Assembly (NCBI RefSeq): GCF_006345805.1
Contig: NC_042997.1
Location: forward strand, 59,644,001 to 59,708,000
Length of the DNA: 64,000 nt
Source: Octopus sinensis
Taxonomy: Eukaryota
Direction: 5' to 3'
The notes beneath the pieces are model-generated. The model did no database searches, was not told the origin of the DNA, and saw only the letters and a list, made by a program, of their open reading frames with translations. Below, piece by piece: positions 1 to 64,000 of this stretch. Positions within the stretch are counted from its first letter, which is position 1. The number at the start of each line of letters is the position of its first letter. The position numbers and the translations under genes are program-made.

Positions 1-483
1 TTCTGGGTTCAGTCCCACTGCATGGAATCTTGGGCAAGTGTTTCTACGATAGTCTCGGGCTGACCAAAGCCTTGTGAGTGGATTTCGTAGACAGAAACTC
101 AAAGAAGCCCATCGAGTGGCTATGTGGTAAGTAGCTTGCTAACCAACCACATGGTTCCGGGTTCAGTTCCACTGCGTGGCATCTTGGGCAAGTGTCTTCT
201 GCTATAGCCCCAGGCCGACCAATGCCTTGTGAGTGGATTTGGTAGACGGAAACTGAAAGAAGCCTGTCGTATATATGTATATATATGTATGTGTTTGTCC
301 CCCTAGCATTGCTTGACAACTGATGCTGGTGTGTTTATGTCCCCGTCACTTAGCGGTTCGGCAAAAGAGACCGATAGAATAAGTACTGGGCTTACAAAGA
401 ATAAGTCCCGGGGTCGATTTGCTCGACTAAAGGCGGTGCTCCAGCATGGCCGCAGTCAAATGACTGAAACAAGTAAAAGAGTA
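1..483 (+). mobile_element. tRNA-derived CORE-like SINE (family A): partial copy followed by a full copy in tandem
   Basis: Head gtggtaagtagcttgct...ggttcagt, CORE-like cttgggcaagtgtctt, internal (TA)n/(TG)n, tail gaaacaagtaaaagag. Many other copies in the window. Confidence 0.75.
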
Positions 484-555
484 TATATATATATATATAT
501 GTGTGTGTGTATATATATATATACTTTATCATTATTAAAGGTGCAAGAATATCAC

Positions 556-665
556 CAAAAACTGCTATTCAGAGTTTCATGTTTCCTGTTTGTCTGTCTG
601 ATGAATGGGAACGTGAAATAGTATTTGAGTACTATTTTTTCCCCACCTTGTTTCACATTTATGTG
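556..665. mobile_element. Penelope-like terminal-repeat fragment with inverted junction and a hammerhead 5' half
   Basis: + strand ctgtCTGATGAatgGGAAcgtGAAA at 594-618, abutting a - strand copy of the 3' half (catgaaactctgaatagcagttttt). The downstream gtatttgagtact...ccaccttgtttcacatttat is shared with 51117-51155. Confidence 0.5.
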
Positions 666-704
666 CTTACTTTGGTGTATATATATATAAATATATATAT
701 ATAT

Positions 705-808
705 ATTGAAGTGTACAGTATTATATATCCGTTACAACCGATCTTACCAATCGGTTTCCTACAAGGGGTGATCAGCCTTAATGGATATATAATACTGTAT
801 ACTTCAAT
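705..808. repeat. 104-bp hairpin element (30-bp arms) with an inner 7-bp stem
   Basis: attgaagtgtacagtattatatatccgtta / taatggatatataatactgtatacttcaat (2 mismatches); inner aaccgat/atcggtt. Confidence 0.75.
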
Positions 809-890
809 TAATGTACCTACTCTACTGACAGATATATGAGTGCATTTTTTTCCTGATTTATGGACTCCTAGGCAGCCGTGTGTGTGTGTA

Positions 891-1236
<346 letters not shown>

Positions 1237-1857
1237 CTTTGTGTCTGTCACCACCACTTGGCAACTGGTATTGATGTGTTTGTTCCTGTTACTTAGCAGT
1301 CCGGCAAAAGAGATTAATAGAATAAGTACCAGACTTTACACAAAAATAATTACTGGGGTCGATTTATTCAACTAAAATTCTTCAAGGCAGTGCCCCAGCA
1401 TGGCCACAGTCTAATAACTGTAAAAATAAAAGTTAAGTATCATAAAATCTGCTTTTTACTCAGATGAGATTCCTTTTGTTGCCAGCATAAATAATAGGTT
1501 CTTGAACTTTTTCTGCTCTGTTCTTATTTTCGTTATTTTGCTTTCAGAACATCCACTGATGCTATTAATTTCTGTTTTAAGGATCTTTCCATACATTTAA
1601 AAGAATTCATTTCAAGGACACTGTTACTGCTTATCACTACATCTACTACAAAGACCTACTGGTGCTCCCATAGTATCTCTTGCATATCCAAAGTATTGAC
1701 AGTAGTTAATTAACAACCTTTCTTTTCCTGATTGTCTTTTGTCTCAGAATTCATGAATTCATTAATCTAACTCTATGTCACTATTCATAATAAGTTTATG
1801 TTAAGTGATACATTTTTCATACATATGTGTGCATATATTATTGATAATAATAATAAT

Positions 1858-2095
1858 GGTTTCAAATTTTGGCACAAGGCCAGCAATTTCGGGGATGGGT
1901 AAGTCGATTACATTGACCTCAGTGCTCAGTGACTTCAGTATGTAACTGAGGTCACTCAGTACAGTGACTTATTTTATCAACCCCAAAAGGCAAAGTTAAC
2001 CTCAGTGGAATTTGAACTCAGAATGAATGTAAAGACAAATTAAATGCTGCTAAGCATTTTGCCTGGCATGCTAACGATTCTGCCAGCTCACCCAT
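1858..2095 (-). mobile_element. SINE family C
   Basis: Shared aaaggcaaagt...gaatttgaactcagaa core and gagctggcagaatcgttagc head. Other copies at ~38290-38500 (+), 38655-38820 (+), 41935-42100, 45126-45335, 53435-53640 and 53990-54350. Confidence 0.75.
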
Positions 2096-2329
2096 ATGAT
2101 GATAATAATAATAATATAATAATGTTTGTTTGTCATTGATGACCAAGGACATCATATGGGAGATACTTTTATTGTTTTACTAGTTCTACTAGTTTCAGCT
2201 CAAGGGTTGTGGCCTAGCAATAAGAAGAGAATTTGGCCATAGTCCTATGCCCAAATAATTCTGTTCAAACCTGTGCTAGTGTGGAAAAGAACCCCAGATA
2301 TTTGATGACGTGTGTGTGTGTATATATAT

Positions 2330-2480
2330 ATCATCATCATCATCATTTAACGTCCGCTTTCCATGCTAGCATGGGTTGGACGGTTCAACTGGGGTCTGGC
2401 GAGCCCGAAGGCTGCACCAGGCCAGTCAGATCTGGCAGTGTTTCTACAGCTGGATGCCCTTCCTAACGCCAACCACTTTT
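2330..2480 (-). mobile_element. RTE-type 3' tail / SINE family F
   Basis: (CAT)n-ttaacgtccgctttccatgctagcatggg...gcccttcctaacgccaaccact. Other copies at ~3460, 8290-8570, 39925, 45830, 47575, 48605, 52060, 55800, 56545 and 59630. Confidence 0.75.
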
Positions 2481-2639
2481 CTAAATATATATATATGTAT
2501 AGAGAGAGAGCATAGTAGCCAGAGTAATAATGAAATATAAAAAAGTGAAGGGCAGATTATATGTTACTTGTGTACAAAATGTGATTTTGTATAATAGTGG
2601 ATAATGGGCACTGAATGTAAAAGATGTGAATATCAATAG

Positions 2640-2880
2640 AGCAAGTATTCTCTGCTGGATATGTTAATCTGCATGTATGAATGAGCACAAATGAACTAAA
2701 AGAGAAGTTTGCAATGAGCAGAATCAGTTGTTGCATGCTAGAGAGATGACTGCACTGGTGTGAACATGTGATACATATGGAGGGTGAATGTTAGGTAAAG
2801 AATTACTAAGTTGAAGAAACCTGTAAGGTGTAAAGAATTCTTAGGGATGCTAAATCTGAAGATGACAAAGCTACAACAAA
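2640..2880 (+). mobile_element. Highly decayed RTE RT C-terminal fragment
   Basis: Reads LKEKFAMSRISCCMLER*LHWCEHVIHM, similar to the intact 13580-13996 ORF (LREKLNLRSVSCGVQERRLCWYGHV). Confidence 0.45.
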
Positions 2881-4287
2881 GGAAAAAACACTTGATAAGA
2901 TCTGTGCAAGCATAGAAAAACAGATGCTAAATGATGATAAATTAAGTACACTGGTTCAGTAATTATTGTTTGTAGTGCCTCAATCATATAGCATCTTATC
3001 TCTGATTTGGCATTTGCATAAACTACCACTTTGGTTTTCCTCAACCTTTATCAGCAATATGCATACTTGTGAAGAGTAGTTTCTTTCTAGATCCCTTTAA
3101 GTTGGAAGATCCCTTTGTATCTAATATAAGGTTTACAAGGGGAAAATAAGATTTAAATTTATGAACCTAAAATTAAACGAAAGATTAGGTTGTATCTATT
3201 GTGGTCACCACTACTAAAAAATTCTTTCTGGACACAATATAGGGGATTTTAAGCGAGTCTATATTCTTTGAGACTTCAGTTGCTATCACTATAAGTGAAA
3301 AAGTCTTTGTCTTTTCTGTAGCTACATTTCACAAAGGTCTTGTACATTTAATAATAAAAGAAAAAAGGTATTCTTGAAGATATCGTTTACAAGTGTTTTC
3401 ATAAATCTTTTTTTTTTTTCTTAAATTGATAATTCAGCTCAACCCACTTCTAGATATATCATCATCATCATTTAATATCTGCTTTCCATGCTGGCACAGT
3501 TTCTACAGTTTGACTGAAAACTGGTAAGCCAAGGAGCTCCACCAGGTTCCAATCTGAATTGGCTATGTTTCTACGGCCAGATTCCTTTCCTAACGCCAAC
3601 CACTCCAAGAGTGTTGTAGGTGCTTTTTACATGCCACTGGCATGACACCAGCATCGACCATGACTACGATCTCACTTGGCTTGACAGATCTACACAAGCT
3701 TGGTATATATCTAAAGGTCTTAATCACCTGTCACTGCCTCCATGAGGTCCAATGCTCGAATGGTCCTTTTAAAACCTAATGATTACTGCTAATCCTTCTG
3801 GTCAAAACCTGATCAAGCAGACTCATGTTGAAAAGCATTTCTTCCATATATCATGGCAACTTTTTGTAGATCTGGGATTACATTGTCTAATCTGTTCTTC
3901 CTTTTGTAAGTTGGTATGTTGTGATTTGAAGGTAGTTTGGCTGTTACCTCTAGCAGATTGAACAATTGTATGGATGTACCCTTGTGTGTCTTCACCTTAT
4001 AAATTTTATTGGTTGTACTGAATGGTATGCAGTAACCTTTCTCAAACAAACATGTTTAAACTCAAATCTTAGCTCTCACATTCATGTTCAAGCAGATTGT
4101 AAATTCTGTTCCTTTTTTAACTACGATAAAAACTCATGTAATTTATGCACTTTTTTTCACAAACAATAAAAATAAACTTTAGGGTGTGTAAATTACATGA
4201 ATAGATCATTTACAGAATGTTTTTAGAAATTTTTTTTGTTGAGAAAAGACATACATAAACATTCATACTAGAAGTTGACTCATTTAA

Positions 4288-4509
4288 CCCTTTTGATACC
4301 AACCCGGCTGAAACTGCCTCTGGCTCTGTGGTACAAATGTCTTGTTTTCATTAGTTTTGAATTAAAATCTTCTGCCAAACCTTAGTCACAATTTATGTTC
4401 TTAACACTAGCTTGATAATAACTAAGTTATTTTACTAAATTCTTTGTTATATTTAAAATTAATTGAAAGAAGCACAGAGCATCTCAACAGAAATACGGTA
4501 ACAAAAGGG
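4288..4509. mobile_element. piggyBac-like MITE (family E)
   Basis: TTAA|CCCTTTTG...CAAAAGGG|TTAA; internal sequence shared with 7384-7598. Confidence 0.8.
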
Positions 4510-5171
4510 TTAATCTCAGAATAGGTTTTCACAGAGAAAAATAAGGGCTTAAATATAATGAAGTTGATTTTTATTTATGCTGGACGGTATAATGCTTACT
4601 TTTTCTGTATAAATTTACTAAAACCATTAAATGGTTAACTACTTTTCTATATTTTGGAGTTTGATGTATCAAAGGTTCTGACAAGAATAGGCAGAAAATT
4701 GGAGCTTGAAACAAGAAGATGCTTTTGACTGATCATAATTCTGTTTAAACAATCAGTTTGATTATCAGCTTTGTTTTTGTTGATAATTCTTATCAACAAC
4801 TTTTCCTGTGATTGTGATTTGAGAAGATATACAGCAGTATGCTAAAGATTGGACATAATTTCTTGTGGGCAAGAAATGTAAAATAAAGTTTATTATAAAC
4901 AACATAAACACTTTGTAATTTAATAGCTTTTAATGTGATACCTGTTAAACAGAAATTGTTTTTATTTAAAGAAAATTTAATAAAATCTAATCATAAATAA
5001 GTGAAATTATGTTAAATACAACTAAATTGAAAACCTTTTTGCCCTGGCTATATTGACAATTCTGAAAACTTTTGGGTGCAAATTTTACATAAATCACCTG
5101 TGTATATTACACAGGTGCACAAATTACGTGGGTTTTTATGGTACTTTTCAATATGAAAAAAATCTGTTTAA

Positions 5172-5373
5172 CCCTTTAGTATTTAAACTGGCCATATCTG
5201 GCCTGTTTTGTGTTCAAATTGACCAGATCTGACCTCTCACACTTCTCTTACAATGTCTTCTAAAAATAAACTGTCACATCGTTTAAATCTCAAAGCTATA
5301 AGATAATGTAGGATTAATTCAGAGCAGTGTGAAATAGCATTGCATTTGATAGAATAATCTGATTGCTTAAGGG
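5172..5373. mobile_element. piggyBac-like MITE (family D)
   Basis: TTAA|CCCTT...AAGGG|TTAA; internal sequence shared with 7692-7914 and ~63226-63428. Confidence 0.75.
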
Positions 5374-5399
5374 TTAATGCATTCTTTGGATCATCTATA

Positions 5400-6720
5400 T
5401 GAAATATTAATGTTAGGAAACTCAAGGTTAGTTTTAAACAGATCTAAAATGGGCAAGTTAGTCAGACAACTAGATGCAATTCACAGAACTGTAATTTCAC
5501 ATATATTACACTTCTGCTACCTGACTGAAGATCACATTGACATGTTATGTGCTTCCTTTTGTCTACTTCTGTCTGATGTCAATTCTGGTGGTGTCCTCAA
5601 CAGAAGCAAGCTAATCAAGGCTTTGTCAGACTGTGACAGTTTCAGTCTCTTTATCCTCATCATTCATAAAGTACATCTCAGCCTAGTATAGATAAGATGT
5701 TAGCCTACCTGTTGAAGATTTGCTGGTTATTCCACTGTCGGTGCCATATTATAACTCTGACAAAAAGATTTCTCTTTTGTTAGGCTAATCTAATTGTAAA
5801 TAACATTCTTGGTACCTAATGATATTAGCTTTTTTCCTAATTCACAGTGATTTCATTACACACTATTAGTTTTTTAATTCTGTACTCAAATTCTCTGATG
5901 AGTGGAGCTTGATTGACTGCAAAACTGGCCTTGGATACAATGCTGACTACAAGGTCAACAAGTGAGTTCAAATGATCTGATGGGTTATGTGACATTATTC
6001 TCTAGTGTTGCATTTTTTCCCCTTGAACATGATTAGATTTATCCGACAACTGCAACCATTGTGCAGAATCCATTGTTGACTCCTTATTTTATACATAGTG
6101 GATCAACATGCCTTCTATAGGTTGCTATTGAATACTCAAGTCACTTTTGACTGGAAGGAATTTTAGCACAAAACATGCTGAGTGATTGCATACACTTGTG
6201 TGCACATGCATGCACGTGCGCACACACACATACACACAAACCCTAGATATGCTTCATCTCTTTACCATGTCTTCCAGTTTGTTTATTAATTCAGATTTAT
6301 AAGGAATGGAAAATGGGAATTAACATTCATGTCTTATCTGAGGAGGCTTTAGTACTGTGAGTGACATTAATGATCATAGTCAAGTTTTGAAACTTAATCA
6401 TCCCTCCTGTAGTGTTCGGTTTTTAGTCACTTTCCTACTTATGCATGTGATGACTAGATCTAGCAGACTGTGGAAGAAACCTTCATGGTTCAACAGAGGG
6501 GAAGGTTGCTGCAGTAGAGAGCAAGATGGGGCAAATAAAACATTGTGGTCATCTACTGCTCCTATCTCCATCCTCTGCCATCTTGACCTGGTGTTGCCAC
6601 TTGATTGAAGATGGTCATGGATGAGAGAGAGTGAGGTTGATGATGTGCAACACTTTTCCACTTTGAGCAAGTCACTGCACAAGTCATCATTAAAGATGAC
6701 TAGATGTTCCAATGTGGGAA
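5400..6720 (-). mobile_element. Possible decayed CR1/L2-like LINE (endonuclease region)
   Basis: Minus ORF 6398-6712 contains LVIFNDD and LLQQ...HSLLDLVIT, reminiscent of APE GDFN and LDLxxT motifs. Weak. Confidence 0.3.
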
Positions 6721-7383
6721 ACAGTGCTTAGTTAAAATTTCAGTATAAAATGTTTGTGATAAAAATTAAATCACCAAGATTCATAGCTTTGAATACAGCT
6801 ATTGTATTAACTTTTTTTTTTTTCTTTTTTTAACAGTAACCATCCTGTTTTTTTCTGTAATGCATTTTGAGTTAAATATCAAGACTACAAAAATAGTGCA
6901 TGATCTTAGCAATTATTTTCCAAAAGATAAAGATTTCTGCAACATTTAAAAAGATTTCAGAATTGTGTACAGAATCTTGACGGGAAGTAGACAGGGCATG
7001 TCATTCAGGAGGTTGTGAATGGTGACAAATGGACTTTGGCTAACACAGCTTGCTTGATTGATTAATCAAATAATTTATCAAACAATCAATTAGTTTATTA
7101 GTTAACTAGCTAATCAATTGACAAATAATAAAGAAGTGAAATTGAACCAGTGTCTTCCAAGATACAACAAAATGTATATAAATTAAATGATGACCTTCAA
7201 TCTTGGTGCCAACCCTAGTAATTAAAAATAATTAATCAAAAGTTTTAGACAGGATACCTAAAATATGTCTTAGCTCATTAGCAAATAGAGTTAGGAGTTT
7301 AAAAGATGTGATTCTCACATTGAAGATAGTGGCATTAAGCTTTAATTATGTGACTTTACTTTAAGCAATAGTTTAGCTTTTAA

Positions 7384-7598
7384 CCCTTTCGTTACCAACC
7401 CGCCTGAAACTGGCTCTGGCTACAAATTGTCTTGTTTTCACAAGTTTTGAATTAAAATTTTCCACCAAACCTTAGTTACAATTTATGTTCCTAACACTAG
7501 CTTAATGATAACTAATTTATTTTACTAAATTCTTTGTTATATTTAAAGTAATTGAAACAAACACAGAGTATCTCAAAATAAATTCAGTAACGAAAGGG
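7384..7598. mobile_element. piggyBac-like MITE (family E)
   Basis: Perfect 12-bp TIR CCCTTTCGTTAC/GTAACGAAAGGG with TTAA on both sides. Confidence 0.85.
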
Positions 7599-7691
7599 TT
7601 AAACAGTTCATCTTGAGATTTAAAGATAGCCGACAATATTTGAAAGAAAATTTGGTTGGTATGTTTGTTGGTCATTATTATCATTGTTTAA

Positions 7692-8109
7692 CCCTTTTGC
7701 ATTTAAACTGGCCATATCCAGCCAAAATATTCTACCTGTTTTATGTTCAAACTGGCCAGGTTCAGCCTCTCACACCTACACTATAATGTCAGTCTAAAAA
7801 AATAAATAATCACATCATGAAATCTCAAGGCTACAAGATAATGCAGGGTAAATTCAAAACAGTGTGAATAGATAAGCATTACATTTGACAGAAATCTAAA
7901 GGCTAAAAAGTTAATACTTCTACATTCATATTATTCTATCAAATATAATTCTTATTTAATCATGTATTATTTTATAGTTTCAAGATTTTGATGATGTGAT
8001 TACATTTTTTAGAATGACATTTTAGGTAAGAGTGAGATACAGATCAGGAAAGTTTGAACACAGAACCAGATTATTTGGGCCAGATATGGCTGGTTAAAAT
8101 GCTAAAGGG
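7692..8109. mobile_element. Two family-D MITEs in inverted orientation
   Basis: TTAA|CCCTTTTGCATTT at 7692 and AATGCTAAAGGG|TTAA at 8109. 7692-7914 is a + copy and ~7935-8109 a - copy. Confidence 0.65.
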
Positions 8110-10066
8110 TTAAATCATCATTTTTATGTTATGGCATGGATCTACAGTATAGTATTTCCGAGTCATCTTATTAGTAGCTCCCAACCTTGGGTTTATTGCT
8201 ATGTAGCAGTTGACCTAGAACACTCAGGTAGTTTGAAAGTTTACATGCCAAACTTTGTTTAAAGATTTGCTAATGACAACTTTATTTTTACTTGCCAGTG
8301 CCACTGGACTGGCTCCTGTGCAGATGGCATGTAAAAACCACCATTTGAGCGTGGCTGTTGCCAGTACCGCCTGACTGGCCCTCGTGCTGGTGGCACGTAA
8401 AAGCACCCACTACATTCTCAGAGTGGTTGGCGTTAGGAAGGGCATCCAACTGTAGAAACTCTGCCAAATCAAGATTGGAGCCTGGTGCAGCCATCTGGTT
8501 CACCAGTCCTCAGTCAAATCGTCCAACCCATGCTAGCATGGAAAGCGGACGTTAAATGATCATGATGATGTTGTAGTAACCAACAAGGGAGCCTTTATGC
8601 AGGCACTTGATTTGGTAGAATTAGCAGTCAATTCTCTCCTCATATCTCCATACATTTAAGTATTGAATGATACATTCAACTGTGTAATCCCTGACACAAA
8701 AAATTTGATGGTCTCAACTGGGACATATGTTTGTAGCTAATCACCATAAAGAACCTTATTTTCACTATGACTTTCTAGCACTTTGGCCTATTTCTATATC
8801 ATAGATTAGAAATTAGATTTCCAGTAGGTCTTTGTAAATGATTTTGAAAGTTCATTCTAAAGCAAAATTGAAAAGCTTGATGAGAACAATATGATTGTGA
8901 AATGATATGTCTTATTCACGCAGCCATACCTGCTGTAGTAATTGACTTTTCTGTTAGCTATCAAGTTTTGGTTTTAGTACTATATTCTCTAGCTACTGAA
9001 CAGGTTTTCTTCTGGGTGTAAATTTTGGAAAACATGGAATAACTTTGAATTTACTTTGAACTAATTTCTATACAAATGTCCCTTCTCAAGAAAGAGGTGG
9101 CTTGGATCAAGGCAGTATTAGGCATGGTTAAAATATCTCACAAGCAGAAACTGTCTTGTACATTTTTCTTTTTTTTTTATTTATATTTATTTATAATCTA
9201 GCTGCCATTATCAATCCTATATCCAAGCTATAAATAATATCCAAACAACTAAACAAATGTTTGAATTTATAGAATTTTTCAACGTACATAGGTTCAGTGC
9301 AAGTTTTTTCTTCTGTAGCTCCTAGCCAACCAAGGTCTTGCATATGGATTTGCTAGATGGAATCTGAAAAAGCCTGTCATATGATATATATATATATATG
9401 TATGCATGAGTACATATCTGTGAGTATGTAGGTACATACTTATGTATGTCTGTTCCCCAACTGATTGGTAAAAGGTGTTGGTTTGTTTATGTCCCCATAA
9501 TTTACCAGTTTCACAAAAGAGACTGATTAAATAAGTTCTGGGATTGTTTGTTTGACTAAAAATTGCCTTGAAAGGTGGTGTCCTTGTATGGCTGCAGTCC
9601 AATAACTGAAACAAATAAAAGATAGATGATAAAAAAGATTTAATATTTAAAAAACTTTTTGCACTGAATTTTACCTTTGTTTTTCTATACTAAAGTGGGA
9701 ATGGGATATTTGATTCTTATTTGAATATTATTTGTATATCATTGATGCAATTATTTTTGTAGTGGATATCTTTTTCATTTGCTAACTTATTGTCAGTGAA
9801 TTAAGAGTAACAAATTGAGGCAAGCTGAGTTACATGCTTTGCCTTAAGGCAGATCACAATGCTCTGTGAAGAATGTGAATAGTATTCCAACATTCTTAAC
9901 CTTAAAACTAATTTGTTAAATGTAAAAAGAAACAAAACGAATGTTTTAAATACACAGAAATTTCCTCTTAGAATTTTACTATTTATTTTCTTTGTTGGTG
10001 GTAAATATATAAGTTGAAATTTTCTTCTTTTTATTCTTTTTAGCTAATTCCCCCAAATCTTCCCAG

Positions 10067-10356
10067 ATGGTGAGGAAAATGAGTTCTCGTGTAGAGGACG
10101 AAGAAGACATTATTGATGTTGATGTGAGCGATGATGAGAAATACAATGCAAATAATGTCTTCCAGGGCCTCTGGATCCCTTATCCGGATCAAGTTGCTGA
10201 AATGTTTGAGAAACTGGACAATGGTGGCTTACCAGTTCTTAAATGGAAATGTCCTGGTCGCAGGCCACCTGAGGTGGAGAAAGAGGATGAAGATATGGAC
10301 ATAGAACAGAAGTTAGTTGTGGAACAGAAAATAGAAGAACTCAAAGAGGAAAAAAA
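10067..10356 (+). CDS. PAGR1: PAXIP1-associated glutamate-rich protein 1 homolog, first visible coding exon (290 nt, ends phase 2)
   Basis: ORF MVRKMSSRVEDEEDII...LWIPYPDQVAEMFEKL...PGRRPPE...EEKK resembles the PAGR1 core as I recall it (human PWMPPPSEIQRLYELL...RRPP plus acidic stretch). Donor GTAAGC at 10357. Polypyrimidine acceptor ttttag at 10041-10043 implies an upstream exon. Confidence 0.85.
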
Positions 10357-11886
10357 GTAAGCAAAATAGTTTTACTGCATGAATGTATATGTGTGTGTTT
10401 GTAGGATCAGGTAAGTAGTTGTTGTTGAGCTCCAGGTCAGGCCTGATTATGTAGACTTATGAGCAAAGGTTTTCCAACTGTGACCATCCTCTCCATTTCT
10501 TTTCCTCTCTTTAAGATGGGCATGTAACTTGAAGTAGATTTCCTAGTGCCAATGCTATGTAAAAAGCATTGATACACTCTATGAAGTGGTTGGCATTAGG
10601 AAATGTTCCAGCTGTTGAAACCATGCCAAAGCAGACATTGGAGCTTGGCACGATCCTCTGTCTTACCATCTCTTGCTAAATCATACAACCATGCCAGTAT
10701 GGAAAACATGTTTAGTGGTGATGATAAGGATTTCTTATTTCTAAAAGCTTCTGTGATTGTGTAAAGGTTCCTTCACTGGCTGGCATAGAGACTTCCTCAT
10801 TGACTCTTTCTCAGATTAAGGTGAAGTAAATTCCAGAATGGTCTCATCTGGGAATTTATTCCTTACAACAATTGAAATTATCAAACTCTTCCAAGAACTC
10901 TCCTGCAGACTAATTGTCGTCAACACAGACAATCACTAGTTTCCTTGAATTTCAAACTTTTGCTATTCAGTTGGTTGGTAGTGGACTTATGCCATGTCTT
11001 TTAAAATTTTATTTCACTTTATTTTTATTGTAAAATTAAATAGCATAGTGAGTTGGTAGAAGTGGTAAAACATTATAGTAAATGATTTTACAGTATTTAT
11101 AAGGCAGTCACAGTTATGGTTGTGGTTAAGTTTGCTTCATGCGACTTGATTTCACATGTGATCCCAAATGCAGATGGCAGAACATCTTGTTGCTAAAGCC
11201 GACTGGTGAAAGTAACAGACATGTTTCACTGGTATTAGATCTCCTCAGCAAAGCATCTTCAACTCTCTTTACAAAACTTTTGAGGAGATCAATATCTGTC
11301 TGTCTATCTGTGTATGTATGTGCGTGTGTGGAACAAAGGGAATGTGGTATATAGTTTTGTTTATCTTCATTTTAGCTCCAAATCCTATGGAATTCTACTT
11401 CTGTCTCTGTGATCAAAGAAATTCATCCATTTTCTTTATCACTATTCCTGGGAAGGATTATGGTGGGTAGAGTCCTCTGGCACATCCTCCTTAGGGTCCT
11501 GTCAGAAGCAACCATCATTGCACTTTCCATTAAATAAGTGCCAATTGCATCAAATAAGTACCAGTAGTTAATATACTAGAGATTGACTTGATCAATTATA
11601 TATCTTCTTTGAAAATATTGGTTTTGTACATGACTGAAAGAACTCATGGGTTTGAACAACAGGTATTATGAGCAGATTTAGTCAGTAGACAACTGGGAAA
11701 ATTTATTGATAAAAAAATCAGCTTAGGAAAAGGCATTGGTTTTCTGTGTTTTAAAACAACATACATGAAAAACTAACTTGTGTGAGGGTAATCAACCAAG
11801 TGCATTTATCAAATATAAAATGAAGATAATAAATATAAATGTTGGTTTCAAATTTAGGTACAAGGCCACAATTTCAGTGGGTGCTG

Positions 11887-12505
11887 TACAGGGTAGTATC
11901 AAAAAGTTCCTGGACTAATTATGTTTAACAAAAAATAATTTATTTACCTAAGTTTTTGCATCATCTCCTTCGAAATAGTCACCTTGCACAGCAATACACT
12001 GGTCCCAGCTTTTCTGCCACTTTTGGAATCCAGCCTGGAAGCCATTTTCTGTAAGCGAATCAAAGACCTTCTGCAATTTGCTCTAGATCTTGACAGTGGA
12101 GTTAAAACAGCGACCTTTGAGCTTCATTTTCATCTTGGGGAAGAGATGGAAGTCCACAGGTGCTAAATCTGGGGAATAGGGTGGGTGGAGAAGCAATACC
12201 ATGTTTTTGTGAGAAAAACTCACAAGTGAGGAGAACTCGATGACAGGGTGTGTTGTTGTCATGAAGAATCCAATTTTTTGTGCTCCACAGATTCAGTTGC
12301 TTTCACTGAATGTCCTCAAACACTTCACAATGTTGTAGTAGAACTCTCAATTGAGGGTCTGGTCCTGGGGTGCGAATTCATGATGCACAATACCATGGAT
12401 ATCGAAAAAATGGTGAGCATGCTCTTGATTGAGCTGCAGCTCTATTATCCCTTCATTTATGGAGATGAAGGTCTCTTCCATTGTAACAACTGCTGCTTCA
12501 TCTAA
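11887..12505 (-). mobile_element. Mariner transposon 3' relic
   Basis: TA|CAGGGTAGTATCAAAAAGTTCC TIR-like end. Minus translation FFDIHGIVHHEFAPQDQT...YSPDLAPVDFHLFP...QKWQKSWDQCIAVQGDYFEGD, with stops and frameshifts. Confidence 0.8.
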
Positions 12506-13574
12506 CACAGGCCGTCATCATCATCATTTAGCACCTGCTTTCTTTGTTGGCATGGGTTTGTCTTTCCAAATACCAACCACTCCAAAAGTGTAGTAGGTGC
12601 TTTTTATGCGCCAGTTATGAAACACCGGCATTGGCTACAACTCAAGCAGGTCTCAGTTATTTGTCATTACCTCTGTGAGGCCCAAAGTTCGAAGGGTACT
12701 TTTTAGAGTACTCGAAGGGTACATTGGCACACGAAACTGGCAATGGTCACAACTACAATTTCACTTGGTTTGACAGATGAAAAAATGGACATTGAAAATT
12801 GATGTTGATGATAATGGCTAGAATCTTCAGTCCACTTTAGGTGACAATGCTGTGCACATGTTGACCTACTTGTCAGGAATAGGTCATCTGGAATTATTAT
12901 TTGAAATGGAATCTTCTTATATATACATGGAAGATATATTTATTATTTACTTAACTCTCTGAAAGAAGAGCTAAGCATTGGCTCTTGAATACATTTTGTA
13001 AATAATAAATAAATATTTTTTGTGCTACATGATATAATGACCAGAGAGGTCCTTGCTTTGTAAATAAAATCTACACTAAGAAGCTGCTGCTAACAAACTG
13101 TTGTATAATGATGGAACATGTTGTTTCCTCTCATTCTTTTCAGTACAATTTTGAAAGAAAATGAAGGGGTTAAGCAAGTTTTACTCTTGATACTCATTAA
13201 TTTATGTATCAAAATTGGCAATAATTTTTTTTTTCCAAGATATTGTAACTTAGAATTGGATGTGATATTAGAAAGAAGAAACATTTTTTTTTACAAGGAT
13301 GGAAACAATAGAAACATATTATTTCTATCCTTGCCTGGTAGGTTGTTTAAGTTGTTAGAGAAATTGTTTTTTTTTTCTTTTTTCCATTGTCTTTTTTACA
13401 GCTGGATGCTTTTCCTTACTGTTAACCACAGAACTGATATGTGTTGAACTGGAGCAAGCAGAGTTATGTACCTTGTTTAGGAATGCAGCTTAATGTAATA
13501 TAATAGCATGTTTCCCACAAGGAATGAAAAAAAATTTTTTTTCTCATGTATAATTGCCAAACTAACAAAATAAA

Positions 13575-16191
13575 TAAACATGGACGTACGTACAGCCATG
13601 CTACATGGTAGTGAAACATGGGCCGTGACTGCTGAGGATATGCGTAAGCTTGCAAGAAATGAAGCCAGTATGCTCCGATGGATGTGTAATGTCAGTGTTC
13701 ATAATCGTCAGAGTGTAAGTACTTTGAGAGAAAAGTTGAACCTAAGAAGTGTCAGTTGTGGTGTGCAAGAGAGACGGCTGTGCTGGTATGGTCATGTGAC
13801 GAGAATGGCTGAAGATAGTTGTGTGCAAAAGTGCTACACCCTAGCAGTTGAGGGAACCTGTGGAAGAGGTAGACCCAGGAAAACCTGGGACGAGGTGGTG
13901 AAGCACGACCTTCGAACTTTAGGTCTCACCAAGGAAATGACTGAAGACCGAGTCCTATGGAAGTGTGCTGTGCATGAGAGGACCCGGCAGGACTAGTCAG
14001 GCCATATCCCATGGCCCCTACCTGGGACGTAGTCGATCCACCTGTGTATACCTTCCTTCTTGTGACACTTGTGAACACCTGCTGAGGCAAGTGAAAATCA
14101 ATCAAAATAGATGAACATCAATGGAATTTGTATCTTTGTGGTACCAGTGCCTGTGGCACACAAGAAAACCATCCGAACGTGGCCGTAGCCAGTACCGCAT
14201 CGACTGGCCTCCGTGCTGTGGGAACATGGTGGCACATAAAAACACCATCCGAAGACCCGGCAAGACTAGTCAGGTCATAACCCGTGGCCCCTACCTGGGA
14301 CGTAGTCAGTCCACCTGTACATACCTTCCTTCTTGTGACACTTGTGAAGACCTGTTGAGGCAAGTGAAAATCAAAACAAATCAAAATAGATGAACATCAA
14401 TGGAATTTGTATCTTTGTGGCACCAGTGCCGGTGGCACACAAGAATCCATCCGAACGTGGCCGTAGTCAGTACCGCATCACTGGCCATCGTGCTGTGGGC
14501 ACATAACAAACACCATCCGATCGTGGCCGTTCGCCAGCCTCATCTAGCACCTGTGTCGGTGGCACATAAAAACACCATCCGAAGACCCGGCAAGACTAGT
14601 CAGGCCATAACCCATGGCCCCTACCTGGGACGTAGTGAGTCCACCTGTGCATACCTTCCTTCTTGTGACACTTGTGAAGACCTGTTGAGGCAAGTGAAAA
14701 TCAAAATCAAAACAAATCAAAATAGATGAACATCAATGGAATCTGTATCTTTGTGGTACCAGTGCCGGTGGCACACAAGAGAACCATCCGAACGTGGCCG
14801 TAGCCAGTTCCGCATTGACCGGCCTCCGTGCTGTGGGCACGTAACAAACACCATCCGATCGTGGCCGTTCGCCAGCCTCATCTGGCACCTGTGTCGGTGG
14901 CACATAAAAACACCTTCCGAAGACCCGGCAAGACTAGTCAGTCCACCTGTGCATACCTTCCTTCTTGTGACACTTGTGAAGACCTGTTGAGGCAAGTGAA
15001 AATCAAATCAAATCAAATCAAAATAGATGAACATCAATGGAATTTGTATCTTTGTGGTACCAGTGCCTGTGGCACACAACAAATCCATCCGAACGTGGCC
15101 GTAGTCAGTACCACATCGACTGGCCATCGTGCTGTGGGCACATAACAAACACCATCCGATCGTGGCCGTTCGCCAGCCTCATCTAGCACCCGTGTCGGTG
15201 GCACATAAAAACACCATCCGAAGACCCGGCAAGACTAGTCAGGCCATATCCCATGGCCCCTACCTGGGACGCAGTCAGTCCACCTGTGCATACCTTCCTC
15301 CTTGTGATACTTGTGAAGGCCTGTTGAGGCAAGTGAAAATCAAAATGAAATCAAAACAAATCAAATCAAATCAAATCAAAACAAATCAAAATAGATGAAC
15401 ATTAATGGAATTGTATCTTTGTGGTACCAGTGCCGGTGGCACACAAGAAAACCATCCGAACGTGGCCGTAGCCAGTACCGCACCGACTGGCCTCCGTGCT
15501 GTGGGCACGTAACAAACACCATCCGATCGTGGCCGTTCGACAGCCTCATCTGGCACCTGTGTCGGTGGCACATAAAAACACCATCCGAAGACCCGGCAAG
15601 ACTAGTCAGGCCATAACCTGTGGCCCCTACCTGGGACGTAGTGAGTCCACCTGTGCATACCTTCCTTCTTGTGACACTTGTGAAGACCTGTTGAGGCAAG
15701 TGAAAATCAAAACAAATCAAAATAGATGAACATCAATGGGATCTGTATCTTTGTGGTACCAGTGCCGGTGGCACGTGGCACACAAGATAACCATCCGAAC
15801 GTGGCCGTAGCCAGTACCGCATCGACTGGCCTCCGTGCTGTGGGCACGTAACAAACACCATCCGATCGTGGCCGTTTGCCAGCCTCATCTGGCACCTGTG
15901 TCGGTGGCACATAAAAACACCATCCGAGCGTGGCCGTCTGCCAGCCTCGTCTGGCACCTGTGTCGGTGGCACATAAAAAACACCATCCGAGCGTGGCCGT
16001 TTGCCAGCCTCGTCTGGCACCTGTGTCGGTGGCACATAAAATCACCCACTACACTCTCGGAGTGGTTGGCGTTAGGAAGGGCATCCAGCTGTAGAAACAC
16101 TGCCAGATCTGACTGGACTGGTGCAGCTTTCGGGCTCCCCAGATCCCAGTTGAACTGTCCAACCCATGCTAGCATGGAAAGCGGACGTTAA

Positions 16192-16233
<42 letters not shown>

Positions 16234-16268
16234 TGATGATGATGATGATGATGTGATGATGATGATGA
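13575..16268 (+). mobile_element. 5'-truncated RTE-clade LINE with a tandemly amplified 3'UTR and (TGA)n tail
   Basis: ORF 13580-13996 AMLHGSETW...RRLCWYGHV...GRGRPRKTW is an RTE RT C-terminus. It is followed by the array, the family-F terminus and (TGA)n at ~16192-16268. Confidence 0.85.
13981..16040 (+). repeat. Higher-order tandem array: 6 units of 273-367 bp built from ~62-67-bp hairpin modules
   Basis: Unit starts (gacccggcaRgactagtca) at 13981, 14254, 14584, 14922, 15223 and 15590, plus two extra modules after 15927. Confidence 0.9.
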
Positions 16269-16285
16269 TTATTATTATTATAATT

Positions 16286-16498
16286 ACCTTTGCGCAGCTT
16301 CTAACGCTGGAGATGTTCTACAGTGTCAGTTGTTCACTACCAGTGAACTAAGGTGTTACACCTTATTTTTTTGAGCACCTTCCGGAGTATTCGAGCAGTT
16401 CCAAGCAGTGCTGTTTTCTGCAAGTGCTCCACCCTTATTGCAGCTCCTATTTGTTTCACGTACTTCTCGAGATTTTTGCTCACTGTTCCCAGGGCTCT
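16286..16498 (-). mobile_element. R4/Dong-type (REL endonuclease) non-LTR retrotransposon 3' fragment in (TAA)n
   Basis: Minus translation RALGTVSKNLEKYVKQIGAAIRVEHLQKTALLGTARILRKVL matches the R4/Dong C-terminal ALG...LQKxALLGTAxILRxVL. Flanked by (TTA)n on both sides. Confidence 0.75.
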
Positions 16499-16640
16499 GT
16501 ATTATTATTATTATTATCATCATCATTTAGTAGTTTCAGTTCAGTTTTCATTTCTCAAATTTGCCATTGTTCGTTACTGAAGATGTAAAGAATATTTTCC
16601 TTAATAAAGGTTTTGTTTGCTTACTTTTTATTTTTTTCAG

Positions 16641-16723
16641 AGTGCCACAACCTACAGAATTTGATTTTGATGATGGCAGCCTAGAGCAATCTACCACTAA
16701 ACTAACTCCTAGAAAAACACCTG
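16641..16723 (+). CDS. PAGR1: PAGR1 internal coding exon (83 nt)
   Basis: tttttttcag acceptor and gtatgt donor at 16724. Phase 2 in and phase 1 out fit both neighbours. Encodes (K)VPQPTEFDFDDGSLEQSTTKLTPRKTP(G), matching the PAGR1 PTEFDFDD...RxTPG motif. Confidence 0.92.
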
Positions 16724-17129
16724 GTATGTGTATATATATATGTCATTCCATTCTATTTAGTTGTTGAATATTTGCTGCAGTGGGAGAGATTCCCATATTG
16801 TTAGGCTTATTGTTAACATCTTATTTGATATTGGAGTGAAATATCCATTAAATGTTGAGATGAAATTATGTATAATGTGCTGGTATCTGCTATAAATTTT
16901 TTTGTCATGTCTCTAGGCAGGACACTTTACCTCAGACATAGGCAACCTGCAGCCAGCAGGAATTTCTGAAAGCAATGTCTAACAAAATAATTACCTTGAA
17001 TTTTTTTAGTAGTGAAGTCTGTCTGATGATGAGCTACTTCTCATGCAGTTCACTTTTTGAAACTGGTTATCCATGCATGCCTGCTTTACATACATTAGTT
17101 TAATTAAATGTTAAGACTACATACTAGAT

Positions 17130-17443
17130 CAGGGCTAGCCAACCTGAGGCATGCAGCCCGCAAACTTTTATATTGTGGCCCACTTGATACCTTCTTGAAA
17201 TGAATTTATTTAAGCAAGCATTTAAAAATTTTATCAAAAATTAAAGATCGTAACGGAAAGTAAAAAAAGGAAGATACTGTTTTTGCAATGATATTTCATG
17301 TTGAATCAATGATCATTCATTCAATATTGTAATAATAGCTTGAGAAAGCAAAATGCTTTCAATTTTGTCAGTATGTAAGTGGCCCTCAAAAAACTTTCTG
17401 TGATTAAAGTGGTCCACAATGTAATTCAAGTTGGCCAGGCCTG
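17130..17443. mobile_element. hAT (Buster/Charlie-type) MITE
   Basis: TIR CAGGGCTAGCCAAC / GTTGGCCAGGCCTG (12 of 14) and perfect 8-bp TSD TACTAGAT at 17122-17129 and 17444-17451. Confidence 0.88.
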
Positions 17444-18688
17444 TACTAGATCATATGAAGATATTCGATATGAAATAAAGGAAAGGTTATAGGAAATCAC
17501 TTCATTGCTTAGGAGTCAATTTTAATTTGGTTGTTTAAGAAAATATATATTTATGTTGGTTGTTTTGGTAGTTTCATTCTCTCTGTCACCACTAAGTCAG
17601 TGGGAAGATTTTTTTTTTAAAGTAAAATTTTTGCCTAAGGCAGGCTATTTTACTTTTTCCATTGCATAAGCATATAAATAAAATCAGGTTATCATCCTCA
17701 CCGTTATCATTGTTTAACATCTACTTTTCGATACTTGTATAGTGTGGACAAAATTTGTTGAGGCATATTTTTTACAGCTGAATGCCCTTCCTGTCGCCAA
17801 CCCTCAGCTGTGATAGAACTGTGATAGGTATCTTATTATCTGTTATTGTCACATATAATGAACATGTTATGATAGGTTTCTTGAGTATTAGAAATTGATG
17901 TAATCCTCAGCTGCATATTATTAAAACAGTCACCACTGATAACAGAGTTTTTGGCTTGCTTGTGCTATATTTCTGATAAATAAACTCTTAATTTTATTGA
18001 GGCTTTTGACCGTATAGTTGGTCCTTACAGGGAAAAGTAGATTTTTTTTTCTTGTAGAATATGAAGCACAGTGGCTGAGGAGTTAGTGTTGATCTTCTAA
18101 CTACATGGCATGGTTCAAATCTTACTATTGTGTTCCTAACTATGGTACATAACTCCTTGCTCTGGTTTCCCTGACTGCTAAAAATATACTTTTAACACTT
18201 AGCTGATATTTGTGGTTAGTAGTAGGAAAGACATCCAGATGGAAAAACAGTTTCAACAAATAAACTATTGCACCTGTACTCGCATGGCATTATGGATCCA
18301 AAATAGCAGCAAAAAGAAAAATTTAAGTGAAGGTGTACAGTCTCAGCAATATAAATATAATGGTCTGGAAAGCAGATTATTAGCCAAATACTTTCAATAT
18401 ATGAAATGGTCTCACCTATCCTATGATCTCATTCTGTATTTAGTCATACTATGGTGGTTTTAGGATGTATTGTGACCATAAGAAAACTTTGATACGTAGT
18501 CTGTAAGGTTGGTGTGTTTAGTAGTGACAGAATAAACGGTTGTGGACATTGCTCAGAATTTGTTCAGGTTATTAGGTGGTGAGCATTCATCTCTGGAATA
18601 TCTTGACAATAAAATAGACAAAAACAAATTGTATTATATTTTTGTTTTTATCATTTTCTCATGGGTATTTTTTTTCTTTTCAATCCAG

Positions 18689-20715
18689 GTTCATCAAAAG
18701 GCAAAAAGAGAGTTGCCAGAATGGATAAAGTGCTTGACGATCTTAATCGACAAAGGAAAGCCACTGAAGCTACAAAGGACCAGCGAAAGAAAGGTACCCC
18801 AAAGTCTGCTCGAGGATCAGCAGGTGGACGTTTTTTCTCATCACCTCGAACGCCAATGTCTGCTGAAAAGTATGCGCCTTCTATAACACCACCAGGTACA
18901 CCTCGATCTGTTGGAGCAAAGAGCTCACACAATCGTCTCTTGAGTTCTAAATACACTCCACCTTTACGTTCCACCTCCTCGTCTCCTCGTACATTATCCA
19001 GTCCCAAATCTCAAACTGGTCAGAGTGCAGAGAAAAATGCTGCACAGACTACATCCACTGTTACTAAAGTTCCTCAAAGCACACTTCCAAGCGATGCTGA
19101 GTTCAATGCGACCGAAGTGACTCAAGCAGAATCAGTGGAAAGCCCCATCAAGACAAGTGGGTCATCCACTGGTTTGTCTATAGCCATGACCACTGCTGTC
19201 GTCAGCTCCTCGAAGTACACACCTCTAACCCAAGCTCTCATGACTGAACCAATGGTAAGCTCTTACCCCTCTAATATAACTCTTTTTAATAAACCAAGGG
19301 TTTCTCTTCCACAAAATGTGCCACAATCACTATCTGGTACCACTACAGCTAATGCTAGCTGTAACAGCACTACTACTACTACTACTTCTACTACTACTAC
19401 TACCACCATTACTACTACCACCAGCACCACTTTGGCTCCTACTTCTCCTATTGGTGCACCTGCCAGCTCTCCTCTTTCTGCCACTGCACTTGCAGTATCT
19501 ACTCAGGCTTCACACTTTGCCAGCAATACTCAACCAGCTCATTCGGTGGCAGGTATTTCACGATCTAGCATTTCCCTCTTCCCCCATCAGTCTGCCCAGG
19601 TTGCACAACAGCCTTCTGTGGTCAGAACAGCTCAATCCTATCTTGCTAATTCTCCTATGGCTCAACCTGTACAATCTCCTGCTCAGTCACCTTTGAACCA
19701 ACATGCCCAATCACCAATGATGCATCCTGCCCACTCACCATTGATCCAATCCGTACAGTCCCCTATGGCACAGCCTGTTCATTCACCCATGCCTCAACCT
19801 GTCCATTCACCTATGGCAAAACCTGTCCAGTCACCCATAGCTCATCCTGTTATGTCTCCTATTGCCCAGTCACCTATCAGTCAAACTATTCACTCTCCAA
19901 TGAGTCAACACACTCAGTCCCCTATGAGTCAGCACACACATTCTCCCATGACACAAATCTCAATGTCTCCTTTACAGCAGCCTGCTCTGTCCCCAATGAA
20001 TCAACCTGTCCCGTCCCCTACTGCTGCCCAGTCTCCACTGTCTTCAGCTGCTCCATCACCTTTACAAACTGGTGCTCTGTCTCCAATTACACTCCAGTCC
20101 AATCCAATGGCTCAGACGGCTTCTGCACACCGGGTAGTCCAACAGAATCTACCCCAGACTGGTTTGATTACTAAACCCCGCCAGGCTGCTTCAGGCAAAC
20201 CAAAGTTAAGTTCAGACAAATCTAAACATGTAGCCTCAGGTAAGCCAAGAGGTCCCCCAACTTCTCCATATGCTGCATCACCTGCAGCTAGTCAGCCTAG
20301 TTTTAGTTCTCTACAAGCCCAGCTTAGCCAGGGACTGCTGCAACAGAAGGCTCAGTCTGCTCCACAGCAACTGTCTCAGGCTACTCAGCAGCAGATCAAC
20401 CAGTTGCTTCAACAACAACAACAACAACAACAACAACAGCAGCAGCAGCAACAACTACAACAGCAACAGCAGCAACAAAGATCCCAAGTGACATCACAAC
20501 AAGTGATACAAGCTTCTCAGTTACAGGCTCAGACCTCACTGGAACAGCAATTGCAGCAGCAGCAGCAATTACAGCAACAACAACAGCAGCAACAACAGCA
20601 GCAGCAGCAGTTGCAACAACAGCAGCAGCAACAGTTGATACAAGCTTTAAGTCAACAAAATGTCAATCAACAACAGTTGAAACTTAGTTTAGCACAGCAG
20701 CAAATTTCGCAGCAA

Positions 20716-20747
<32 letters not shown>

Positions 20748-23700
20748 ACAGCAATTACAGCAGCTACAACAACTGCAACAGCAACAACAATTGCAGCAAC
20801 AGCTACAGCTACAACAACAATTACAACAACAACAGCAACAACAACAACAGCAGCAGCAACAACAAACACCTCAAGTTGCTGGTCAGCAGGTGTCCGGTGT
20901 GCAGCAGTCGCAAAGTGTGATGCAGCAGCAGATAACCCAACAACTTACTCAGCTGATCAAACAACAGAAAACGCGACAGTTTGTCTCTCCGCAACGTGTT
21001 GCCCAGCAGCTTGCGAATCAAGCAGCATCTCAGAAGTTAGCACTACAACAGCAGCAACTGCAGCAGTTACAACAGCAGCAGCTGCAACAACAACAACAGA
21101 TGCAGCAACAGCAGCTACAGCAACAACAGCAGCAGCAGTTGCAACAGCTTCAGCAGCTAGTTCTTCAACAGCAACAACAGCAGCAGCAGCAACAGCAGCA
21201 AGCTCAGATAGGAAACCAAACCCCAATAGGGCAAAGTTCACCCCAGTCTCAAGTAAGCCAGGCCTCTCCACAGTCAGTCCTTAGCCAACCCTCCCCACAA
21301 GCATCAGTAGGTCAAGCGTCTCCACAGACTCCATCTAGTCAGGCTTCACCCCAGGCTGTCATTAGTCAATCATCTCCACAGGCCTTAATGGGTCAGACAA
21401 TCTCCCAGCAAGCTGTTAGTCAGTCACCATCTCAGGAGCCCACTAGTAAGTTGCAGCTGAGTGCCGCAGCCTCGGTTCAGTTAGCAAAGCCAAGAGGAGC
21501 TCCTTCAGCTTTACAAGCAGCTTTGTCACAAATGAACCGAGCCAGCCTTAGCCAGTATTTTCAGGCAGCCAAAGCCCGTGCAAACCAAGCAAATCACCCC
21601 CAGTTATTAAAATCCCTTTCTCTGACCACACAGGCTAACCAATTGCTTACATCTCAATCACAGCCAACTCAGTCTCCCACCACCCAAACTCTGTTTCACA
21701 ACACTCAGATTCCTATCAGCTCAGCTCAAAACATTGCTCAGGTTAACGCTGCTACTCTTCACAATCAGTTATCTTCAAGAAGCCATGTTCCTTCAACTAA
21801 TCCTTCTAATATTGCCCAATCACCTGTCACCTCTATATCACAGTCTCCTCCAGCTGGCACACAGCAATCTTCACTTCTGCGCAAGGATGATGTACTCACT
21901 GCACAAACTCTTGGAATTTCTCAAAATAAGATTTCCTCACCAGATTACAAACTTTCCATTTTTACACAGGCCACCACTCCACAAACAGGATCGTCAGGAC
22001 CAATTTTGACCCGAAAGTCTTCTCTGAGCGGTAGCGAAGTAGATTTATCATCACAGGCAATTATGGAATTGAATGCAAACCAGTTAAGAAGTGTCGCTGT
22101 GTCTGGTCAATCTTCCAGTGGTGCCACCGCTACAGCAACTTCACTCAGTCAAGGTGGTACTTTATTAACTCCACAAAGCAGAACTTTATCTCAGAACATA
22201 CTGCAAACCAGTGGTGAAACTTCTGTTGCTCAGCAAGAGCGATTCACTCTAAGCTCTATGGTTCAGGGTGCTAACAATTTAACTAGCTCTAAACAAGTGC
22301 CTCATCAAAATGCATCTGAGGCAAATGAACCTTCGCCTTCAGCCACTCGGGAACGTTTGTCATTGTCATCTATGGTGCGATCATTTGACCTTAGTAGTCT
22401 GACACAACAAGAAAAGCAAACATTGTCATCTTTAATACAATCCAGAGAATTGTCATCACTTCAGAACCAAGAACGTTTTTCTCAACATTCAGAAGGAGAC
22501 ATCGTATCCCTTGCCCAACAGTACTCCAGTGTCCCAAAAGTCCAATCATCTGTTCCAGTGGGTTTCTCCCAATCCCATGCAGGGTCAATAGGAGATCCTG
22601 CTGTTACACAATCATATATGATGCCAAAGTCAGCAATAATTGGAAAGCCTCCTCCACCTTATTCAGTTGCTATTGCTGAGAAAGCACAAATGATTTTAAC
22701 TTCCATCGCTGGACGAAAAGATGCCAATGCAATAAGTCATCTTTCATCGGGTGTCGCTGATAAATCAAATGTAGCATTCGTTAAAGGGACTGAAATGTCA
22801 TTGCCTTCATCCATTTCTTATAATTCTGGAGTTAATTGGAATACTTTACAAACTGTTTCAACTGATTCAGGAACTAATATTGTATCTAGTACACATACGA
22901 TTACTACTCCACAGTCAGGTGTGAACTCTCTGGCAACCAACCAAATTTCACAACTTCTCCTCCAAAAGACACCAATGCAAACTGTGCAGCAATTTGATGC
23001 ACAAAGAAAAGATGATAAACAAACGTTAGATTTAGTTAACACCTCTTTGTCTGCAGTTAGAGCTGCCATCTCTCAGTCTACCAGCAAAGAGAGTCCGTTA
23101 GTGCATAAAAAGGTATTAGGATTTTCTTCTGTGAAGAATTCAAGTAATGCCGTGAGTACACCTCAACAGTCAGATGTTGTCAACACTGTTGCGACCAATA
23201 ACTCTTTACTGCAGCACATGCTAGTGTCTTCAGCAACAGAAGCTGCAACATCTGCATCAATACTCCCATCACTTCCCACCCAAGAACTTAATCTTCACAA
23301 GTTGTCTTTGAGTAGTGTTTCTCTTCCTAGCAGTACTGCCTTAACTCAGTCAACAAGCCACATTTCAGCAGCAGCAGTATCAACATCAACAGCAACAACA
23401 ACAGCACCCACTCGTCCACGTCTAAACACTATTGCTGCTTTACTGAACATAGATTCAGGGCAGCGGACGCAAGCTGAATTACGGAAACTATCTTTGGCAG
23501 GTATCTCAGCAGATGGTTCCACGGGTATTTCAAATTTTGGACAAAGTTTAGGCATAGGTTCTGCTTCTAATTATTCTTCTGTTGTAACTACTGCTGGCAA
23601 AGCAATTACTTCTTTGAAACCTTTGACTATTGTAACTAGTAGTAATACTGTTGTTGCAGGTCATGCAGTCAAACCCCGACCTAAAATTGATGCTAATCAG

Positions 23701-23781
23701 TCAGTGGCCTTTTCAGAAAACACTTTTCAAAGTGATCAACAACAGCAACAATCTAGCAATGCTTCTGTTTCTGAATCTTAA
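18689..23781 (+). CDS. PAGR1: PAGR1 terminal coding exon (5093 nt): conserved KRVARMDKVLDDLNRQRK, then a ~1.67-kaa S/T/P/Q-rich disordered extension
   Basis: Acceptor ttttcaatccag (AG at 18687-18688), phase 1 matches the previous exon. KRVARMDKVLDDLNRQRK resembles human KREARLDKVLSDMKRHKK. The frame stays open to TAA at 23781. Exons sum to 5466 nt = 1821 aa plus stop. Confidence 0.8.
20410..21207 (+). repeat. Coding CAA/CAG polyglutamine-rich region
   Basis: Multiple Q runs interrupted by L/S/T/A, in frame within the PAGR1 terminal exon. Confidence 0.95.
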
Positions 23782-23919
23782 ATATTATTTCTCTTTTAAA
23801 TGCAAATTTCTTTCTGTACAAAAAAGAAAAGAAAAAAATCAGAAAACAATGCAATTACAACAAAAATTGAGGAAGAAAGCTGTTTCTTAATATTTTTTTA
23901 CTTTGTCTTGACCAATTGA

Positions 23920-24032
23920 AATAAAATTGTTTGATCTGTGAAATTGAAAGGAAACAACATTGTATGTCAAGTATGAAATGAAATTCTGAGAAACTAGATG
24001 AACTTTTAAGTGTTAGAATATCTTTGAATAAA
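23920..24032 (+). terminator. Candidate PAGR1 polyadenylation signals
   Basis: AATAAA at 23920-23925 and 24027-24032, 140-250 nt after the stop. Position only; the hexamer is common in AT-rich DNA. Confidence 0.35.
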
Positions 24033-24154
24033 GTAAACAAATTTTGAAATAATCTAAAATTTAGAATTTAAAATTACATGGCTATACATGTGTGTGTGTA
24101 TGTATCATCATCATCATTGTTTAACGGCCGCTTTCCGTGCTAGCATGGGTTGAT

Positions 24155-24258
24155 AATATATATGTATAATATAAATATCTCTCTATATATATATATAATA
24201 TAAATACATGTATAATATATATATATATATTATATTATATATTTATATATAAATATAT

Positions 24259-24308
<50 letters not shown>

Positions 24309-24348
24309 ATGTTTATATATAAATATATATGTGTGTGTGTATGTATGT
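24155..24348. repeat. Degenerate (TA)n microsatellite
   Basis: Direct reading. Confidence 0.9.
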
Positions 24349-27090
24349 AATGGTGAGCTACTAAAATTTTAACAACTTGTTTGCGTAGCTGTCAAAACTT
24401 TAACAATCAGTTTACTTAGTTGCCAAAATTTTAGGCAAAAATTCTGAATTCAGCAATATAATATTAAATTGAGATGAAATCCAGTGTCAGGTGAATGTGG
24501 TAACAGTCTGTATCAGCAAAAAAAATCAATTGGTATATGGTTGAGATTTATAAAATCTTTTGCTGTGTGGATTGTAGCAATACTGTTTTGTTGATTACCC
24601 TGTGTCTGAAAGTGAGGAAATTTGAACTAAACTGAAGTTGATTGATTCTGTGGAGTGAGGGATGATATGAGAGTACAAAAAGCCAAGGAAGCATGCTGAT
24701 GAAAGAGGAAGGTGAAAAAAGCTGAACATTAAGCTGATAAATTCATCCTTCAAACAATCACAAAAGGAGATGCAGTTAAAGTGACATGAAAGTTTTTTTA
24801 GGAAGACAGCTACAATACATCAAACAACTGTTACAGTTAAGATAACCTGCTAAAATATTGCAGGGAGGAGAGTGAGATAACAGTATAGAGATTGAGGAAT
24901 GCTGGCAGAAGTGGTAGTGGGAACATATGCAAACAGACAATTACTCCCCAATACATAGTTACATGCATTCATTCACTGACATATTTCCTTGCTCTCATCA
25001 CCGTAAATAACTTTGAACTATATTTTCGCAACTGAACATTAAATTAGAGATATTTATGCTGCAAATACAGTAACTTAAATCTTTCAAAGCATCGAAGACC
25101 CAACTGAATTTTTGTAGTGTAGGTAGGTGGAGTCAGTTCACTGTGGCATAACTGATCAACTTTTTTGAGTCGGTCTTCAGTTTCTAGCAAAACTTTTTTT
25201 TTATGAGAACTGGTTGTTAACCAGTTCATGTGGACTGGAGCCAGCTCACCGCTGTATATACATATATGCACAAATTTATTACTATATGAAAGGGCATTTT
25301 TACTAATAATTTACTTTTGTCAATATTTTTATATCAGAGATTTAATTTATTAATTTACTTTAGTGATATTATCTGAGAAGAAATTTTTCTTTTATAATAA
25401 ACAATGATTGGAGAAAATAGTCGTTTAAATGCTTCTGAGAGAGAGGATTAGCCAGAAAATTCCAGAGTAATTGTACTTGTATGATTCTATCAAAGAATGC
25501 TGTTACCAATGTCTTCTGACTCTCATGGTGCTATATGTGTAAGTCACATTATTTTAATCAGTAAATAGCTATTGCCAGTGATATAGTGTAATGTGGCTGA
25601 CTGTATAAGCCATCGTTTCCTTTCTAACATTAATTTTTATCTTACAACAATGTACAATATTAGAAATTACTAACTCTATTAAATATTGTTCAAATACATC
25701 AAGGTTGACTTTGCCTGTCATCCTTTTGGGGTTGATAAAATAAGTATCATTGAGTGCTGGAGTTGATATAATCAATTGTTCCCTCTCCACAAATTTCTGA
25801 CTTTGTGCCTATGTTAGAAATTGTCATTTTGACTTATTATAACTATTAAAATCTTTAATATATTTACACATGTATATGTGATGGTGCATGTGTGTGCATG
25901 TAGCATGTGTAAGTCAGGTATATATTCTTGCAAACATTATATATATTGTATAAGTGTATAATATATCCACTAACATATATACAAATATGCCCACACTAGT
26001 GAATATTCACAAATGTGTATGTATATATATATATATATATATATATACATACATACATACACATAAGCATGATACAAAAATATGCATGTAATATAGTGTA
26101 AATAAAGTAACTATATTTTATAAGTGGTTGGTATTTTTATAAGAGTTATAATTCTGTCGCTATTTTTATTAGGAATTATTGGCAAGTATTAAAATATTTA
26201 GTGTTTACCATTTTGTTCGTGGAAAATGGTAGACCTGTACCAAATACTTTTCAAACTTTCTGTACTAATTAAATAAAAAAGAAAGAGAGTCTGAAATAAT
26301 ATTGCGAATATTAGAGTTGAGTAAATAAACCCCAAAATTTTGAAGATTGACTACACAATGAGTAATAGTAATGAAATTAAAGATTTTGCTGCAATTCATA
26401 ATTATGGTATAGCTTAACATTGACTTTATCCACTGGTTTTAATGAAGTCTCAGTTATTCAGAATTCTTCTCACCTTGCGCATCTTAGATTAGTTACCTGC
26501 TATGTACTGGTACTGTTTGACCACATGTAAAATGTTAAAATATGACTATCCCAAATTAGCAAGTTAAACTCTACAGTCTTGTCCAATATCCCTCCCCCCC
26601 TTTTTTTTTATAATCACCACCACAATGTCATTTGGTGGATTCACCATTTCTGTACCACAACATAAACCCACTTAATTCAGCAGGCTTTCCACCAATTTTA
26701 TTGTGTCCCTCTTCCCAAACTTCTATTCTTAATGAGTGCTTAATCCTCTCTTTCCAGATACTCATTTCTATCCTGTTGAATTCCTTCCTTCCCTATGTTT
26801 TCTTCTCTTGGTCTAAATTCAAACTAAATATCACTTATGTTAATCTTATCAAAATGTCTTTCAGTTTAGGTGAGTCTGTGAAGACTGTTAACAATGCTAG
26901 TCTTCACAATTAACTGATGAAAATTGTTTATTCATTGAGTACCCAAGGACTTGACCATTTCTTTGCTCTCTCCTCGAGATTGATCCAACTGGAATACTTA
27001 GCATTTGTTTAAGGACTTTCACAAGCCTTTCATCATTTTTGATGGTAACAGAGGGCAGGACTTGAATTAAGAAGGCACAGAAACAAAACA

Positions 27091-27524
27091 TACATTATTT
27101 ACATTCAACGGATATTTGTCCTCATCTTGTTTGTTTCAGCTGATATAGGGAAATTTCGAACCTGGGTTCTCATTCCTAAGGTATTTTTCAATGTTATTAT
27201 TATTATTGTTAGTGTTCAGGTCACTACTGGAAATCAAACACAGAATCTTGGGGATAGTAGCCTGAGCTCTTAACCACTATGCCATATGTGGGCATATGGT
27301 ATAGTGGTTAAGAGCACGGCCTACTAACCCCAAGATTCCGAGTTCAATTCCAAGCAGTGACCTGAACACTAACAATAATAACATCGTAAAATACCTTAGG
27401 AATGAGAACCCAAGTTTGAAATTTCCTCAAGACACCCGAAGAAGGCTAGAGGGTGTATCAGCTGAAATGTTGTGTTAACAACAAACAAGATGAAGACAAA
27501 TATCCGTTGAATGTAAATAATGTA
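27091..27524. mobile_element. Head-to-head palindromic tRNA-SINE pair (~430-bp inverted repeat, 4-nt spacer)
   Basis: Centre ccatatg-tggg-catatgg at 27282-27299. Right arm has A box tggtatagtgg (27297-27307) and B box gagttcaattcc (27340-27351). Ends tacattatttacattcaacggatatttgtc and its reverse complement. Confidence 0.85.
27431..27476 (+). ncRNA. Decayed Penelope-type hammerhead motif in a SINE tail
   Basis: gacac-CCGAAGA-a-ggct...agct-GAAA-tgtt-gtgtt. Stem I gacac/gtgtt pairs; stem II has one wobble; core has U4C. Confidence 0.45.
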
Positions 27525-29032
27525 CATAATTCCTCATCTCTTAAATATAGAACTGAACAAAACAGATATTACCAAAATCTATTTCCTTGAAATGGTAAAA
27601 GACAAAACTAACGTAGGTGAGGTTTTAAATCAAGACAGCTGAAACAAATACAAATATTCTATCCAATGCACTAACAACCAATGTCCATAAAAGCAATAGT
27701 GAAGAAGATATTTGTGAAGTTGTTTGGTTAGTTTCAAGCACTTTGAACACACAGATGAGATGACAACCAAGATATGTAGAGAAATTTTGTGTTGTACATT
27801 CAGCCAACTAATAGTAAAGATAGGCAAAACCCTATATTTGAAATAGCCAGGCAAAAGTATACAACTACTTTGCTAAAAATATATACAACTAATACCTCTT
27901 AAGTGTTGTAATAAGGATGTCAAATGTAAAAATACTTCAACAAATTATTCAAATGTTTGAATTCTTCTTATTTTTAAAATGCTACTTATCTAAGTTGTCT
28001 CTAAAATGGATATTAGGCTTCAAACTAATTTTTTATTTTTTTATACAAGCATAAGATTATTTAAGATACGTAAAGAAACAACAGTGAGATGCTGTGATGT
28101 TTATTAATTCATTAGAATTTATGAACAATTTTAATGAAATGAAGCCTGTTGTGAAATTCAGTTTCCTGGAAACTTATCTTTGTCTTTTAATATCAATGCT
28201 ACAATGACTTTCTATTCACCACAAATACATATATGTATGCTATTTACTTTATAAACAGTGTAGCCACATATTTTGTACATACTAATATACTTAACATTTT
28301 GCAGTCTTTTTTATGGTCAAAATTGACTTCTTTAAGTCAGCCATCATTTTTGCTTGATTTTTAAAAAATTTCTATGATTTGAAGTAAATACCACATTGAA
28401 TTTTTTACATTTGTTTATCTTTATTTTTGTCTCTCTCCCTCTTCAAAGCATGCTTATAAATGAATAATTCCTTCCTTACAAATACTCTGGTCTTTTGCTA
28501 CACAAAGAAGAATGTATTAAGGGAAATATCCATTTATAAAATAAATAAAAAAAACGTTACTGAAAAATGAAAAAAATAATACATATATATATGCCATAAA
28601 GCGTCATGCAGTATGAGAGGTGAATATATTTATTTAACTACTTGTCATTCTTAGGATTACAGCTGTTTCACAGCCTTCATCATGTAATAATAATTTCAAT
28701 GTATAATAAATTATTTTATATATACTTCTAGTTTAGGGTTTTAATTCATATACTATTCATACACACTCAAGAATGAAAGGAACATATAAAACACATTGGT
28801 AAACATGGGCACAAATTTAGACTGAACATCAAGTGGTAAGGAATCAAGATAAAGCAAGAAAGCATTTGATTCAAAAGGTGAATTTAAGCTCAGTATAATT
28901 GTATCGCAATTGTGAGAATGCCTGAAAATTGTCTGAAGTGTTTACTGTGCTGTATAGGTAACAAAAGAATGTATCTAAATATGATAAATTTAGACCAGTT
29001 GATAGTGTCTTTAATTAGAATAAAACATCCCA

Positions 29033-29395
29033 TAGGCGTAGGAGTGATAAGTAGCTTGCTTACGAACCACATGGTTCCAGGTTCAGTCCCACTGCGTGGC
29101 ACCTTGGGCAAGTGTCTTTTACTATAGGCTTTGGCTGACCAAAGCCTTGTGAGTGGATTTGGTAGACGGAAACTGAAAGAAGCCCATCATATATATATAT
29201 ATGTGTGTGTGTCCCCCAATATCACTTAACAACCGATGCTGGTGTGTTTATGTCCCCATAACTTAGTAGTTTGGCAAAATAGACCAATAGAATAAGTACT
29301 AGGCTTACAAAGAATAAGTTCTGGGGTCAATTTGCTCTACTAAAGGCAGTGCTCCAGCATGGCCACAGTCACATGACTGAAACAAGTAAAAGAGT
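29033..29395 (+). mobile_element. SINE family A, near full length
   Basis: Colinear with 116-483. Other copies at 34524-34906 (+), 35030-35470 (-), 44200-44400 (-), 52770-52930 (+), 56170-56480 and 61020-61190 (+). Confidence 0.8.
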
Positions 29396-30084
29396 ATCCT
29401 TTCCTGAAGGTATATAAAATTACTCAACAGTTTAAATTAATGTATTGTATTCAATGAACAGTAAAATCTCGTGATTTGAAATTTGTTTTTTAGTACTTTA
29501 TACTGATAAAGAAGATTGAATTCTTTACAGATATTATATAGATATATAGATTTGTCATTAAAATTGCCAGCCTATACAATAGCATTCCTTTAACCATTAC
29601 CTATCTAAAGCATTTTCCATAAGTCTGACCTAAACATCTATTTCAGTGAGTGAAAAAAAATTGGAATTGTATGTCATGATGCATGCTTGCTGGGGAAGTA
29701 TGTCCTGTGTATCACATAGGATACACAGGACAGGCAAAGGGTTAATTGCATATGATGAAGGTATGTGGTAGCTCAATCTAATTCTTGCAGTTTGGATCTT
29801 AAATCAGAGAATATAAGGGTAATAATTATGACATGATCATTGCTCTTAAATCTCCATTTTGCTCAGTGTTAAGTCATTGAGCTTCAAAGCTTGATCATAT
29901 CTGTAATCAGAAAGGTTTTCTTATAACTATGTTTTTTTTTTGTTTTGTGTATCAGGAGCTATATTGTCAGGTGTGTACTTTTTTTTTTTTTTACCCTAAG
30001 ACATTTGAATGAGATTTGGCTGTTATTTCCTGCTGTCCAAGTAACTGTGTAGAGTATTAATTAGACTTATTGACTTGTTTCCAT

Positions 30085-30260
30085 CTGTAACCCTAAGTTC
30101 AACTTGACTGAGCAGACCTATGATCAGTCATTCCAGGCGAAGTGTACATGGGGCAGGTTACATTGTCCAGTCTCACCTTTCTTTTTTAAGAGTAGTTTGA
30201 AGGTGATTTAGCTATTTCTAGTAATTTGAGTAACTACATGGATGCTTCATCATTGCCTAA
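30085..30260 (+). mobile_element. Dispersed repeat family G
   Basis: gagcagacctatgatca...gatttRgctRYtatttct...gagtaactaca, shared with ~10430, ~36680-36860 and ~61425-61600. Confidence 0.5.
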
Positions 30261-30603
30261 TACCTATATAGGGTTTATTAATAGCGAAGAAATGAAAACA
30301 TTTCCCAAGTTCATTTCGGGTGGATTTATTTAGTTAGAATTTAAATGCAATAAGTTTCTTTTAGCATTCATGCTTCCATAGGACATACAGAGATCATTGA
30401 GGTGGATTTTCTATGACTAGATACCCTTCCTGTTACCAACCCTCACTTGTTTTCAAGGTAATATATCCTCCTGGCTGGGCATGTTTTTATGGAAGACAGA
30501 AAACAAAACCACTTGTCACTCATTTACAACTTACTGACGAGAAAACAAATGTACATGTGTGTGTGTGTGTATATATATATATATACACACACACACACGC
30601 ATG

Positions 30604-31434
30604 GGGGGTGGTTGGGGTTAAATTTGATGATTTTTTTTTTGTTATGTCTCTTTTTTTCAGGAACAGCTTGAGGTAATCAGTGAACAGCCAGTGTTGGAGA
30701 GTGTAAAGATTAAAGTTGTAGTTGGGAAAAGTTAGATGACATGCAGGACTAGAAGCCATCTGAATATTGGAAAAGAGTTACCTGTATTCTGATGATTTGC
30801 ACCAGGTATCAAAATACTGACATTACAACTGCTGCTCACTGCTCTGTGAATGTTGTGAAGACTGTAAGATGTGACATGGGCAGCTGCAGCAGAAACTATA
30901 AACCCATGGCCAGCAGGAAGGGACACAGTAGGCACTAGGTGTCTGCATGCAAGAATTCACCTCAGAATCTTTGAAGAAGCTCAGTTCAGATGGCTATGCG
31001 AAGCTGCTGGAACCTGTGATCAATCTCTGCCTAGTGAGGGTTGCTACTGGAAGGCCATATGTGTAGCAACAGGATTTTGGTTTCTTGTTATACCTCTGGA
31101 GAGAGTCAGAAGTGGTTGTCAGAGAATTTCTACAACTTTATCAGCCTCAATTTCTGGTTTCCTAATTCCCACCAATTGTAATCATATGGATTACTATGTG
31201 TAGGACGCAGTTGAGAAATACCAACTACTTTTCTTGCAACATCAAGGAGGTGTTTGAAGATCTTTCCAGGGACACAGTGAAGAATGCATGTGTCTGGTTC
31301 TGAAGCCATCTTGAGGCTATGGTGGAAGCTAAGTGTGACCACTTGGAGTAAACTGTCATCTCCCAGCCAAAATCTAGTTGATATATTTGTAAAATGCTTT
31401 TATGCAAACTGTCAAATTTAACTTAAACACCTTG
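30604..31434 (+). mobile_element. Internally deleted Tc1/mariner (maT/DD37D-like) relic
   Basis: N-terminal KPSEYWKR-like segment and C-terminal CNHMDYYV*DAVEK...KNACVWF*SHLEAMVEAKCDHLE* (SPDxNPxDYxxW / ACxxFxxRLExxV-like). Right TIR gtcaaatttaacttaaacaccttg resembles the TIR of the copy ending at 47569. Confidence 0.65.
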
Positions 31435-31829
31435 GTTTTGGTTTAAGTTTTTCATCAGAAAATGAAAGTATGCTTTGTTCACCTTGTTAAGTAACTGCCT
31501 GGCTCGGATCAGTCTTTCTGTGTCATTGCAGACATGAAATGGACTCTCTTCAATGCATCAGATGTTCTCATTCACCACAGTTCTAATAGTCCACTCTGAC
31601 ACCTGAAGTTCTTTGGTGATGGCTATCATTGATTTTTGGCAATATCCTTGTTTGAATATTTAGAATGTTTTTTTTTTCTCTCTTTGATACAATTGAAACA
31701 TTTCCATCTGAATTTTATTTACAAAAGACCTTGCAACATTTAGAGATTGGCAATTTCAATAATCACTATGCTCTGTACATGACATTAACTGCATGTCTTT
31801 TCACTTGCGTAAGTAATTTATCTATCAAG

Positions 31830-32900
31830 TGGGGTCTGAAAGAAATAAAAACCTTCTGTTACAACTGCCCGATATTGGAATCTGTGGCAAACTGCTGGAC
31901 TGGATTAACTATTTTCTGGTGATCAGAACCCAACATGTGATCACTGGAGTCCATTCAAGCCGAGCAAAAGTCACTAGTGATGTTCCCCAAGGACTGTATT
32001 GGATCCACTTTCTTCATAGTTTGTATAAATGACATTTCAAATATCATCAAGTAAAATCCCAGTCTAATCTGCATGCTGTAAGTCAATGGGCAGACGGAAG
32101 CAGCATGCTTATTAATGATGGGAAATTTGAACTCATGCACTTAAAACAACCATACTCTCTTCCTTCAGGAAAATCACTTGTGGCATCCAATAATAACACA
32201 GACTTAGGAATAACTGTTGACAATCTCACATCAGCAATAAGGTTGATATGGCTTACAAGGGGAGCTCCTTGGTCCTCGGAATTTTCCAGACCAGAGAACC
32301 AGATGTCATCATTTCCCTTCCCTTTTTTCCTCCTTTGTACAGCCATACCTTGAATACTGCTGCTCCCTGTGGTCTCCCCATACCAAACTAAATATGTGAA
32401 TTGAGACACTACAGTAAGCAATAAGAAAATAAATAAATGGCACGACAGATCTTCATTATCGGAACCAGCTTAAAACTTTGAAATTATTATCTCCAGTGCA
32501 GTCATGAGTGCTACATCATTTGTACCATGTGAAGAATATACCACTGTCGTTGCCCATATGATTAACATCAAGTTCACAATTCACTCTGGGCTGGGACCCT
32601 GTGCCTTGCACTTCTTACATGATTCAGGCTCGTGACATAACTACATTGCAGTACAATCATTTTACCTTTAGAGGTCCTGCTCTATTTAATGTTATCACAA
32701 AATAAACCAAAGAAAAAGATCCTATAATCATTAAGCAATATCTGGATAAATTATGTCAGAGATACTAAACAAACCAAAGTACCTGGATACATTTCAGTCA
32801 ACAGCTTACTTGAATAGGCAATGATACTACAAATCTTGACTTAAAAGTGATAGAACAGATTCTATCAGGTGGTGCTATTAAGTTAGGCATGGCTTGAAAC
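31830..32900 (+). mobile_element. Decayed CR1/L2-like LINE RT
   Basis: LLLQLPDIGICGKLLDWINYFLVIRTQHVITG...VTSDVPQG, later DLGITVD and PYLEYCCSLWSP; many frameshifts. Confidence 0.7.
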
Positions 32901-35900
32901 ATATCTAAGTCTAGATATATGTATCTGTCTGTCTGTATGTATGTATGTATGCATGTCATCATTTAATGTTGTCTTCCATGCTGGCATGGGTTGTACTGCC
33001 CTCCCTGATGCCAATAACTTTACAGAGTTTATTGGGTAATATTTTCATGACAATGGCATTAGAAAGGTTGTCGAGTATCTTGCAAGACAAAGAAAAGAAC
33101 CTTGACAGAGTTGGGTTGCAGAAGAGAGGAAGGTGGAATATAGATATATTTATTCATATATGTGTGGGATTCAGTGGGACTGAACCTTAAAACCATGTGG
33201 TTGGGAAGCATGCTTCTTAAACTCAGTGCCTGTAAAGTGTGTGTGTGTTGGATTATTTTATTTATCATTTCTTTCTTATTTTAAAATATTTGAAAATATA
33301 CTGCCTGTAATTTTTTTTTTATGAAGCAGTTTCAGTAAATATATTTAACATACCTAGTAAATATGTAATAAAGATTTTGTATTTTAATTCATTCAAGGTG
33401 ACATCATTTGATTTTGGGGAAATTGAACAACAAATATATCCAATACTGAAAAATTAAACTTAGAAAATCCCCAAATTTTCAAGCCTAAGTTATCTGAGCA
33501 TTGCTCAAAGTGGTTTCTGAAGAAATTCACCTTCACTGAAAGACAGGGGTCAGTTGAAATGTAAATATTTGAACAATTTTATTTCTTTAAAATGAATATA
33601 ATTTAAATTTTAGTTGCAACCACATTTCATATGTGTATGTGTACACAATATCTTTACACCTATTAAGCATGCAAGATATATACTCAGTTTCTCACATTTA
33701 TGCTTTAACATAGTTGAATGTAAAGGCAGTAGCCAAAATGCAGATGTGAAGTATTGTATCTTGCACACCTTATAGGTGTACACATATGGCTCCAAATGAA
33801 ACCAATCTGAATGTCAGATTCTAACTACTAAAATTTATTGTTTTTCTGTAGACTTTTTTTTTAATGATGCTGCAATATTTTGCTCTTGTTGGACCAGCCT
33901 TACCAGCTCCTTTTTATTGTAAAAATTGAAGTTGAGTGAAACCTTAAGTACCTTTGGTGAAACCCCTTTTTAGATGTTCAGAGTCGTGAACAATAAGATA
34001 CTCAAAAAATACAATTATAAAGGAAATTTTAAATATTTTTATTAAGTGGTGACACTGAATGAATATTTTACTTCCTTAATGCCTTATTGCATATATTCTG
34101 AAAAGGGTCAAGCCAATTATTATTTTTTAAATAGAATAATGAAGTTTGATATTTTATGAATTGATTTTATATGTCTTTTATAAATTTTTCAAAAAGATTT
34201 TGATTTCAATATATAAAAATGTGATTCTTTATCCTAATTAACCATTAACCTCTTCAAGACCTATGCCTTTTTTTTTTTTTTTACTAATCAAGGATTTGAA
34301 GGGATTCAGTAAAATGACTCATTGGGTGTATAACAAAATGATTTTTATACAAAATTATGATTGAAGATTTTGATTTAAATATGAATAATTTTCAATGAGT
34401 AGTTTTTTTTCATAAAGCTAAGGTTAGTCTCAGGAAGGTTGGTAACGAAAGGGTTAAAGATGAAATTGTAGAATACCAATTTGACATGTTTTTATATTGG
34501 GACCAATATCACACATACACACATAGGTGCAGGTGTGACTGTGTAGAAATAAGTTTCTACCAACCACGTGGTCTCAGGTTCAGTCCCAGTGTGTGGTACT
34601 CTGGGCAAGTGTCATCAACTATAGCCTTGGGCTGATCAAAACCTTGTGAGTGGATTTGGTTGATAGAAACTGAAAAAAGCCTGTTGTATGTATATGTGTG
34701 TGTCTTTGTGTCTGTGTTTGTCCTCCAGCACAGCTTGACATCTAATGTTGGTGTGTTTACATCCCCATAACTTAGCGATTCAGCAAAAGAAACCAATAGA
34801 AAAGTACCAAGCTTAAATAGAAGATAAATACTGGGGTTGATTAGTTCGACTAAAATTCCTCAAGGTGATGCCCTAGCATGGCCGCAGTCTAATGAATGAA
34901 ACAAGATATATATATATATATTCTCAGGGCTTAACTATAATCATTCAGCTGCTGATAATGAATTTAATAAAGCTGAAATTGCATTTAAAAAAAAATCAAG
35001 CTTTTTGATTTTATACCAGAATCTTGTAACTGCATACTTCTGTTATCTCTTATCTTTTACTTGTTTCAATCATTGGATAGCAGCCATACTGGGGCATTGC
35101 CCTGAAGAGTTTTTGTCAAAATTCATCACCCCTAGTACTTATATATATATATATTTTAAGTCTAGTACTTATTCTATCAGTCACTTCTGTGAAACTGCTA
35201 AGTTACAAGTATGTAAGCAAACTAACAATGGTAGTCAAACGATGGCAGGAATGACAACCACAGTCATAAAAACACATGCAAAGACAAGCATGCATGTATG
35301 TACATGTGTGTATATCTGTGTATATATATACACATATATCTGTGTATATATACCCCACACACACATACACTCAATGGGCTTATGTGTATACAGTTTCCAT
35401 TAACCAAATTCATTCCCAAGACATTGGTTGGCCAAGGGATATAGTAAAAGACATTGGCTTAAGGTTCCACACCGTTACAAAGTGAGCTATTTGATGAATA
35501 ATATTCAACATTTCAATATGGCTTTGATGAAATCAAACAATCAGACAAAATAGTTGATTTTTTCATTAGATATCTGAAAAATATCTTTCACTCGGCAACA
35601 TTTAAAACTTACATTGGAATGCTTCCTTTATTTTAACTATTTAAGTAGACACAAGTGTAGAACTGAGCTCACAGTAATAACTTTAATTTGTCATAACATT
35701 ATAACATAGATGCTAACAATTAAATGCCTAAGATACTTTATTCCTATCCACACTGATACTATGGTATGGCTATCCTTTATACCTTAAAGTATCAGAAGTA
35801 TCTTGTGTCTTGATTTGTTAACTGCTACAAAAAGGAATTGTATTAGTTTGTACACACACACATACACACACACATACACACACAAGGGCTATTTAAATTT

Positions 35901-35962
35901 GATGAGGTGTGTAAAACTTTGTCTGTACACATTGAGACAATCTCTTTATCTTGTCTTTTCCT

Positions 35963-36205
35963 TTAGTCTTGAATAATAAACTCTAGGTCAGAAAACTGAC
36001 GCAAGTGAAACTGTGTCATCTGGTAGTTGATCATGGTACGAATAGCAAAATAACCTGAAAACATTTCGGTCAGAACAAACCCAAACATGACTATATGAAC
36101 AGCTATTTCAAGAGGAAATTTCTGGCCTTCATTGAACAGCAGAAATATAATTAGAGGGAACTGCATCAGTAATGTCAAAAGCCAAGATCCAGCAAGCTCA
36201 GGTAC
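35963..36205 (-). CDS. TMEM17: TMEM17 exon 4 (terminal)
   Basis: tttttgcag acceptor. VPELAGSWLLTLLMQFPLIIFLLFNEG...PLEIAVH...FHLRQF then stop, matching TMEM17 VPELAGFWLL...FLLFNEG...FHL. Full protein is 191 aa. Confidence 0.93.
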   Translation of the reverse strand, partial: VPELAGSWLLTLLMQFPLIIFLLFNEGQKFPLEIAVHIVMFGFVLTEMFSGYFAIRTMINYQMTQFHLRQFSDLEFIIQD

Positions 36206-37459
36206 CTGCAAAAAGATAAATAAATATTAAATACTAAATAAAACCCTTTGCTAATTGTGCATGTATAGTTTTAGCTCCCGTAAAAATATGTTGCTTCTAA
36301 TGTAAATCAAAAGTACGTACATGTCATTGCCATATCATTAATTATTACTTCACTTAATTAAGAAAGTACATGGTTAGTAAAGATGATTAAAATTAAACTG
36401 AATATTAGAATATATACTTTATTATTTTTCAGTTCAGTATGAGTTAAAATTTTGATAGGAAGTCAGTAAGCATTAGTAATACAATAGGATTAATTTGACT
36501 GACTACAGCACTTCCACAATAGAAACTATTGTTCCTGTGCATAGTGAAGTGTAATTCTATATCTCATATATTTCCTTATACTATTGGAATCTATACAGAA
36601 TTTCATGAGTCCAAAATGCCCTGGGGTTCTAAAGAGGAGAGAGCAAGTTCAGAGGGGTGCAGTTATGACTTGGAAGGATTAGGTCCCATATCAGCCTTTT
36701 GATCAAACAAATCTATGATCAATGGTATTTCATCCTTGATCATCTCTCCTTTTTTAGATATCAGACTACATTATTCAATATTTTCTTTTTAATGATGGTT
36801 GGGTATGACCTGAAGGAGATTTGGCTGTTATTTCTTATAGGTTGAGTAACTATATGGGGGCTCCCATGACAAGTAGAGTGGCTAGTGTATGTTTTGATAG
36901 TGGAGGTGTACAGATTGTGGTAGTGATAGAAAAGACACTGTGACAATAGGATTTGTTGAAAGTGAAGTTATGATGGTCATATGGAAGGTTTTTTTTAAGG
37001 AACCATAGTCTACAGAAGGTTCAATTTCCACTTTCTTTTGATTAGCTTTGAGGCAGCTTTTGATTATTACTTATTCTATTGGTCTCTTTTTGCCTAACCA
37101 CTAAGTTACAAAGACATAAGCACATCAACACTGGTTGTCAAGTGGTGGTGGGGGACAGACACACACACACATATATATGTATGATGGGCTTCTTTCAGTT
37201 TCTATCTATCAAATACACTCACAAGGCTTTGGTCAGTCCAACATTGACAATGACAAAATTGCTTGGTAATGATGTGTGTTGTTTACAGTTTAATAACTTC
37301 ATCTTATATAGACTCTTTTACTCGGTCTCTGTAATTATTCTCATGCCACTAAGGTTTCCCTCTATTGAGAACTAAGTAAAAGACAAATTGAAAAAAGAGA
37401 AAACAAAACAACAAGGAGTCCTCAGAACCATTGTTGTTGTTGCTGTAGTGATTACATAC

Positions 37460-37573
37460 TCTTTCCATTAAGTTTCCAATGTAACCCAAATAAAGCCGGA
37501 TAATCTCAATAATACCAAACATGACGTAAGCAGCAACAAGGAGGATCTTGTAGACAATACTGAGTTTGGAAAA
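37460..37573 (-). CDS. TMEM17: TMEM17 exon 3 (114 nt)
   Basis: tttccag acceptor and gtatgt donor. FSKLSIVYKILLVAAYVMFGIIEIIRLYLGYIGNLMER matches IRLYLGYxGNLxEK. Confidence 0.93.
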
Positions 37574-39059
37574 CTGGAAATAGGAAAACAAATGATTAAG
37601 AACAATCTGCGCTTGGGCAGCAAAATCAACCCCCATAATGCATAAATTATCAATATGCAGAAAAAATTATTACCAAGTCAAAAACATGACTGAAAATGTT
37701 GTAACAATTGCTAGGTGTTATAATTGTTTGTATGCACTGATGTCGTCTGAATGTAAAGAAATCTTTAGAGCTCATCTTAATTTTCAATTTTGCCATTGTC
37801 TTCCCATAAAAGTTTAGTCTTTTTTTGAAGTGCCAAGTAAGAATTAACAAGAAATTTAAAGGAATGATATGTTATACCAAATACCTTCTGAAATTGAGAA
37901 ATAATATAAACAAGTTGATTCATTTAATTTCATTATTTCAATTGAGAAAGTTATCCTCAGACTGAAGACCTACTCCAAAAATTTGCAAAAGAGGGCACCT
38001 AAGAGACAGGTAGTTGTGTTTTGAAAGCCACAATTTCCCAATTTCCTCCTTACTCTCTAAACTAATAAATGCTAATGCTTCTTTATATTTTATTATAACA
38101 GAAATCACTATTAAGGCGATTGGTAGCAGAATCATCAGAACATTGGACAAAATGATTTCTGGATACATTTGGCTGTTTAGGGAGTCCAAGCATCATTTAG
38201 ATACTAGAGTTGATATAATTGATCATTATCATCTCCTAAATTTCTGATTTTATGTCTATATAAGAAATTATTATTATTGTTATTAATAATGATAAGGTGG
38301 TGAGCTGCAGAATCGTTAGTATGCTGGGTGAAATGCTTAGCAGCTTTTCGTCTGTCTGCACATTCTGAGTTCAAATTCTGCTGAGGTCGACTTTACCTTT
38401 CATTCTTTCAGGGTTGATAAATTAAGTACCAGTTGAGTACTGGGGTTGATGTAATCAACTTACCCCCTCCTCCAAAATTTCAGGCCTTGTGCCTATAGTA
38501 GGAAGGATTATTATTATCATTATATTATTTTAAAAGAATTGATGTAACTCTTGACAAAGGTAAATAGACAATACAGAGAGCATGATGTGATGGCAATAGA
38601 TATTCTATTGCAATCGCATCACACTCTTTGTATTGTTTATTATTATTATTATTTGGCACACTTGACAAAATGCTTAGCAGCATTTTGTCTGTCTACGTTC
38701 TAAGTTCAAATTCTGCTGAGATTGACTTTGCCTTTTATCCTTTCAGGGTCGATGAAATACAAACCAGTTGAGTACTGGGGCTGATGTAATCAATTACACC
38801 TCACCCCAAAATTTGCAGTCTTATACTCATGTTAGCAACTGTATAATTAGTATAATTATTTATGCACCCACATGATACTAAAAAACTGGGGGAGGGAGTT
38901 AGGGTTAGGGTTTTTTACTTCCAATGTATTTTTATAGTATAGTATAAAAAAAAACTCTACAACTCTTCTAGCAACAACAAAACCCATAAGCTTTGCCAGC
39001 CTTTTACTCTGTCACATGCTGTGATCACCATTCAAAGAGATTTAACTCTTTCTGATTCT

Positions 39060-39830
39060 GAGTCACTTTAGTACAGTTAGTTCTATTGCTTGTTTCCAAA
39101 TGTTAGTGAACAAGTGCTTCAGTGACTTGGATCCTTTCATTATAACAAAACAGTACTACATTCCCCTGTTGAAATTTGACACTTTCTGGAAACTCCACTG
39201 CTGGAATAATATTACCATCAAACCTACAAACAAAAGTGGTGCTCTGATGTCTGACACATCAATTTTTGTCAATGGAAAAGCAGCACTCTACTAGCCTGAG
39301 AATGTACTCTTCAACTGGAAATTAACCAAAGATTTAATCAAAACCAAATACTGTCACAGTTCAAGAATTAATTTCTTTGAATCTACTTTAACTTTTGCCA
39401 TTAATCTCATCATAATTCTATCCCATCAAATTTCTACTACATAATTCTCCATATCCATAAATCCAACAATCTCTATCACTCTTAACATCTCTATTTGTAA
39501 TTGTCTCACTGAGACTCACCCCAGTTACTTCAATAAACTGCTATCACTCTTTGCTCTGCCTAACCATACCACAGTAAGCATGTCCTATACCTCTTTTTCT
39601 TATTCCATCCTGGACCCACATAACCTCTTTTCACCATGGATATCCTTGTACATCAGTGGATTTCAACCAATTTTATCTACGGACTCCTTTGATTACTATT
39701 TTATTCTGGTGGTCCTCCATAGCCATTTGATGTTTAAATTCACTTCCATCAGTATTCTAGATATTCCTGTTATTACTGTTTCTTGTCATAAATACATCCA
39801 AAGTAACACTTTTTTCATGGACTCTTAAAA
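39060..39830 (+). mobile_element. Decayed Penelope-like element RT
   Basis: NITIKPTNKSGAL (IKPADKG-like), ILHIHKSNN (PKIHKxN-like), FKFTSISILDI and TDSFDY-like motifs in the expected order. Confidence 0.55.
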
Positions 39831-39924
39831 CATTACTGTGGATTCCCAATTTATCATTTTGCTTGCATGGACTCCATAAGTTACTAGTGTAGGTTGAACT
39901 ATGTATACATTCACACACAAGTGT

Positions 39925-41480
39925 ATATCATCATTATCCTTTAACATCTGTTTTCCATGCTGACATGGGTTTGATGGTTTGACAGGATCCAGCAAGCTGC
40001 AGGGTTGTGCCAAATTCTAGTGTCAGTTTTGGTATGGTTTCTGTGGCTGGATTGCATTCCTAATGCCAACTACATTACAGTGTGTACTGAGTGCTGTTTT
40101 TTTTTTCCATGCCACCAGCCCTAGTGAGGTTGCTAAGTAACTTGTAAGACAAAAAGAACAGCGAAAAAGGAAAAACTCTTCCTATTGAGTGGGTGGTGTG
40201 AGTATTTGAGAGGGTAGGGTGGCTTTATATCGGGTGTTGATAGAAAGGACATGCACAGATGTCTTGCTATAAAGGAGATACATGGCTACCCCACATTTTA
40301 TAGGGGTGAGTAGGAATAATAGAGAGGGAGATAAAAGAAAGTAGTGATGCAGAGCCAGAGCAAACTCTCAAGATACAAGAAGGTGAGCATACGAGAGGTT
40401 AAGGACAGTGGGACATAGGAGGGGCAGAGAGAGTGGATACTTTCATAAGTGTGTGAAAGGAGAGTTACAGATGGTTAGAGAGGGGGTGGGGAATAGAGAT
40501 GAATGTAGTAAGTGAGGAACAAAGGTGGATGTGATGTTGATGGGAAATATCAGTATGGATAGATGCAATGTGGGAGAGATGGAAGTGGCTCAATAAAGAT
40601 AGATCTGAAGGTATGGAGCTGAGGTGAAGAAGTGGTGTGAAGGGAGATATAGGGTACGGAAGGGTGGTTAGAGAGAGCAGGGTGTGATGACGGATATGGG
40701 AGGGTGCTGAGAAAGATAGTAAGTGTGTGAGATGTTAAAATGAGTATGGTAGAGGAGATAACTGTAGGCACAGGTAGGAGGTGACTGGAAAACAGTGAGT
40801 GATGAAGCAAGGATAATGGGAATAAGGGATGGAAGTGGCTCCAGCAAAGAGGCTGTAACTGGTGTTGCAAAAAAAGGGGGAGGAATAACACATGCCAATA
40901 CCTGCCTCAAGTGATTACAGCCACCAAATAGTGCCATGGATAGAGGAGTGATGGAGAGCTGGATGTTAGGGAATAAAATGTGGGACAGAATGGATTACAA
41001 ACAATCAGAATGCTTTTAGGATATCAGTTTGCTGTTGTGGGTAGGTCTTCTCAAAAACAGCACAACACCCATCATCTTGGTCCTATGTCATCTCTTCTGT
41101 AAGGCTCAGCATCTTTAGATCAGCCTGCACTGCATCATCCCATGTCTTCCTAGGACTCCCTCTTCCACAATTTCCATCTGCTTTAAGCAACCAGTACTTC
41201 TTTATGCAGCTATCCTCATCCATATGCATCGCATGACCAAACCAGTGCAGCCTTCTTTCTTTTATACTGCATCTAATCCCACTTATACCTAACTTTTTTC
41301 TCAATACTCTAGCACTCTGTTGCACATGTACACTAACTTTACATTAACATTACATCCAGAGGAGCATACAAGCTTCATTCCCTCTAGTCTTCCCATGTCC
41401 TCTGCATTCAGGGTCCATGTCTTACTACCATGTAGCATTGCAGTTTGTATACAGGCATCATACAGTCTAATTTACCTTTC
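39925..41480 (-). mobile_element. 5'-truncated RTE with a long pyrimidine-rich 3'UTR and family-F tail
   Basis: ORF 41083-41325 (LRKKLGISGIRCSIKERRLHWFGH...GRGSPRKTW), then ~0.9 kb of C/T-rich sequence and the F terminus. A similar UTR lies at 45830-46730 (-) and 59410-59765 (+). Confidence 0.7.
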
Positions 41481-41540
41481 ATTCAGAGAGAGACCTTTTG
41501 TTGCCAACAGAGGTAGACAACAGCTTTTTTTTCATATATA

Positions 41541-41594
<54 letters not shown>

Positions 41595-42290
41595 CCAAGA
41601 AAGTTAGGGGTCGTGAATCCAACCCACTAAGGGATAATATCTATCCAATATACTGTTGGCATAGAATAATATGCTATATGTATGTTGTTATAATTATCAG
41701 TTTAATAAATAAATAAGTTAACATTTTTAATCTAAAGTTGATGAACCAACTATTGTTCTTCTCCATTTTTTTTATTTGCAATATATATATACACACACAC
41801 ATACATGCTAGCTATTGGAAATCTATAATCAACATTAACTAAGCTATTTTTCACAAAATGCATGGTAATTTATGTCTCAATATACATATATCTGTCTAGA
41901 TGGAGAGATAAACTTATATATTTATTTCAAAGGGAGGAGGGATTGACCCCAGTACTTCATGGTACTTTATTTTATCAACCCTAAAATGATGAAAGCCAAC
42001 ACTGACTTCATTGGAGTTTGAAATCAGAACAAAAAAAGAATCAGAAGAAATACTGCAACACATTTTCCCCCAATGTTCCAATGCAATGATTCAGCCAATC
42101 TGATGCTTTCATGCATATGTATGTATATATATTCATTAATCTATAATAATATATAATGTATAAATGTTTATTAATATGCATTCTAAACTCCTCTTTAATA
42201 TTTAATTATAGAAAAAAATTTCAGTAATTCTTGTTTATTTTCCTCAGGAACATTTGGCAAAAAATGTACAATGCTGAGAATAATACCTAC

Positions 42291-42394
42291 CTTGAAAGCA
42301 AGAGCAGCAATAGCAGAAACAAGCCAAAATGGGAAGAACCAGACGTTGAAGTACAGTTCCATCTGGAAAGGTAAGCTGGTTACGTATTCATGAC
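42291..42394 (-). CDS. TMEM17: TMEM17 exon 2 (104 nt)
   Basis: ttttttctctcag acceptor and gtaggt donor. Encodes (G)HEYVTSLPFQMELYFNVWFFPFWLVSAIAALAFK, matching the TMEM17/TMEM216 family SLxxQMxLYFN motif. Not in the ORF track. Confidence 0.92.
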
Positions 42395-42437
42395 CTGAGA
42401 GAAAAAAATGTAAACATCTCTATGGTTGCACACACAG

Positions 42438-42484
<47 letters not shown>

Positions 42485-42720
42485 CATGCATGTTACATTT
42501 TTCAGTCCTTGGACTGCAGCCATGTTGGAGCACTTTGAAGGGTTTAGTCAAACAAATCAATCTCAGTACTTACTTTTTAAGCCTGGTGCTTATCCTATCA
42601 GTTTCTTTTGCCAAACTACTATGTTATGGTGACATAAACAAACCAACACTAGTTGTCAAGCAGGGACAAACACATACACAAAGCACCCTGCCCACATACA
42701 TACATATATATATATATATA

Positions 42721-42771
42721 ATTGTTAAAGAGGACAACAAACATGAAACGTTTGTTGTCCTCTTTAACAAT
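42721..42771. repeat. Perfect 22-bp-arm hairpin
   Basis: attgttaaagaggacaacaaac-atgaaac-gtttgttgtcctctttaacaat. Confidence 0.9.
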
Positions 42772-42907
42772 TATATATCTGCTATATCAGAAGTCTACAA
42801 TGGCTCCATGACTACTGTCTTGGCTACAACCTTGGAGCCCTAGTAATCTGTTACAGCACTTACCTAATCTTCTAGATAACTTGTGAACTAAACCCCCATA
42901 CTTTGTA

Positions 42908-42952
<45 letters not shown>

Positions 42953-43034
42953 TGGTGATTGAGGTAGTTAAGGTGATAGGATTAATAAGTTAAGAATAGT
43001 CTTATATAATATAACAGTGACATTTATCTCTGCA

Positions 43035-44135
43035 TATGCTCAACTTGCTGGACTGTTTCTGTGAGTCTTTTCTGAAGACTACCTCAACAACAAAGGACAA
43101 TTACCTTATTATTGTAGCTGGTGACTTCAATGGTCATGTTAGGCAACACATCAATGGAATTTCATGGTGTACATGAAGGTTTTTGCTTTGGCACTAGAAA
43201 TGAGGAGGGGACAAGAGTCCTGAAGTTTTTGGTTTGAAACACTAATTTCAGGAAACCAGCCAACCATCTTATCACTTATCAGTTTGTGTGCACTCAAGCC
43301 AGATTAACTATATTCTCGTCAGAAGCAGGAGTAGACAGATGTTTATAAATGCAGAGTCCTTTCCCAGTGAGGAATGTACAGCTCAACACAAGTTAGTAGT
43401 TAGCAACGTCAGATTTAGGGCTAAATGGATACAGAGATGTAAACCAATTTGGAAAAGGAAATTATGGAAGCTCAAAGATCCATTAAACCATCAGAGATTT
43501 AGAGACATTCTGATTAAAGAGGAGGAGGTTGTGACATATAATGTAGAAGACAACTGGAAGTTCATATAAGACAACCTACTGAAGGCAGCAGACCAAATCT
43601 ATGGTTTGGGCAAAGTCTCTACCAGACAGAGAGTGACTTGGTGGCAGAACAGTGAGATAGATAAGGTTATAAAAGTGAAGAGACAGGCCTGGAAAGAATC
43701 GAGAAGTGGAGGTGGCAAAGAGCTATATCAGGTATACAAGAGGGAAGTTAGGCAACAGGTTTTATCTAGCAAGGGCAGAAGTATAAAAGAGGTGGTTTGC
43801 CAATGTTTCACAACATGAAGATTGGAGACTTGAAGTGTTCCAGATCTCTAGACAGTGTGTCAGAGAGAATCAAGATATTGTGGGAGAGAAGTGTGTACAG
43901 ATAGATAATGATATGCTTGCACTCAGTGACTCTGAAAAGAAAGAGGTATGGAAGTGCTATTATGAAAGGCTATTAAATGTGGAGAATGAGAGTGAACCTA
44001 ACAGAAGGACTAGGTGTTCATGTCAACAACAGTATGATAAATAAGGCAATTAAGGATATGAAGACAAGGAAAGACTCATATCCATCAGGTGTAATCACTG
44101 AGATGCTTAAAGTATCTGGTGGAGTAGGATACAGA
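43035..44135 (+). mobile_element. Decayed RTE LINE, APE endonuclease and linker
   Basis: IIVAGDFNGHV, TNFRKPANHLITYQ, SQINYILVR, EECTAQHKLVV, TWWQNSEIDKVI; frameshifted. Confidence 0.75.
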
Positions 44136-44454
44136 TGATATATCAATAAAGAACTCATGTATTTTTTCAGTGGTTTAAATAGTTAGGGTACATCTGGTAT
44201 CTTTTACTTTTGCTCGTTTCAGTCATGGACTGTGGTCATACTGGAGCACTGCCTTGAAGGGTTTTAGTCGACTAAATCAACCCAGCACTAATTTTTTCAA
44301 TTTTTTTTAAAAGTCTGGTATTTATTCTGTTGGTCTCCCTGTGCCAAATTGCTAAGTTACAAGGATGTAAACAAACCAACACCATTTCTCGAGCATTGTG
44401 AAGGAGGAGGGAAAAACACAAACACACACATATATATATATATATATGACATAT

Positions 44455-44665
44455 GATGCCACCCTGCTGACTAGATGAGCAGGCCAACATCATTGCATCT
44501 GATCAGAAGGTCAGTGCATCATAGGGATTACCCATTTACAGCTGAGCGTACTAGAGCAACATGAAATAAATTGTTTTGCTCAAGAACAAAACATGCTGAG
44601 AATTAAAACCATGATATCATGATCGAGAGTGCAACACCTCTAACTACTAGGTTACACACACATAC
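44455..44665 (-). mobile_element. tRNA-SINE with a cccatttacagctg...ttgctcaag central domain (family H)
   Basis: Minus-strand head tagtagttagaggtgttgcactc...; similar copy at ~59180-59400. Confidence 0.5.
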
Positions 44666-45016
44666 ACACACAAATCTCTGTTGATTTATCAGAAATTACA
44701 GGACTCAACACAAACGTAGAGTTTTTTTTAATACATAATAACTGAAAGGCTTCATACAGTTCCTAATAACTGAATTCACTCATATGGTTTTGGTCAGCCT
44801 GGGGCTATAGAAGTTATTTGCTCATAGTGCTGCACAGTGAAACTTAAACCCGAAGCCATGTGTTTGCAAAGCAAGCTTCTTAACCACACAGCTTTCCTTG
44901 TTCCTATGAAAAAAACAAAAAAAAATTCTGAAACAACCCCAAAAAACTGGGAAATTGGTTTACATCATCTTATACATACCTAACTGAGATTTGAAACTGA
45001 GTCTGCACACTTGTTA

Positions 45017-45469
45017 CTTGTCAGATGACTGTCTGATTCCATTGTGTTTTATTTCCATGCTTGGAGATTAATGAGACACATCTGACCTCCTAGGATCTTT
45101 GCTGGTCATTGAAGGGTCAGTCCATTGATTTTCTTTTCTACTTTAGGCACAAGGCCTGAAATTTTGGGGAGGGGCCAGTCAATTAGATCGACCCCAGTAC
45201 GCAATTGGTACTTAATTTATTGACCCTGAAAGGATGAAAGGCAAAGTCGACCTCGGCAGAATTTGATCTCAGAACATTAAGACAGATGAAATACTGCAAA
45301 GCATTGCGCCCGGCATGCTAACATTTCTCCCAGCATGGAGATAAATCTCCCTGTATGTTGCTTGTCAGATGACTGTCTGATTCCATTGTGTTTTATTTCC
45401 ATGCTTGGAGTTTAATGAGAAACATCTGACCTCCTAGGATCTTTGCTGATCATTGAAGGGTCAGTCCAT
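45017..45469. repeat. 109-bp direct repeats (45017-45125, 45361-45469) flanking a family-C SINE
   Basis: Copies differ at 3 positions. SINE at ~45126-45335. Confidence 0.9.
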
Positions 45470-46756
45470 CTCTAGCAGTTGAGCGTCCATCATTAACCAG
45501 ACCAAGAAAGGTCAAAATTATGTGATCTAGTGATCTCATTGCTGGAGGTGGCAGGGATTTATCTCCCCACTAGTGATATAAACAAGAGTGCATTTTGCAC
45601 CAAAATCCAGTATGAGAGTTTCTTTCATGGTATCTACTGCAGTATAGTTTGTTCTAACAGAACATCTACATTTAAGTGAGGATAAATATTACCTTATGGC
45701 ATCAATACAGCCTCTGTTGCTTACATACATATTTTAAATGATATGATATAAAGCTTATATTAATTTTGTCTTATAATTTTTTGATGTTATCTATGCTATT
45801 TCATTGTGAATATCTTTTAACATTATATGTATCATTATTAAACATTTATGTTCTCTGCTGACATGGGATGGATGGTTTCATATAATCTAATAGATCCGTC
45901 ATGCACCAATGTCTGTTTTGGCATGGATGGATTCTATAACTGAATGCACTTTACAAGGTGTACTGGGAGTTTTTTTCATGCCACTAGTTCAGTTGAGATC
46001 ACTATGCAACTTGTAAGACTAAGAATTCCAGAGTGGGGGTGGCTTTATGCTCAAAGACAAGAGAGTCAAAGTATGAGGGAAGGAGGAAAAGCAGGTTTTT
46101 ATGTTGTAGAAGAACTACATTTAAAAGAAAGGGTGAGAATGATCAGGTGAGCTGGAAAGAGATACATAGTGGTGATAAAGTGTCTAGGTGGCCCCCCAAG
46201 GTACAATGTGAGTAGAAAAGGATGGGGACAGAGGAACTAGAAATGTGGGAGAGGGGGCTGCAAGAGTACATGGGAAAATGCGAGAGGGATAAAAAGTAGG
46301 CAACAACTGTAAAGATTGGGTAGAGTTGAAGGGTGGATGTAAGGAATAGTGGATAAAGGCTGGAGTGGGGATGACCAATGATGGTTCAGTTGGGGATGAC
46401 CACTGATGTAGAAGAGAGTGGGGGAGAGCAGTAGGATAGTTATAGTGAAAGTAATGATACAGTTTACAGGGAGAAGACAAGAGAGAGATTATGTTTGGTT
46501 GGGTAGGCTGCAGGGGTGGAGAAGGAGGGGCAAGTATAGTGCATGATGAGATAATTTGAACGTTCAGTAGACAGGGGTTACCAATGCAATGTGAGTGAGA
46601 GAACAATGAGTGAAGAATGGCCAAAAAGTGAAATAATTGGAGGTAACAAGAAAAATATGTGGCATCAAGGGAGAGCTGGAGTGAGAGAGATTACAGGTGG
46701 AGGGAGTGATAAGAGGAATAGATAGGGTGAAGGGCCTATTTTTGTAAATATATATA

Positions 46757-46787
<31 letters not shown>

Positions 46788-46789
46788 GT

Positions 46790-47569
46790 GCTTTCAGAAC
46801 TCAAGAACTGTGAATAACCATCTGAATTGAGCTTAAGACCCTGTTCAAAGATGTGGGGAAGAATTTTGGCATGCAGATGCAGAGTGCTCATTGTGCCCCT
46901 TCTTGCTGACCATGGCTTTATAGTTTCTGCAGCAGCTGTGCATCTCTTACAGCCTTTATTGTGTTTACATTGCATGGAGCAGCCGTCTTGATGTTGGCAT
47001 TTTGATACCTGGTGTGTATCATCAGGATACAAGTAACTCTTTTCCAATACTCAGATGACTTCCAGTCCTCCATTTTATCTAACTTATTCGCAACTACAAC
47101 CTTAATCTTTACTAGCGCTATGACCCGACAACGCCGGGTCATAGTGCTAGTGCATGCATATACAGCTGCGTGCGTGCGTACATACACTTGAGTACTGTCC
47201 AAATCTCCGACCAATCACATACAGCTAGCTGGCATTCAATTGGCGTATCAAGTTTCAGGCATTTTGATTGGGTTTAGGATAGAAAATTCACAAAAAAGTC
47301 ACTCCAATTGATTTTTTAATGGCTTTGCGGGGTGACTGGGGAAATGTAAAGATATGCACGACCACCCTTGGATGGCTTTGAATGACCATAGAAAGTGCGA
47401 GCCCTCTAATTGAAAAATTGTGAATTTGTATAAAGGACACACACAGAGACATTTTGCCGTTTATATATATAGAGATGTTCTCCAATGCCACTGACTGCTC
47501 ACCAATACACCAAGCTGTTCCTGAAAAAATGTGATTTAAAAAATCATTAAATTTAGCCTAAACACCCTG
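46790..47569 (-). mobile_element. Second maT/Tc1-like relic (5' part), interrupted by a Helitron
   Basis: TA|CAGGGTGTTTAGGCTAAATTT terminus; colinear with ~30604-30990. Confidence 0.7.
47112..47475 (-). mobile_element. Non-autonomous Helitron (364 bp)
   Basis: A|TCTCTATA...CTAG|T, no TSD, 3' hairpin ctagcactatgacccg-gcgttgt-cgggtcatagcgctag. Removing it restores the sequence seen in the 30604 copy. Confidence 0.8.
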
Positions 47570-47879
47570 TATATATCATCATTTAATGTCTATGTTCCAT
47601 GTTGCCATGGGCTGGACAGTTTGACAAAGATCCAATGAGTTCAAGTACTGCATAATACTCCAGTGGCTGTTCTGGCATGATTTCTACAGCTTGATGCCCT
47701 TCCTATTCCCAACTATTTTACAGTGTGTACTGGGTGCTTTTTTCATGCCACCAACACTACTGAGGTCACCATGTAGTCTGAAGAGATTCTGCATCCTTAT
47801 TTATGTTAGGCTTTAAAATACGAGTGAAGGCATTGGGGGCAGAGCAGGTTCTTGTCAAAGAGCTACATGGTTGCTCACA

Positions 47880-49040
47880 TTTAGGAGAGAGAGAGTAAGA
47901 ATGAACTGGCGGTATCTTTCCTTATGTGTTTATTAATGGCAATTGGCTTTACACAACAAATCAGACAAGTGACTAGGACAAATTCCAAGTGAAACTGAAG
48001 TTCATATGACGGTGGAATGACATGGCTGATAGGGCTGTAAAAACTAAAAGAAAGGTTTGGAAAACTTGGAAGAAAGGTAGTAGTAAGGAGCATTATCAAA
48101 TGGCTGGGAGAGCAGTTAGATGACAAGTACACCTGGCTAAGAATGAGTCAGAAAGGAAGAGATTTGCACATGTTCTACAATGTGAGGATCAGAGGCATGA
48201 AGTGTTCAGGATTGCAAGATATGTAAGAGAGAACCAGGACATCATTATAAGAAGTGTATTTGGAAAGTTGAAGGCAGAGTCACTAACGGTATGGAAGACA
48301 AGAAAGTAGCATGGAGATACTATTATGAGAGGCTGTTATATGTGGAGTTACCTTATACTAAATCTGGAGCAGAACCAGCATTTCAAGATGATAACAGCAT
48401 GATAGATAAAGTGATTAAAGACATGAAAGCTATGAGTCCATCAGGGATAGTTGTAAAGATGCTCAAAATATCTGATGAGGTAGGATACATGACAATGGCC
48501 TGGATAATTAATAATATTATAGAAAAAAGTCATACCCAATGACTGGTTAGCAATATCATCATAAACTGCTACAAAGACAAAGGAAAGCCCTTTAAAGAGA
48601 AACAATCATCATCATCACCATCATCATCGTTTAACGTCTGTTTTCCATGCTAGCATGGGTTGGACGGTTCGACCGGGATCTGGGAAGCCAGAAGGCTGCA
48701 CCAGGCTCCAGTCTGATCTGGCAGTGTTTCTACAGCTGGATGCCCTTCCTAACGCCAACCACTCCGTGAGTGTAGTTGGATCAGGTTATGAAGGTCATAG
48801 GGAGAGTCATAACATAATTTATCCATGTCAGAGTAGCGTTAGATGAGATGCAATTTGGCTTCATGTACAGAAAAGATACCATAGATGCAATCTTCCTTGT
48901 GAGGCAACTGTAGAAAATAATTGCTCAAAGTACTGAGCTGTGAAATTGTAAACGGTTGAGAAGTGAACTTAACTACATAATCATGGATCAAATGGGAGAC
49001 TGATTTTCTACAGCTTGATACTCTTCCTGTTGCCATGCAA
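47880..49040 (+). mobile_element. Decayed RTE linker/RT start, interrupted by a family-F copy (48605-48780)
   Basis: KKVAWRYYYERLL, PSGIVVKMLKISDEVG, MQFGFMYRKDTIDAIFLVRQL. Confidence 0.65.
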
Positions 49041-49328
49041 GATAATCTTTTCCCTCTAATCTGGACATGTTCATTACAAGAGATCTAAACAAACAACACC
49101 GCTTCATGACGGTAATGTATGTTTGCAAATAAGCGCGCTATTTCAAGACAAGGTGACAGAAACACACCTACGCACACATATATATACGATATGACGTCTG
49201 TGTGTGTGTACACACACACACACATGCAATAACATAAATTTGTGTGACTGGGGGCAGGGCAAAATATTGTGCGTATATACACACATAAGAAAAAAGAAAG
49301 AGAGAGAAAGAAAAATACAACAACCAAC

Positions 49329-49443
49329 CAGAACGTAAAACATTGTGTTGATTCTTTTTGATGCTTTCTCTGGAAACTGGGAATAAGAAATCCGTCATAG
49401 TGCTAACAGTCTTACGTAGCGTGGCTTCCACATTCGAAGCCAT
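49329..49443 (-). CDS. TMEM17: Transmembrane protein 17 (ciliary transition zone), exon 1
   Basis: ATG at 49443-49441, MASNVEATLRKTVSTMTDFLFPVSRESIKKNQHNVLRS+G, donor gttggt at 49328. Phase 1 matches exon 2. Lies in a locally CpG-richer region. Confidence 0.8.
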
Positions 49444-49759
49444 TGTGCAAAATAAAGTGTAGCGAGTTTCAACAAAATGAATAAGTTCGCAGCGATATTA
49501 AAATAAATCGCAGCATTGAAATTATAACAAATTTCATTAGCGAATCATTACATTTCTCTTCTTCGATCGGGAATAGACATCATCCTAACAACGAAGAACT
49601 GTTTCGTGTGACAACTACTTTAGTTTGACTCCATGTTGCTTGTTGCCATAGTGTATTTGTAAACAACAATAGTTTCGCAAAAAGTAATTAAATAATTAAT
49701 TAATTAACGAGTGAAAAGAAAAATATTCTTATCGCTTAGCACTTAATTTAATATGTATT

Positions 49760-49760
<1 letters not shown>
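49444..49760 (-). promoter_or_regulatory. Putative TMEM17 5'UTR/promoter with X-box-like and forkhead motifs
   Basis: CpG retained relative to the flanks. GTTGCCATAG half X-box at 49642-49651, GTTTCGTGTGACAAC at 49601-49615, GTAAACAA at 49659-49666. Confidence 0.45.
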
Positions 49761-49814
<54 letters not shown>

Positions 49815-49822
49815 TTATATAT

Positions 49823-49949
49823 ATATGCGAACTTTAGATTAGTTAAAATACGGTTGTGACTTATTTCAACTTTTGTAACTACAGAGAATATTCTTTTAGA
49901 AGTTGAAATATGTTACAAACATATTTTAACTAACCTAAAGTTCGCATAT
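49823..49949. repeat. 127-bp hairpin element (MITE-like)
   Basis: atatgcgaactttagattagttaaaata vs its reverse complement at 49922-49949 (1 mismatch in 28), plus inner tatttcaactt/aagttgaaata. Confidence 0.85.
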
Positions 49950-50091
49950 GCCTAATCACCTGTTTGACGCTAACACTGTTGAATATATAGATATACTGAA
50001 ATTATATATATATATATTTATATATATAATTAATTTAGACAGACAGTTGTATGCAGTGTATTACCAAAAAGGAAAACTATAATTGTCACTA

Positions 50092-50174
50092 AATGACTAG
50101 GGTTTTAGAACATCTACATTGCTACGAATAAGCTCTTATTTCTAGCAATATAGGTGTTCTAACACCCTAGTCAT

Positions 50175-50175
<1 letters not shown>
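50092..50175. repeat. 84-bp near-perfect palindrome
   Basis: aatgactagggttttagaacatctacattgcta... / ...tagcaatataggtgttctaacaccctagtcatt. Confidence 0.85.
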
Positions 50176-50234
<59 letters not shown>

Positions 50235-50808
50235 GGAATTTAGAATATTCAAAAATATAAAGCTTAGAGAAAGTCGTCGCTTAACTCAGTATATTCCTAA
50301 CTTATTTCCTAACCCCGTTCCTCTATTTGGCATTCCTACACAAGTGTCTCTGCCGATTTTTTTTATATTCATAACTTTCAGCAAAATGGGTATTTTCTAT
50401 GAAATTTTTCTACAAATACCGAGTGTATCGGAAGTTAATGTGAAAAAAAGAAAGACAAAACTAGTTGACGTGCGCATACTGTGAAAACATTGATATGTGT
50501 ATACGAATGAGTATACACCCAGCTATTTTAAGTGTGAGGGGGGGGGGTGTTTCCACAACAAGTTCCTCTATAATCGGAATCTCCACCATCTGAAAGATTT
50601 TTGTAGAAAATTTCACTAAGAAAATATTCATTTTCCCGAAAGCTATAAGGAAGTAAAATCGGTGGGGCACACATGTGTAGTTAAGCTCAGTGTTTTACGG
50701 AACGCTTCCTCTCAGCTATTCCAATTTTAGGAATTGCTTCGTTATTGGTCTTGAAGTCAACTGATCCAAGCCAGCTGATTGTTCGGCAATTTCCGTAAAG
50801 AATTTTTA

Positions 50809-51254
50809 TTTATTTACTTACGTTTTCATGTCCTGTTGAAGCCGACATTTGCTTTGAAGTCGGTGAGGGAGGTGATAAATGAAACGCGCGAGCATTTGCT
50901 CGCGCGCGCACACCCGTGCCCATTGACTTTCATGTCGATGTATTGAATAGTGAAACACTCGCACAACGTATGTATGTATGTACGTACATACATACATATA
51001 TACATACCTACAGTTTTGTTAACAAAACTGTCCGATGAACGGGAACGTGAAACTCCGAGTAACAGGTTTTGTTGAATTTCTGCTGCTTTTAAATAAAGCA
51101 TATTACTCTACTCCTGGTATTTGAGTACTCTTTTTTCCACCTTGTTTCACATTTATATATATATATATCTATATATGTACGTACGCATATATGAAAGATA
51201 ATGAGGGGTGTTGCTTGTATATGTCTGCAAGCGTGTTCAGCTTTATGTATTTGT

Positions 51255-51293
<39 letters not shown>

Positions 51294-51915
51294 CAATTAT
51301 TAGACACATCAATAGTTGCTTCTAAAATCAGCTCACCCTGATCCCTCTTATTGCCTTTCTTTACCGTGTGGAATGATCCCCTGTAAAGACATCGGAACCT
51401 AAGTTTGAATCTTTTGAGCACTACTAAGTGTCTTCTATACAGAGAATATCTGGATCTCATCTGTGTATTATATACACACACACACAAAAAGATGCATGTA
51501 TATGTGTATATGTATGTGCGTGTATAGGAAAGAAAGGGTGTATTTGTGTTTGTCTGAGTACTAAATACAAAAAGCTGAACACGCGCTCGTGCACGCACAC
51601 ACACACACCCATTATCTTTCATATGCATGTACATACTTAAATACACACATACATTGTGCAAGTGTGGTATCGGGTTTTCGTATGTATGTGTCTGTGTAGG
51701 AATACAAATATATGAAACTGAGCACACTCGCGCGCACACACTTACACCCTGTCTTTCATATACACGAACATAGATAAAAACTAAGATACATACATATATA
51801 ATGTGTGTGTGACTATGTGCGCATGTTTGCTAGCATGTGTTTCACTTTTCACCTCCCTCACCGACTTCAAAGCAAACGTCGGCTTCAACAGGACATGAAA
51901 ACAAAAGTAAATAAA
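50809..51915. mobile_element. ~1.1-kb foldback-like element
   Basis: Outer arms 50822-50875 / 51849-51902 (53 of 54 identical), middle arms ~50957-50975 / ~51653-51670, inner arms 51189-51252 / 51563-51624. Confidence 0.7.
51021..51073 (+). ncRNA. Minimal type I hammerhead ribozyme fold (Penelope-like-element type, U4C core variant)
   Basis: Stem I aacaaaactgt / acag(g)ttttgtt; core CCGATGA; stem II ACG-GGAA-CGT; GAAA; stem III ACT-CCG-AGT; GUA triplet (predicted cut after 51061). Confidence 0.65.
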
Positions 51916-54900
51916 TATTCACCCGCTCTATGTCCTGAAACATATTCATCTAAATCTTCTCCAACTGGGGTACTCTTGTATATCTTCAATAAAATATTTA
52001 CCACTATCTCTCATCAAAAGCCACCTCCCTCAATACTTTGTCTTGTAAGTTACTTGGTGACCCTGCTGGTGCTAGTGTCAAATGAAAGCAATCAGGACAC
52101 TTTATGAAGGGCTTCCAACTGTAGAAACTACCCCAAAACAGACAATAGAGTTTGGCACAGCCCTCTGGCTTACCAGCATTTGTTAAACCATCTAACCCAT
52201 GCCAGCATAGAGAAAAGACGTTAAATGATGCTGATGAGGACGATATATTAGAAAAGTAGGTCGTCCAATTTTTCATGAGTCGGAAAAGGAAGCTACTCCT
52301 CTATTTGAAAATAGAGTGGTTATATTATTAAGTGTTATGTCATGCCAGCTAATTAATAGTGTTATCTGCGTTTTAAAACAATTTAAAATATTCAAACAAA
52401 ATCTTACAGCTGGTTGTTTACTTCAGAATGGTGAAGAAGGAGGAGTAAAACAAAGAAAATTGTAATTTTTAAAGTTTTTATTTTCTTTTTTACTTTCATC
52501 TATTTATTTTTGTAGAATTATAATCTCCAGAGTGTCTCTGAATTTATGTTCCAAGACAGAAAAATTTCAAAACAATCCTACTCATTTTGTGTTTTGCACA
52601 TGAACTAAAAAAATATGAGTCATGTCTAAAGAAATTTCAAAACTGAACTAGTTTCCCATCTGTGATCATTCCATTTTTTAATCCCAACTCTTAACCAAAC
52701 CATAACTCATAGCTAAAACTTAACTAGCAACACATTTATAGTATACTAAATTTTATTGAATATGTACTGCATGGGTGAGTGTGTGGTAAGAAGTTTGCTT
52801 CTCAACCACATGCTTTTGGGTTCAATCCCACTGCATGGCACCTTGGGCAAGTATCTACTATAGAACAAGGCTGACCAAAACTTTGTGAATGGATTTGGTA
52901 GACAGAAATTGAAATAAGTCCATCATATGCACACATGTATGTGTCTTGATATCACATGGTAGTTGTATATGAGTGTCACTGTAATACAAGCAGTGTCAGT
53001 CATTTCCAATATTCTGCAAGAACTTGTCTGACGATGAGAAAATATTATCTTTCTTAGTAATAGGAATGGGTTGGTGATAGGAAGGACATTGAATTAGAAA
53101 ATCTGCCTCATAAAAGCTGTCTAAATCCTTGCAAGATAGAAAAATTGGATGTTAAAATGATGTACTGCAAAATGAATCAGATTTTCAGCAGCCATTTGTT
53201 TTTTGGAAAATTTGTTTCAGGCCATAAAATCTGAGATCCCCAATATTTGGAACAAATTCAAAGAGCATTTAAAATAAGGTTATGAATGTGATCACTTATT
53301 CTGAAATTCTGCTTCATGTTGTTGCATTATTTTATACTCATGAATTTGCATTTCCCCTAATATAAAATTGCTTGATTTCCTGTAAATGATAGTGGTAAAA
53401 TTTAGATAAAATGATTGGTAATACAATTTCATTCTACTATAAGTACAAGACCTGAAATTTTGGTGGAAGGTGGCTAGTTGATTACATTGACATCAATGCT
53501 TAACTGGTACTTGTTTTATTGACCCCAAAAGGATGAAAAGTCAAGTTGACCTTGATGGAACTTGAACTCAGAAGAAATGCCACAAAGCATTTTATCCAGC
53601 ACAGTTATGAGTCTGCTAGTTACCTTTTGATGCTGTAAGGGCTGCAGATTATCAGAGTCATTAGAACACTGACCAAAAAGCCTTGCATCATTTGTTTTGA
53701 CACTATGTTCCGAGTTCAAATTTAGTCATGATCAATTTTCCCTCAAGAGTTAATAAAATAATGTATCAGACAAGTACTGGGGTTGATATAATTTATTGAC
53801 ATTCCCCACCAAATGTTTGGCATTGTGTCATTAACTCAATAATTTAAATTATTTTACTTCATGATGAAGTCTTGATGTGATTGCTCAATCTACTAGAAAT
53901 CACAACCAATTATAATTATACCCACCTACCTAATAGCGAAAAAATTGTAAATTATCTGACACTCATACCTTATCATATTAATAACAATCCTTTCTACACT
54001 AAGCATAAGGCCTAAAATACAGGAATTAGTTGATTGTATCAACCCTGGTACTCATTTCACCAACCTCAAAAGGATGAAAGGCAAAGTTGACTCAGAACGT
54101 AAAGACAAAGTACTCAAGCCTTTTGCCTGGCTTGCTAACAATTCTTATTTCTTTATTGCCCACATGGGGCTAAACATAGAGGGGACAAACAAGGACAGAC
54201 AAAGGGATTAAGTACTTAATTTATCAACCCTGAAATGATGAAAGGCAAAGTCGACCTCGGCTGAATTTGAACTCAGAATGTAACAGACAAAATACTGCTA
54301 AGCATTTTGCCCAGCGTGCTAACGTTTCTGCCAGCTTGCCGCCTTATCACATTAATAAGCATAAACATAATTCTTTAAAAAATAAAAAGAAAAAGAAAAA
54401 AATTTAACAAGCAACCAATAACACGATCAAAAGAAATCAATAATGAAAATAATTCAATGAAAACACAAACATTCACATATTTTATTTTAATATCATTGGA
54501 AGTGACAAAAATGTCGATAGATTTAAAGATAGATACAAAGAAGAAACATTAGTGAGAGTTTGATTTGAGTGAGAAGGGGGGTTCTCGCTTTGAAATCTTA
54601 AAAATAGATCCTAAATATTACTCTTTTAGGAAGGTTACTGTTGTAAAGTTTACAATAGATAGATATATTTTGATGTTTCAGTGCCTCTGGGCATTAACAC
54701 ATTTGCTGTAGTGAATCCAAAAAAGCTTATTTAAATTACACCCATAGTAATGAAATAAAAAGTTCATTCTGGTCAAGAAAGCTATGGAATTTGAGTTAAA
54801 GTGAAGTGTAAATCTGATCTTTAGCAATACAGTGATGACTCTAGAGCTGTTTGAGTTTTATTTGGTTCATGGCATGTTCACTTAAATACTATCTTCATTC

Positions 54901-55439
54901 CAAAACATGTTTCATAAATATTTTAGGCTAATGACTACGAAGTTTTAATGGGAAAGAGAAGTGAAGGGTGGTGATGGGAAGGGCATCCTACAGTAGAAAA
55001 TCTGCCTCAAACTTTCTAACTCATGCAAGCATGGAAAGGGGATGTGAAATGATATTTACAAAGTCTATATTATCGATTAAAGATTTCCAATGGGACAATC
55101 AGCATGCATTTCTGAAGGTGAGAGTGAAAGAGGAATGTATGTAACTTGAATAGAATGAATACAACTTTTTTTCTTTGTTTGAAATGAACTAATTTATAGG
55201 TTTTTTTCACCAATGTGGTTACCTTTTTCCAGCATGCAGATTTGAACGAGATTTATCAGGTTTAAAAGGTTTTGATACAGTCTATTTGGTTTCATTGATT
55301 TATTACTGACTTATTTGACATCAGATGTTTTCATGTTCCTCTTATTCTCTCCCTCTGTTCATGTGTGTCAGCATATTTCTGTGTGTATGAGGAAAGGGTA
55401 AGTGTTCATGTCAATGGTGCTCAAATTGTAATGTCTATC

Positions 55440-55985
55440 ACTCTTTATATCTGCATATTTGAAATGAAGCTAATATGCTCTGCTGGATGTGCAATGTCAG
55501 AGTGCATTTGTAACAGTGTAAGCATCTCGAAAAAATATTTGGGCATAAGAGGCATCAGATGTGGTGTGCAAGAGAGATGCCTGTGCTGGTATGGTCATGT
55601 GATGCATATGGACGAGAACAGTTGTGCAAAGAAGTGCCTGTGTCTAACTGTGAAGGGAACCTGTGGAAGAGGTAGACCCAAGAAGACAGGATGAAGTGGT
55701 GGAGTATAATCTTTGAATGTTGAGTCTAATAGAGGTGATACCAAGTGACTGAGACTTCTGGTGATTTGCTGTGCTTGAGAAGACATCAATCTAAGTGAAA
55801 GTCACACATAAGAGGCTGGTGACAAAAACATACCCAGTACACTGTGGAATGGGTAGCATTAGGCAGGGTATCCAGCCACAGAAACCAAGCCAAATAGACT
55901 AGAATGGCTCTGCAGCTTAACAATTCCAGTCAAACCATCTTACTCATGTCAGCATAAAAAAAAAACAGATGCTAAATGATCATTT
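55440..55985 (+). mobile_element. Decayed RTE 3' end with short 3'UTR and F tail
   Basis: LGIRGIRCGVQERCLCWYGHVMHMDENSCAKKC...GTCGRGRPKK. Confidence 0.75.
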
Positions 55986-57281
55986 TTATTCATGTGTGTG
56001 TGCCTGCAGGGCCAAACCAAGCTGAATGTCAAATCAGCCATGCTAGATCCTAAACATCCAAACAGGATACTGAGCGTTAGCATCTGCACTATCTTTCCAA
56101 CCTGAAGAGAACTTGCCCACCACCAGTCTTGAAGGTCCTTCCTCTTCCATATTAAGCAGGAGAGAAACACACAAACAAATGATGGGGCTTCTTTCAGTTT
56201 CTACCTATCAAATCCACTCACAAGGATTTGGTCAGCCCAGTGCTATAGCACAACACACTTTCCCAAAATTCCACGCAGTAGGACTGAACTGTTAACCACA
56301 TGGTTGTAGAACAAACTTTTAACCATACAACCATGTCTACAATAAATAGACATGGCTGTGTGATAAGAAGCTTGCTTCCCAACTACATGGTTCTGGGTTT
56401 TGTCTCACTGCATGGCACCTCTGGGCAGGGATCTTCTATAGCCTTGTGAGTGGATAGACAGAAACTGAAAGAAGCCCGTCATATATTATATAAGATTTAA
56501 GCCAAGTGGAATCAGTCGTGGCTGTTACCTGTGTCATGTAAATAGCATCAGTGTTGGTGGCATGTAAAAAGCACCTATTACACTCTTGGAATGGTTAGCA
56601 TTAGGAAGGGCATCCAGCCATAGAAACCATGTTAAATCAGACTGGAATCTGGTGCAGTTCTCTGGTTTACTAGTTCTAGTCAAACTGTCTAACCTAAACC
56701 AGCATGGAAAACGGATGTTAAATGATGATGATATATATTTTACACACATATATGGAGATGTGTGTGCGTGTGTCCCCACCACCACTTGACAACTGGTGTG
56801 TTTATGTCACCATAACTTGGTTTGGTAAAAGTGACTGACAGAATAAGTACCAGACTTTAAAAAAAGTCCTAGAGTCAATTTGTTCAGCTAAAACCCTTCA
56901 AGGCAGTGCCCCAGTATGGCCACAGCCAAATGACAAGTAAAAGATATAAAAATACCAAGTATGTAAAGTTAGCAAACATACAGAATTTACATAATACTTC
57001 TACAGTAATTGTTTACATTATTATATTTGGTTATATAATTATACATGCTGAAACCAGCCAGATTCCACACTCTTACAGATATTTGAGAATGTATAAATTT
57101 CTACTTGTGGAAAATAGAGGGGGTGGGGAGAGGAGAAAAAAATGGGCGAGTCCATAAAACTTGTTTATCCAAGCTAGTTTCATAGAATATCAAATTAATT
57201 TCACCAACTAGATCTTGAAAGAAAAATCTTGTTTAATAATAAACAAGGCCATTTTTTTTTAGCAAGGAGGTAGACTTCTTC

Positions 57282-57481
57282 GAATTAAATTTAGTGTTTT
57301 AGTTGAGGCTTATTTTATTGATTCTAGAAGATTGAGAGATAAAATTAATTATGGAAGAATCCGATTATACATGCATGTGCACACACATAGAAACAAGGCT
57401 TAGAATTAAATTTATTGTTCTAGTTGAGGCTTATTTTATTAATTCTAGAAGAGTAAGAGATAAAATTAATTAAAGAAGAAT
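57282..57481 (+). repeat. Local tandem duplication, period 121 bp
   Basis: gaattaaattta...gttgaggcttattttatt...ttctagaaga...gagataaaattaatt at 57282 and 57403. Confidence 0.8.
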
Positions 57482-57490
57482 TTGAACATT

Positions 57491-57523
<33 letters not shown>

Positions 57524-57965
57524 CATACATACATGTGTAAAGATGAAAAGGAACACACGAGTTGATATATATGAAAAAACAAGTCAGGATAGAAAATGCT
57601 AAAATAATTTTATAAAGAACATTTCAGAATCATTGCGTGTGGTGCGGGTTTGTTGTGCATGGTTGTTTAGCAGGTTGTTGGAACAAAAATTTTGTTGGTA
57701 ACTCTTTTGGGTGGGTGGGTGGGTGGGCGGGGGGAGGTTGCAGTGTCTGTCCTGTGGGTATTGATTTATCCTTTCTCTGTTTGAAGCGAGGGTATTCCCG
57801 ATATTGTATCGCTGGTGGCTTACAAAGTTAGGGTTAGGTCCTGTATTCTTTTTTTGATAGAAGTGATGGTTCTGATTTTTAGACAGGTGTGTATCGGTGT
57901 TTGAATGCTGTTTTGATTTTCTTATTTTCTGGAAAAGATTGTTGGAAGCATGCTCTGTTTGGAAT

Positions 57966-57998
<33 letters not shown>

Positions 57999-58334
57999 CA
58001 CATACATGCACACTGGTAGTGCCCCAGCATGTAAAAGAACATATATACATGCTCACCTACTAATAATCACTTGTTAAAACTCAGTGTGCATATGCTTTAG
58101 AGTAAAAGCATTAGATGAGTAAAGTGTGACATCAATTAATGAATGACATGATTATGTAACTCCTATCCTTTTTCATTCATTCAAAATTGGAAAAAAAAGG
58201 TTTTAGAAGTGAAATTTTTATAATTTCTCTTCTTTAATAGTTCTTGGAGCTGCAAATGCTATGCTCTTACAGGAAAGAACCTGCAAGCAAGCATTATATC
58301 AAGTAGTTGTTGCAGGATTTGATGACCAGATCTA

Positions 58335-58772
58335 GTCATCAAATCTAAGTAGAGACTTCAAACTTAAAATCTTCAAAGCCACAGTCGAACCAATTCTACT
58401 ATATGGCTCAGAAACCTGGACGTTATCAAAGAAGCTTGAGAGGCGGTTGGATGGAACCTACACTCGCCTCCTTATGAGAGCTCAAAATCTCTCGTGGAAG
58501 AGTCATCCAACCAAAATGCAAATATATGGGAAACTACCACCCGTGTCATCTCTTGTGAAAGGTAGGAGAATCCAGTTTGCTGGACATTGTTGTAGAGCTG
58601 AAAACGAGGTAATTTCTACTCTTCTCCTCTGGAAGCCATCTGCTCGCGATACCAGAGGGCACACACTCTCCTACCCTGATGTAATCTCCAGGGATACAGG
58701 CATCCAGCAACAGGACCTCCCTAATGCTATGATGGACTGTGAAGTCTGGCGTAGCATGGTAAATTCCATTGC
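58335..58772 (+). mobile_element. RTE/RTEX-like LINE RT C-terminal fragment (different family from 13575)
   Basis: Open frame KLKIFKATVEPILLYGSETWTLSKKLERRLDGTYTRLLMRAQNLSWK...RRIQFAGHCCR. Confidence 0.75.
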
Positions 58773-59767
58773 AGAATTATTACACACAAACTTTCATACA
58801 TGTGAGAAAGACCAAGTCCTGAAGGTATTGTGTGGTTGAACTTTGCCAGGTTTTAAAAGAATTTCTAAAACATATCACAATGGTATTCTACATTCGTTTC
58901 CAAGTTTGAAAGCAAGCAATTTCTTCCCAAGAAAGAAAACAAGAGAAGAATCAACCCCAGTTTTGATACTTTATGCATCTGCCCCAAAAGGATGAAAGGC
59001 AATTAGCTGATTTCAAATCTCACAGAAGTTAGTTGTAGTGCAGAGAGCCTGAATGAATACTGCAGGCATTCTACCTAATGCTCTATTGACTCAATATGCT
59101 CTCTTTACAGACACACACACACACAATCATGGACTCTCATGTTAGATGACATATGAGGATTCTACAATTTCTGGCTGAACAATCACACAGATTTGTTTAT
59201 AGCAATCAAGTGTCTGTGTTCACATAAGCTCATTTCCTCCATCAAATCAATATTACCTGTATAGGTGCTACATGTCAAATGATGAATTGATTGCAGGACA
59301 ACATGAAAGATTTTTGCTCAAGCAAACAATGCCCAGTCTGGAAATTGGAATCACGATATTGCACTCATGAGTAATACCCTAACCACTAAGCCATGTGACA
59401 CACACACACAAACCAATTTAACTTCTCTTGTACCTTGTGGGGCTATCTAAGTACCTCATCACCATTATCACTGAGCTCCTACAATTCATTTGTCTTTCTC
59501 TCCCCTTCCCCTACTGAACCTGCACTGCACCCCAACACACACACACTTCAGTTCACCCCCCCTCATTCACTAGCATGAAGCTGACCCCTACACTCTACTC
59601 CAGGGTTTATAGTTTGTAAGCTGCATGGTGACCTCAGTAGAGCAAGTGGCATGTAAAAAAACAACCAGTCCATGCAGTAAATTAGTTGGCATTAGGAAGA
59701 GCATCCAACTGTAGAAACCATGCTAAAACAGACATGGAGCCCTATGGATCAAAGATGCTAAATGATT

Positions 59768-59805
<38 letters not shown>

Positions 59806-62800
59806 ATTTCTTATAAACTTATACGAAAATGATCAACTTTTTTCTACAAAATGAGAATTTAGATATTATATGGTTGTATTTCTTTTCATTATGTGTGATA
59901 TATGCAAAAATACTTTGAATATAAAAAATTTTAACTATAAAAAAAATTTTAATAAAATAAAAACTGAGTATTTATAAATTAAAATGTCAATTGAATTTGT
60001 AGAAAAATGTTATACTTGAATTTTATTCTGACTTGTTTCTATTTTATTTCAGGTCTTCACAATAAAGTTTACGCTATTTTATTTAAAAAAAATGAAAGGT
60101 GTGAACAATGAGGAAGCGTCCTAGATGAAAGAAGTGCAAAGTATGAATTTTTTTTTTTTTTTTTTTGTTTAAATCCTGCAGCAATTTACATGAAATCATG
60201 TAACATCATAAATCTTCAGTTAATTTTAATATCTTCTTTGTCTAATGAAGAAAATATTTAAAGAATCTTAAAAAGAATCCCACTGGAAACATTTGAAAAA
60301 AGGTGTTCATGATAATTCTTCTGGGGCTGTCAATTCTTTTTTTTCCTCACTTTCAGTTTGAAGTATTGTATTTCTGTTATAAATCTTCAGTTTTTGTTTT
60401 AAGAAAAAAAAAAAAAAAAAAAAAAAAGAAATTATACAAAAATACAATACATAAAAAATATAAAAAGTATATATAAATATACTTCATAAATATGTATACA
60501 AATGAATCTTTAAATTTCATAAAAAACAAAATTCAAATGATTTCATGGCTCAAGATGGATGGGAGGGAATGAAAATTTTAAATTAGAACATTGTGCAGTA
60601 ATATCAAAAACTTAACACATTCTTATATAACTAAAAACTAGTTATAATTTCGAAAAATTACCCGGTGTTTTATCTCTTGTTAAATGTTGTTTTCCAAAGT
60701 AACAAAACCCTCTTTATATATATGTTTATACATATTACCCCATGTTATATATACCCACAAACAGTGGTATTGTTTTTGTTTGGTTCCAGTTGAGAACATA
60801 TCTGTTATGATGTTGGACTGGTGTCAAATTGTTATGTATTACCTCATAACTCACCTTCTGTCTCAAAGAGATTGCCAGTAAAACAAAATTTATTCCTAAC
60901 ATTTATTTCATCAATAGCAGTTTTCCTTCCATAACACAGTTTCCTTTTGGAATTTGCTTTGTTTATACATTTGTTGACTGACACTCATCCTGTAAGAATA
61001 AAACAAGAGGTTAGCAAGAATGACTGTGCAAGACTGTGTGGTTAAGAAATTCACTTTGCAACCATGTGGGTCTTCATTCAAGTCCACTGAGCAGCACCTT
61101 GGGCAAAAGTTTTCCATGATAGCCTTGGTTTAACTGATACCTTGTAAGTGGAATTTGATAGATGATAACTTGTAGAAGCCCACTATTTTATATATGCATG
61201 TATGTGTGTGTGTGTGTGTGTCCTTATATTGGCAATAGATGTAAATATCAATTAACTGATTATTTTTTGAGCAAAGTCTACCCAAGTTACACATTTTCCC
61301 CTTATCACTCATGACAGTAAACAAGTGAATGATGCATTGGGAACCTGTAACCAATGACATTTGTTCATTAATTGGAATTTAAAATACAAATAATATATAA
61401 CAGTCCCATTTCAGTTAGTAGTTGTTTAGCACCAGATCAGTCCTAACTGAGCTGGACTAAGATCAAAAAGCATTCCAGCTGTGACCATCTCATTTTTCAG
61501 ACACAGTATGTCTAGAATTACATTATTTAATGTAGTCTTTTTTTTTTTTTTAAATAAATAGAGCAAGATTTTGCTATTTTTTTTAGTAGGTTGAGCAATT
61601 ACATAAAAACTCAACTTCAATTTAGTCCTTAACATTAGCAGATCATATCTTTCTATATGAAAGTAGAAAAAAAATTTTTTTTGAAAGAAATTCAGTGTTG
61701 TGATACAAAACAGTGATAATCAAATTTCATCGTAATCCTTGAATCAAATCTTTGGCAAAATTGTCACATCTGAACTTCATTGAGCCACAACCAATCTCTC
61801 ATTCTACATCTTGAGTATATTTCAGCTTGTACGAGTCACAAAAATATATAAAACTTAAAGCCATGTCACAATGTGAATCTTGTGGCTATTCACTTCTTAC
61901 ATCAAAATTAAACAGCATTATATATTTGTTCAATAATAATGATCTCTAAGAACAGTATGAACAATAAGTACTTACTTTGATAATTTGTTTATTTTCTCTA
62001 ATTGATAAATCTTTTGATGTGCCATTTTTAAATCATCTTCAAGTTGACTTTTCTCCCTTGCTATTTGCATCAGTTTAGAATTTTTAGTTTCAATTAAATC
62101 TTCCAGATTCTATAAATAAAATCCAGAAGCAAAACTGTTTATGAATCTGGTATCAAAATAATAACTTATATGAAAATTAATTTCACTGGTATGAATTATT
62201 TAAATTGGATTGAGTTTCTTTCTTTTTTTTTTTACAAACAGATAAAGTTACAGATAGCAAAGATAATTTATGTTTATACCAATCAAGGCTGTGATATAAT
62301 TTATATTTATGAAAAATAGTTTACACTGTTTATCTATATAATATCCTGATATTAAAACATAGGACTTCCATTTTATCAAACAGTGTTTAAGTTTCTTGTA
62401 TTAGACCAGACAGTACATCATCTTAATAGCCTGTTAACCATGGCAAGAGAGCTTTGGAAAGTTTAGGAACAGTGAGCTGATATGACATTATCTCTCTAAA
62501 ATTCTTATTCAGAAAATGTCTCAATTCTTTAATGTTTGAAATAACACTCATTTTTTAAAAAATTTGTAATGATAAAATATATTTAAGTGAATGGTATTTT
62601 AACCAAATTTGGATCCATCAGTATTTTGTTGTCAGTATAGAAATGCTTAGAATGGTTGAAAATTTTGTATTTTTTGTCACCCTCCCTGTAATTCTTCCCA
62701 TTATTTCTAATATCAGTATTGTGTAAATATCTATATTCTCAATGCTTCCAAACCCTTTTAGTCTATAATAACTGATTTAAGACCATCCTGTTAAATTACT

Positions 62801-63225
62801 TTGTCTATTATTGTTATCCATAATTTTCCATTAAAATGATTTAAAAATGAAACACATAAGTCATATCTGTAAAAATCCTTAAAGCACTTGATCAAAACCT
62901 ATTTTCTTGAAGTGCACTAAGGACACACTTCATTTTATCACATCTCACCGTCATCAATCTATAAAGGCAAGTTGCCTACTTGTGCTGCATCATGCATCAA
63001 CCTGGTTGTTAAAATTACTAAGTGGTTCAATGCAAGAAATGTTTATTTCTAAAATAAACAACACTTTAATCATTCCGTTTACAATATTTTCAAATTATAA
63101 TGGAATAAATAATTGAAATAAACCTTGTAGTTTTAAATTAATGAATCTTGTTTGTTTTTATTTCTATGCATCAACACATACAACAAGAATATTCATCATG
63201 TTAGCAAAATCAAATATTCCTTTAA

Positions 63226-63428
63226 CTCTTTAGCATTCAACCCAGCCATGTCTGGCCAAAATAACCTATTTTATATTGAAACTGGCTAGATCCAGCTTCT
63301 CACCTCAATCCTACAATGCCATTCTAAAACTAAACAATCATTATTGAAATCTCAAAGCTATAAGATAATGCATGATTAATTCAAAACAATGTAAATAAAT
63401 GAACATATTTGACAGAGTAACCTGAATC
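63226..63428. mobile_element. Family-D MITE, right TIR missing
   Basis: TTAA|CTCTTTAGCATT and internal similarity to 5172-5373. Confidence 0.6.
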
Positions 63429-63479
63429 TATCATGACGTTGATCTCACGTATTACATTTCTAAACTTGCACCTCCAAAA

Positions 63480-63880
63480 CTGTTTTGTCTTCATGGTCAG
63501 GCACTAAGCCAGAACAGCTGCTAAGGCCTTGCATTATAGTATTGCTCCAATATATGGATGATATCACTGCTATATGTACATTGTTGACTATATCCAAAGG
63601 AAGAGTGACTAATCAAATCTTCACTCATCAATACACTGTGACTATTAGTATTAATGAACTATAACTGCCTTTATTCTTTTCTGTCATTAATACTGTACAA
63701 TGGTTCTTGTTTAGAAAGTTGTGTAATCCAGTTCATTTGCTTTTCTTCTGTATTTTTAAGCTCCGAATACTTTGTTCAAACATTTCTCAAACTGCATACC
63801 TCTGGAATTCCTTCCTGACTCAAATTTTTTCAGTTGAGGTCACTCTACAGAAATTTAAACTGAACATCAATTTTCTCAAC
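63480..63880 (+). mobile_element. Decayed CR1/L2-like RT C-terminus
   Basis: YCSNIW, HQYTVTI and LWNSF...LQKFKLNIN motifs in order. Confidence 0.4.
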
Positions 63881-64000
63881 TTTACTACTCTGAAAGGGCC
63901 TTTAAGGGGCTTCCAGATCAGCTCTTTCCTACTGGAGGGCCTTCAAAAGGCTCTCAGATTAGCTCTTAAACTAAATTTCTTTTTATTTAAAAAAGAACAA

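Follow-up and report, generated by a model that had tools for sequence, protein, structure and literature searches.

PAGR1/PA1 is regarded as a small, invariant adaptor of the PTIP–KMT2C/D machinery, and vertebrate PA1 binds PTIP/PAXIP1 both in and outside the KMT2C/D complex. In the Octopus sinensis DNA analyzed here (the window, 64,000 nucleotides in all), the end of a PAGR1-like domain opens an exon of about 5.1 kb whose reading frame is never interrupted. The locus thereby raises the question of whether this is indeed the PAGR1 gene, whether the whole of the exon is translated and maintained by selection, and how it relates to the much shorter proteins that represent the gene in octopus databases.

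Structure and identity of the locus

The three coding exons (Table 1) join in frame to a CDS of 5,463 nt, which gives exactly the 1,821 aa proposed in the earlier note. The donor GT of exon 2 lies at 16724-25 and the acceptor AG of exon 3 at 18687-88, and the junction 16723/18689 therefore restores "TPGSSKGKKRVARMDKVL". In the ORF analysis of the window the third exon is a single open exon of 1,697 codons, contained in a frame without stop that runs stop-to-stop over 18613..23781 (1,722 codons), with 78-134 stops in each of its five alternative frames; from composition alone, 1,696 open codons would be expected with P ~2e-36. The (ACT)n and CAA/CAG tracts, SPQ repeats and PPxY motif that had been reported within the open frame were all recovered, together with 24-nt SPxQ repeats. 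The exon DNA is nevertheless less slippery than the earlier note implied, because its glutamine tracts, although real, mix CAA (167) and CAG (160) codons, with the longest pure runs being 9 CAA and 5 CAG.

The assignment to PAGR1 was borne out by the family profile PF15364 (PAXIP1_C, curated gathering score 27 bits), which exon 1 of the window matches above threshold, with exons 2 and 3 scoring 17 bits each at consecutive profile positions. The O. vulgaris and cuttlefish proteins score 85.2 and 88.5 bits, respectively, and the former shows 0 mismatches to the window over the PAXIP1_C domain. All of the family-invariant columns of a nine-sequence alignment (W-x-P, W-x-CPGR, FDFD, TPR and K-x-VA-x-x-D) are kept in the window translation, as GLWIPYP, KWKCPGRR, EFDFDD, TPRKTPG and KRVARMD. 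A PF15364 search of the 2.72-Gb genome matched this locus only, with no second, short PAGR1 paralog found, and the three-exon layout and the TMEM17 neighbor are common to the window and the decapodiform locus L004, as expected of orthologs. Judged from sequence, the locus is thus the single-copy coleoid-cephalopod ortholog of PAGR1/PA1. At 1,821 aa, or 916 aa with the candidate exitron described below removed, the octopus protein falls outside the ~250-aa size of the vertebrate one, a size that is descriptive and not strictly defining for the family; no non-cephalopod representative among those listed in the family survey exceeds 654 aa, and the longest in any search has 782 aa.

As had been anticipated for automated pipelines, the database entries for this gene read "hypothetical" or "unnamed". 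The octopus databases hold the short spliced form only and the cuttlefish ones the long form only, neither being named PAGR1. The alternative 5' coding exon (MAGSS...) of a 954-aa O. vulgaris isoform is absent from the window; in the O. vulgaris genome it is found ~14 kb 5' of exon 1, farther than the window extends.

Table 1. Features of the octopus PAGR1 locus, in window coordinates
Feature	Position	Strand	Remarks
Coding exon 1	10067..10356	+	ATG at 10067; MVRKMSS...EEK + 2 nt; N-terminal two thirds of PAXIP1_C domain; 33.9 bits vs 27-bit cut-off
Exon 1 donor gtaagc	begins 10357	+	
Coding exon 2	16641..16723	+	VPQPTEFDFDD...TPRKTP; PAXIP1_C profile positions 78-102
Large terminal coding exon	18689..23781	+	5,093 nt with stop codon; opens with KRVARMDKVL, the PAGR1 domain end, profile positions 107-130
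Pre-exitron S/T/P-rich tail	18769..19254	+	in both isoforms; first ~40 residues resemble gastropod and bivalve PAGR1
Candidate in-frame exitron	19255..21969	+	2,715 nt = 905 codons; protein residues 314-1218
(ACT)n threonine run	19368..19423	+	
24-nt-period SP(M/L/I)xQxxQ/H repeats	19680..19951	+	also in cuttlefish
Q/L-rich block	20380..21210	+	~280 residues; five Q runs of 12-15 residues; mixed CAA/CAG codons
27-nt-period SPQ repeats	21265..21383	+	
Post-exitron C-terminal 603 residues	21970..23778	+	mostly predicted disordered, conserved islands
PPPY (PPxY) motif	22651..22662	+	invariant across all cephalopod sequences compared
TMEM17-like exon	35975..36211	-	downstream synteny anchor common to decapodiform locus L004; outside PAGR1 gene

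Conservation of the open frame and the candidate exitron

The octopus tail is collinear from end to end with that of a cuttlefish (1,673 aa; the name rests on clustering at at least 90% with an Acanthosepion pharaonis protein) and with the decapodiform genomic exon of L004 (1,535 aa). The cuttlefish CDS is present entire and without introns in three RNA-derived contigs, each from a different run, and the one that was checked (L001) has a 3' poly(A) tail. Between the two decapodiforms dN/dS is 0.20 overall and 0.147 in the part homologous to the exitron; the corresponding octopus-decapodiform ratio was not used because synonymous sites are saturated at that distance (pS ~0.75). Within Octopus, the homologous exon of O. 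vulgaris is fully open with every indel in frame, and over 1,884 nt of non-polyQ exitron sequence the two octopus genomes differ at one position and by no indel, as compared to 4.3 kb of true introns of the same gene, which show 1.18% divergence with 12 gap events (Poisson P = 5e-9). The earlier note had argued that an open frame of this kind implies selection on translation, and the decapodiform dN/dS, the 1,696 open codons and the near-identity in O. vulgaris agree with it; the tail is, however, no novelty of octopuses, the entire architecture being shared with cuttlefish and another decapodiform. At the level of sequence comparison, these data establish that the tail predates the octopus/decapodiform split and has stayed in frame and under purifying selection since. 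The protein collection, over the length ranges covered by the search, yielded no octopus transcript contig with the long form. This result is uninformative, as short-read assemblies plausibly fragment at the CAA/CAG tracts; an exact search for the 923-aa isoform of O. vulgaris returned no record.

All public octopus models found (O. vulgaris and O. bimaculoides, 923-956 aa) splice out an interval corresponding to 19255-21969 of the window, and ...TEPM is joined to A(T/A)TPQ... in two models from O. vulgaris and one from O. bimaculoides. The ends of this candidate exitron are canonical GT-AG sites inside the open exon (donor ATG/GTAAGC at 19255; acceptor tttttacacag, TTTTTACACAG/GCC, ending at 21969), and its contents comprise the T-run, the SPxQ repeats, the Q/L-rich helix-prone block and the SPQ repeats. 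The interval measures 2,715 nt in the window and 2,727 nt in O. vulgaris, as against 2,226 nt for the cuttlefish transcript and 2,208 nt for L004; each length is a multiple of three, so that the retained and spliced outcomes are both in frame. The retained form is represented by mRNAs in cuttlefish only, together with a Sepia pharaonis model, and the spliced form by octopus gene models only. The earlier note had named transcripts spliced within the exon as grounds for refuting its reading, and this applies in part: the cuttlefish mRNA contigs are uninterrupted, but all public octopus models found, from two species, remove 19255-21969 in frame.

The strongest competing explanation, which we consider unlikely but deserving of real weight, is that the 5.1-kb exon is constitutive, only the 1,821-aa protein is made, and the 923-956-aa octopus models are artefacts of a predictor or protein lift-over that skipped the repeats via a fortuitous GT...AG pair. 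It accommodates the retention of the region in the Sepia pharaonis model and in every mRNA contig from cuttlefish, the coding constraint on it in both decapodiforms and Octopus, and the fact that the octopus junction is known from gene models alone. Gene predictors do at times call introns in low-complexity stretches, and O. bimaculoides proteins may have been drawn on for the O. vulgaris annotation. The conservation of the splice sites argues against it: donor (11 nt) and acceptor (20 nt) are of strong consensus and nucleotide-identical in all three lineages compared, in which synonymous sites are otherwise saturated, the acceptor ranking second in length among the three-way identical runs of the exon, whereas only one of the five GTRAG sites and two of the 17 acceptor-like sites in the exon are conserved. 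Furthermore, the same junction is used by two annotation projects and two 5' isoforms. Counting against an exitron, the acceptor overlaps the conserved peptide DYKLSIFTQ, and therefore part of its nucleotide identity could reflect something besides splicing; also, the block 22657-22685, for which there is no splicing rationale, is even more conserved than the acceptor. The middle 905 codons are nonetheless probably an optional, spliceable module, because they are flanked by conserved splice sites; retention would yield the 1,821-aa form, as in the cuttlefish mRNAs, and splicing the 916-aa form, as in the octopus models.

The removal of 19255-21969 in all public octopus models found would also fit an ordinary, always-removed octopus intron whose open frame is a relic, with an octopus protein of ~916 aa and translation of the region confined to decapodiforms. 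This appears improbable, given that the interval has 0 stops in its 905 codons while the alternative frames contain 35 and 29, that the frame of the second octopus genome is also open with indels in frame only, and that the non-repeat part, free of indels, shows less than one-twentieth of the divergence of the gene's true introns.

Layout and predicted disorder of the tail

The octopus tail comprises ~1,670 residues beyond the N-terminal ~150-aa PAGR1 domain and is encoded in the same exon as the domain end. It was proposed to be intrinsically disordered, and structure predictions by AF2 (single-sequence runs) agree for most of its length, with a mean pLDDT of 39-40 for each tail half; long helices are predicted in the Q/L-rich block (pLDDT 65-82), which is the fastest-changing part between the two octopus genomes. 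The post-exitron portion contains conserved islands, namely ERFTLSSM / RERLSLSSM / QQEKQTLSSL, GKPPPPYSVAIAEKA, DDKQTLDLVNTSLSAVRAAIS, NNSLLQHML, RPRLNTIAALLNIDSG and a terminal VSES. For the 29-nt ultraconserved block at 22657-22685 an RNA hairpin was considered and rejected, because its predicted pairs are invariant, which leaves covariation absent, and because shuffled sequences fold about as well (z = -0.71).

Searches for a known homolog of the tail gave no Pfam match for the exon as a whole or for the post-exitron alignment and no match in a PDB sequence profile search, and a profile-profile comparison of the cephalopod tail with gastropod/bivalve PAGR1 returned a 0.2% homology probability. 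Capture of an independent gene or domain through read-through or fusion, with the tail working on its own and the PAGR1 part as a mere leader, could account for this lack of detected homology but is highly improbable, since a single exon runs from the KRVARMDKVL domain end into the tail without a boundary, gastropod and bivalve PAGR1 can be aligned with the first ~40 tail residues, and the canonical function would have no other source, there being no second PAGR1 gene.

Proposed role and comparison with known systems

Taken as a whole, it is fairly probable that the locus encodes a coleoid PAGR1 with a conserved giant disordered tail and an in-frame exitron that toggles a Q-rich module, tethered to PTIP complexes. 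In this model, the N-terminal ~150 residues would serve as the conserved PTIP-binding-family domain, to which a mostly disordered tail of ~1,550-1,700 residues would be fused in one exon. The 905-codon interval would be spliced or retained with the frame kept either way, so that the PAGR1 domain and the C-terminal motif tail (PPPY, I/LxxLL-like helices) would be present in both forms, and the Q-rich module, possibly an activation domain or a self-associating element, in the long form only. In this manner PTIP-containing complexes would acquire a tethered IDR that serves as a tunable coactivator or scaffold. More tentatively, and with doubt outweighing confidence, a 2.2-2.7-kb frame-preserving exitron may have been kept since before the octopus/decapodiform divergence, switching a ~740-900-residue Q-rich, helix-/coiled-coil-prone module on the sole PAGR1, whereby coleoids would build two kinds of PTIP/KMT2C-D-associated complexes, scaffold-/condensate-competent and plain, from one gene. 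A disordered C-terminal tail is routine for PAGR1 in molluscs; the coleoid one, which is seven times as large as the entire vertebrate protein, has been selected over a deep divergence and is probably equipped with an optional Q-rich module, offers a test case for how lineage-specific IDRs attach to conserved chromatin complexes and for exitron splicing as a regulator of IDRs outside vertebrates and plants.

Human PAGR1/PA1 has 254 aa (PMC9219552). The vertebrate and octopus proteins share the PAXIP1_C domain with all of its invariant residues, including FDFD and KRVARMDKVL, and each is encoded by a single gene. The vertebrate protein is Glu-rich at its N-terminus and stops shortly past DKVL, whereas the octopus one begins almost at the domain and extends ~1,670 residues past it; in octopus, MFEKL corresponds to the human LXXLL box (LYELL). 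Gastropod and unionid PAGR1 are built as in octopus, with an N-terminal domain, a similar stretch of ~40 residues past DKVL and an S/T-rich low-complexity C-terminal tail (Aplysia 576 aa, Elysia 578, Plakobranchus 639, Physella 481-498, Biomphalaria 406, Potamilus 635, Sinanodonta 639). Such a tail is absent in Mytilus (253 aa) and Capitella (232 aa), and in sea urchins the extension is at the N-terminus instead. With tails of 250-620 aa being common in gastropods and unionid mussels, a C-terminal extension as such is neither new nor solely cephalopod, and the novelty seen in the earlier note narrows to how large the tail is in cephalopods, to its Q/L-rich block and to its conserved C-terminal motifs: the gastropod/unionid tails are 3-6 times shorter and have no Q-rich block, PPPY or IAALLNIDSG.

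A long Q-rich disordered region on the KMT2C/D-PTIP module is also found in NCOA6 and in the Q-rich linker of vertebrate PTIP, which differ from octopus PAGR1 in that the region sits on another subunit and no sequence homology was found. Exitron-type splicing that removes an IDR is known, e.g. for TARDBP (bioRxiv 10.64898/2026.10.06.756961). The octopus candidate differs from that type in being from a cephalopod, much larger (2.2-2.7 kb) and frame-preserving, with a strong GTAAG donor and its two forms so far seen in separate species; the two are alike in that the donor lies within IDR-coding sequence, the structured or conserved parts survive the removal, and nucleotide identity flanking the donor extends beyond the amino-acid requirement.

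Structure and identity of the gene

The plus-strand frame of the third coding exon contains no stop codon between 18613 and the terminal one at 23779–23781, i.e. 1,722 codons from stop to stop. As the earlier note had described, the exon forms one open frame of 5.1 kb: there are no internal stops in the coding frame of 18691–23781, as opposed to 78 and 80 in the two other forward frames and 82–134 in the reverse ones. From base composition, the probability of 1,696 open codons is ~2e-36, and in mononucleotide shuffles the open run never exceeded 276 codons. Joining the exon 2 donor to the exon 3 acceptor restores the frame (...TPRKTPG/SSKGKKRVARMDKVL...), and the CDS of the three exons amounts to 5,463 nt, which matches exactly the 1,821 aa previously proposed. 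Each of the repeats listed at that time was located in exon 3, namely (ACT)n, 24-nt SPxQ units, CAA/CAG tracts, 27-nt SPQ units, and PPPY. Their description as slippery stands in part: the CAA/CAG tracts are present and encode five runs of 12–15 Q, but CAA (167) and CAG (160) are interleaved and the longest pure codon runs are 9 CAA and 5 CAG, which makes this DNA less slippery than a pure repeat.

The Pfam profile of the PAGR1 family, PF15364 (PAXIP1_C; cut-off 27 bits), matches the three coding pieces at consecutive profile positions, in agreement with the proposed homology. CAI9715147 (P0002) from O. vulgaris and its isoform P0014 both reach 85 bits with the same profile. The spliced translation of the window shares 99.1% identity with P0014, from which it differs by a single substitution and a 7-aa indel, neither of them in the domain, and it contains all invariant PAGR1-family residues; at the nucleotide level, the window is 98–99% identical to O. 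vulgaris GCA_951406725.2, which places its source in O. vulgaris or a sister species, probably O. sinensis. No second PF15364 locus was found in the window's genome (2.72 Gb, 13,516 contigs searched), so that this is the sole PAGR1 gene, a single-copy ortholog of vertebrate PA1, a 254-aa component of the MLL3/4 complex and a steroid-receptor coactivator (PMC9219552).

In O. vulgaris, the 954-aa isoform has an extra first coding exon (MAGSSMF...) ~14 kb upstream of exon 1 (locus L007, OX597814.1:54404513-54431470). Since this exon falls outside the window, the 5′ end of the gene may precede the window start.

Features of the PAGR1 gene and its surroundings (window coordinates)
Feature	Position	Strand	Remarks
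Exon 1	10067 (ATG)–10356	+	followed by gtaagc; PF15364 positions 4–82, 33.9 bits, above the cut-off
Short ORF, intron 1	12083–12302	-	weak match to DDE_3 transposase (E = 0.019, short of the cut-off); by eye like a Tc1/mariner transposase C-terminus, probably a decayed DNA-transposon fragment
Segment of intron 1	13498–16549		~3 kb, missing from the orthologous O. vulgaris intron
140-aa ORF in segment	13574–13996		by eye like a non-LTR retrotransposon reverse transcriptase C-terminal tail; no Pfam match
G+C-rich tandem array in segment	14633–15722		301- and 367-nt periods
63-nt repeat in segment	15843–16041
(ATG)n run in segment	16192–16269
Exon 2	16641–16723	+	GTATGT donor next; PF15364 positions 78–102, 17 bits
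Exon 3 acceptor AG	18687–88	+
Exon 3	18689–23781	+	PF15364 positions 107–130 at its start, 17 bits
Internal interval	19255–21969	+	residues 314–1218
Q-rich block	20380–21210
Identical block	22657–22685		29 nt; wider, 22629–22686
TMEM17-like exon	35975–36211	-	PF09799, 31 bits

Conservation and transcription of the tail

With the last 597 residues of the C-terminal tail as the query, three clusters of homologs were obtained. One comprises the O. vulgaris and O. bimaculoides models (954 and 956 aa); another is represented by a 1,673-aa protein, which clusters at ≥90% with Acanthosepion (Sepia) pharaonis CAE1269110 (1,591 aa); the third is a 1,535-aa ORF on a genomic contig (ENA) from another decapodiform. 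As had been anticipated for automated annotation, CAE1269110 is labeled “unnamed protein product”. The cephalopod alignment is collinear from end to end through the PAGR1 domain, the S/T/P-rich stretch, the SPxQ repeats, the Q-rich block, and the C-terminal region, whose conserved islands comprise ERFTL..M / RERL.L.SM / QQEKQTLS.L, GKPPPPYSVAIAEKA, DDKQT.DLVNTSLSAVR.AIS, NNSLLQHML, RPRL..IAALLNIDS, and the terminal VSES.

The complete CDS of the cuttlefish protein is present on each of three 6.5–7.1 kb contigs from three separate sequencing runs. In L001, the RNA-derived contig examined of the three, exons 1–3 are contiguous, unlike in the homologous genomic loci, where introns of kb size separate them, and a poly(A) run follows AATAAA; the contigs represent mature mRNAs that bear the whole tail. 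The genomic contig L004, from another decapodiform, has the three-exon layout of the window and, likewise, TMEM17 downstream in the opposite orientation. The TMEM17-like exon of the window is 71% identical to its counterpart ORF beyond the L004 PAGR1 homolog, which indicates a PAGR1–TMEM17 neighborhood conserved across coleoids.

Between the two decapodiforms, the dN/dS of the exon (Nei-Gojobori) is 0.20, with 0.29, 0.147, and 0.24 for the parts before, homologous to, and after the internal interval, respectively; octopus–decapodiform synonymous sites are saturated (pS ~0.75), and no ratio is therefore given for that pair. Overall, this tail is old, under selection, and transcribed.

The internal interval and its splice sites

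The octopus models, i.e. those of O. vulgaris (954 and 923 aa, identical apart from the 5′ exon) and O. bimaculoides (956 aa), read ...LMTEPM directly followed by A(A/T)TPQTG..., without the internal interval. The latter spans 2,715 nt (905 codons), starting at ATG/GTAAGC and ending at CTTTCCATTTTTACACAG/GCC, and its homologs measure 2,727 nt in O. vulgaris, 2,226 nt in the cuttlefish mRNA, and 2,208 nt in L004, all multiples of three. The splice sites tested for identity were those fixed independently by the annotations. Both the donor (11 nt) and the acceptor (20 nt) are nucleotide-identical in octopus, cuttlefish, and L004, the acceptor ranking second in length among all three-way identical runs of the exon; with a baseline three-way codon identity of 0.345 at conserved degenerate residues, its six consecutive identical codons have P ~2e-3. 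Only one of the five GT[AG]AG sites in the octopus exon is conserved, namely the interval donor, and two of the 17 acceptor-like sites, namely the interval acceptor and 22667.

In the coding frame the interval has no stops, as opposed to 35 and 29 in the two other forward frames. In O. vulgaris, too, the exon is open throughout (1,707 codons), and its only indels are +2 Q, +2 Q, and +7 codons. Compared with O. vulgaris, the gene's true introns have 51 mismatches in 4,318 nt (1.18%) and 12 gap events, against 1 mismatch in 1,884 nt and no indels in the non-polyQ parts of the interval (Poisson P = 5e-9, Fisher P = 2e-7); the flanking exon-3 coding sequence on both sides has 1 mismatch in 2,378 nt and 1 indel. 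This low divergence relative to the introns shows that the interval is selected as coding in Octopus, which, along with the decapodiform dN/dS, upholds the selection on translation suggested by the earlier note, and in combination with the conserved splice signals it constitutes an exitron signature. A frame-preserving interval under coding-type constraint lies between conserved splice sites, and the “single exon” very likely holds a conserved optional intron. The cuttlefish sources show retention only and the octopus sources spliced gene models only; the claim of an uninterrupted exon hence holds for the cuttlefish mRNA contigs, which carry the whole tail, but not for the octopus models.

Two further observations concern this exon. 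Relative to L007, the gene changes fastest in the Q-rich block (2.3% mismatches, mostly CAA<->CAG, and two in-frame indels of +2 codons each), the exon outside it being nearly invariant (2 mismatches in 4,262 nt, synonymous sites included). The 29-nt identical block, which codes PYSVAIAEKA just after PPPP, is the longest run in the exon shared by octopus, cuttlefish, and the second decapodiform, despite synonymous saturation elsewhere. It overlaps the acceptor-like site 22667 (phase 1), use of which with the 19255 donor would lose the frame. An RNA hairpin at this position was rejected, its predicted pairs being invariant and its energy no better than that of shuffles (z = -0.71); the block might be a splicing enhancer or an RNA-editing-related element.

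Proposed mechanism and comparison with other PAGR1 proteins

AlphaFold2 was run on single sequences, with no alignment depth, and is indicative only. The 603 residues after the candidate exitron have a mean pLDDT of 39.1, with a few helices at 59–66 on the conserved islands QQEKQTLSSLIQSRELSSL and DDKQTLDLVNTSLSAVRAAIS. The 905 residues encoded by the interval have a pLDDT of 39.8, in which residues 1–370 and 653–905 are at 22–35 and the Q/L-rich part (372–652) has long predicted helices at 65–82. These predictions fit the disordered extension proposed earlier, and would describe a disordered chain with short helices for binding and a Q/L segment prone to form helices or coiled coils.

In the model that we propose, alternative splicing of the exitron would produce long (1,821 aa) and short (916 aa) isoforms, with the N-terminal domain docking on PAXIP1/PTIP as it does in vertebrates. 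The tail would provide putative protein-binding motifs, i.e. PPPY for WW domains, and ISQLL and IAALL, which resemble LxxLL boxes. In the long form only, it would add a Q-rich module with a possible role in self-association or transcriptional activation. The earlier observation is confirmed and its interpretation partly supported: the gene is a genuine PAGR1 whose extension is very large, selected, and mostly disordered, and databases mislabel it as uncharacterized. In vertebrates, a recent study describes exitron splicing that removes IDRs, with nucleotide conservation around the donor (bioRxiv 10.64898/2026.10.06.756961). A literature search found no paper that connects cephalopods with exitrons or with PAGR1.

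A PAGR1-domain profile gave 357 matches in 1.84 billion representative proteins. Among the best 150 of these 357, the octopus model (923 aa) is the only one exceeding 700 aa, and 15 representatives have at least 400 aa. Those with an identifiable N-terminal domain and a C-terminal tail, among the matches listed, are gastropods (Aplysia 576, Elysia 578, Plakobranchus 639, Physella 481–498, Bradybaena 443, Bulinus 428, and Biomphalaria 406 aa); one more listed representative, of 484 aa, is without a taxon name. The same domain-then-tail layout is seen in unionid mussels (635–639 aa) and in an unnamed 782-aa homolog from a separate homology search, whose domain is closely like that of Aplysia. 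In contrast, the Mytilus “PA1” (253 aa) and the Capitella protein (232 aa) are short, and sea urchin PAGR1 has its ~450–600 extra residues on the N-terminal side. The tails of gastropods and unionids thus make a C-terminal disordered tail a molluscan habit. No homology between the gastropod/bivalve and cephalopod tails was detected beyond ~40 residues after DKVL (hhalign probability 0.2%), and the cephalopod tail matched no Pfam family and no PDB chain. The extension is shared across coleoids and is not specific to octopus, and shorter tails are routine in other mollusks; the features peculiar to cephalopods are a tail three to six times larger, the Q/L-rich block, and the conserved motifs at the C-terminus.
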